Source: Candidatus Micrarchaeota archaeon (GTDB lineage Archaea; Micrarchaeota; Micrarchaeia; Micrarchaeales; CABMGC01). From it: a DNA stretch of 38,026 nucleotides. A program made the position numbers and the translations under genes. The first letter of the stretch is position 1. Every line of letters begins with the position of its first letter. The notes below the pieces were generated by a model. It was not told the origin of the DNA. It was given only the letters and a program-made list of their open reading frames with translations, and ran no database searches. Shown piece by piece: positions 1 to 38,026 of the stretch. Location of the stretch: the NCBI GenBank assembly GCA_027449585.1, contig DAIDLJ010000003.1:1-38026 (forward strand), in the 5' to 3' direction.

Positions 1-177
1 CTGGCGCTCAGAAACATGAGCATGCAGTTCGTTTATGACGGCTTTGAAATAAATAACAGCAGCAACGATTCGCTTAGCAATGACGCAGTGACACGATTCT
101 CCGCCCAGGCGTTCTCATTTGTAGGCATGAACTACAGCAAGGTGATAGATAGCAAGGCCAATATTGGAGGCACTTGA
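1..177 (+). CDS. 3' end of a hypothetical protein (partial, runs off window start)
   Basis: Frame 1 is open from base 1 to TGA at 175-177 (LALRNMSMQF...KANIGGT*). It is Asn/Ser-rich with N-x-S/T sequons, so possibly a surface protein. Confidence 0.55.
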   Translation: MALRNMSMQFVYDGFEINNSSNDSLSNDAVTRFSAQAFSFVGMNYSKVIDSKANIGGT

Positions 178-445
178 CATAATAGGATACAGAAAAGAAG
201 TATAAAACTGGGTAGAGTGCGCATAAAATTGCTTTGATTTAATGACACCAGTAGGGTTAAGGATGACCTGTAAGCTCCGCTATTATTTGCCATAAAACTG
301 CTCCCCAATTGTTGTTTCTAACGAACTGCGTGATTGTTTTATGCAATATATAGATATTTCTATGATTAGATAGGTTATTAATTCTAATCCAGAGGAGATG
401 ACGAGTGTTTTCCATAATTATGGTATGACTATATTGAACCTTTGC

Positions 446-1240
446 TCATATCCTAAAGAATTTCCTTATCGCATCCAGAATGTTGGAGATAACACTGTTC
501 TTTGGCTCCACGGTTCTTGACATACTTGCACCCTTCTTAGCGGCGTAGAACCTTACCAGAATATTCATGGCTACTGAGAACGTAGACCTCGGAGCCATGA
601 TCATGATAGGTATATGCGATGACTCACTGAATTCGACCTTTGGATCCTCTGGTATTGATACTATCGACCTACCATCGTATCCTGATTCTATCTCTGTTGC
701 CGAGAGCTCGTATTTGTTGCCTCTAACTCTATTTATTATTAAGTTGTGCTGTAGATGGTGCTTATCATATATTTTTGAGAGGCGTATTGAGCTAGCTACC
801 GATGCCATTGCAGGAGTTGACACTATTAGTGCTTCGTTGTAGAGCTCTGGCACGGCAGATGGAGCGTATCCTGGAGGCGTATCTACTATTACAAAATCGT
901 AATCGCCCTCCTTGGTTATCTTTTTTATGAGGTTTTTCATCTCTTTGTCAGATGGATAATCCCTTGGGGTCTGTGTACCGGGAAGTATATCTATTCCACT
1001 GACATCATGCCGTACTATAACGCGCTTTAACGTAGCCTTATTATCCATGACTTCCGAAATGCCTATGTTGACCTCTTCTATTCCAAGAAAGAAGGATACT
1101 GCAGGAGAGATTACATCCGAGTCTACAAGTAGAACCTTGTAATTCAATAGGCCCAGCGCTGTCGCAAGATTCACGGCTATGGTTGTCTTTCCTACGCCGC
1201 CTTTTTGCGACGACACTCTTAAGAAAAATGGTTTGTTCAT
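446..1240 (-). CDS. MinD/ParA-family P-loop ATPase
   Basis: Deviant Walker A SQKGGVGKTT, VLLVDSD, and Walker B FVIVDTPPG. The amphipathic C-terminal helix (ILDAIRKFFRI) resembles the MinD membrane-targeting sequence. Confidence 0.88.
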   Translation of the reverse strand: MNKPFFLRVSSQKGGVGKTTIAVNLATALGLLNYKVLLVDSDVISPAVSFFLGIEEVNIGISEVMDNKATLKRVIVRHDVSGIDILPGTQTPRDYPSDKEMKNLIKKITKEGDYDFVIVDTPPGYAPSAVPELYNEALIVSTPAMASVASSIRLSKIYDKHHLQHNLIINRVRGNKYELSATEIESGYDGRSIVSIPEDPKVEFSESSHIPIMIMAPRSTFSVAMNILVRFYAAKKGASMSRTVEPKNSVISNILDAIRKFFRI

Positions 1241-1439
1241 AACGATTTCAACAGAGATTAATTATAGCACATTTAATACATGGCACATATGCACGTTAAT
1301 TTATATAAAGATTAAGGTAATTGTGCTGTGTTTACTAATTCCTCTCGATGTGCCAAAAACACTAAAAATCAGTCAGACGACAATAATTTTTATCAAGAAT
1401 CAGATGGCACAGTAATAATTAGTCAACATAGCAGGTAAT

Positions 1440-1525
1440 TGCGGGAGGTGAGATTTGAACTCACGTATCCACAAAGGAAACAGGCCCTGAACCTGTCGCA
1501 TTTGACCAAGCTCTGCCACCCCCGC
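1440..1525 (-). tRNA. tRNA-Leu(CAG)
   Basis: Reverse complement folds as a cloverleaf: acceptor GCGGGGG/CTCCCGC, anticodon arm ACAGG-TTCAGGG-CCTGT, long variable arm, T-loop TTCAAAT, discriminator A. No encoded CCA. Confidence 0.95.
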
Positions 1526-1589
1526 ACGGCAGATTCTATTTGTTCAGAAATAATATTAAAGCTCACGCACGATTAAGAATTGTGGTTTT

Positions 1590-2759
1590 TTGCTAATAGG
1601 AATAGTCGGAGCGCCAAACAAGGGCAAGAGCACCATCTTCTCTGCAATGACATCCCAGGACGTTGAGATAGCCGACTACGCCTTCACGACGATAAAGCCC
1701 AATCTTGGCGTGACTCACGCTTCGCACCCGTGCGCTGAAGCTGAACTAGGTGTGAAGTGCACGCCGAGGAACTCTGCATGCTCCGGCGGGATAAGGATGA
1801 TACCTGCAAACGTTATAGACGTAGCGGGGTTGGTGCCTGGAGCCCATCTTGGCAAGGGTAGGGGAAACCAGTTCCTAAACGACCTTGTGAGCGCAGATGT
1901 GCTTGTGCAGGTGGTGGACCTTAGCGGAAGGACCGACGAGAACGGAGCGCCATGCGAAGGCTGCGACCCTGCACTTGAGGTAAAGATGATACGCGATGAG
2001 ATGGCCGAGTGGCTCGCCGAGATAGTAATGAGGCACAAGAACACGCTCCTGCGCAGGCCTGATGGAGATGCGGCCATAGTCGAACTGCTCTCTGGTTTCA
2101 AGACGGATGTTGAACAGATAAGGAAGGCTGCAGAAAAGAGCGCAGTAATACTCTCAAATACCAACTGGGATAGGGAGATGGCAAGGAGGTTTGCACTGGT
2201 ACTTCTCTCTCTAAATAAGCCAATAATTGTTGCTGCAAACAAAGCTGACCAGGCAGCTGAAGGTGCGTACGAAGCGCTAAGGAAAAGGCTTGGGGATTCC
2301 GTCGTGATAAAATGCTCAGCTGCAATAGAGCTTGCGCTTGTGAAGGCCGCAAAGGCAGGGATCATAGACTACTCGCCCGGAGCAAAGGGCTTTAGCATAA
2401 TCAAGGAGACCAGCACCGAGCAGAAGAGGGCGCTGGAATATATGAATGGCTACTTAAAAGCAAACGGAGGAACAGGGGTGCAGGAGGTTGTCAACACTGC
2501 TGTCTTCGGGGCTCTTGACAACATAGTAGTCTATCCTGTGGAGGATGAGACGCACTACTCGGACCATTCCGGAAACGTGCTTCCCGATGCCATACTCATG
2601 AAGAGAGGATCTACGGCACAGGACCTTGCATTCAAGGTGCATAGCGACATAGGGAAGGGGATGAAGTACGCAGTGGACGCAAGGCGCAAGATCAGGGTTC
2701 AAAAGGAGTATGAGCTGCATGACGGCGACGTCATAAGGATAATTAGCACCGCTAAGTGA
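1590..2759 (+). CDS. ychF: YchF/Obg-family translation-associated NTPase with TGS domain
   Basis: GAPNKGKST, YAFTTIKPN, DVAGLVPGAH..GRGNQFL, NKAD, and C-terminal TGS (VHSDIG...LHDGDVIRI). TTG start. Confidence 0.93.
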   Translation: MLIGIVGAPNKGKSTIFSAMTSQDVEIADYAFTTIKPNLGVTHASHPCAEAELGVKCTPRNSACSGGIRMIPANVIDVAGLVPGAHLGKGRGNQFLNDLVSADVLVQVVDLSGRTDENGAPCEGCDPALEVKMIRDEMAEWLAEIVMRHKNTLLRRPDGDAAIVELLSGFKTDVEQIRKAAEKSAVILSNTNWDREMARRFALVLLSLNKPIIVAANKADQAAEGAYEALRKRLGDSVVIKCSAAIELALVKAAKAGIIDYSPGAKGFSIIKETSTEQKRALEYMNGYLKANGGTGVQEVVNTAVFGALDNIVVYPVEDETHYSDHSGNVLPDAILMKRGSTAQDLAFKVHSDIGKGMKYAVDARRKIRVQKEYELHDGDVIRIISTAK

Positions 2760-2767
2760 TTACTAAT

Positions 2768-3280
2768 TTATCCGACCTTCTTGAGGAAGGAGAGCAGTGC
2801 AAAGGATTCCAGCGTTGCGATAAATACCATTATCGGGACTACGATGTCCTGGGTGACAAGCGCCTCCTTTGAGACGTACTGCATCGTGAGATAGCTTACT
2901 ACCATGTAGATCACTATTATCGCTATCAGGTATACCAGCGAGGCATATATGCCGTTTAGAAGCCCTGCCTTGGTGGCGCTCTTTGCCGATGTCGCCTTCC
3001 TGCCGACATCTGACCCGATCATTGCACCGATTATCAGAGGCAAAACGACCATGCCTGGGAACTGGAGTATGAACCGTATGTAATTGTCCGAGAGAGTATA
3101 GGTAAAGGTGCCCTGCGCGATGAATGGAGTATCCGCAAGTATTATGTTAAGCACCACGGCTACCGAGAGCAGAAATATCCATACGAACATCGGCTCGTAT
3201 ATCCTTACGTCTCCCTGCATTCCGGATTTTCTTGGATGCTCTTCTTCATCCTCGGAGTCAGAGGAGACATTCTTTGCCAT
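2768..3280 (-). CDS. Hypothetical membrane protein (about 4 TM helices)
   Basis: 170-aa ORF with an acidic N-terminus and four hydrophobic segments. Confidence 0.75.
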   Translation of the reverse strand: MAKNVSSDSEDEEEHPRKSGMQGDVRIYEPMFVWIFLLSVAVVLNIILADTPFIAQGTFTYTLSDNYIRFILQFPGMVVLPLIIGAMIGSDVGRKATSAKSATKAGLLNGIYASLVYLIAIIVIYMVVSYLTMQYVSKEALVTQDIVVPIMVFIATLESFALLSFLKKVG

Positions 3281-3374
3281 GAATCTGATTTATATCCAAA
3301 GATTAAAAGGTTTTGTGCATGCAGCGCAATGGAAACATTTTAAATGTTTTGACACAGATAATGATTTGGTTGAA

Positions 3375-3530
3375 ATGGCATCATTGAACACTCCGCAGTC
3401 GCAGGCAGGCGTACTTAGCTTCTACGATGCGCCTGAAAGAGGACCGCAGCTCAATGTCAAGATCTTCCTCGCAGTAGTTGTCATATTCATAGTGCTTGTG
3501 CTGGTCCTTGACCATGCAGCAATAGCCTGA
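3375..3530 (+). CDS. secG: Preprotein translocase subunit Sec61beta
   Basis: 51 aa, MASLNTPQSQAGVLSFYD...GPQLNVK plus a single C-terminal TM helix, matching the archaeal Sec61beta pattern. ATG at 3375 lies downstream of a TTTTAAA TATA box. Confidence 0.88.
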   Translation: MASLNTPQSQAGVLSFYDAPERGPQLNVKIFLAVVVIFIVLVLVLDHAAIA

Positions 3531-3535
3531 CGCTT

Positions 3536-4438
3536 TTAGGCTATTGAGAAGAGCTCCTTCTTCCTCTCCATCACGTCGCCACTCTCGGAGAGTATGCAGA
3601 GTATCCCACGGGCCCCCTCCTCATCCATGCCCAACTCCTTGGATATGTCAGCAAGCTTGTAGCTCCTCTCCCTTAGCTTCTTTAGTATGCTCTGGGCGTA
3701 CTTGTCGAAATAGGTCCTTGAGAGTATGTAGAACTCGCGGTTCTTGCTAAACGACCTTGTGCCAAGCACCTGCCCGTGCCTTATGCTCTGCTCAAGGAGC
3801 AACGAGACCTTGCTAGCCTCGGCCTCTGTCTGGAGCACAATGAATCCGTTCTTTTGAAGGTCTGCGATGCTGTCATCCTGGCCTGGCTGCGGCGCTGCCT
3901 TTGGAACGACGAAGTTGTATGGCTCCTCCTTCGCAGGAGGCCTCTTTCTCATCAGGAAGCGGTCATATATGCTCTTTGGTATGCTGTAGTGGTCCTTTCC
4001 ATCTTTTCCCTTGAACCTGCCAACCGCACTGTTGGCTACCAGCTTCTGGAAGACCTTCCTTTCGGATTCATTTAGTATTTTAAGTATGCTCTCCTGCGTA
4101 CGGTTCTCGTAGCGGATTGTGTCGAGCTTCCTAAGTACGCTAAGCTCCTCCTGCGAAGGTTGATACTGGCCTTCAACTAATGCTGGAGAGAAACTTGCAG
4201 CCTGCCTGGCAGGAGACCTTGCCTCTTCAGGTTTTGGCTGGCCCTGCAGCATGCTTACTATGTCGGAATTCTTTAGGAAGAGAAACGACTTGTTCTCCGC
4301 CTTGAAGAAGCCCACCTCGTCGCCGTCCTTTATCTTGAGCGAGCTTATCACGTCGAGCGGCAGGTATATGACTAGCTTACCGTTCTTTGATTTGTATACC
4401 TTTACTATAGAAACACCAGCAGGTATTAAACCTTGCAA
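3536..4438 (-). CDS. AbrB/SpoVT-like N-terminal domain protein with putative winged-helix domains
   Basis: GKLVIYLPLDVISSLKIKDGDEV is a typical swapped-hairpin signature. The C-terminus (LADISKELGMDEEGARGILCILSESGDV) is wHTH-like. Start uncertain (TTG 4438 or ATA 4408). Confidence 0.7.
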   Translation of the reverse strand: MQGLIPAGVSIVKVYKSKNGKLVIYLPLDVISSLKIKDGDEVGFFKAENKSFLFLKNSDIVSMLQGQPKPEEARSPARQAASFSPALVEGQYQPSQEELSVLRKLDTIRYENRTQESILKILNESERKVFQKLVANSAVGRFKGKDGKDHYSIPKSIYDRFLMRKRPPAKEEPYNFVVPKAAPQPGQDDSIADLQKNGFIVLQTEAEASKVSLLLEQSIRHGQVLGTRSFSKNREFYILSRTYFDKYAQSILKKLRERSYKLADISKELGMDEEGARGILCILSESGDVMERKKELFSIA

Positions 4439-4483
4439 TAATATATACGGATAGCAATTATAAAAGCATTTGGCGTGCGGGAC

Positions 4484-5356
4484 ATGTCTGGTAAATACGA
4501 GCTTCTTGGCAGGAGAGATCTTGACGCAGCATCAAGGCCGCTGCGCCTTTATGCAGACAAGCGTGAACGAGGTACTGCGCTTATAGTAGGCGGGAGCTCG
4601 AGGTTCCACGGCGCGCCGGTCCTTGCTTCACTTGCTGCGCTGCGCACTGGCGCAGGATACGTAAAGACGTTTGTGCCTGGGGCGGTTGTTGACCCTGTGC
4701 GCAGGCTCTCCCCAAATATAATAGTCGCAGCGCTTGGAACAAGGCAGATACGCTTCAATAGAGAGATAAAAAAGGAGATAGCAAGGTCTAATGCCATTGC
4801 CATTGGTATGGGGATTGGGATTGAGAGTTCTGCTCTATCCTGCTCCAGGAGAATAATAGATAGCAGCATAGGAAACAAAAAGACAGTCGTGGTTGATGCG
4901 GATGCGCTCAGGGCACTGGGTGATATCGGATTCTCTGCGCGCAATGGGTCAATAATAGCAACCCCTCACGATGGAGAGTTTCGCATGATCACAGGCGCAA
5001 GGCCGTCGACCGACTTTTCAGCGCGTATAAAGGACGCTGCATCTCTTGCAGCCAAAAAAGGCATCGTAGTCGTATTAAAGGGCCACAAGACGATAGTTAC
5101 TGACGGGGAGAGGACGAGAGTGTGCAGGCCCAGTAGCGCGGCGCTTGCTACGATGGGCTCCGGGGATGTGCTTTCAGGGATAATATGCGGGTACGCAGCT
5201 CAAGGGGCGACGGCCTTCCAAGCTGCATGCGCAGGAGTCTATCTGCATGCTGCCATAGGCGATAGACTTGCAAAGAAGATGGGCGTGCACGTAATAGCTG
5301 CTGATCTTGTTGATGCAATACCACTAGCTATAAAAGAGTTTGATAAGAGTTATTGA
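4484..5356 (+). CDS. nnrD: ADP/ATP-dependent NAD(P)H-hydrate dehydratase (YjeF C-terminal domain)
   Basis: IVGGS..FHGAP, AALRTGAGYV, VVDADAL, TPHDGEF, LKGHKT, ATMGSGDVLSG. No epimerase domain. Confidence 0.92.
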   Translation: MSGKYELLGRRDLDAASRPLRLYADKRERGTALIVGGSSRFHGAPVLASLAALRTGAGYVKTFVPGAVVDPVRRLSPNIIVAALGTRQIRFNREIKKEIARSNAIAIGMGIGIESSALSCSRRIIDSSIGNKKTVVVDADALRALGDIGFSARNGSIIATPHDGEFRMITGARPSTDFSARIKDAASLAAKKGIVVVLKGHKTIVTDGERTRVCRPSSAALATMGSGDVLSGIICGYAAQGATAFQAACAGVYLHAAIGDRLAKKMGVHVIAADLVDAIPLAIKEFDKSY

Positions 5357-5365
5357 GTGAGTGCA

Positions 5366-6640
5366 ATGGCTCTTGAGATTAAGAAGCAGATATACGACAG
5401 CGTGCACGGCTACATAGGCCTTACGGAGACGGAGCTGAAGGTGATAAATAGCCCACTCTTCCAGAGGCTAAAGAGCATAACCTGCCTGGGCACTGTCAAT
5501 TTCGTCTACCCTGGAGCGACCAACAACAGGCTGGAGCACAGCCTCGGCACAATGTTCATGATGCAGCAGTTTCTCTCGCACGTGCGCGTGAACGGCAGCA
5601 TAGTAGATGACAAGGATACGGTGCAGAGAATGCGGCTCGCTGCTCTGCTCCACGACATCGGCCATTATCCGCTATCTCACACGACGGAGCACGTTATAAT
5701 GAAGAAACTCGGCGGAAGGAGCCATGAGGAGTTCGGCAAGCAGATGATAAAGAGGTTCTTCTCCGAGGAGCTTTCTGGATACGACATGGAGGAGATAACC
5801 AAGACCATAAGCGGCGGAGAGGGAGGAGACATGGGCATGCTGCTCTCGTCTGCCTTCGATGCGGACAAGGCAGACTATCTACTAAGGGATGCCTACCACA
5901 CCGGAGTCGGATATGGGAATGTTGGCATACAGAGGCTGATAAGGATAGCCTCATTTGATAAGGGCAGGATAATATTCGACAAGGACGAGGCCGCAGTAGA
6001 GAGCTTCCTACTAGGCAGATACCACATGTTTAGGTCGGTATATCACCATAAGACCAGCGTAGCCTTCGAGCTTATGATAGAGCGCATATTCGAGCTGCTT
6101 GTGCAGGAGGGAAGAATAAAGCACCCAAACGACCTCTATGAATCCGGAGACGAGATGGACCTGCTCGCATATGACGACCACATGCTATACGCGTCTATGC
6201 ACAACTACCTAAGTGGCGGATCCAACGCATTCCTAAAGGAGCTAATACGCATGTTCCTGCTTAGAAAGCCGATATCGGTTGCTTACATAAATCCTCTCCC
6301 GGAGGACGTAGAGGACACATCCGAAGAGAACAAAATGATAAAGGAGATGACCTACAATGATGCACGGATAAAGGATTTCTCCTCGAGGATGGGGATAGAT
6401 GACGCCGGCTGGATCTTCCCGGTCTATCTCAGGCCGCTGGGCATAATAGACGACAAGTCTCCGATATACATAAGGGACAGGGGATCGGTCAGCAACATAC
6501 TAAAGAGCAACGGATTGGTAATGCAGATGATAGGAAAGAAGAAGCTCTACGATGCAAGGATCTATACGCACCCAAAGTACAAGGTGAGGCTGTCCAAGGC
6601 GATGTCGGCTCTTAAGAGTGATTCTGATGGAGTCTCCTAG
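5366..6640 (+). CDS. HD-domain phosphohydrolase (SAMHD1/dNTPase-like family)
   Basis: IYDSVHGYI, FQRL, VYPGATNNRLEHSLG, ALLHDIGHYPLSH, DADKADYLLRD, VYHHK. Confidence 0.9.
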   Translation: MALEIKKQIYDSVHGYIGLTETELKVINSPLFQRLKSITCLGTVNFVYPGATNNRLEHSLGTMFMMQQFLSHVRVNGSIVDDKDTVQRMRLAALLHDIGHYPLSHTTEHVIMKKLGGRSHEEFGKQMIKRFFSEELSGYDMEEITKTISGGEGGDMGMLLSSAFDADKADYLLRDAYHTGVGYGNVGIQRLIRIASFDKGRIIFDKDEAAVESFLLGRYHMFRSVYHHKTSVAFELMIERIFELLVQEGRIKHPNDLYESGDEMDLLAYDDHMLYASMHNYLSGGSNAFLKELIRMFLLRKPISVAYINPLPEDVEDTSEENKMIKEMTYNDARIKDFSSRMGIDDAGWIFPVYLRPLGIIDDKSPIYIRDRGSVSNILKSNGLVMQMIGKKKLYDARIYTHPKYKVRLSKAMSALKSDSDGVS

Positions 6641-8531
6641 CGAGAGCGTAAGGCTCTGGTTCGCCTCTGCTATAGCTGCAGTGGTAGAGAAGAAGTATCC
6701 AGGATCAGGCATAGACAATGCGCAGGTGCTTAATTCAATCTCCGTTCCAAAGAAGGAGTTCGGTGACCTAAGCAGCTCAATTGCAATAAGGCTCTCGAAG
6801 ATTGCAAAGAAGAGCCCGAGAGAGATCGCATCGGAGATATCCACTGCGCTTGAGAGGACTGACCTTGTCAAGGAAGTCTTGGAAGCTGGAGGATATGTAA
6901 ACCTGATGCTCGATGAACAGAAATATTCAAAGATAGTATTTGATGCAGTAAATACGGCGGGCAAAAAGTACGGTGCGAACCATGACGGGAATGGCCGCAC
7001 TGTGCTCATAGAGTTTCCCGCAGTCAATCCTAACAAGCCCTGGCACATAGGCCATCTAAGGAACGCGCTTTTGGGGGACTCGATATCGCGCATACTGGAC
7101 TTTTGCTCCTATAACGTAGAGAGGGAAGACTACATAGATGACCTCGGGCTTCAGATAGCCGAGATAGTCTGGGGAAGCAGGAATCTGCCGCAGGAGCCTG
7201 TCAACAAGAAATTCGACCAGTGGCTAGGGGAGCAGTACGTCAAGGTAAATAGGATGATGGAGGAGAGGAATGCCAAGGCAGAGATATCAGAGGTACTTAA
7301 GAGGATGGAGGAGCCTGGAACGTTGGAGGCGGTGGCAGCGCGCGACATGTCGATGAAGTGCGTGAGAGCGCAGTATGAGACTGCTGCGGCTTATGGGATA
7401 TATCACGATGTAATGGTCTGGGAGAGCGACATCGTGCATGCCAAGCTCCTGGATAAGGCGCTTAAGATAGGTATTGACTCTGGCGCGCTGGAAAGACCGG
7501 CGCAAGGCAAGAACGCCGGATGCCTTGTCATGAACCTTGACAAGGCGCGTGAGTTCGGCAAGGCCTTCGAGAATCCTAACGAGCATGAAAAGGTGATAGT
7601 TAGAAGCGACGGCACTGCGACGTACGTTGCAAAGGACATGGCTTTCCACATGTGGAAGCTGGGCATACTCGATGCAGACTTCAGGTATGCAAACCTCGGA
7701 ATGCAGGCAAACGGCGTGGCGCTTTATTCGACTGCAAGTAAAGGAGAGGAGATGGACTTTGGCAGGGCTGACATTGTCGTAAACATCATAGGATCCGCGC
7801 AAAAGTATCCGCAGCTTATACTCAAAGCCATGCTGAGCCTGGCAGGATATCCCAAGAAGGCTGCAAGCATAGTCCACGTGGCGTATGGAGAGGTGAGCGT
7901 GGATTCGGGATCGCTTAGCGGAAGAAGCGGTGGCTGGATGGGAGAAGAGAAGGCATACACCGCAGACGTACTGCTTGAAGAGGCGCAGAAGAAGGCGCTT
8001 GAAGCCACGGAGAAGAGCAAGAAGATAGATGATAGCAGCAAGATAAGCAGCATATCCCAGGAGATAGGCAAGGCGGCGATAAAGTTCGAGTACCTAAGGG
8101 TCTCGCCTGAAAAACCGGTTGTCTTCTCATGGAGCAGCGCGCTGAACTTCGAGGGAAACAGCGGCCCCTACTGCATGTACTCCTACGCCAGAGCTGGCAG
8201 AATACTAAAGAAGGGAGGGTATTCTGGAATGGCTAAGCGGCAGGATTCCGATCTGATTTACAAGTCTGCGACAAGAGGCCAGGATTTCGAACTCGTCAAG
8301 CTCATAGGCGGCGCGGGCGAGGTGGTGAAGAAGGCGGCGGCAGGGTATACCACAAGCGTAATTGCGGATTATGTTATAGACCTTACATCTACGTTTAGCA
8401 GATTCTATGAGAGCATGCACGTGCTTGGAGACGAGTCCAAGGAGTACCGCATGGAGCTTGTGCACATTTACATGACGACGCTCTCAAACATGCTTGCACT
8501 GCTAGGCATAGGTACGGTTGATGAGATGTAG
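6627..8531 (+). CDS. argS: Arginine--tRNA ligase
   Basis: FGDLSS, NPNKPWHIGHLRN (HIGH motif), RSDGTATY..KDMA, and DALR-type anticodon domain (FEGNSGPYCMYSYARA). Confidence 0.97.
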   Translation: MESPSESVRLWFASAIAAVVEKKYPGSGIDNAQVLNSISVPKKEFGDLSSSIAIRLSKIAKKSPREIASEISTALERTDLVKEVLEAGGYVNLMLDEQKYSKIVFDAVNTAGKKYGANHDGNGRTVLIEFPAVNPNKPWHIGHLRNALLGDSISRILDFCSYNVEREDYIDDLGLQIAEIVWGSRNLPQEPVNKKFDQWLGEQYVKVNRMMEERNAKAEISEVLKRMEEPGTLEAVAARDMSMKCVRAQYETAAAYGIYHDVMVWESDIVHAKLLDKALKIGIDSGALERPAQGKNAGCLVMNLDKAREFGKAFENPNEHEKVIVRSDGTATYVAKDMAFHMWKLGILDADFRYANLGMQANGVALYSTASKGEEMDFGRADIVVNIIGSAQKYPQLILKAMLSLAGYPKKAASIVHVAYGEVSVDSGSLSGRSGGWMGEEKAYTADVLLEEAQKKALEATEKSKKIDDSSKISSISQEIGKAAIKFEYLRVSPEKPVVFSWSSALNFEGNSGPYCMYSYARAGRILKKGGYSGMAKRQDSDLIYKSATRGQDFELVKLIGGAGEVVKKAAAGYTTSVIADYVIDLTSTFSRFYESMHVLGDESKEYRMELVHIYMTTLSNMLALLGIGTVDEM

Positions 8532-8589
8532 AGCAAGGAGTAGCAGAAAAACATTAAGAAGGTATTATCAGGTTTAATTCTACAGACCG

Positions 8590-9267
8590 ATGCTTATGAT
8601 AGTAAAAACCCAGATGCTGCGCTCCATGGCTGATCACGAAGACATCATGGCACATAGGCTTATGGCAAGCGGTGATGTACAAGGCGCAAAGCTGTTCTGG
8701 TCCTCTGCCTCAGCAAAATACGAATATCTTGCCAGGGAGTTTAGGGGAGATTCCAGGATGAACCTGCTCAATCTTTCACGTGAAATTGCCAGGCGCGCGC
8801 AGGACAGTCGGGCAGTGTATAGGATATCGTCCAAGATACTTGCGGTGATGGTATCGCCTGATGGCGAATTGCCAGTCATGGAACTTAGGCCGGAAACCAT
8901 AAGCGCAGAACCAGTAAGGGACTGCCCAAAGACGCATGAATTGATAGAGAAGGATTCTGGCAGTGCAAAGTATGTTTACAGGGTGGAGATACCATTTGAA
9001 AATTCGGCAAGGAATCAGTTCGCCGAGTTCAGGCGAAGGTTCCCTCCAGGATTACTAACAGATATGCTCGCTGGCTCTGTTAGGCAGACAATCTGGGTGC
9101 GCGACAGCGCAGAGAGCGGCCTGCTTAACGTTGGTTTTCAATACAAGCATACAGGGTATCTGAAGATCTTCTCAACCCATCCCAAAGAGAAGCATGAGTA
9201 CATGAAGGGCATCATAAACACCTATGGCGCAAGCCTCGACAGGATATTCCAGAATCTAAAGAGATGA
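8590..9267 (+). CDS. Hypothetical protein, tandem paralogue 1 of 3
   Basis: Aligns by eye with the next two ORFs (K..M...A..E...A.R....G....AK......KY.Y.A; YVYRVE; GYL.I.S.H...Y...IN.YG). Confidence 0.8.
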   Translation: MLMIVKTQMLRSMADHEDIMAHRLMASGDVQGAKLFWSSASAKYEYLAREFRGDSRMNLLNLSREIARRAQDSRAVYRISSKILAVMVSPDGELPVMELRPETISAEPVRDCPKTHELIEKDSGSAKYVYRVEIPFENSARNQFAEFRRRFPPGLLTDMLAGSVRQTIWVRDSAESGLLNVGFQYKHTGYLKIFSTHPKEKHEYMKGIINTYGASLDRIFQNLKR

Positions 9268-9330
9268 CCGCGGATAATAGCAGAAAAGTTTTAAAAACAG
9301 TTTTTACCCTTATCAAGCAATTGCGGTTGC

Positions 9331-10032
9331 ATGGATAAGCTCACAAAAAATAGAATGACATATCTTCTGGCGCACTATGAGGGGGTTGTTGCTGGGAGGA
9401 TACTTGATGCAGGCAACGCACGTGGTGCAAGGCCGCTCTTTGGTAGCGCGATAAACAAGTACGAGCACATAGCCTCCATGAACGACGAGGAGGAGAGGAT
9501 GTCGATGCTAAATGAGGCGCTAAAACTCGCAAGGCGCTCTGGAGACAACGCAAATACATATAGACTGCTAAATACCATATCAAGGCTCATCATAAATCCA
9601 GATTCGGGCATGGCTTATGTGGAGATAAAGCCGGGCAAGATCGACATGCAGCCTATTCGCAATGCCATAATGAAGACATATGCAAATGCGATTTGCGGCA
9701 GCGAAAGCTATGTGTACCGGGTGGAGTTGAACAGGGATGGCTTCAACAGGCTAGCAGTGCTCTTCGATGACAGCGAGCTTGGCACTCTTATCGCCGATGC
9801 CAAAGGCAAGTACTTGGGAGATGGGGGAGTACAGGTAAATGATGGGCAAGTAATGGGCGTCGCAATCAAGTTTGAATACAACTACAGCGGATATCTAGCC
9901 ATATCCTCCAAACATTCTGCCCAACATCGCAGGTATGTTGAGAATGTCATCAACGTTTATGGCACAGCGCTGGACGGAATAGTTTCTGGATTAAATACAC
10001 TGCAGTGGGCTGAAAAATCCAGTAAACCTTAA
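9331..10032 (+). CDS. Hypothetical protein, tandem paralogue 2 of 3
   Basis: Same conserved blocks as 8590-9267 and 10068-10724, with its own BRE/TATA-like upstream sequence. Confidence 0.8.
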   Translation: MDKLTKNRMTYLLAHYEGVVAGRILDAGNARGARPLFGSAINKYEHIASMNDEEERMSMLNEALKLARRSGDNANTYRLLNTISRLIINPDSGMAYVEIKPGKIDMQPIRNAIMKTYANAICGSESYVYRVELNRDGFNRLAVLFDDSELGTLIADAKGKYLGDGGVQVNDGQVMGVAIKFEYNYSGYLAISSKHSAQHRRYVENVINVYGTALDGIVSGLNTLQWAEKSSKP

Positions 10033-10067
10033 ATATGATGACAATGATTTAACCAGGTGGATGTGTA

Positions 10068-10724
10068 ATGGAGGTAATTACAAAAAGCAAGATGCTTGAC
10101 ATGCTCGCCAGGTGCGAGATGGGGCTCGCCGAGAGGAGATTTGAGGAAGGCAGCATGGAGACTGCTAAGCTTCTCTTTGCAGATTCTTCAAGGAAGTATG
10201 CATATATCGCATCGACCAGGGAGAAGAATGCCGATAGCATGCGCACCCTTGAACACGCGCTAAAGCTCGCTGTAAGAGGCGAGAGTCCAAAGGAGATATA
10301 TCGCATAACTAGCAGGATAGTTGAACTGGAGATGTTTCCTGAAAGGAGGCTTGTGATGGCAGAGCTTAGGGGAGACGGAGTCGAACTCCCTGGCACCACT
10401 TTTATACGCGGTATACCTAAAATTACAGAGATACACTCTACGGAAATGTCGTATTACAAATACATAATAGATATGCGCAATGGCAACTTCGAAAGACTGC
10501 TGGCAGCGGCGGAGGATAGTGATATGAAGAGGGTGCTCCTCAACCTCACTAGGGAGCAGGCAAAGGTAGTGGATGGGTCACTGGAGAATGCTGAGGTCAC
10601 GCTTAACTACGCTGTGCCGCTGGAATTCATCGACATATCATCAAAGCACAGAAGAGAAAATTCGGATTATATAAAGAACATGATAAACGTGCTTAGCGGA
10701 GGTTTTGAGCTTCTGCTTAAATGA
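10068..10724 (+). CDS. Hypothetical protein, tandem paralogue 3 of 3
   Basis: Same blocks (TKSKML..LA..E..LA.R...G....AK.LF....KYAYIA; ALKLA.R; ISSKH...YIKNMINV). Preceded by an AGGTGG RBS. Confidence 0.8.
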   Translation: MEVITKSKMLDMLARCEMGLAERRFEEGSMETAKLLFADSSRKYAYIASTREKNADSMRTLEHALKLAVRGESPKEIYRITSRIVELEMFPERRLVMAELRGDGVELPGTTFIRGIPKITEIHSTEMSYYKYIIDMRNGNFERLLAAAEDSDMKRVLLNLTREQAKVVDGSLENAEVTLNYAVPLEFIDISSKHRRENSDYIKNMINVLSGGFELLLK

Positions 10725-10762
10725 GAATTGCAGTTCGCAGGCACCAAAGATACCGGTGCAAA

Positions 10763-11608
10763 TCAGAAGGTCTCTGGTTTTGGCCACTCTATATCGGCAG
10801 GTGCATAAATCTCTGTTGCAGTAGTGCTGAATGCGCTCATCCTGCTATATACCATTGTGGATGAAGCTATTAGGAGTATGACGCTTGAAATCAGTGGATA
10901 AGTGATGCTTGTGCTTAGGTACTGATAAGCCATCAGGAAGGCCGAACCGAAGGTCGAGACAAAGGCTATTGCGAAAAGTACCAGCGAGTTCCTCAGCAAT
11001 GATATCGCGCTGGCGATGCCGACTGCCATTACTATTATGTCAGCAGCAGGGAATGTGTAGAGCGAGTTGAAGTTTATTATGAAGTTTGCAATTCCGTGCT
11101 GCAGCGCAACCTGCGCTATGAACTGGGTCTGACTATGCGTGAAATAGAAGAGCACGATGGCATTTATCAGTACAAGGGCCGAAGAGAACGCGGATATTGC
11201 ATTGTTTCTAGGAGCCTCTGTCACCTCCTCGTTTTCCACTCTCATTGCCGCATCAATGTCATTTAGGCAATAGCTCTTGCCTTTATACTCCACAAGATCG
11301 ACAAAACAGTAAGGAAGACTGTCTGTGGCGCAGTACCCGTATGCAGATCGCCATGGATGGTTTATGCATGTCTTGTTGCGTATGTCATCCTTAGGAGCCA
11401 TGCTAGGCCGTTGCTCCGGCGCGCTTTGCACCGGCTTTGGAGTGGGCTTGGGATTTTCTGGGACCGGCTGTGGCTCTACTTCTTGTTTTTCAATTTTTGG
11501 CGCCGACTTTGGAGTTTCTGTGACTGGCTCCTCTTTTTTCTGCTTCTGCTGGACGTTTATTCCTCTGCTCTTGAAGATCAAAAGATCGGAGAAGTCTTCA
11601 GAGCCCAA
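10763..11608 (-). CDS. Membrane protein with B-box-like zinc finger and about 4 TM helices
   Basis: P/E/K-rich linker, then CINHPWRSAYGYCATDSLPYCFVD...SYCLND (B-box spacing), then hydrophobic helices. Confidence 0.72.
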   Translation of the reverse strand: MGSEDFSDLLIFKSRGINVQQKQKKEEPVTETPKSAPKIEKQEVEPQPVPENPKPTPKPVQSAPEQRPSMAPKDDIRNKTCINHPWRSAYGYCATDSLPYCFVDLVEYKGKSYCLNDIDAAMRVENEEVTEAPRNNAISAFSSALVLINAIVLFYFTHSQTQFIAQVALQHGIANFIINFNSLYTFPAADIIVMAVGIASAISLLRNSLVLFAIAFVSTFGSAFLMAYQYLSTSITYPLISSVILLIASSTMVYSRMSAFSTTATEIYAPADIEWPKPETF

Positions 11609-11631
11609 TATCCCACCAGCCCATCAGCGCA

Positions 11632-11868
11632 TCACGTTCTTCCAAATCTTGCCGCATGCCTTGCTGCCTGCTCTGCCTTCCTCTGGAAGACTCCCTGGTG
11701 CTTAGCGCAGCTTATGCAGTAGTAGACCTTGCGTGTCGTCATGAATTTAGTATCCTTGTTGTTCATGTCGATTCCGTACCTTATCACTCTTTCGTCCATG
11801 ACTGCCTTGGCTCTTGATACAGTTCTTCCGCAATTGTTGCATCTTACTAACGATTCGCTTCCTCTCAT
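11632..11868 (-). CDS. rps26e: 30S ribosomal protein S26e (eS26)
   Basis: RG....VRCNNCGRTVSRAKAV...YYCISCAKH.G matches the eS26 zinc-binding pattern. Confidence 0.9.
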   Translation of the reverse strand: MRGSESLVRCNNCGRTVSRAKAVMDERVIRYGIDMNNKDTKFMTTRKVYYCISCAKHQGVFQRKAEQAARHAARFGRT

Positions 11869-11958
11869 TTTATCGCCTGTGAATTACGATAGTATATCTT
11901 TTGTATAGATATTTAAATATGCTAGTGGCATTATTGTAAATGTATATCAGGCGATATT

Positions 11959-12573
11959 ATCAAGATCCTTATAATAACCAACATACAGGATGCGGCTGAC
12001 AGGATAACTGATTCTATAGACTTTGGCGGAGCGACTGTTGTTTCCAAGGAAGTGGATGGCGACGTGCGGGCATTGGCAAAGTACACCGCATCGCTCTTCT
12101 CAAGCGGAGGTTATGACTTTGCCATAGTTGTCGTCGACAATACTGTGGCGGCAAGCATCGCACTCAACAAGTATGAGGGTATAACTTCCGCGGTATGCCA
12201 TGACGCAGACGAGGCAAGAGCGGCGAAGTCACAGGATGTCAACGCAGTCATAATAAAACATAGCAACATTGACGACGCAGATGCAATAGTCAACGCATTC
12301 GCAAAAGGGATGGGAATGCAACTCAAGATCAAGCTTCCTGAGGTGCAGCTGCCGCAGATAAAGATGCAGAAAGAAGAAGTGCAGGTACAGCGCAAACCGC
12401 CTGTTGCGATTAAAAAGCAGGCTGCCGTGCAGCCTGCAAAGCAGCAAGCATATGATGAGTCAATGCCTGCAAGACCAGGAGTCATGGGATGGATAAAGGA
12501 CTCGCTTGGAATAGTCGACGTCCAGGAAGATGAGACGCAGGTAAAGAAGAAGGAGAAGAAGGCCCAGCAGTGA
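11959..12573 (+). CDS. Degenerate RpiB/LacAB-fold protein with low-complexity C-terminal tail
   Basis: ASIALNKYEGITSAVCHDADEARAAK..DVNAV matches the RpiB consensus SIAANK..GIRAA.C.D...A..A....AN, but the catalytic CGTG motif is replaced by VDNT. Start inferred at ATC 11959; the track start is GTG 12052. Confidence 0.7.
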   Translation: MKILIITNIQDAADRITDSIDFGGATVVSKEVDGDVRALAKYTASLFSSGGYDFAIVVVDNTVAASIALNKYEGITSAVCHDADEARAAKSQDVNAVIIKHSNIDDADAIVNAFAKGMGMQLKIKLPEVQLPQIKMQKEEVQVQRKPPVAIKKQAAVQPAKQQAYDESMPARPGVMGWIKDSLGIVDVQEDETQVKKKEKKAQQ

Positions 12574-12578
12574 TCTGC

Positions 12579-12899
12579 ATGAATACTTTAATGTGCTTGA
12601 ATATCTCCAGGGTTATACTTCCGGCAGTGAGGATAAATATAGCAAAGCAGCTTGATGGCAAGTACGACCTGAGGCAGATCGAGATAGCCAGGCGGCTGGG
12701 CGTAGCGCAGGTTGCGGTGAGCAAGTACCTTAGCGGCAAGTACTCCGAGTCCCTAAAGAGGGCAGTTGACAAGATAGAGAGATCAGGCATTGTGGATAGC
12801 GCAGTGATAAGGCTCGTGAAGATGGACAGCGCTCAGGAGATTGACGCGGTAGTGAACGAGCTGTGCACTAGGATAGCCACTGATAATTTGGTGAATTAA
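12579..12899 (+). CDS. HTH transcriptional regulator (archaeal XRE-like)
   Basis: ILPAVR..IAK.L...Y.LRQIEIARRLGVAQVAVSKYLSGK. Abuts gdhA. Confidence 0.85.
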   Translation: MNTLMCLNISRVILPAVRINIAKQLDGKYDLRQIEIARRLGVAQVAVSKYLSGKYSESLKRAVDKIERSGIVDSAVIRLVKMDSAQEIDAVVNELCTRIATDNLVN

Positions 12900-14165
12900 A
12901 TGACAGAAGAATTGAATCCTTTCAAGATAGCGCAGCAGGAGCTTGATTCCGCAGCCGAAATAATGAATCTTGACAAGACGGCACATACCTTGTTAAGGGA
13001 ACCTAAACGCATAATCAACTTCAACATACCTGTGAAGATGCGCGATGGGGAGACGAAAGTCTTCAACGGATTTAGGGTGCTCTACAACGATGCGCGCGGG
13101 CCTGGAAAAGGTGGCATAAGATTCCATCCTCTCGAGAGCCTTGACACCGTGAAAGCACTGGCAGCATGGATGACATGGAAGACCTCCCTTGCCAACATAC
13201 CTTTTGGAGGCGCAAAAGGAGGAGTGATATGCGATACGAAGAACATGAATGCCTACGAGCTTGAAAATCTCTCCAGAGGATATATAAGGGCTCTTGGAAG
13301 GGCAGTAGGACCGAAGGTTGACGTTCCGGCCCCCGACGTATACACAAATCCGCAGATAATGGCATGGATGATGGACGAGTACACAAAGATAGTTGGCCAT
13401 GAAGAACCGGCAATGATAACCGGAAAACCTCTCGAAGTGGGAGGCTCCGAGGGAAGGTTCAATTCGACGGCAATGGGCGGCATGTATGTGCTTAGAGAAT
13501 CTGCAAGGATGATAAATCTTAATCTAAAGGACTCGAAGGTTGTCATACAGGGATTCGGAAACGCCGGAATGTTTGCATTTGACATAGCCACAAGGCTTTC
13601 CGGTGCCAAGGTCGTTGGGATAAGCGACTCGGAAGGAGGCATATACGACCCAAACGGGATAGACTACAACAAGCTCGTCGATGCCAAGAAGAAGACCGGC
13701 AAGGTTCAGGGATATGACAAGGGAGAGAAGATAACCAACGAGCAGCTCCTTGAGCTTGACGCAGATGTGATTATACCTTCGGCAATAGAGAACCAGATAA
13801 CATCAGCCAACGCCGACAGAATAAAGGCCAAGATAGTTCTTGAACTGGCCAATGGGCCAGTCACCCCGGAGGCTGATGCAATCCTGTTCGAGAGAGGAGT
13901 GCTAGACATGCCGGACTTCCTTGTGAATTCTGGTGGAGTGATAGTATCGTACTTCGAATGGGCGCAGAACATGGCCGGATACTACTGGACAGAAGATGAA
14001 GTGTACAAGAAGCTTGATGCGATAATCACACGGTCCTTCAATGAAGTGACCGCTACGCAAAAGGACTACGCAAGCCGGGGCAAGAAGATAAGCCCTAGGA
14101 CCGGCGCATACATAGTCGCAGTGGACAGGGTTGCAAGGGCCATGAAGCTGCGCGGATGGTACTGA
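12900..14165 (+). CDS. gdhA: Glutamate dehydrogenase (Glu/Leu/Phe/Val family)
   Basis: GPGKGGIRFHP, MTWK, PFGGAKGG, DVPAPDV, TGKP..GGS.GR, IQGFGNAG, ELANGP, NSGGVIVSYFEW. Confidence 0.97.
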   Translation: MTEELNPFKIAQQELDSAAEIMNLDKTAHTLLREPKRIINFNIPVKMRDGETKVFNGFRVLYNDARGPGKGGIRFHPLESLDTVKALAAWMTWKTSLANIPFGGAKGGVICDTKNMNAYELENLSRGYIRALGRAVGPKVDVPAPDVYTNPQIMAWMMDEYTKIVGHEEPAMITGKPLEVGGSEGRFNSTAMGGMYVLRESARMINLNLKDSKVVIQGFGNAGMFAFDIATRLSGAKVVGISDSEGGIYDPNGIDYNKLVDAKKKTGKVQGYDKGEKITNEQLLELDADVIIPSAIENQITSANADRIKAKIVLELANGPVTPEADAILFERGVLDMPDFLVNSGGVIVSYFEWAQNMAGYYWTEDEVYKKLDAIITRSFNEVTATQKDYASRGKKISPRTGAYIVAVDRVARAMKLRGWY

Positions 14166-14167
14166 AC

Positions 14168-15775
14168 TTAGCGCATTGACGCTGAGCTTACCAGCTTAAT
14201 CAGCTCGCCCTTGTCGGCATTCTCTATGAAGAAGAAGTGCTTGGAGACCTTCTGCAGTACGGCAAGGTACCTTTGCACATAGTCAGACATATTGTTGCCA
14301 CGGTTTATGTAGACGGTTATCAGGTCAGCCTTTGCCTCGGCAAGATGCCGATTTAGGTTAACCATGTCTATTTGCGCCTCTCCGTCTGTTATTAGTATTA
14401 TCTCCTTCTTCTTTCGTGACCTATCCTTGGCCAGGTCATTGCATGCAGCAATTACGGCCTTTTCTATGTTGGTTCCGCCTGACACAGCCACCCTGCGCAT
14501 AAGCTGCGCGACCATGTCCTTCTTGTCGCGCCGCTCGTTCTTGAGCACGGTTATCGGGTCGTACACCACATCGTCGAAGTAAGTCAGATAGAAATCCCCT
14601 TTCTCCTTGACCGCTGAGATGTATAACGAAAGGGCTACAGCCTTTGCGAATATCAGCTTGTCGGCGCTCATGCTGCTTGACTTGTCGAACAGAACATACC
14701 TGGTCTTCTCGTTCTCTCGTATGCTCCTGTCGTATTTGGGCAGCCTCCTGTGCGCGTACAATGCGTAAAGCAGCTCGTCAGGATAGGCGAATGCGGATGG
14801 CACCGCGGCTGCAAAGTCACCGCCGATTGTAAAGCCGTTATATTCGCCTCTCGAGAATCTTGCCTTCTCCTTGGACTCTGACGATGCATTTGGAGAGCCG
14901 TTTAGAAGCTTGATTAGGTTCCTTATGTTAGTCTTGCTAAAGAGCATGTCTACAAGCGGATCGTGCTGGTTGAAGTCAAGAGTCCCTGCGCCGTGCCCTG
15001 CCATGTCCATCTGCTGCTTGAGCTTTTCGGGATCTGCACCTTCTTTGCCGGTCATGTTTGAGGCGTTCTGCGCGGCCTGCTCTGGAACGCTTCCGCTGGA
15101 GTCCTTGGTCCTGTTGGCCATGCTATTCTTAAGCTGGTCCATGAGGTCCTTGAGCTGCTGCTGCGTTGTGCTCTGCTCGATTAGTTTTTGTAGTAGCTCG
15201 GCGGCATCAGTCCTGTCGCTTAGCGATTGAAGGCTCTCCGGTGCACCTTGACCACGGCCCTGCCCCGGTTGTCCCGAACTTGGCTGTCCCTGACCGGATT
15301 GGTCCTGCATTCCATTGGAATTTTGCTGGCCCGTCTGCCCCTGCTGTCCTTGCTGCCCCTGCTGACCCTCCTGGCCCTCGCCGTTCTGACCCTGCTGCTT
15401 TGCCATCTCTTCAAGAGCCTTGATCAGGTTTATTGCAAGGTTTATTGCAGCGGCAGTGCTTGACTCTGCATTTGCCACGGTGTTTACCCGAAACCCCGAC
15501 TTGTTTAGCTGCTGGAGCAGATTTGATATAGTCTCAAAGTAGTCCTTGTTTTCCTGCGGATAGTTCTCCGTGAGCTGCGGCGATGGCAAAAAGAGCATGT
15601 TAAACAGATCGACCATAAGCACGCTCGATACCTTGTGACCGGTGAGTGCCGCGACTACATATGCCATGTCCTCTGCGCGATACTTTCCCTCCGCGGAGGT
15701 GGGGCTCACGCCCTTTATTGCACTTACTGAGATCTTCTCGTTTACCTTGCCTTCCTGCTTTACGGCTAAGGCCAT
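14168..15775 (-). CDS. VWA-domain protein, ViaA-like
   Basis: C-terminal VWA with intact MIDAS (DKSSSM, GGTNI, ITDGE) and a Q/G-rich central linker. The start overlaps the stop of the upstream ATPase (TAATG). Confidence 0.88.
   Translation of the reverse strand: MALAVKQEGKVNEKISVSAIKGVSPTSAEGKYRAEDMAYVVAALTGHKVSSVLMVDLFNMLFLPSPQLTENYPQENKDYFETISNLLQQLNKSGFRVNTVANAESSTAAAINLAINLIKALEEMAKQQGQNGEGQEGQQGQQGQQGQTGQQNSNGMQDQSGQGQPSSGQPGQGRGQGAPESLQSLSDRTDAAELLQKLIEQSTTQQQLKDLMDQLKNSMANRTKDSSGSVPEQAAQNASNMTGKEGADPEKLKQQMDMAGHGAGTLDFNQHDPLVDMLFSKTNIRNLIKLLNGSPNASSESKEKARFSRGEYNGFTIGGDFAAAVPSAFAYPDELLYALYAHRRLPKYDRSIRENEKTRYVLFDKSSSMSADKLIFAKAVALSLYISAVKEKGDFYLTYFDDVVYDPITVLKNERRDKKDMVAQLMRRVAVSGGTNIEKAVIAACNDLAKDRSRKKKEIILITDGEAQIDMVNLNRHLAEAKADLITVYINRGNNMSDYVQRYLAVLQKVSKHFFFIENADKGELIKLVSSASMR
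15250..15398 (-). repeat. Gln/Gly-rich low-complexity coding repeat (GQQ/GQE units) in the VWA protein
   Basis: Translates as QQGQNGEGQEGQQGQQGQQGQTGQQ...GQGQPSSGQPGQGRGQG, with imperfect 9-bp periodicity. Boundaries approximate. Confidence 0.8.
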
Positions 15776-17067
15776 TAACTTGCCACCTTATTTCTCTCCA
15801 CTGCCACGAGTTCGGCGGTCTTCGCCTTTCTCTGCTCGTTTAAAAGATTTAGTATGTCTGCCTGCTCGGCTATGTTCTTTAGCAGCTCCCTTGCGCTCTT
15901 TCGCAGCTCCTTGTTTGAGTGCTTCTTTAGAAGGTCCCTTGCATAGGAAGTTGCGGACGCGAGCGTCTCCAGATCCGATGCTATGTCCTGTGATGCCGAT
16001 GGATCCTCCCTTAAGGCCTTAGTTCCCAGAAGTATGTTCTCGTTGAGCTTGCCTAGCCTGTTGAGGTGGTTGACTGGAGAGATAAGGTCATTTAGTTTCT
16101 CCGTGACGGTTTTGCTCTCTTCCTCGTCTGCAGGCAGGATGTACTTGAGCACTGCGAGGTCTTCCACAGTCGCGCTCTTCCTTCCGTCTAGCATCGCGCT
16201 TGCTGCTATCATCTTCAGAGTCTTGCCTATTCTCCTGTCCGTGAAGTTTATGTGGTGCCTTTCATTGACCTCTATAAGAATCTTAAGAAGGTCATCCCTT
16301 ATCCTTGATGTATCGACCTCTTTTATCTTGTCGTAGAGCTGTGTTAGGTCTGAGGCAGATATGGCAGTCTTAGTTACCTTTGTGCTGCCAGCAAATTCTG
16401 CATTGAATGTCGCAGTTATAAGTTCTGACCAATACTTTTTTTCAACAGGTGTTATGAAGTGCCTGAGAAGGAACCGGTCATAGAATGCCTGATCCTCCTC
16501 ATCGTAGGAAACAAAATTTGTGGCGCTTATTATCGACCTTATCGGAACGTCCACAACCTTCTCCCCGTTGAACATCTTCCTCTCGTTCATTATGGAAAGC
16601 AGTGTGTCCCTTATCGCTGATCCGCCCCTGAATATCTCGTCTATGAAAGCAAGCTCTGCTTCTGGAAGCATGCCCTTTGTAACCATGCGATAGGCACTCT
16701 CCTTTGTAAGTGCAGGGATGTCCAGCGGCCCGAAGAGCTCCTCTGGAGCAGTGAACTTGCTTAGCTGCCTCTTGAAGAATTTTGAATCGGTAAGCTCTCC
16801 TGCCCTCATTGCAAGCGCAGACTTTGCAGTGCCGGGCTCGCTTACAAATATTATGTTCTCTCTGGTTATGAGCGCTAGGGCTATTAGCCTTGCCTCTTCC
16901 TCTTTGTTAACAAATGGCTCTGAGAGCTGCCTTGAAAACTCCTTTACCTTTGCAAAGAGCTGCGCATCCGTAGCCACGTTTGCCGCAGGCGCATCATTTG
17001 GTCGGACCTGCTCCTTTAACTCTGCACTCTGGTTTACTTTCCTCTTGAAAAGATTGCTAAAACCCAT
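15775..17067 (-). CDS. MoxR AAA+ ATPase, RavA-like subfamily
   Basis: Walker A variant SEPGTAKS, KFTAPEELFGPLDI, GMLPEAELAFIDEIF, LLSIMNER, AFYDRFLLR, TDRR; C-terminal helical extension. Confidence 0.9.
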   Translation of the reverse strand: MGFSNLFKRKVNQSAELKEQVRPNDAPAANVATDAQLFAKVKEFSRQLSEPFVNKEEEARLIALALITRENIIFVSEPGTAKSALAMRAGELTDSKFFKRQLSKFTAPEELFGPLDIPALTKESAYRMVTKGMLPEAELAFIDEIFRGGSAIRDTLLSIMNERKMFNGEKVVDVPIRSIISATNFVSYDEEDQAFYDRFLLRHFITPVEKKYWSELITATFNAEFAGSTKVTKTAISASDLTQLYDKIKEVDTSRIRDDLLKILIEVNERHHINFTDRRIGKTLKMIAASAMLDGRKSATVEDLAVLKYILPADEEESKTVTEKLNDLISPVNHLNRLGKLNENILLGTKALREDPSASQDIASDLETLASATSYARDLLKKHSNKELRKSARELLKNIAEQADILNLLNEQRKAKTAELVAVERNKVAS

Positions 17068-17096
17068 AGGCCAACAGTATAGTCTTCTTTGAATGC

Positions 17097-17120
17097 TATT
17101 TAAACATTTACTGCAAATTT
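17097..17120 (-). promoter_or_regulatory. BRE/TATA promoter element of the RavA-ViaA-like operon (copy 1 of a shared 24-mer)
   Basis: Minus strand AAATTTGCAGTAAATGTTTAAATA, ending 30 bp before ATG 17067. Identical at 23/24 positions to 32126-32149. Confidence 0.75.
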
Positions 17121-17124
17121 CCAG

Positions 17125-18855
17125 TTATTTTCCTTTATTGAAATGCTTCAAGAGCCCTTCAATCCCCATGGAGTTTATGACGCGCTCACTTGATAGCCAG
17201 CCCCTTTTCGCGGTGCTTACCCCATAGCGCATAAACATAAGGTCAGTTGTGCTGTGAGAATCGGTATCTATAGAGAACATTACCCGGTATTCCCTGGCTT
17301 TTATTATATTCTCGTCATTTAGGTCGAGCCTGCCAGGATTTCCATTTATCTCAAGCGCCACAGAGTTGTCCTCTGCGGCCTGGAACACCTTATCCAGATC
17401 AAAGGAGATCGGCCCCCTTGCATTTATCAGCCTGTCGGTGGGATGGGCGAGTATGTCGACGTTTCCACTCTCTAATGCAGTAATTATCCGCTTGGTCATG
17501 CTCGCCTTGTCCATTCCTAGATTTTGGTGCACTGCTGCAAGGCGGTAGTCCATCGCATCGAGGGTCTTTTTTGAGAGGTCCAAGCGACCGTCCTTTAGTA
17601 TGTCTATCTCGGAGCTCTTTAGCAAGGTTATCCCATCGAGCTTATCGTTTACCTTGTCAATTTCCGCAAAGTGCTTTGCAAATTTGCAATCGTCCATGCC
17701 GTGCGCTATGTACTCGCTCTTTGAATGGTCCGTTATGCCGATGTACCTATGACCAATCTTCTTTGCCGCCTGCGCCATCTCAATTATGCTCGCCGATCCG
17801 TCGCTGTGGTTTGTATGCGTGTGAAGGTCCCCCAGAATATCGCCCATCTCTACGACCTTGGGCAGCTTGTGTTTTAGAGAGAGCTGAACCTCGCCGCGGT
17901 CTTCGCGCATCTCCGGGTCCATGATGTCCATGCCTAGCCTGTCGTATATGTCCTTCTCTTCAAGGCCTGCAACATTGCGACCCTTCTTGTCGAAAAGCCC
18001 ATACTCGTTGAGTTTGTATCCAAGCCTTATGGCTACCTGTCTTACCTTGACGTTGTGATCCTTGTTGCCCGTAAAGTATTGCAAGGCGGCGCCAAAGCTT
18101 ATTGGATCGACGACGCGCACATCGCAATTTATTCCTATCTTAAGCCTGAGCGTGGTCTTTGTTGGCCCCCTGAGTACGACATCTGCAACCTCATCAAGGT
18201 GTGCTATAAAGTCCATTACTGCAGGTGGTCTTTTAGAGGTGACAAGAAGGTCTAAGTCTCCGACGGTTTCACGCATCCTGCGGGTTGATCCGGCTATGGC
18301 CGCGCGGTCGACTAGTCCGGACTCGCTTAGCTTTCGTATTATTAGTTCGGCTTCGGGCAGTGCGGTGCCTAGGGCCATTCTCCCCTTGCTTGATTCGAAG
18401 AGAGTTATGCCGTTCCTTATCTCGATCTCGCTCTTTGCGCCAAACCCCGCTAGCTTTCTTATACTTTGATCTTCAGCGGCACGCTTTAGGTCGTCGAGAT
18501 TGCGCACGCGCAGATTTGTGTATAACTTGAAAACCTTCTTCGCCCCAAGGCCCTGTATTTTTGTAAGAGTCTTGAAATCGACCGGATATCTTTTTTTCAG
18601 CTTCTCGAATTTCTCCATCCTTCCGGTATCTATGTACTCCTTTATCGAAGACGAGATCCCCTTGCCTATCCCTGGAAGCTCCATTAGCGCAGCTATGCCT
18701 CCTTTCTTGTATATCTCCAGTACACTTTCCTGCAGCCCTGAAAGAGTCTGCGCCGCCTTCCTGTAGGCAAGGACCTCGAACCTGCTTACGCCATCATCAA
18801 CAGACAGCATGTCTGCTATCTCCTCGAATATGTCGGCAAGCTCCGAATTTATCAT
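17125..18855 (-). CDS. polX: DNA polymerase X / PHP-domain 3'-5' exonuclease
   Basis: N..LA.IFEEIAD, AYRKAA, HhH LPGIGKG, AGSTRRMRETVGDLD, QYFTGNKDHN, LNEYGLF, and PHP motifs DLHTHT..SDG, ITDHS, HPT.R, TDSH. Start reassigned to ATG 18855. Confidence 0.95.
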   Translation of the reverse strand: MINSELADIFEEIADMLSVDDGVSRFEVLAYRKAAQTLSGLQESVLEIYKKGGIAALMELPGIGKGISSSIKEYIDTGRMEKFEKLKKRYPVDFKTLTKIQGLGAKKVFKLYTNLRVRNLDDLKRAAEDQSIRKLAGFGAKSEIEIRNGITLFESSKGRMALGTALPEAELIIRKLSESGLVDRAAIAGSTRRMRETVGDLDLLVTSKRPPAVMDFIAHLDEVADVVLRGPTKTTLRLKIGINCDVRVVDPISFGAALQYFTGNKDHNVKVRQVAIRLGYKLNEYGLFDKKGRNVAGLEEKDIYDRLGMDIMDPEMREDRGEVQLSLKHKLPKVVEMGDILGDLHTHTNHSDGSASIIEMAQAAKKIGHRYIGITDHSKSEYIAHGMDDCKFAKHFAEIDKVNDKLDGITLLKSSEIDILKDGRLDLSKKTLDAMDYRLAAVHQNLGMDKASMTKRIITALESGNVDILAHPTDRLINARGPISFDLDKVFQAAEDNSVALEINGNPGRLDLNDENIIKAREYRVMFSIDTDSHSTTDLMFMRYGVSTAKRGWLSSERVINSMGIEGLLKHFNKGK

Positions 18856-18985
18856 AATATTGTTTTGCAATCTACAATTTATAATGCTTAATTGAATAGG
18901 AAATGGCCCGGCTAATTGCAAAATCCTTGGAAAGATGCGTAGAAAGATATTTAATTTAATCTGAGAAATAAGAGTGGCGACAAAC

Positions 18986-20020
18986 ATGTATGGCAATGGG
19001 ATAACTAGTCAAGGGTCTGATTTTGAAGATTATGATCTCTTCAAGCCAAGGATAGGCGTAGTTGGAGTAGGCGGAGGAGGCGGGAACACGGTACAGAGGC
19101 TGAGCAACTCAGATGTGAAGGGGGCAAAGCTCTTTGCGTTCAATACGGACTCGAAGCAGCTCAATATGATGAGCCCCAGCATAACAAAGCTCATGCTTGG
19201 AAGCTCATTGACCCATGGACTTGGCGCGGGCGGGTATCCAGAGATAGGCGAGAAGGCAGCCGACCTATCCAGAAACGAGATTGAGATACTTACACGCGAC
19301 CTCAACCTTTCCTTCCTGTGCGCAGGCATGGGAGGAGGGACTGGGACAGGAGCTGCCCCGGTAGTTGGCAGGGTGCTCAAGGACAATGGAGCAATAGTAG
19401 TAGGGATAGTTACCATACCATTTGCACTTGAAAGAGTAAGGCTAGACACCGCAAAAAAAGGAATACAGAAACTTAGGCAGAACATAGACACACTTATAGT
19501 CATAGACAACCAGAGGCTGGTAGAAGTATATCCGAACCTGCCTATGGAAAAGGCGTTTGCAATGGCGGACGAGATAACGACAAAGGCGGTGCGCGGAATA
19601 ACCGAGGCGATAACGCAGCCGAGCCTGATAAACCTCGACTTCGCAGACGTGAGGACAACAATGTCAGTAGGTGGCCTTGCGATGATAAGTGTTGGCAGCG
19701 CAAGGGGATCTAACAGGGTCGAAGACGTGGTTAACGACACCCTAAAGAACAAGCTCCTTGACGTTGACTACTCAAATTCAACTGGTGTTCTTCTGCACAT
19801 AACCGGAGGACCGGGCCTGACACTTGGCGATGCGAACCAGATAGGCGAGAAGCTTACAGCAAAGAGCGCGCCGAATGCGAATGTCATCTGGGGCGCAAGG
19901 CTGGATCCGAATTTCGGCGACAACATAGAAGTGATAGCGATATTTACTGGTGTGAGCGGCGCCTCGGTTATTGGAAAGACCGAGGAGAGGAAGGACAGCT
20001 ACGGCCTTGACTCGATATGA
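18986..20020 (+). CDS. ftsZ: Cell division protein FtsZ
   Basis: VGVGGGGGNTV, NTD, GLGAGG.PE.G, tubulin signature GMGGGTGTG, NLDFADV, IWGAR. Confidence 0.97.
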   Translation: MYGNGITSQGSDFEDYDLFKPRIGVVGVGGGGGNTVQRLSNSDVKGAKLFAFNTDSKQLNMMSPSITKLMLGSSLTHGLGAGGYPEIGEKAADLSRNEIEILTRDLNLSFLCAGMGGGTGTGAAPVVGRVLKDNGAIVVGIVTIPFALERVRLDTAKKGIQKLRQNIDTLIVIDNQRLVEVYPNLPMEKAFAMADEITTKAVRGITEAITQPSLINLDFADVRTTMSVGGLAMISVGSARGSNRVEDVVNDTLKNKLLDVDYSNSTGVLLHITGGPGLTLGDANQIGEKLTAKSAPNANVIWGARLDPNFGDNIEVIAIFTGVSGASVIGKTEERKDSYGLDSI

Positions 20021-22336
20021 TCAGGCTTCGGATATCCTTGTCTCGCCGTTCTCTTCCTTGTTCCTATTGAGGATATAGATCCTTGCGTCGCTTACCTGCT
20101 TGAGCATCTCGTCGTGAGTTATTATGAAGACCTGGTCAACTATTCCGGGGAGAGTCTCGCTGAACATCTTCACGAATTTTGACAGTCCCTGCTGGTCTAT
20201 GTTGTGGGTTGGCTCGTCCAATATCAGCCACTTGAGGTTAGGCACCAGGACCAGTGAGAAGGCTATCCTCATCGCAAGGCATGCAGTACTCCGCTCACCT
20301 CCGCTGGCTATCGATTCGACGCTCTCCCACTCCTGCTGGCCGCCAGAGTTCACCTTCACCTTAAGCTCGTATCCATCATCTGAAGCATCCAAATTGACGC
20401 TCTGGTAATCACCGTAAGGATAGAGCTCTTTCCATACCTCGTGCATTATACCGTTTATAGAGTTTATCAATAGGACCCTTAGGACAGACTGTGTCTCTGA
20501 GAGCGCGAGCTTGAACTTGGAGAGGTTGTCTATTAGACCCTTGCGCCTTGCGAGCTTTTCGTGCATCCGATTTATCTTCTCGATCTCAGACTCCTTGGCC
20601 TTTATCTGCGCCTCCTTTTCGCTGATGCTTCTTGCGTATGATGCGATATTCGCAGTGTGCTTGCCCAGTTCTGCTTGCATCTCTAGCATAACCTTCTGAA
20701 GAGCGTCCACCATCTTGTCGTCGACGATTATTGAATTTGCCTCTGCAGTCTTTAAAGACAGATCCTTTGATATGCGCTCCCTATCTAGGATGTGACGCTC
20801 GTTTCTTTCTATGGCCTCGATGTCATTAGCATTCTTCTGCATCTTCTCGGAGATTGCCTGAATTGCCTTTGATATGCTTTCGTGCTCGGACTTGGTCTTC
20901 TCGTAGTTCTTCCTTGAGATCTCAAGTCCAAGCTCGGCCTTCCTGATCCGCTCAGTAGCGCCAGCATACTTCCTCTTCTGCTCCTCCATCACAGTGATTG
21001 AGTTTGATAGCGAGGTTAGGTCCTTTAGCTCAGCGCGGATTCTTGAGAGTTCTTGCTCAAGCTCCCTTGCCTTCGAATTGTGCTGCGCTATGAGTTGGCT
21101 CTTTCCCTGCGTTATCCTTGCTATCATGGCATCGTCAAGCTCCCTTTCGCATATAGGGCATTTGCTTAGGTGGGCCTTGAGCTCCTTTAGCTGCTTCTCG
21201 GTCTCAAGAACTACGGATTTTGAGTGGGCGGCATCGATAGAAAGCCCGTCAATTGATTTATTGCACTCGATTATTTTACTCTGCACCAGGTCCTTTTCGG
21301 ATTTCTTTAGCTGAGCATCTATTCTCTCAACTTCGGCATTCTCCTTCTTTGCATTTGACAGCTCCACTTCTAACTTGGCCATTTCAGAATGCAGATTTCT
21401 CTCCGCATCAGCGTCATGCCTCTCCTTTAGCCTTGCAGCTTCAATTTCCTTTGCAAGTAGCGACTTCTCAGCCAGGGCGTCGCTCTTCGCAGGCAGCCTA
21501 TGCAAATCCGCCTTCTTTATCTCTGATTCCAGCAGTTCGAGCCTGCCCTTGAGCCCCTCTATATCCTTGAGCAGCATCGTCTTGCGGTTCTGCATCTCCC
21601 TGAACGCTCGTGCTTTTATCTCAGTTTTTGATTTTTCATCATTGAGCCTCTTTACGCTCTTTTCTGCTTCGCTGCGCTCCTTCTCCAGCATCTGCATTGA
21701 ATCGCGAAGCTCCTTGAGGTCCGCAGTAGACTTAACTATATCGAACTCGCGCACCATCCGCTCGCTCTCAGATACGAGATCCCTTACGCGGTTTATCAGC
21801 GAGGTGGTGTTATCCTGCGCCGTAGCAAACTTGTCAAGCCCTAGCAGGCCATCTATCTGCTTCTTTCGATCAGAAGACCTAAGATCCAAAAAATAATCTA
21901 GCTGGTTCTGCTCAGAATATATCGCCTTTGAGAAGAGGTCATAGTCGACCTTGAGGATGCGCTCTATCTCCTCGTTTACACGCTCTGGCTGCGACTGCAG
22001 GTAGGATCCGTTTCTTTCTATGGTTGCAGCAGTCTTGCCGGTCAGGCTAAGCTCTCTGGTTATGGCATAGCTATCGCCGTTAACATCCATCTCCAGCCTT
22101 ATGCTTGCAGAGCTCTCCTGCCTGGGCCTGCTGCGTATCAGCCTGCTCACGGCAACTCTTTTATGATGTATGGCGGGAAAGGTGCCGAACAGGGCGAATG
22201 AGATGGCATCCATTAGTGAACTCTTTCCAGCGCCCATCTGGCCTATAAGTATGTTTGTTCCTTTTGAGAAGTCTAGCTTTGTGTTCTTGTGCGTCTTCCA
22301 GTTCTTTAGCTCTATGGATCTTATCAGAGGAATCAC
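20021..22336 (-). CDS. rad50: Rad50/SbcC-family SMC-like ATPase with zinc hook
   Basis: Walker A GQMGAGKSS, Q-loop YSEQ, coiled coils with central CPIC hook, signature SGGE, Walker B LILDEPT, H-loop ITHD. Start is GTG 22336 or CTG 22327. Confidence 0.9.
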   Translation of the reverse strand: MIPLIRSIELKNWKTHKNTKLDFSKGTNILIGQMGAGKSSLMDAISFALFGTFPAIHHKRVAVSRLIRSRPRQESSASIRLEMDVNGDSYAITRELSLTGKTAATIERNGSYLQSQPERVNEEIERILKVDYDLFSKAIYSEQNQLDYFLDLRSSDRKKQIDGLLGLDKFATAQDNTTSLINRVRDLVSESERMVREFDIVKSTADLKELRDSMQMLEKERSEAEKSVKRLNDEKSKTEIKARAFREMQNRKTMLLKDIEGLKGRLELLESEIKKADLHRLPAKSDALAEKSLLAKEIEAARLKERHDADAERNLHSEMAKLEVELSNAKKENAEVERIDAQLKKSEKDLVQSKIIECNKSIDGLSIDAAHSKSVVLETEKQLKELKAHLSKCPICERELDDAMIARITQGKSQLIAQHNSKARELEQELSRIRAELKDLTSLSNSITVMEEQKRKYAGATERIRKAELGLEISRKNYEKTKSEHESISKAIQAISEKMQKNANDIEAIERNERHILDRERISKDLSLKTAEANSIIVDDKMVDALQKVMLEMQAELGKHTANIASYARSISEKEAQIKAKESEIEKINRMHEKLARRKGLIDNLSKFKLALSETQSVLRVLLINSINGIMHEVWKELYPYGDYQSVNLDASDDGYELKVKVNSGGQQEWESVESIASGGERSTACLAMRIAFSLVLVPNLKWLILDEPTHNIDQQGLSKFVKMFSETLPGIVDQVFIITHDEMLKQVSDARIYILNRNKEENGETRISEA

Positions 22337-22385
22337 AGATAAGAGACGTCTCTTATACGTGCATTTAGGAGCAGAACATTATATA

Positions 22386-22634
22386 TTAGATGAGGGTTTC
22401 GTCCTCCACTTCAACGTCCTTTATGCCGGAAATCTTCCTTAGACCTTCCTCGAAGCTTGTGCTTCCTTCCTGGTCCTCGTGGACAAACATAACCTTTATC
22501 ACTTTTATCCCAAAGCCTATGTCATCAACCTGCACTCCGGTGGGCTTGAGCTCCTGCGATATCTGCTTTGATATCGAATCGGCTTGAGCTATATCCTCAA
22601 GATATATCTTGAATACGGTTGCAACCTTTCCCAT
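22386..22634 (-). CDS. ef1b: Archaeal elongation factor 1-beta
   Basis: MGKVA..FKIY.E, DIGFGIKVIK, EE.L..I.G...VEV; 82 aa; conserved context with the Zn-ribbon gene. Confidence 0.92.
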   Translation of the reverse strand: MGKVATVFKIYLEDIAQADSISKQISQELKPTGVQVDDIGFGIKVIKVMFVHEDQEGSTSFEEGLRKISGIKDVEVEDETLI

Positions 22635-22635
22635 T

Positions 22636-22803
22636 TTATGGCCCCTCAGTACCGCATCTTGGGCATCTGTATTTTGTATGCTTCTCCCTGCAGCCCTTGT
22701 CCCTTACGATTGTCTCCTCAAGGCATCCGGGACACTTGAACTCAACATATTCAACGCTGAGCTTTCCGCATGAAGAACATACCTTTCCTCTTTGTGATGA
22801 CAT
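22636..22803 (-). CDS. Small Zn-ribbon protein (COG2888/DUF1610-like), not in the ORF track
   Basis: 55 aa, MSSQRGKVCSSCGKLSVEYVEFKCPGCLEETIVRDKGCREKHTKYRCPRCGTEGP. The C-terminal CPxCGxEGP and the position directly upstream of aEF-1beta are typical of this family. Confidence 0.9.
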   Translation of the reverse strand: MSSQRGKVCSSCGKLSVEYVEFKCPGCLEETIVRDKGCREKHTKYRCPRCGTEGP

Positions 22804-22869
22804 TGTCTCACTAGTGCAATATTATATGTAAAGTCTTTATAAATAGAAACTTATATAAAGTATTGTCGT

Positions 22870-22944
22870 GGGCATGTGGTGTAACCTGGATAGCATGCCG
22901 GCTTGCGGAGCCGTTGGTTGCGGGTTCAAATCCCGTCATGCCCG
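22870..22944 (+). tRNA. tRNA-Arg(GCG)
   Basis: Acceptor GGGCATG/CATGCCC, D-loop with GGA (A20 Arg identity element), anticodon loop TTGCGGA, T arm GCGGG-TTCAAAT-CCCGT, discriminator G. Confidence 0.92.
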
Positions 22945-23006
22945 TTCGACTTAATGCCAAATTCTTGTAGATAGGATTTAATAGGGGAAATGGAATTATC
23001 CGTATT

Positions 23007-24002
23007 ATGGCATTTGCTAGGTCTCCGGAGATGGGGAGATTTGAGGAAAGGGCCCTGTTTAAGGAGATGGAAAGGAGATTTCATGAGGGCAAGAAGGCGT
23101 TTAGGATAGTCAAATTCAGGGTTCCGTCAAGAATAATGAAGGATGCAGATGTCTACAATCCCACTGCGCCTTTTCACGGAGTGATCGTAGGTCGCGTGGA
23201 AAAGAGGGATAGCGAGTACTCGAAGTCCGTGTTCTTTAAGTACGATGAGAATTTGGTGTCTAACGGAAATAAGCTTCATGTTGATGATTCCGCGGCGGTG
23301 TTTGAGAATCTTCAGGATCCATTCTTCTCGGAACACGCACAGTTCATACTATTTGGAGGAGTCAAACTCATCTCCCAGCAGAAGGATAGCAGCACGTTCC
23401 GCACGGTGATATTCAAGGCAAATGACGTGCACGGGCTTGACCCGAATAATGTTTTTGCATCAGGACCGCTTGGAGAGAAGGATATACGTGTTCTTCAGCT
23501 TGAAGAGAACTCAGTCATAGTCTCTAGGAGGCCGCAAGGCGGGGAGTATGGCAAGGGAAGGATATACTACCAATTGATAGGCGGCGTTGATGATCTTCCA
23601 AAGACACTCGCTGCGCTTGATGGCATAAGATACCTCTCTACGCCCCAGCTAGACGAGCATTACGCCGCAGGAGGCTGGGCAGGAGTAAACCAGATGCTTA
23701 AGCTTGAAGACGGCAGAGTAGGCGTCATAGGCCACCTTGGCCGATTTGACGAATCGGGAGGCAGGAATTATAGCGCATTTGCCCTGAAGCTTGACCCCAG
23801 GACCGGAGATGCAACTGAATTTAAGATCATAGCAGATATAGGAAGCGTGCCGAAGATGGACCCTAAGCGCCCTGATCTTTCTGACGTCGTATTTCCCGGA
23901 GGACTTGTAAGGCATCCAGATGGAACGGCGAGGCTCTTCCTTGGAGTGCGTGACAGCTATAGCGTCGAACTTGACCTGCCTGATCCATTCGTTGGATCTT
24001 AG
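23007..24002 (+). CDS. DUF1861 / MTP-family (GT108, GH130-like five-bladed propeller) mannosyltransferase/phosphorylase-like protein
   Basis: DVYNPTAPF, GRVEKRDSE.S...FF, LQDPF, GGV, GP.GEKDIR, RPQGG..G.G.I, WAGVNQ..L.DGR.GVIGH, PKRPDL.DVVFPGGL. Confidence 0.85.
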   Translation: MAFARSPEMGRFEERALFKEMERRFHEGKKAFRIVKFRVPSRIMKDADVYNPTAPFHGVIVGRVEKRDSEYSKSVFFKYDENLVSNGNKLHVDDSAAVFENLQDPFFSEHAQFILFGGVKLISQQKDSSTFRTVIFKANDVHGLDPNNVFASGPLGEKDIRVLQLEENSVIVSRRPQGGEYGKGRIYYQLIGGVDDLPKTLAALDGIRYLSTPQLDEHYAAGGWAGVNQMLKLEDGRVGVIGHLGRFDESGGRNYSAFALKLDPRTGDATEFKIIADIGSVPKMDPKRPDLSDVVFPGGLVRHPDGTARLFLGVRDSYSVELDLPDPFVGS

Positions 24003-24133
24003 TCTGATATGTCCATCCGTATGAAGAGCCAGTAATCTACTACTTTAAGGTTGAGTACGCCTGAACCGATCTTGAATTGACGTTTTTCGGAGAAAACCTT
24101 TTAAAGGAAGAAATACGAGCTAATTGTGATAAC

Positions 24134-24601
24134 ATGGGAATGGCATTTGCCGAACATCCTGTGAACAAGCACACGATGGAAAGGCTAAGGGAGAACATAG
24201 GGAAGGAGGTTACAGTGGAGTATGTACTTCTAAAGAGGGATCTGGTAGTTTCTGGCAAGCTGATCGGCGTGCATGACTTCAATAAGCTGATCCTTGAAAA
24301 GTCGACGCAGAAAGGAGATGCATCAACGCACGACGGCGAGTATCTTATGGCAGGATGGAATGGCACGATAAGATCGGTAACAGTTGATGGAGTGGCAGTA
24401 TATGACAACAGCAAGAACGTGCCTTCTGGATTTAAGATAAAGACGCAGGAAGAATCCCGCGCTTTTAGGGAGGCAAGTTTTGGAAATGAAATTGCTGACG
24501 AGACGGACAGGAAATATGGCCTGGGGAAATTTGCACGCCCGGTTGAGAAGGTTGAAAAGACCAGAATGCAAAAAATTATTGGGCTATTGAAAAGGAGTTA
24601 A
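24134..24601 (+). CDS. Hypothetical protein with Sm/LSm-like N-terminal domain
   Basis: LRENIGKEVTVEY...VSGKLIGVHDFNKLILE resembles the Sm1 motif. ATG 24134 follows a GTGAT RBS and a TTTTAAA box. Confidence 0.6.
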   Translation: MGMAFAEHPVNKHTMERLRENIGKEVTVEYVLLKRDLVVSGKLIGVHDFNKLILEKSTQKGDASTHDGEYLMAGWNGTIRSVTVDGVAVYDNSKNVPSGFKIKTQEESRAFREASFGNEIADETDRKYGLGKFARPVEKVEKTRMQKIIGLLKRS

Positions 24602-24639
24602 GTCGCCTGACCTTAAATCTATTTAATTGGGCATTGGCA

Positions 24640-25677
24640 TTAAGTCCTGCAAAGCGAAGAATTAGAATAGCACACGGCATTGACTGCAGTTTGGGGAACG
24701 GAAAGGTATTGGCAATCGGTAAGAACCACAGAGGAAGATGTTATATTGTAGTACTTAGCCTGCACATACTGGCCGTTTATCATCTCCTGCGAAGAAGCAA
24801 GACATGAGTTGAATGATGTAGAGTTTATGCCTGACTGCAAAGCCAGTTCGCGCAGGAGATAGGCAGGCATGTAGCGATCCTGATACGTGGAATTCACCGC
24901 GTTAACGAATGCCGTGAAGTTGCGTTGACCAGAAGCACAGATTAGATACTTGCCCAGGAGCAACGTGTTGTTAAGCCCGTAGGTGTTTGCCACCTGCAAT
25001 GAATACTGCGAGGTGAGAAGCTTTACGCTGAGGCTGACATTGCCTCCAAATCTTCGCTCGAGATTGCTTGCATTGATAAGCGAGGAGACTGCGCCTGGGG
25101 CATAAGGGTCGATGAACCAGTACACGGGCACTGACCCGTTCTGCAACGGACATGAAGTTGATCCATGAAGCTTGACTACGCCTTCTGAGATTACGTAGTT
25201 CTGCGAGATGGATGCAGGACTTATTGTCTGTGTCATAGGGCTGAACTTTGAGAGGTTTGAATCGTTGATTAGCAGGCCGAATGTATAGCTCTTCCCGTTT
25301 ATCGGACCGATATATGGGATGGAGACGTACCAGTCCCCAAGGTCTTGGAGGTAGGAGACCTTTGCTGCGCTTACATTTGATATGTACGGGAGAAGTGAGA
25401 GCGAGGTGTTGTAGCTTGAGTAGCTTGCCAGGATGTGCTCTGCCTGAAGTAGAACCTGGCCTGAAGTGTGCGTTGTCGAGTACTGGCTGGAAGAGCAGTT
25501 CTGGCATGTGGAATTAAGTACAGTTATCTTGGTATTGAATGACATTGCGATAACAAGCAGCAGCAATATGGCCACAAGGACAATAAGAGCTAGGTGTATG
25601 TTGTCTAGGCCTCCGAGTCTTGAGACTGGCCTTACTAGTATGCTAGGCTCGCTTATCTTCCTGTTAAGCTTTGGCAT
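24640..25677 (-). CDS. Membrane-anchored extracellular protein with degenerate DsbA/thioredoxin-like domain
   Basis: N-terminal TM helix and many N-x-S/T sequons. VYWFIDPYAPGA lies at the position of F.D..CP.C, followed by ICAS.Q..F, GINSTSFNSCL and AKYYNIT as in DsbA-like proteins. Confidence 0.65.
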   Translation of the reverse strand: MPKLNRKISEPSILVRPVSRLGGLDNIHLALIVLVAILLLLVIAMSFNTKITVLNSTCQNCSSSQYSTTHTSGQVLLQAEHILASYSSYNTSLSLLPYISNVSAAKVSYLQDLGDWYVSIPYIGPINGKSYTFGLLINDSNLSKFSPMTQTISPASISQNYVISEGVVKLHGSTSCPLQNGSVPVYWFIDPYAPGAVSSLINASNLERRFGGNVSLSVKLLTSQYSLQVANTYGLNNTLLLGKYLICASGQRNFTAFVNAVNSTYQDRYMPAYLLRELALQSGINSTSFNSCLASSQEMINGQYVQAKYYNITSSSVVLTDCQYLSVPQTAVNAVCYSNSSLCRT

Positions 25678-25739
25678 GAAGAACAACAATTAGACACTAT
25701 TATTCAATATAAATGTTTGGCTTTGCGCTGTTGATTCGC

Positions 25740-26261
25740 CTAGCGAATCTTAAATGAAGCCACCTTTTTCCATTCCTTGCCATCCCATCTTCTTGCGTAG
25801 AGCCTTATCGTGTCTGCGTTAAAACCATCGCCGAAATAGTTGCCATCAATGCCTGAAAGCAGCTTTAGCCTCCGGCCCTTTGCAAGATTTGCGTACATCA
25901 GGCTCATGTGCGGTGTGAATTTTGTGCTTCTTGCCTCGAATTCCTTCTCCGCGAGCCTGCGCGCGCGGAAGAGCTCTGGACTGGCCCTCACTTTTATGAA
26001 TAGAGGCATAGTATACCTGCCTGAGTGCGAGGTGCCGCCAAAGATTATTGGCATTCTGCATAGCTTCGATGAGAGCCTTCTGGTCTTCTTTATTATGTCC
26101 TGCCGCTCCCCAGATATGTAGCCAAGCAGCGTGACGTGCGGATCGAATGATACCGTGCCGTTTGACTTGGAAATATCAAGTATTGTCTTTGCGACATTTC
26201 TTGCGGCGCGGCCATTGGGCATTACCCATATAGAATATTCATATTTGCCTCTTCTCGACAT
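25740..26261 (-). CDS. 2H phosphoesterase (cyclic phosphodiesterase-like)
   Basis: Two H-x-T/S motifs (FDPHVTL, FTPHMSL); N-terminal YSIWVMP typical of CPDase-like proteins. Confidence 0.85.
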   Translation of the reverse strand: MSRRGKYEYSIWVMPNGRAARNVAKTILDISKSNGTVSFDPHVTLLGYISGERQDIIKKTRRLSSKLCRMPIIFGGTSHSGRYTMPLFIKVRASPELFRARRLAEKEFEARSTKFTPHMSLMYANLAKGRRLKLLSGIDGNYFGDGFNADTIRLYARRWDGKEWKKVASFKIR

Positions 26262-26268
26262 AACATGA

Positions 26269-27168
26269 TCACTTTTGCTGCAATTGCGCAGTAAGTAAAG
26301 GCACGGACAGTATTATCTCGGCTATGCCTTTTCCATTAAGTATGGTGAATTTGTCTGCTATAGACTCTGAGCTTGCCTTCATAACAAATGTAGGCTCTGT
26401 TCCGTGCATCTCGGCATAGTGGAATACGCCGCTAGGTATCACAACAGTGTCACCCTTGCCCATTTTAATTGAATCCATTCCTCCTTTAATGGCATAGTGA
26501 AGAGTCATGCCGCTAAATGTTGTGTATGACTCAACAAGAACGCTGTGGATGTGGAAGTCCTGCGGCGATATCGAATTGCCCACGGAGAACTCCTGGTTAT
26601 CCGGGCCCAGTATAAGGTACTTTGGCTCCTGCCTGTCCAGTCTCTCGCCGCCAGTGGCGTTTATCTCACCGTTTATGTTCCTTGGGACTACAAGCTTATT
26701 GTAGCCGCGTTTTGGAAGTTGGTAGTCTATATTGTAGGCCGTAAAGCTTACTGGAGCAGATATGGAGCATTCCTGGGCAGATTCCTGTGCTATTCTGCCA
26801 AAGTACACTGTCCCTTTGAAATCTACAGAATAGGATGTCTGCCCTGGTATTGCAACTGCATTTATCCCCTCCATTCTCACCTTTTTCGCCTTTTCATTCG
26901 AATAACTTATGCTAAAAGGACTCTCTGAGAATATGAAGTGCATGCCCTTTTCAGATCTGTTGACGTTTACACTCTTTGGATCTGCGGAGTTCATTATGAG
27001 CAGTCTCATTTTTCCATTGGAGTATGATATCATTGATACGGAATCTGAATCAGGGCTTCTGATAAGTGTAGGACGTTTTGACTGCATAAGGGCCGAGCGT
27101 ATCTCCCCATTCGATAACTCGTTGAACTTAATGACCATTGCATTCACATTCTCTGGACATTTTATCAT
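26269..27168 (-). CDS. Hypothetical protein with C-terminal cupin domain
   Basis: Cupin motif 1 FHIH...ESY...SG and motif 2 GDTVVIPSGVFH. The N-terminal two-thirds was not recognised. Confidence 0.72.
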   Translation of the reverse strand: MIKCPENVNAMVIKFNELSNGEIRSALMQSKRPTLIRSPDSDSVSMISYSNGKMRLLIMNSADPKSVNVNRSEKGMHFIFSESPFSISYSNEKAKKVRMEGINAVAIPGQTSYSVDFKGTVYFGRIAQESAQECSISAPVSFTAYNIDYQLPKRGYNKLVVPRNINGEINATGGERLDRQEPKYLILGPDNQEFSVGNSISPQDFHIHSVLVESYTTFSGMTLHYAIKGGMDSIKMGKGDTVVIPSGVFHYAEMHGTEPTFVMKASSESIADKFTILNGKGIAEIILSVPLLTAQLQQK

Positions 27169-27213
27169 ATAAAAACTTTATCAGTACTTGCGCCTTTTGT
27201 CTGAAGGTACAAA

Positions 27214-27288
27214 CGGGTCTGACGGGATTTGAACCCGCGACCTTAACCTTAGGACGGTTCCGCTCTATCCAAGCTGAGCTACAGACCC
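27214..27288 (-). tRNA. tRNA-Arg(CCT)
   Basis: Reverse complement reads GGGTCTG TA GCTC AGCTTGGATA GAGC G GAACC GTCCTAA GGTTA AGGTC GCGGG TTCAAAT CCCGT CAGACCC G. Confidence 0.92.
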
Positions 27289-27341
27289 ACATTTGCATTA
27301 GAGATATGAACCGGATATGAATATAAAGTCTTTTGGTGGCT

Positions 27342-27893
27342 TTACGAACGCATTTCGGGCAGGACCTTCTTCATTGCGCTGATAGGAGGGTAGATGTAAA
27401 TCTCGTAGGTTCCCTCTGAGCCAATGCTGAGAAGCTCGTTCTTAACGGCTTCTGGGATGTCAGAAAACTCGATCTTCTCGAATCCGCGCTGGGTGAGTTC
27501 GTTGTGACCCTGGCTTACCCCGTTCTTGAGGGAGACTATTGTCGCCTTTGGGTCCGACGTGTTTATCGCATCTATTATCGCATCCTTGAGCTTTGAATTC
27601 AGGCCGTTTCCGCGGTATTCCGGAAGGACTACGGCTGCTCGGAGCTCAACCCATCCTGATTCTGGCCATTTTGAAGCTGCCTGATGGCCTATTATGTCCC
27701 CTTTTTCATTCTTGGCCACAAAACACATGCCGTGGTTTATCCATGACTTGACATCATCTTCGGTGACATGCAGGACTGCGCCGGAGCGCTTGAACTCGTC
27801 ATTTATAAGGTTCGTTACCTTCTTTGCCTCTGACATTTCTGCAGCAACTACGCTGAACTTAAAGGCGTTTTGATGCTTTAGCTGTATCCCCAT
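27342..27893 (-). CDS. GNAT-family N-acetyltransferase
   Basis: FVAKNEKGDIIGH, ELRAAVVLPEYRGNGL (acetyl-CoA motif A), RGFE. Confidence 0.88.
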   Translation of the reverse strand: MGIQLKHQNAFKFSVVAAEMSEAKKVTNLINDEFKRSGAVLHVTEDDVKSWINHGMCFVAKNEKGDIIGHQAASKWPESGWVELRAAVVLPEYRGNGLNSKLKDAIIDAINTSDPKATIVSLKNGVSQGHNELTQRGFEKIEFSDIPEAVKNELLSIGSEGTYEIYIYPPISAMKKVLPEMRS

Positions 27894-27903
27894 TTTAATC
27901 AGA

Positions 27904-27951
27904 TAAATAGTGCATTAAATCCTATATAAACATTGTGCACTATTTAGTGCA
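27904..27951. promoter_or_regulatory. Inverted-repeat operator-like sites flanking the TATA box of the GNAT gene
   Basis: TAAATAGTGCA (27904-27914) and TGCACTATTTA (27936-27946) are perfect 11-bp inverted repeats around TATATAAA. TGCACTA-TT-TAGTGCA (27936-27951) is itself a palindrome. Confidence 0.6.
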
Positions 27952-28081
27952 AATTTGACTGTAAACGTACCATATGATACAATTTATATTTGAGGAGTGC
28001 AGCAGATAACAAGGGATATGTATACGGTGATTTGTACGCAGAGCTTTTGAAGAGAAAATTTATCGGCTTGTGGGAATCGAC

Positions 28082-28420
28082 TCATTTACCGCAGACTCCT
28101 TGAGAAGGAATATACTCTTCGTATTTTGGCTCATTTCGCCTTAACCTAAGAAGCTCTGCCGTCATCTCGCTAAGGGTCAGCTGATAGCCCGGTTTTATTA
28201 CGCTCAATGAGTTAAAGACCTCACCGTCATGCGTTTCGAAAAGCACATTGTGACCTATTATCTCCCCAGTCTCATTCTTGGCCACAATGGACTTTCCATC
28301 CTTTATCGCATCCTTTATCATAGATATTGAAGCGTTAGAATAGCGCGTGGAGCGGAGAAGAACCATTATGCCCATCATGTCATTTTCTGTGCTTTTTTGT
28401 ATCGTTATGCCCTTTTGCAT
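28082..28420 (-). CDS. Truncated/degenerate GNAT-like paralogue of 27342-27893
   Basis: IVAKNETGEIIGH vs FVAKNEKGDIIGH; motif A broken (VIKPGYQLTL); 16 bp identical to the neighbour (TCATTCTTGGCCACAA). Confidence 0.62.
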   Translation of the reverse strand: MQKGITIQKSTENDMMGIMVLLRSTRYSNASISMIKDAIKDGKSIVAKNETGEIIGHNVLFETHDGEVFNSLSVIKPGYQLTLSEMTAELLRLRRNEPKYEEYIPSQGVCGK

Positions 28421-28519
28421 AGTCTTCACTGAAATGATAAGAATTATTATGATATATAAGCTTTTTGTGAGATTTTAGATTAGAATATCATATTTTATGG
28501 TATTGTATCAGGTGAAACA

Positions 28520-29113
28520 ATGACTGTATCGGACATAGTTAGGATGTACCTGAAAAACAAGCCCTACACATTGGAGGCGCTTGAAAATAGCATAGTGAAT
28601 TACAGTGCGCTTGCCAGGATAGTGCAGCGAGAGTTGCGCATAAAGAATTACCATGCGATTAAGGCGGCGCTGCGAAGGTATGCCCAGGAACTTAAGGAGA
28701 ACAGCATAAGCATAGAGAAGCATGCTACTTCCATAATAAAATCTAGCAAGATTACCATAGAGAGCGGTATAGCTGTGGTGATATCAACGTCTGATCTCGA
28801 CGTTGAGAAGAGCGGTAAGATAAAACTCAATGATTACTACATCTATCTCGTGCCCGATCCTTCTGAACTTAAGTACATAAAGAAGGGAAGGGGCACTATA
28901 AAGGTCCAGGAGAATGCATCTGCGATAACGATCCATTCAGAGGAGAGGCTTGAGGCGCTTCCGGGCTTTGTGGCATTCGTCGCTTCTTTGCTTGCTGAAC
29001 AGAACATAAACATAATAGAGTTCATATCATGCTACACCGAGACGCTGCTTGTTGTGAGCAACAGCGATGCACTAAAGAGCCATGGTCTTCTTATGGGCAT
29101 AACTGAGAAATAG
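28520..29113 (+). CDS. ACT-domain-containing protein (archaeal putative regulator)
   Basis: N-terminal V..YL..KPY..EALE..IVNYSALAR.....AIKAALRRY; C-terminal ACT PGFVAFVASLLAEQNINIIEFISCYTETLLVV. Confidence 0.85.
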   Translation: MTVSDIVRMYLKNKPYTLEALENSIVNYSALARIVQRELRIKNYHAIKAALRRYAQELKENSISIEKHATSIIKSSKITIESGIAVVISTSDLDVEKSGKIKLNDYYIYLVPDPSELKYIKKGRGTIKVQENASAITIHSEERLEALPGFVAFVASLLAEQNINIIEFISCYTETLLVVSNSDALKSHGLLMGITEK

Positions 29114-29114
29114 C

Positions 29115-30026
29115 TCACTTGTTGCTTGCCAGTATCCCGTCTATTATTCCATTCACGCCTATTCCTCCAGTGGACCTCACCACTATCCTGTGGCTCAGCA
29201 CCGGCTTTGCGAGGAAGCGTATGTCCTCCTTTGTTACCTCGGACCTTCCCTCTATGAGCGCCTTTGCCTTTGCGCACTGCAGAAATGAGATGTCGGCCCT
29301 TGGACTTGCTCCCATGACTATGTGTATGTCCTTTCTGGTCGCATCGACGAGTTTTGTGAGGTACTGGCTCGCTTCTTCAGGAAGCACTATCGACTTGGCC
29401 TTCTGCTGAAGCTCCAATATGTCTGCAATTGTAAGTATCTTCTTGGTCTCGATATGCTCCTCGGACTCCTTTATCCTGAGCATCTTCTCTTCCTCCTCCA
29501 TGGAGGGATAGGTAACCTCGATCCTCATGACAAACCTGTCAGCAAGGACCTTTGGAAGGGCCTCTGTGCCCTCGATCCTGAGTGGATTTTGCGTAGCTAT
29601 CGCCATGAAGGGCTTTGGCAGCGGAATGGACTGCCCTCCGAGCGTCACCTGTCTCTCCTCAAGAGCCTCGAGGAAGGCGCTCATGGTCCTTGGCGGCGCC
29701 CTGTTGAGTTCGTCCATTAAGAGTATGTTGGTGAAAATTGGCCCCTTGTTTAATTTTATGTCCCTGTTCTCGTCATAGTAGGCCTGCCCCACTATATCCT
29801 CTGGAACAAGATCGGGCATGCACTGTATCCTCTTGAAGTTTGCCTGCATCGTGTCTGCGAGTGCCTTGCTCATCGTAGTCTTTGCAACTCCTGGAACCCC
29901 TTCGAGGAGCACGTGGCCGTTGGCGACAAGACCTATGAACAAAAGCTCTATCACTTCGGTCTTTCCGGAGATATGCTTCTTGAGCTCCTCCTCGACCTTC
30001 TGATAGGCTTCTTTTGGATCTGCCAA
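29115..30026 (-). CDS. moxR: MoxR AAA+ ATPase (MoxR-proper type)
   Basis: GHVLLEGVPGVAKT, FKRIQC.PDL.P.DI.G, GPIFTNILLMDELNRAPP, ATQNP..EGT..LP....DRF, GASPR, VLSHR. Confidence 0.93.
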   Translation of the reverse strand: MADPKEAYQKVEEELKKHISGKTEVIELLFIGLVANGHVLLEGVPGVAKTTMSKALADTMQANFKRIQCMPDLVPEDIVGQAYYDENRDIKLNKGPIFTNILLMDELNRAPPRTMSAFLEALEERQVTLGGQSIPLPKPFMAIATQNPLRIEGTEALPKVLADRFVMRIEVTYPSMEEEEKMLRIKESEEHIETKKILTIADILELQQKAKSIVLPEEASQYLTKLVDATRKDIHIVMGASPRADISFLQCAKAKALIEGRSEVTKEDIRFLAKPVLSHRIVVRSTGGIGVNGIIDGILASNK

Positions 30027-30073
30027 TCAATCAACAATTAGATTTGTTTCTCAGTCTTTAAATAACTGCGCAG

Positions 30074-31090
30074 TTAGTTTGCAATCTTCTTGTGCACTGC
30101 GACTGGCTTTGGCTGGGCGCCTCGCTCCAGGGCAGAGAATTGATACTGCTTGAAGAGCGGCGTGAGGACATCTTTGGACTCTGAGAGCAGAACATAGTGA
30201 TAGGCGCTTAAGCCACTTTTATCGACAAGATTCTGGTTTGCACCGGCCTCCAGCAGGGTCTTGCACATCTCAACGTCCCCGCTTATTGCAGCCAGTATCA
30301 AGGCAGTGTTTCCGAGCAGGTCCTGAGCGTTTACGTTAGCCTCCTTTTTCTTGAGTATCTCCTTCATTATGTAAAGGTTCTCGTTTGATGCGGCAAGTAT
30401 TAGGGCGGTTTCCTTATGCTTGTTCTCTGCGTTTGGATCGGCATTCTTTAGTAGGAGCAACGTGGAGGTCCTGAAATCGTCTGCACGGACCGCAAGAAGC
30501 AGTGGCGTTTCTCCCTCAGCATCATACGCATTGACATTTGCTCCGGCTATTACGAGGAGCTCTGCGGTGTCAAAATAGCCTTTGTGAAGCGCAGTAAGAA
30601 GCGGGGTGTTGCCTTTGACGTTTGTGGTGTTTACGTGCGCGCCGCTCTTTATAAGAAGGTCGATCATGTCGTTGTCCCCTGTGAAGGTGGCATAGGTTAG
30701 AGGGGTGTTTCCTGCCCGGTCCTGGAAATTTACATCTGCGCCTGCATCTATGAGCATTTTTGCGACCTCTTGATTTCCACCGTTGGCCACGCGATGAAGA
30801 GGCGGACTCTCGCCTAGAAGATACGCATTTGGATCGGACCTCCTTGAAAGCAGGAGCCGGACTATCTCTGGATTCATGTTCTTTACAGTTACTGCAAATA
30901 CAAGCGGATGAAAGAACCTGTTCATAGGTCCTTTGGGGGTGTTGACAATTCCCCATAGCATCGGCTCTTCAACGTTTGCACCAAGATCAAGAGCCATCTC
31001 TGCAAGCCCTCTGTTTCCTTCCAGCAGCGCGTCGCGTAGCAGCGCGTTGCCCATTACCTTTAGGGTCTCTGGATTTGCTTCTGAGGACAT
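30074..31090 (-). CDS. Ankyrin repeat protein
   Basis: Multiple repeats of about 33 aa (GNTPLTYA...LIKSGAHVN, GNTPLLTA...GANVN, GETPLLLA, ETALILAA, GNTALILAA). Confidence 0.93.
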   Translation of the reverse strand: MSSEANPETLKVMGNALLRDALLEGNRGLAEMALDLGANVEEPMLWGIVNTPKGPMNRFFHPLVFAVTVKNMNPEIVRLLLSRRSDPNAYLLGESPPLHRVANGGNQEVAKMLIDAGADVNFQDRAGNTPLTYATFTGDNDMIDLLIKSGAHVNTTNVKGNTPLLTALHKGYFDTAELLVIAGANVNAYDAEGETPLLLAVRADDFRTSTLLLLKNADPNAENKHKETALILAASNENLYIMKEILKKKEANVNAQDLLGNTALILAAISGDVEMCKTLLEAGANQNLVDKSGLSAYHYVLLSESKDVLTPLFKQYQFSALERGAQPKPVAVHKKIAN

Positions 31091-31100
31091 TAATACACCA

Positions 31101-32096
31101 TCATATTCCGGTTACTTTCTTCTTTTTATCTGGAGCTATCTCTACCTTTCCAGGCTCGCTAGCCCTAAGAAGGCTTATCAGGTGCCTGTTGCCGCCGGCG
31201 TTTGCCAGGGATATCAGGGATTCCCATTCCTTGCCTGCATCCTTGAGCTCTGGATGCTTCTCCATCATGTAATCGAACACTTCGCAGTTGTTTGTCTTGA
31301 CTGCATACATTGCAGCATTCATACCAAAACTGTCCGTCGCATGCATGTCCGCACCGCAGTCTATTAGCGCCTTTGCTGCTGCGTTGCTTCCCTTCTGCAC
31401 TGCATAGATGAGCGGAGTTTCCATGTTGGCTCCTCTCACATCGAGACTTGCGCCATGCCTTATCAGCATCTTTGCAATCACGTCGTTGTCAAGCTGCGCT
31501 GCGTAGTGGAGCGCAGTATATCCTTCCGAATCCCTTACGTTGGCATCGACATTGTAATCCAGAAGTATTGCAAGCATTCCATCGCGGCCCTTCTTTGTAG
31601 CCTCTATTACCGGGAAGATGTTTGCCCATCCCCCCGCGTTTGGATTTGCACCGGCTTCAAGCAGTATACTCATATTCATCGATCTGTTGCTCTCTATTGT
31701 ATTCACAAGTGGCGTAGAGCCTTGGGCGTCGGGCTGGTCGAGGCTGACTCCGGGTTCGTTTGTTATGAGTTGCAGTGACCTTGGAGAGCCTTTGTATGCG
31801 GCATAGTGCACCGGGCCTGCTTCCTGAAGCGCCTGATCGAAAGTGGGATCTGCGCCGTTATCGAGCATGGCCTTTATTATCCTATGATCGATGTCAGGTA
31901 TGGTTAGGGCAATTAGTAGCGCTGGAAGGGAACGAGAAGTCTCGACTTCTCCGTTCTTTATCTTTACTGGAAAGGAGACGTTGAGCGCCGCTCCGAGCTC
32001 TATTGCAAGCTCGACCTCCTTATAACTCTTTGACTTTGTTATTGCATCAAGGAGCATATTGTTTACTAGCTCTACGAATTTTCCATCATCTTCCAT
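31101..32096 (-). CDS. Ankyrin repeat protein
   Basis: GPVHYAA, GSTPLVNT...GANPN, GYTALHYAA...HGASLD, ETPLIYAV...CGADM. Confidence 0.92.
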   Translation of the reverse strand: MEDDGKFVELVNNMLLDAITKSKSYKEVELAIELGAALNVSFPVKIKNGEVETSRSLPALLIALTIPDIDHRIIKAMLDNGADPTFDQALQEAGPVHYAAYKGSPRSLQLITNEPGVSLDQPDAQGSTPLVNTIESNRSMNMSILLEAGANPNAGGWANIFPVIEATKKGRDGMLAILLDYNVDANVRDSEGYTALHYAAQLDNDVIAKMLIRHGASLDVRGANMETPLIYAVQKGSNAAAKALIDCGADMHATDSFGMNAAMYAVKTNNCEVFDYMMEKHPELKDAGKEWESLISLANAGGNRHLISLLRASEPGKVEIAPDKKKKVTGI

Positions 32097-32125
32097 TCAT
32101 ACCCAACTTAAAGGACATTTTTCCA

Positions 32126-32149
32126 TATTTAAACGTTTACTGCAAATTT
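32126..32149 (-). promoter_or_regulatory. BRE/TATA promoter element of the ankyrin operon (copy 2 of the shared 24-mer)
   Basis: Minus strand AAATTTGCAGTAAACGTTTAAATA, ending 30 bp before ATG 32096. Confidence 0.75.
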
Positions 32150-32257
32150 TCGAACCTTGCTCTTGACTTATCAGATTGATGGCGTAGGACCGTTCCATAC
32201 AAAAGGTTTAAATTAAAGCGTTTTGCTAATATACTCAGTTAAATTTGGGGCTTTTTT

Positions 32258-32599
32258 ATGGCAGGAAAGAAGAGATCTGACACTAGGCTAGCTTCTGTAC
32301 CGGAGGTACTAAACATACTTGAAGACAGGAAGAAGGACAGTGAGTTTGGCTACGAACAGACGCTTGCGTATGAATATGCCACCAAGTTCTCGCAGGTAAA
32401 GGAGTCCGATGCCAAGAAGATGGTAAAGGAACTCGAAGAGCTTGGACTTGAAGAAAAACTTGCTCTGAAGATGGTGGAGATAATGCCGGACAATGCAAGC
32501 CTGGTAAAACTGGTTCTTGCAATGGACAAGAACAGGCAGCCTACGGATGACGATACTGTTGGGAAGATACTGGGAGTAGTGAAGAGCTACTCAAATTAA
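32258..32599 (+). CDS. rpoF: DNA-directed RNA polymerase subunit Rpo4 (F)
   Basis: SVPEV..IL..R....FGYEQ..AYEYA.KFS...A.K...EL....A.K.VEIMP; adjacent to DUF655. Confidence 0.92.
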   Translation: MAGKKRSDTRLASVPEVLNILEDRKKDSEFGYEQTLAYEYATKFSQVKESDAKKMVKELEELGLEEKLALKMVEIMPDNASLVKLVLAMDKNRQPTDDDTVGKILGVVKSYSN

Positions 32600-32617
32600 T
32601 AAATTTTGGGTGTTGGT

Positions 32618-33199
32618 ATGGTTGAGTTAGAGCAGAGAAGGGAGAATCTGGAGGAGCACGCAATAGTGCTGGACTTCCTACCTACAGGAAGATCCTCCAG
32701 TGCAAGGTCCGAGCCGCTGGTTCAGATGATAGGCGAGGAGAAGTTCACGCTGCTTGAGGCTGTTCCAAAGGTCCCGGAGATAAAGATAGGGGAGAAGGTC
32801 TACATAGGAAAAGGGGAGAGGGACAAGATCGCGATAATAAAGGGTAGGCTTGCATACAACGACCTCACCGAAGTCTCGAAGAACGAGCTCCATACGGCAA
32901 TAACGAATGTGATAAGGGGCAATGAGAAGAAGTTCGTTGGCATATTCAATAGCGCAGGTCCGCTCAACATAAGGATGCACTCGCTAGAGCTGCTGCCTGG
33001 TGTCGGCAAGAAGCATCTGGCCGCCATACTCGATGCGCGTGACGAGAAGCCTTTCGAGAGCTTCGAGGACATAGCAAAGAGGGTGGCTCTTCTGCAGGAT
33101 CCTGTCAAGCTGCTCACCGAAAGGGTAATACTTGAGCTCAAGGGAGAGTCGAGATTCTACATACTTACAAAGATGCCGGCTAGGGAGCATCAATTCTAA
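32618..33199 (+). CDS. DUF655 family putative RNA-binding protein
   Basis: EEHAIVLDFLP.G, Q.IGE..FTLLE, VYIGKG.RDKI, FN.AGP...RMHSLELLPGVGKK, PFESFEDI..RV. Confidence 0.92.
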   Translation: MVELEQRRENLEEHAIVLDFLPTGRSSSARSEPLVQMIGEEKFTLLEAVPKVPEIKIGEKVYIGKGERDKIAIIKGRLAYNDLTEVSKNELHTAITNVIRGNEKKFVGIFNSAGPLNIRMHSLELLPGVGKKHLAAILDARDEKPFESFEDIAKRVALLQDPVKLLTERVILELKGESRFYILTKMPAREHQF

Positions 33200-33229
33200 T
33201 TGTAATATTTGAAAAATTAGCAGCAGCGC

Positions 33230-33517
33230 TTAGGCCTTCTCAAGATGCGCCTGGGGCACTATTATCTTGACGGACTTTGACTTTGACGTGGGAACAAGCA
33301 CAACATAGGCGTCCCCCCTCTTCTCTATGACAGTGCCGACCCTTCCCTTGTACCTTGGATGAGGTATGTTCTTCATGTTGCCCTTTGGAAGTATCAGCGC
33401 GCGCTCGCCTATCTGGAAGTTCTTTATGAGCGTAGTTATTCCCATCCTTGAGAGTCGGTGATGCCTGGCAAGTTGCCTTGTTCTTCCGACGAAGAGACCG
33501 TGAGATCTTTGTGACAT
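33230..33517 (-). CDS. rpl21e: 50S ribosomal protein L21e (eL21)
   Basis: RSHG....RTR, F..G.R..I, PHPRYKGRVGTV..KRG.AY.V, KIIV...HL. Confidence 0.94.
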   Translation of the reverse strand: MSQRSHGLFVGRTRQLARHHRLSRMGITTLIKNFQIGERALILPKGNMKNIPHPRYKGRVGTVIEKRGDAYVVLVPTSKSKSVKIIVPQAHLEKA

Positions 33518-33613
33518 GCAAATCAGCAACGCTAATTAATCGTAATTAGCAAATACTTGTCCATATCAATATATAAATACCTTTCCAGTAGATATCTTTA
33601 AATAGTGGTAAAG

Positions 33614-33967
33614 ATGGCTAATACGAACTTTGCAAAGACCAAGTCGGGTAAGAGGGTTGAACTGAATACTAAATTCAAGATAGAAAACATAGTTGCAAGC
33701 GCAGATTTGGGGGTCGAACTTGATCTCTATGGCATAGCAAAGGCCTCGCCTGACGTCGATTACGAGCCGGAGCAGTTCCCTGGAGCCATCTGCAAGATAC
33801 ACGAGCCCAAGACCGCGCTGCTTCTCTTCAAGAATGGCAAGATAATCTGCACTGGGGCAAAAACCGAGGCAGACATCAAGAGAGCAATAGACCAGGTCAT
33901 AAAGATAGTAAAGAACTACATACTTGAGGCGAAGGAGAAGCCTGTCGAAGTGAAGGGCAAGAAGTAA
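33614..33967 (+). CDS. tbp: Single-repeat (half-size) TATA-box-binding protein
   Basis: 117 aa containing exactly one canonical TBP repeat: IENIVASADL..ELDL..IA....DYEPEQFPG..K..EPKTALLLFKNGKIICTGAKTE.DI..AI. Confidence 0.9.
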   Translation: MANTNFAKTKSGKRVELNTKFKIENIVASADLGVELDLYGIAKASPDVDYEPEQFPGAICKIHEPKTALLLFKNGKIICTGAKTEADIKRAIDQVIKIVKNYILEAKEKPVEVKGKK

Positions 33968-34591
33968 TCAGCCCTTTATTCTTTTCATTCCTGCCTTGTA
34001 CACGAAGTAGAGCACTACGGCAAAGAGGGCTAGGACTGCGAACATCACCTGGATGTTTGTTATCGAAAGTGCATAGTATCCGAATACTATCAGCGCAGTA
34101 TTCCATATGAGTGCGCCTATAAGCGAGTAGAGATAGAAGTCCTTTAGGTTCATCTTGGCAAACCCTGCCGGGAAGCTTATCAAGCCCCTTACCACTGGGA
34201 GCATCCTTGATACGAACACCGTGAATGCGCCGTTCTTTGCAAACCATCCGCTAAAAGCCTCAAGCGATGACCTATTTATTCTGAAGGTGCGCAGGTGCCT
34301 GTAAACGACGTCCTTCTCTATGAAATAGGCTATCCAATAGTCCACTGATATTCCTATGGCCGTGCCAACCATTGATGCAACTATTGCAATTATCATGTTT
34401 AGGTTTCCGGTGCGCACAAAGTGGCCTGCGAGTGGAAGTATGACCTCGCTTGGCAGGGGAAGCGACGCGGACTCAAGCGCCATAAGGACGATTATTGCCA
34501 AGTAATCGTAGAGAGACATAAAGGCACTTATCGTTGAATATGTGCCTGAGAGTATGTTCACCATCGCACTTGAGATCGATAATATCAGCAT
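33968..34591 (-). CDS. DedA family membrane protein
   Basis: LMALESASLPLPSEVILPLAG, WF.K.G...VF..R.LP.VR..IS.PAG...M....F. Confidence 0.92.
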   Translation of the reverse strand: MLILSISSAMVNILSGTYSTISAFMSLYDYLAIIVLMALESASLPLPSEVILPLAGHFVRTGNLNMIIAIVASMVGTAIGISVDYWIAYFIEKDVVYRHLRTFRINRSSLEAFSGWFAKNGAFTVFVSRMLPVVRGLISFPAGFAKMNLKDFYLYSLIGALIWNTALIVFGYYALSITNIQVMFAVLALFAVVLYFVYKAGMKRIKG

Positions 34592-34642
34592 GCAAAGACC
34601 TTATGCTCAGCAAATCTTTATATTATGTGCAATGGGCTTTGG

Positions 34643-35989
34643 TTATTCTATGTATTGCAGCGTGTTAGTGCTCCCTGCATGGTTTGGTGAGCCTGATACT
34701 ACTATGTACCTCTTTATCCCGCGACTTGCTGCAACCTCCTTTACAAGGCGCAGCATCTTGTCAACGCTGCCATACCCCCTTATCTCTCCGCTGCGCACGC
34801 CGTAGAACATGTTAAGCATTCTCCTCACCTTTGGAGACCTGCTCAGGGCTATTATGTTTGAACTCGGCCTTAGGGCTGAGAGCTTCATGGCCGTGCTGCC
34901 GGTCTGCGTAGGCGCAAATATGCAATCGGTCTTGTAGTTGTCGGCTATCTCTGCGGCTGCGAATGTGATGCTGTCGCTTATCCCGCCGATCTTAAAGCTC
35001 TGATTCCTGCTTGACATCTCCTCGGCGCCCTTCGCCGTGGCTGCAAGAGTCCTTACGGCCTCGACCGGATAGCTGCCTACGGCAGTCTCTTCGCTGAGCA
35101 TTACGCAGTCCGCGCCGCCCATTACCGCGCCTGCTATGTCGTTGACCTCTGCGCGCGTGGGCATTGGGCTATTGACCATACTTGCAAGCATCTGCGTTGC
35201 CACTATGACTGGCTTGTGGTGCTTCATTGATGAGCGTATTATCTTCGCCTGGGCTATTGGAATCCTCTCTACAGGTATCTCAAATGCAAGGTCTCCCCTT
35301 GCGACCATTATGCCATCGGCCTGCGCGGCTATCTCATCGATGTTCTTCACGGCTTCGGCGCGCTCTATCTTGGCCACTATGAACAGCTCTCCGGCCGCCT
35401 TCCTCATCCTAAGTATGTTTTCAGCCGACCTGACAAATGAGAGGCCTATAAAGTCGAAATTGTTTTTCTTGGCAAACTTTGCAAGCTTCACATCCTCTGG
35501 CGTTGGTGGTGCCGCAGTGACATTTCCGTTTCTTATGTTTATGCCCTTCCTGCTCTGCAGCATGCCAGAATTCATGGCCCTGCATATTATGTCGCCTTTA
35601 CTGAGCTTCTTTATGCTAAAACTCATGTATCCGTCCCCTATTGATATGCTAGAACCGGTTGTAAGATAAGGGTAAATATCATGGTCCAGTGGAATCCGTC
35701 CCTCGGAAGGCCTGCCGTACCTGAAAGTCACGGTCTCTCCCTTCTTGACGCTTATCTCCTTCTCCAGAGAGCCAAGCCTTATCTTGGGGCCGGGAAGGTC
35801 TGCAAGAAGTGAGACCTCCTTGCCTTGAATCCTTGATACGCTAAGTATGTTATCGACAGCATCAAGCCAGGACTCCGTGCTTCCATGTGAAAAGTTTATA
35901 CGGAATACGTCTACGTGAGGGACGATCTTTGAAAGCACAGGCCTGCGCTCTATCCCTGGCCCGTAGGTGGCGATTATTTTTGTCTTCAT
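34643..35989 (-). CDS. pyk: Pyruvate kinase
   Basis: KTKIIAT.GP, FRINFSHG, DLPGPKIR, AKIE, DGIMVARGDL, ATQML.SM..PTRAEV.D, DCVMLSEETAVG.YP. Confidence 0.97.
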   Translation of the reverse strand: MKTKIIATYGPGIERRPVLSKIVPHVDVFRINFSHGSTESWLDAVDNILSVSRIQGKEVSLLADLPGPKIRLGSLEKEISVKKGETVTFRYGRPSEGRIPLDHDIYPYLTTGSSISIGDGYMSFSIKKLSKGDIICRAMNSGMLQSRKGINIRNGNVTAAPPTPEDVKLAKFAKKNNFDFIGLSFVRSAENILRMRKAAGELFIVAKIERAEAVKNIDEIAAQADGIMVARGDLAFEIPVERIPIAQAKIIRSSMKHHKPVIVATQMLASMVNSPMPTRAEVNDIAGAVMGGADCVMLSEETAVGSYPVEAVRTLAATAKGAEEMSSRNQSFKIGGISDSITFAAAEIADNYKTDCIFAPTQTGSTAMKLSALRPSSNIIALSRSPKVRRMLNMFYGVRSGEIRGYGSVDKMLRLVKEVAASRGIKRYIVVSGSPNHAGSTNTLQYIE

Positions 35990-36060
35990 GGAATCGAACG
36001 TTCAGATATTGAAAAGGAATATTTAAAAACAAGCAGAGCGGGTTTGACATTTGATGTAGA

Positions 36061-36600
36061 TCAGTATATTATCAGGGATGATATCCGGTGGCTTCCCAGC
36101 CTGAGGCGCCCTTTTAGGGCGGAGAGTTCGACTATGAAGGCAAAGCCAGCAACATTTGCGCCAAGGCTCGTTATCAGGTCTGCAGCGGTGCTTGCGGTGC
36201 CTCCTGTGGCAAGGAGATCGTCGACGACAAGGACGTTGCTCCCCTTCTCCACCGAGTCCTTGTGGATCTCTATTGTCTCAGCGCCATATTCCAGCGTATA
36301 GGTCTTGCCGATCTTGTCGAACGGCAGCTTGCCCTTCTTCCTTATCGGTATGAACCCCTTTCCAAGCTTGTATGCCAGGGCGGATGCAATTATGAAACCC
36401 CTTGCTTCTATCCCAGATATGTAATCAAAGCGGTAATCGGATATGGAGTCCGCAAGCATGTCTATTGATTTCGAGAATGCGTCGCCGTCCTTGAGCAGGG
36501 GCGTTATGTCCCTGAATGTTATTCCCGGCTTTGGATAATTAGGTATTGCCCGTATCCTTGAGCCTATCACTGATTGCGCATCGTAGGTTTTATCAGGCAT
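36061..36600 (-). CDS. apt: Adenine phosphoribosyltransferase
   Basis: YPKPGITFRDITPLL, GIEARGF, RKKGKLP, YTLEYG, PRPP motif VVDDLLATGGT. Confidence 0.96.
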   Translation of the reverse strand: MPDKTYDAQSVIGSRIRAIPNYPKPGITFRDITPLLKDGDAFSKSIDMLADSISDYRFDYISGIEARGFIIASALAYKLGKGFIPIRKKGKLPFDKIGKTYTLEYGAETIEIHKDSVEKGSNVLVVDDLLATGGTASTAADLITSLGANVAGFAFIVELSALKGRLRLGSHRISSLIIY

Positions 36601-36760
36601 AGGATTAGCTTTTGATTAAAGATTATTTATAACTTTCTAATTCCTTCCAATTCTCCGATCCCCTTATAAATTTCCAGTGCGTTGGTGTGCGGCAATAGCC
36701 GATGCACATCTGCCTGTTATAAATACATTTTATGAGTTGTATGGCTTGAAGGTCTTTCCC

Positions 36761-38002
36761 ATGAAGCTCTTATTCGTGATACTTGACGGCGCTGCGGACA
36801 GGGCAGATGATGCACTTGGAGGGCTGACTCCGCTTCAGGCGGCAAAAATGCCGAATTTGAGGCAGCTGGCATCCGGGTCGGTCAAGGGCATAATGAACCC
36901 GATAGGACAGGGAATAGCGCCAGAGTCCGATGCCGCGGTATTCTCGATACTTGGATATGAGATGTCTTCCTACACCGGAAGAGGGCCGCTCGAGGCTTTT
37001 GGGGCAGGTTTGAAGGTGACGGAGAGGTCGGTTGCATTCAGATGCAATTTTGCAACGATAAACCAAAGCAGGGAGATAATCGACAGGCGCGCAGGCAGGA
37101 TAGACACCCGCGATGCCAAGTCACTGCAGAAGGAGATATCTGAAATAGACCTTGGGATTGAGGGAGTACGATTCAGGTTCAAGTCTACTGTCGGACATAG
37201 GGGAGTGTGCGTATTTTACAGCAGGAGAAAGGATCTATCTTCAAACGTCTCAAATGCAGATATAGGATACGTTAGGAAAGGCAGCATATCGGTAGCCGAA
37301 GAGGCCTCCAGCAAGTTGCTGCCAAAAGTGGTCGCGCTCGACGATTCGAAGGCTGCAGCAAACACTGCAATGATAGTTAACACTTTCATAGACAAGGCTA
37401 TCGAGAAGCTCTCCGGCTCGCAGACCAACGCAGCGAGGGAAAGTGCGGGGCTGCTTAAAGCAAATGCCATACTCTTAAGAGACGCGGGCATGGGGCTGCC
37501 GTCGGTTAAGACGTTCGAGGAGAAGACCGGACTCAACTCCGCATTCCTTGCGGAGATGCCTGTCGAGATGGGCATAGCAAAAGCACTAGGCATGGATCCT
37601 ATAAAAATAAGTAAGATAAAGAACAGGAAGAGGAGATATAGGGCAATGGCCCAGCTGGTAAACGAAAACGCTGGCAGATATGATTTCATATACGTCCACA
37701 TAAAGGGTCCGGATGAGCCAGGGCACGACGGCGATGCCAAGCTCAAGAAAAGGATACTTGAAGAGATAGACGAAGGATTCTTTGCAGGAATAAAGGACCT
37801 CAAGACAGACTTGTGTGTCACGTGCGATCACTCTACGCCGTGCCAAATTAAGGCGCATTCTTCGGATCCTGTTCCGGTTATGCTTAGGCGGCAAAATTCA
37901 AATAAGCATGACGAGATGCAATTTGATGAATCGATAGACGGACTTGGGAGCCTTGGTGTCATGGACGGAAACGAGCTTGTCGACAGGATATTGAAGAGAT
38001 AA
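36761..38002 (+). CDS. apgM: 2,3-bisphosphoglycerate-independent phosphoglycerate mutase (archaeal type)
   Basis: ILDGAAD, TPLQAA..PN, PESD.A, YTGRGPLEA.G, FRCNFAT, DRRAGRI, HIKGPDEPGHDG, CDHSTP...HS.DPVP. Start reassigned to ATG 36761. Confidence 0.95.
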   Translation: MKLLFVILDGAADRADDALGGLTPLQAAKMPNLRQLASGSVKGIMNPIGQGIAPESDAAVFSILGYEMSSYTGRGPLEAFGAGLKVTERSVAFRCNFATINQSREIIDRRAGRIDTRDAKSLQKEISEIDLGIEGVRFRFKSTVGHRGVCVFYSRRKDLSSNVSNADIGYVRKGSISVAEEASSKLLPKVVALDDSKAAANTAMIVNTFIDKAIEKLSGSQTNAARESAGLLKANAILLRDAGMGLPSVKTFEEKTGLNSAFLAEMPVEMGIAKALGMDPIKISKIKNRKRRYRAMAQLVNENAGRYDFIYVHIKGPDEPGHDGDAKLKKRILEEIDEGFFAGIKDLKTDLCVTCDHSTPCQIKAHSSDPVPVMLRRQNSNKHDEMQFDESIDGLGSLGVMDGNELVDRILKR

Positions 38003-38026
38003 GATAGAATATTGAAGGGATAAAAT

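Follow-up and report, generated by a model that had tools for sequence, protein, structure and literature searches.

A single-repeat TATA-binding protein, predicted to work as a homodimer, is the only TBP homologue found in a Micrarchaeota genome

A gene in the DNA of a Candidatus Micrarchaeota archaeon almost certainly encodes the organism's TATA-binding protein (TBP), and it specifies one TBP repeat. We predict with good confidence that its product, P0001, is an obligate homodimeric TBP and serves the organism as general transcription factor; that P0001 dimerises, binds DNA and binds TFB is what we infer from the evidence presented below. In reviews, the TBP of Archaea and Eukarya is a protein of two repeats, and a single repeat as the sole TBP is a new architectural variant of this very well known factor.

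Results

A single TBP repeat at the conserved tbp locus

The window, by which we mean the whole 38,026-nucleotide stretch of DNA that was analysed, contains the gene in the following setting.

33614..33967, plus strand: single-repeat TBP gene, type A, encoding P0001 (117 amino acids and stop; stop-free translation, Pfam)
33671..33919, plus strand: sole TBP repeat, PF00352, amino acids 20-102, with N25, Y50-I59 (YEPEQFPGAI), F72 and G81 (Pfam)
33230..33529, minus strand: rpl21e (PF01157), divergent, marking the conserved tbp locus (Pfam)
33968..34591, minus strand: VTT/DedA membrane protein gene (PF09335), convergent (Pfam)
32258-32599, plus strand: rpoF (Rpb4-like), conserved neighbourhood (Pfam)
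32606-33199, plus strand: DUF655 gene, conserved neighbourhood (Pfam)

An initial sequence-only reading of the window had described a 117-residue open reading frame with one complete TBP repeat, and the Pfam search bore this out: PF00352 matched P0001 over profile positions 1-85 of 85, with an E-value of 2.2e-30 and 104.7 bits against a cut-off of 22.9. The further claim that the gene has no room for a second repeat held as well, the stop-to-stop frame being only 121 codons long and flanked by rpl21e and the VTT/DedA gene. With its single repeat, P0001 lacks the usual architecture of two tandem repeats in one chain of about 180 amino acids. Single-repeat orthologues share its ATG and start with MA(K/N) or MG(N/K).

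In an alignment of 78 single-repeat relatives, the invariant residues included N25, V27, Y50-I59 (YEPEQFPGAI), L70, F72, G75 and I78-C79-G81. The residues that the first reading had named (N25, E51-P52-E53, F55, F72 and G81) are all among them, and each repeat of Pyrococcus woesei TBP has the same residues at the aligned positions. We take N25 to be the central DNA-contacting asparagine of TBP, F55 and F72 to be the two DNA-kinking (intercalating) phenylalanines of a TBP repeat, and the YEPEQFPG region to be the acidic stirrup bound by TFB (TFIIB). Compared with P. woesei TBP, P0001 gave an overall E-value of 3.3e-45 and matched the N and C repeats about equally, with 77.7 and 78.0 bits, respectively. 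The AlphaFold2 model of P0001 had a pLDDT of 87.7, and the top 44 Foldseek matches to it in the PDB were all TBPs, with about half of each covered (TMq 0.62-0.70, TMt about 0.45, rmsd 1.0-3.6 Å over 77-96 alignment columns). By model and structure search, P0001 has the TBP-domain (helix-grip) fold.

The closest database proteins to P0001 are labelled Candidatus Micrarchaeota, Micrarchaeia or Micrarchaeaceae. P0001 scored below every cut-off of the NCBIfam TBP models, the best being 101.5 bits against a cut-off of 278, and P0001-like proteins in NCBI sources are mostly labelled hypothetical protein. Because these genes fail the NCBI TBP models and go mostly under that name, surveys for full-length TBP may miss them.

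The divergent L21e/TBP pair, together with rpoF and DUF655, is conserved class-wide around single-repeat and two-repeat genes alike, and families f5, f10, f13, f14, f16 and f19 carry a two-repeat tbp at the L21e/TBP locus. The VTT/DedA gene is kept beside type A tbp across the family. In the window, rpl21e starts about 85-97 bp upstream of the TBP ATG, in agreement with the first reading, which had placed a divergent rpl21e within about 100 bp. The same reading had a convergent dedA abutting the TBP gene, and the VTT/DedA stop codon indeed begins on the next base after the TBP stop.

Alignment of orthologues pointed to the following elements upstream of the ATG.

33570..33585, plus strand: conserved block TATATAAATACCTTTC, -44 to -29, likely core promoter (TATA)
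33595..33604, plus strand: second TATA-like box, TCTTTAAATA, -19 to -10
33604..33610, plus strand: conserved AGTGGTA (in some relatives GTGATC), -10 to -4, Shine-Dalgarno-like

The box TCTTTAAATA had been proposed as the TATA element of the gene. It is present, and semi-conserved among orthologues as TTTAAA or TTATAAA, but its role as core TATA is doubtful: it lies 10-19 nt from the ATG, which is too close given that A+T content upstream of 779 ORFs peaks genome-wide at about -34 to -25. The block TATATAAATACCTTTC is much better conserved than TCTTTAAATA, being near-identical in 12 genus rows and in most of the family rows shown, and lies nearer to the genome-wide peak; it is likely to be the core promoter of the tbp gene. 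That TCTTTAAATA might be a site of autoregulation by TBP is speculation. We presume AGTGGTA to be the Shine-Dalgarno sequence, an assignment made through the 3' end of 16S rRNA. An EM motif search of 523 upstream regions gave no clear symmetric TATA consensus and returned a generic A/T-rich motif with a broad spread of positions. This search, the A+T profile and the enriched hexamers (both from 779 ORFs) are neutral on a palindromic TATA box.

P0001 as the sole TBP found in the genome, and single repeats in its relatives

The source genome (G000) comprises 851 kb in 50 contigs and is 86.7% complete; the window is its contig C3. Searching G000 with PF00352 at E<=1 identified one place, the P0001 gene. 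A filter-free hmmsearch of all six frames, with a profile derived from order-level relatives (62 single-repeat ORFs of A and B types, see below), gave one match at 1.5e-55, and the next best had an E-value of 1.1. Neither the PF00352 search nor the six-frame profile search of G000 found a full-length TBP or a second half-TBP. The partner factor is encoded by one ordinary TFB gene with two cyclin repeats. Since G000 is 86.7% complete, it is mainly the relatives that make the case that a second half is absent.

Exactly one TBP match was found in 12 of the 13 genomes of the genus, G000 among them, and the remaining genome (G004, 89% complete) had none. In the family, where we counted matches to the fused query P0002 (described below), 114 of 118 genomes had a match and 66 of 118 had exactly one. 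A class sample of 121 genomes, each at least 85% complete (Micrarchaeota, DPANN), gave a match in 119 and exactly one repeat per assembly in 55. The single-contig genomes G117 and G129 belong to the genomes with exactly one in both the family and the class tallies, which also include the unpublished genomes G038 (genus and class) and G160 (family). Incompleteness of genomes cannot explain the single-TBP-repeat pattern.

The family matches listed were short frames of about 90-170 amino acids, except in G164 and G094; a frame of 206 amino acids in G125 nevertheless contains one repeat only. G164 carries a fused two-repeat derivative that is cut by the contig end. G094 has a canonical TBP of 191 amino acids on a 3.7-kb contig, which is 40% identical to P0002 and 58% identical to Thermoplasmata TBPs and, on the strength of the latter value, probably represents host DNA. 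Among the 150 best of 5527 representatives, P0244, P0254, P0292, P0299 and P0308 were short, with a single matched stretch (109-127 amino acids, 58-83% identical; P0254 is labelled Micrarchaeota), and P0295, at 122 amino acids, was also short, with two matched stretches.

These tallies bear on whether P0001 could be an accessory or regulatory single-domain TBP, similar to the halobacterial TbpA or acting as a TFB titrator, with the two-repeat TBP missing from the assembly. The incompleteness of G000 speaks in favour of such a role, as does the coexistence of TbpA and of the Thermococcales single-domain proteins with full TBPs, described in PMC3597702. However, the only two-repeat genes in the 114 matched family genomes were the G164 fusion and the Thermoplasmata-like TBP of G094, and no full-length TBP was found to coexist with the single repeat in G000, in the genus, in G117 or in G129. 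Moreover, the P0001 gene occupies the tbp locus itself and is conserved like a core factor. We consider an accessory role very unlikely. Titration of TFB, one of the options offered by the first reading, is unlikely because the genome has no TBP homologue besides P0001.

Purifying selection and independent assemblies

Within the genus, the 83-codon core had pN values of 0-0.04 against pS values of 0.61-0.82, corresponding to dN/dS <=0.016, and in the comparison with G008 the P0001 gene had a pN of 0 and a pS of 0.17. The gene is under very strong purifying selection. With candidates restricted to 45-146 amino acids, a search with the core matched 1009 proteins at E<=1e-5. Identity in the core was 81-99% for the 120 best of these, many of which are encoded on contigs of tens to hundreds of kb.

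A single repeat might also arise as an assembly artefact, or as the decaying remnant of a two-repeat gene. Repeats can interfere with assembly, as shown by contigs bearing the fused form, which tend to break within a repeat: the break falls in the second repeat at each of the three metagenome loci examined (L214-L216) and in the first on the G164 contig. By contrast, dozens of independent assemblies show the same architecture of 100-130 amino acids with start, stop and a gene on either flank. Positions 33000-34099, with rpl21e, tbp and the start of dedA, are also covered by a contig that another study assembled independently (run X4), which differs by 6 substitutions and has no indels. The low dN/dS likewise argues against decay, and we find an artefact or remnant scarcely credible.

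The first reading had itself raised the concern that relatives might carry a two-repeat tbp at this locus, pointing to recent deletion or misassembly. Such genes are present in distant families and in one genus of the same family, but recent deletion or misassembly is not indicated, because the single-repeat state is fixed in the genus and widespread in the class. Public runs that contain the stretch are labelled mine-drainage and sediment metagenomes. Only one RNA-library contig fell on the gene, a 208-nt contig over 33648-33852 from a metatranscriptome, inside the TBP ORF, which is a weak hint that the P0001 gene is expressed and, since DNA can occur in RNA libraries, no proof of transcription. 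Stretches that lack RNA cover carry no information.

A predicted symmetric dimer

The proposed contact between subunits maps to a short stretch of the gene.

33665..33715, plus strand: codons for amino acids 18-34, strand S1 and flanks, the predicted two-fold dimer interface (two-copy model)

A model of a complex of two P0001 copies gave an ipSAE of 0.75 (0.75, 0.75 and 0.76 in the individual runs), compared with 0.01 for the best of three controls, although such a score may echo memory of the intramolecular interface of solved TBPs. At least 97% of contacts were common to the runs, and partner pLDDT was 86 or higher. Of proteins solved as same-chain pairs, 20 of 30 reached the ipSAE mark, and of those solved as single chains, 1 of 23; this calibration is only rough here because the two-copy model was given an alignment of our own. 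In the model, the S1 strands pair in antiparallel fashion (S1-S1') around residues 25-26, the closest pairs being 23-27, 26-26 and 28-22, and helix H2 and tail residues 78-79 and 85-106 are also in contact. This S1-S1' interface is the one that joins the two repeats of an ordinary TBP, and the most conserved positions of the 78-sequence alignment include residues in strand S1 and in helix H2.

On the proposed mechanism, two identical P0001 subunits would pair through strand S1, aided by helix H2 and the N-terminal tail, and would rebuild the ten-stranded saddle of an ordinary two-repeat TBP. The symmetric dimer would bind and bend the TATA box through the conserved asparagine and two phenylalanines of each subunit. 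It would display two identical acidic stirrups (YEPEQFPG), of which TFB would take one, and the direction of the promoter would be set by TFB and the BRE and not by TBP. In archaea, promoter polarity is set by contacts between TFB and the BRE, not by TBP, which makes a fully symmetric TBP plausible. Among the options that the first reading had put forward, a homodimer fits best: no other repeat was found in the genome or the genus, the model predicts the S1-S1' pairing, and fusions of the same repeat occur at the same locus.

Natural fusions of the same repeat

The proteins P0002-P0005 (195-196 amino acids) are tandem fusions of the P0001 repeat type and are 80-84% identical to P0001. Their two repeats are 81-88% identical to each other, and each is about 83% identical to P0001. 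The fused genes lie at the rpl21e locus, with L21e, DUF655 and rpoF upstream (L216) and DedA downstream (G164), and their intragenic pS is 0.30-0.53. Because these are fusions of the same repeat at the same locus, two P0001-type repeats evidently suffice, to judge from the gene sequences, as a working TBP unit.

The fusions and the modelled interface together bear on the idea that P0001 does not form a saddle dimer but acts on half-sites as a monomer, assembles into a higher oligomer or relies on an unrelated DNA-binding partner, in which case initiation of transcription would be organised differently in this lineage. Single TBP-like domains do act within other proteins, such as RNase HIII and DNA glycosylases, according to Brindefalk et al. 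2013 (PMC3597702). However, the high conservation of the S1 and H2 residues that form the modelled interface speaks against such a mode of action, and the tandem fusions argue that the functional unit is two repeats. We judge it improbable.

A second half-size paralogue in related genera

In the order to which the window belongs there are two half-size TBP paralogues, type A at the tbp locus and type B elsewhere. Type B (IKIQNIVVSADLH...FRIKEPKAVIILF) was present in 25 relatives whose loci were fetched, comprising 11 genomes from other genera of the family and 14 from the sister family. None was found in the genus, in which G000 and the 11 other genomes with a match were covered.

Type B resembles the C repeat of canonical TBP. 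In 9 of 10 NCBIfam TBP profiles, its best alignment was to the C half. Of 25 type B cases, 24 scored as C-like when compared with HMMs of outgroup N and C repeats, and all 25 were nearer to outgroup C repeats. The grouping of type B with canonical C repeats was not rejected in an AU test (p-AU 0.204). P0001 aligned best with the N half in 7 of the 10 profiles. Its identity was 45.9% to outgroup N repeats and 44.4% to outgroup C repeats, and at 7 columns that discriminate N from C it was N-like at 4, C-like at 1 and neither at 2. For type A, as for the sole halves of other families, the distance to outgroup N repeats equals that to outgroup C repeats.

We weighed these findings against a split TBP, in which P0001 would be an N-like half that forms a heterodimer with a separately encoded C-like half. 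Both the occurrence of type B in the 25 relatives and its C-like character (by profiles, HMM scores, identity and the unrejected grouping) favour this, as does the N-half preference of P0001 in the NCBIfam profiles. As sister genera keep type B, a heterodimeric solution exists in the lineage, and a partner too divergent for the HMMs may be encoded in G000. By contrast, the searches found neither type B nor any further TBP repeat in G000, in the 11 other matched genomes of the genus or in G117 and G129, and type A and the other sole halves are no nearer to N than to C repeats. A split TBP, which the first reading had listed among its options, is unsupported for G000, where no second half was found, and we regard it as quite improbable for P0001. 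The homodimer is the reading we prefer.

Origin of the single-repeat state

The repeats were placed in trees with outgroups from Euryarchaeota only (Thermoplasmata, Methanosarcinales and relatives, and Halobacteria), to the exclusion of TACK, Asgard, other DPANN and eukaryotic TBPs; within this sampling, the best tree put all 129 Micrarchaeota repeats on one side and the 32 outgroup repeats on the other (100/98). A constraint uniting all N repeats was rejected (delta lnL 195.7, p-AU 0.0005) in a test that was run after the first tree had been seen. Six exclusive clades in the careful tree, which had 161 rows and 80 columns, contained both repeats of the same proteins, with support as follows.

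P0002/3/5: 99/81
P0021 and f7 halves: 99/98
P0034: 97/86
f13/f14: 99/86
f16/f19: 96/93
P0015/38/39 and halves of f4, f9, f12 and others: 99/93

Identity between the repeats within a protein had a median of 70.6% in 32 Micrarchaeota fusions, a partly hand-picked set, versus 44% in 16 euryarchaeal outgroups. By these sequence comparisons, there is a solid case for reading several fused Micrarchaeota tbp genes as young duplications of the local half. Grouping canonical C repeats with the C repeats of f16/f19 was not rejected in an AU test (p 0.113).

Two broader claims were dropped on account of the AU tests (p 0.204 and 0.113), which did not reject groupings with canonical C repeats: that all two-repeat TBPs of Micrarchaeota are re-fusions, and that a single repeat was ancestral for the class. 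A 2-residue gap that sets Micrarchaeota C repeats apart from those of Halobacteria and Thermoplasmata was left unused, because it is absent in the comparison with P. woesei.

The class contains single-repeat, two-gene and fused TBP states. The data fit a path in which a canonical TBP underwent fission into A and B, B was lost and A became a homodimer, and re-fusion followed in one genus. Alternatively, the ancestor of the class may have had a single repeat, type B being a later duplicate. The trees do not place the single-repeat form before the split between N and C repeats, and the single-repeat state of P0001 is probably secondary, having arisen in a derived archaeal lineage, and not a relic. 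On balance we lean, if only slightly, towards the view that Micrarchaeota returned to an ancestral-type TBP, a symmetric homodimer of single repeats that is the only TBP, and that the two-repeat form was re-created several times by intragenic tandem duplication at the same locus.

Discussion

The pseudo-symmetry of TBP is usually attributed to ancient duplication of a homodimeric single-domain ancestor. To our knowledge, such an ancestor has never been open to study. Where a single repeat is the only TBP of a lineage, the idea becomes testable, through structure, DNA bending and TFB stoichiometry, and so does the question of whether promoter polarity needs asymmetry of TBP. Within one family, moreover, fused, split (A and B) and single forms can be compared. 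If the reading of reversion and re-duplication is true, Micrarchaeota would re-enact in nature the event from which TBP arose, and would offer a living system in which promoter direction would be set entirely by TFB and the BRE.

A search of the open full-text literature, in which subscription journals are largely uncovered, returned no earlier report of a single repeat as sole TBP. Term look-ups in an archaeal-transcription review and in papers on DPANN comparative genomics, TBP evolution and Micrarchaeota co-culture likewise found no description of it.

Comparison with known systems

Canonical archaeal TBP, as represented by the P. woesei protein (PDB 1PCZ, 1AIS, 1D3U), shares with P0001 the repeat family, the fold and the Asn/Phe/Phe residues. 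The stirrup of P0001, YEPEQFPG, is identical to the C-repeat stirrup of P. woesei TBP, and the P0001 gene stands at the locus that holds the two-repeat tbp in other Micrarchaeota. In contrast to canonical TBP, which has two fused repeats in about 180 amino acids, P0001 has one repeat in 117. Its saddle must come from two chains and would be strictly symmetric for that reason.

Two sets of single-domain proteins offer a closer parallel in size. Like halobacterial TbpA, P0001 is a free-standing single repeat close to bona fide TBP repeats, but TbpA, as described by Brindefalk et al. 2013 (PMC3597702), is non-essential and accompanies several full-length TBPs, whereas P0001 is the only TBP homologue and its gene occupies the conserved tbp locus. 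The monopartite proteins of Thermococcales, of about 90-100 amino acids, have one highly diverged TBP-like domain, and the same paper (Table 3) places them beside a canonical TBP and gives their function as not known. P0001, unlike them, has all signature residues and an identity of about 45-50% to canonical repeats.

The nearest likeness is to a protein that is hypothetical. Models of TBP origin, as outlined in PMC3597702, invoke a single-domain homodimeric precursor, and P0001 resembles it in having a single repeat and, as a predicted homodimer, in forming the saddle from two copies of one chain. The step of tandem duplication and fusion in the ancestral model is seen in nature here, in the P0002-like genes.

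A second half-size TBP in relatives

Twenty-five of the fetched relatives carry, at a locus separate from that of the half-TBP beside rpl21e (type A), a second half-size TBP paralogue (IKIQNIVVSADLH...FRIKEPKAVIILFKNGKLICTG), here called type B. These relatives comprise 11 genomes from other genera of the window's family and 14 from the sister family. The type B loci, all in relatives and outside the window, are:

L029-L031, L033-L035, L038, L040-L043, L045-L048,
L050, L052-L054, L057, L058, L061, L062, L103, L105

Within one genome, type B and type A proteins are ~52% identical. Both profiles and identity gave type B a C-repeat-like character. Type B may be one part of a split TBP or may form an alternative dimer.

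Fused and canonical two-repeat TBPs

In the fused two-repeat gene, a tandem fusion of a type A-like repeat at the same rpl21e locus, all four short-read contigs (L214, L215, L216 and L126, the last being G164:C39) stop within a repeat. Ends of this kind suggest that assemblies are broken by the near-identical repeat inside the fused gene, so fused two-repeat forms may be under-counted.

A canonical two-repeat TBP was also present inside a Micrarchaeota genome bin, on a 3.7-kb contig (G094:C77, locus L107). It shares 58% identity with Thermoplasmata and Acidiplasma TBPs, and the contig is probably host-organism DNA binned together with the symbiont.

The window around tbp

Further features of the window are:

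33595-33604: second TATA-like box, reading TTTAAA or TTATAAA, at -19 to -10 from the tbp ATG
31101-32096, minus strand: ORF of 331 aa, ankyrin-repeat-like by eye

The TATA-like box lies between the conserved promoter block and a Shine-Dalgarno-like AGTGGTA and is semi-conserved across the family. It may be an autoregulatory TBP site.

In the window (32258-33529), as in the taxonomic order to which it belongs, rpl21e is on the strand opposite to that of rpoF and the DUF655 gene. In most other families compared (loci of f4-f28), L21e, rpoF and DUF655 are co-directional and form one cluster, divergent from tbp. This strand difference points to a local inversion. The 331-aa ORF has recurring G-x-TPL and GA-D-N motifs, likewise noted by eye, and looks like a putative ankyrin-repeat protein.

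Other TBP-repeat architectures

Two long DPANN proteins (P0238 and P0380; 702-716 aa), one with the source name DPANN group archaeon, matched the TBP repeat in four stretches. The near-closed genome G063 (family f8) has three separate single-repeat TBP genes (L072, L073 and L074); two of the three have identical cores, and only one is at the rpl21e locus. Genome G068 (family f16) shows only two PF00352 matches, both weak and partial (E 1e-7 and 3e-8); they share a 146-aa frame at C12:15512-15856. This locus may encode a single divergent repeat carrying an insertion, whereas family f16, G068 aside, has two-repeat TBPs.
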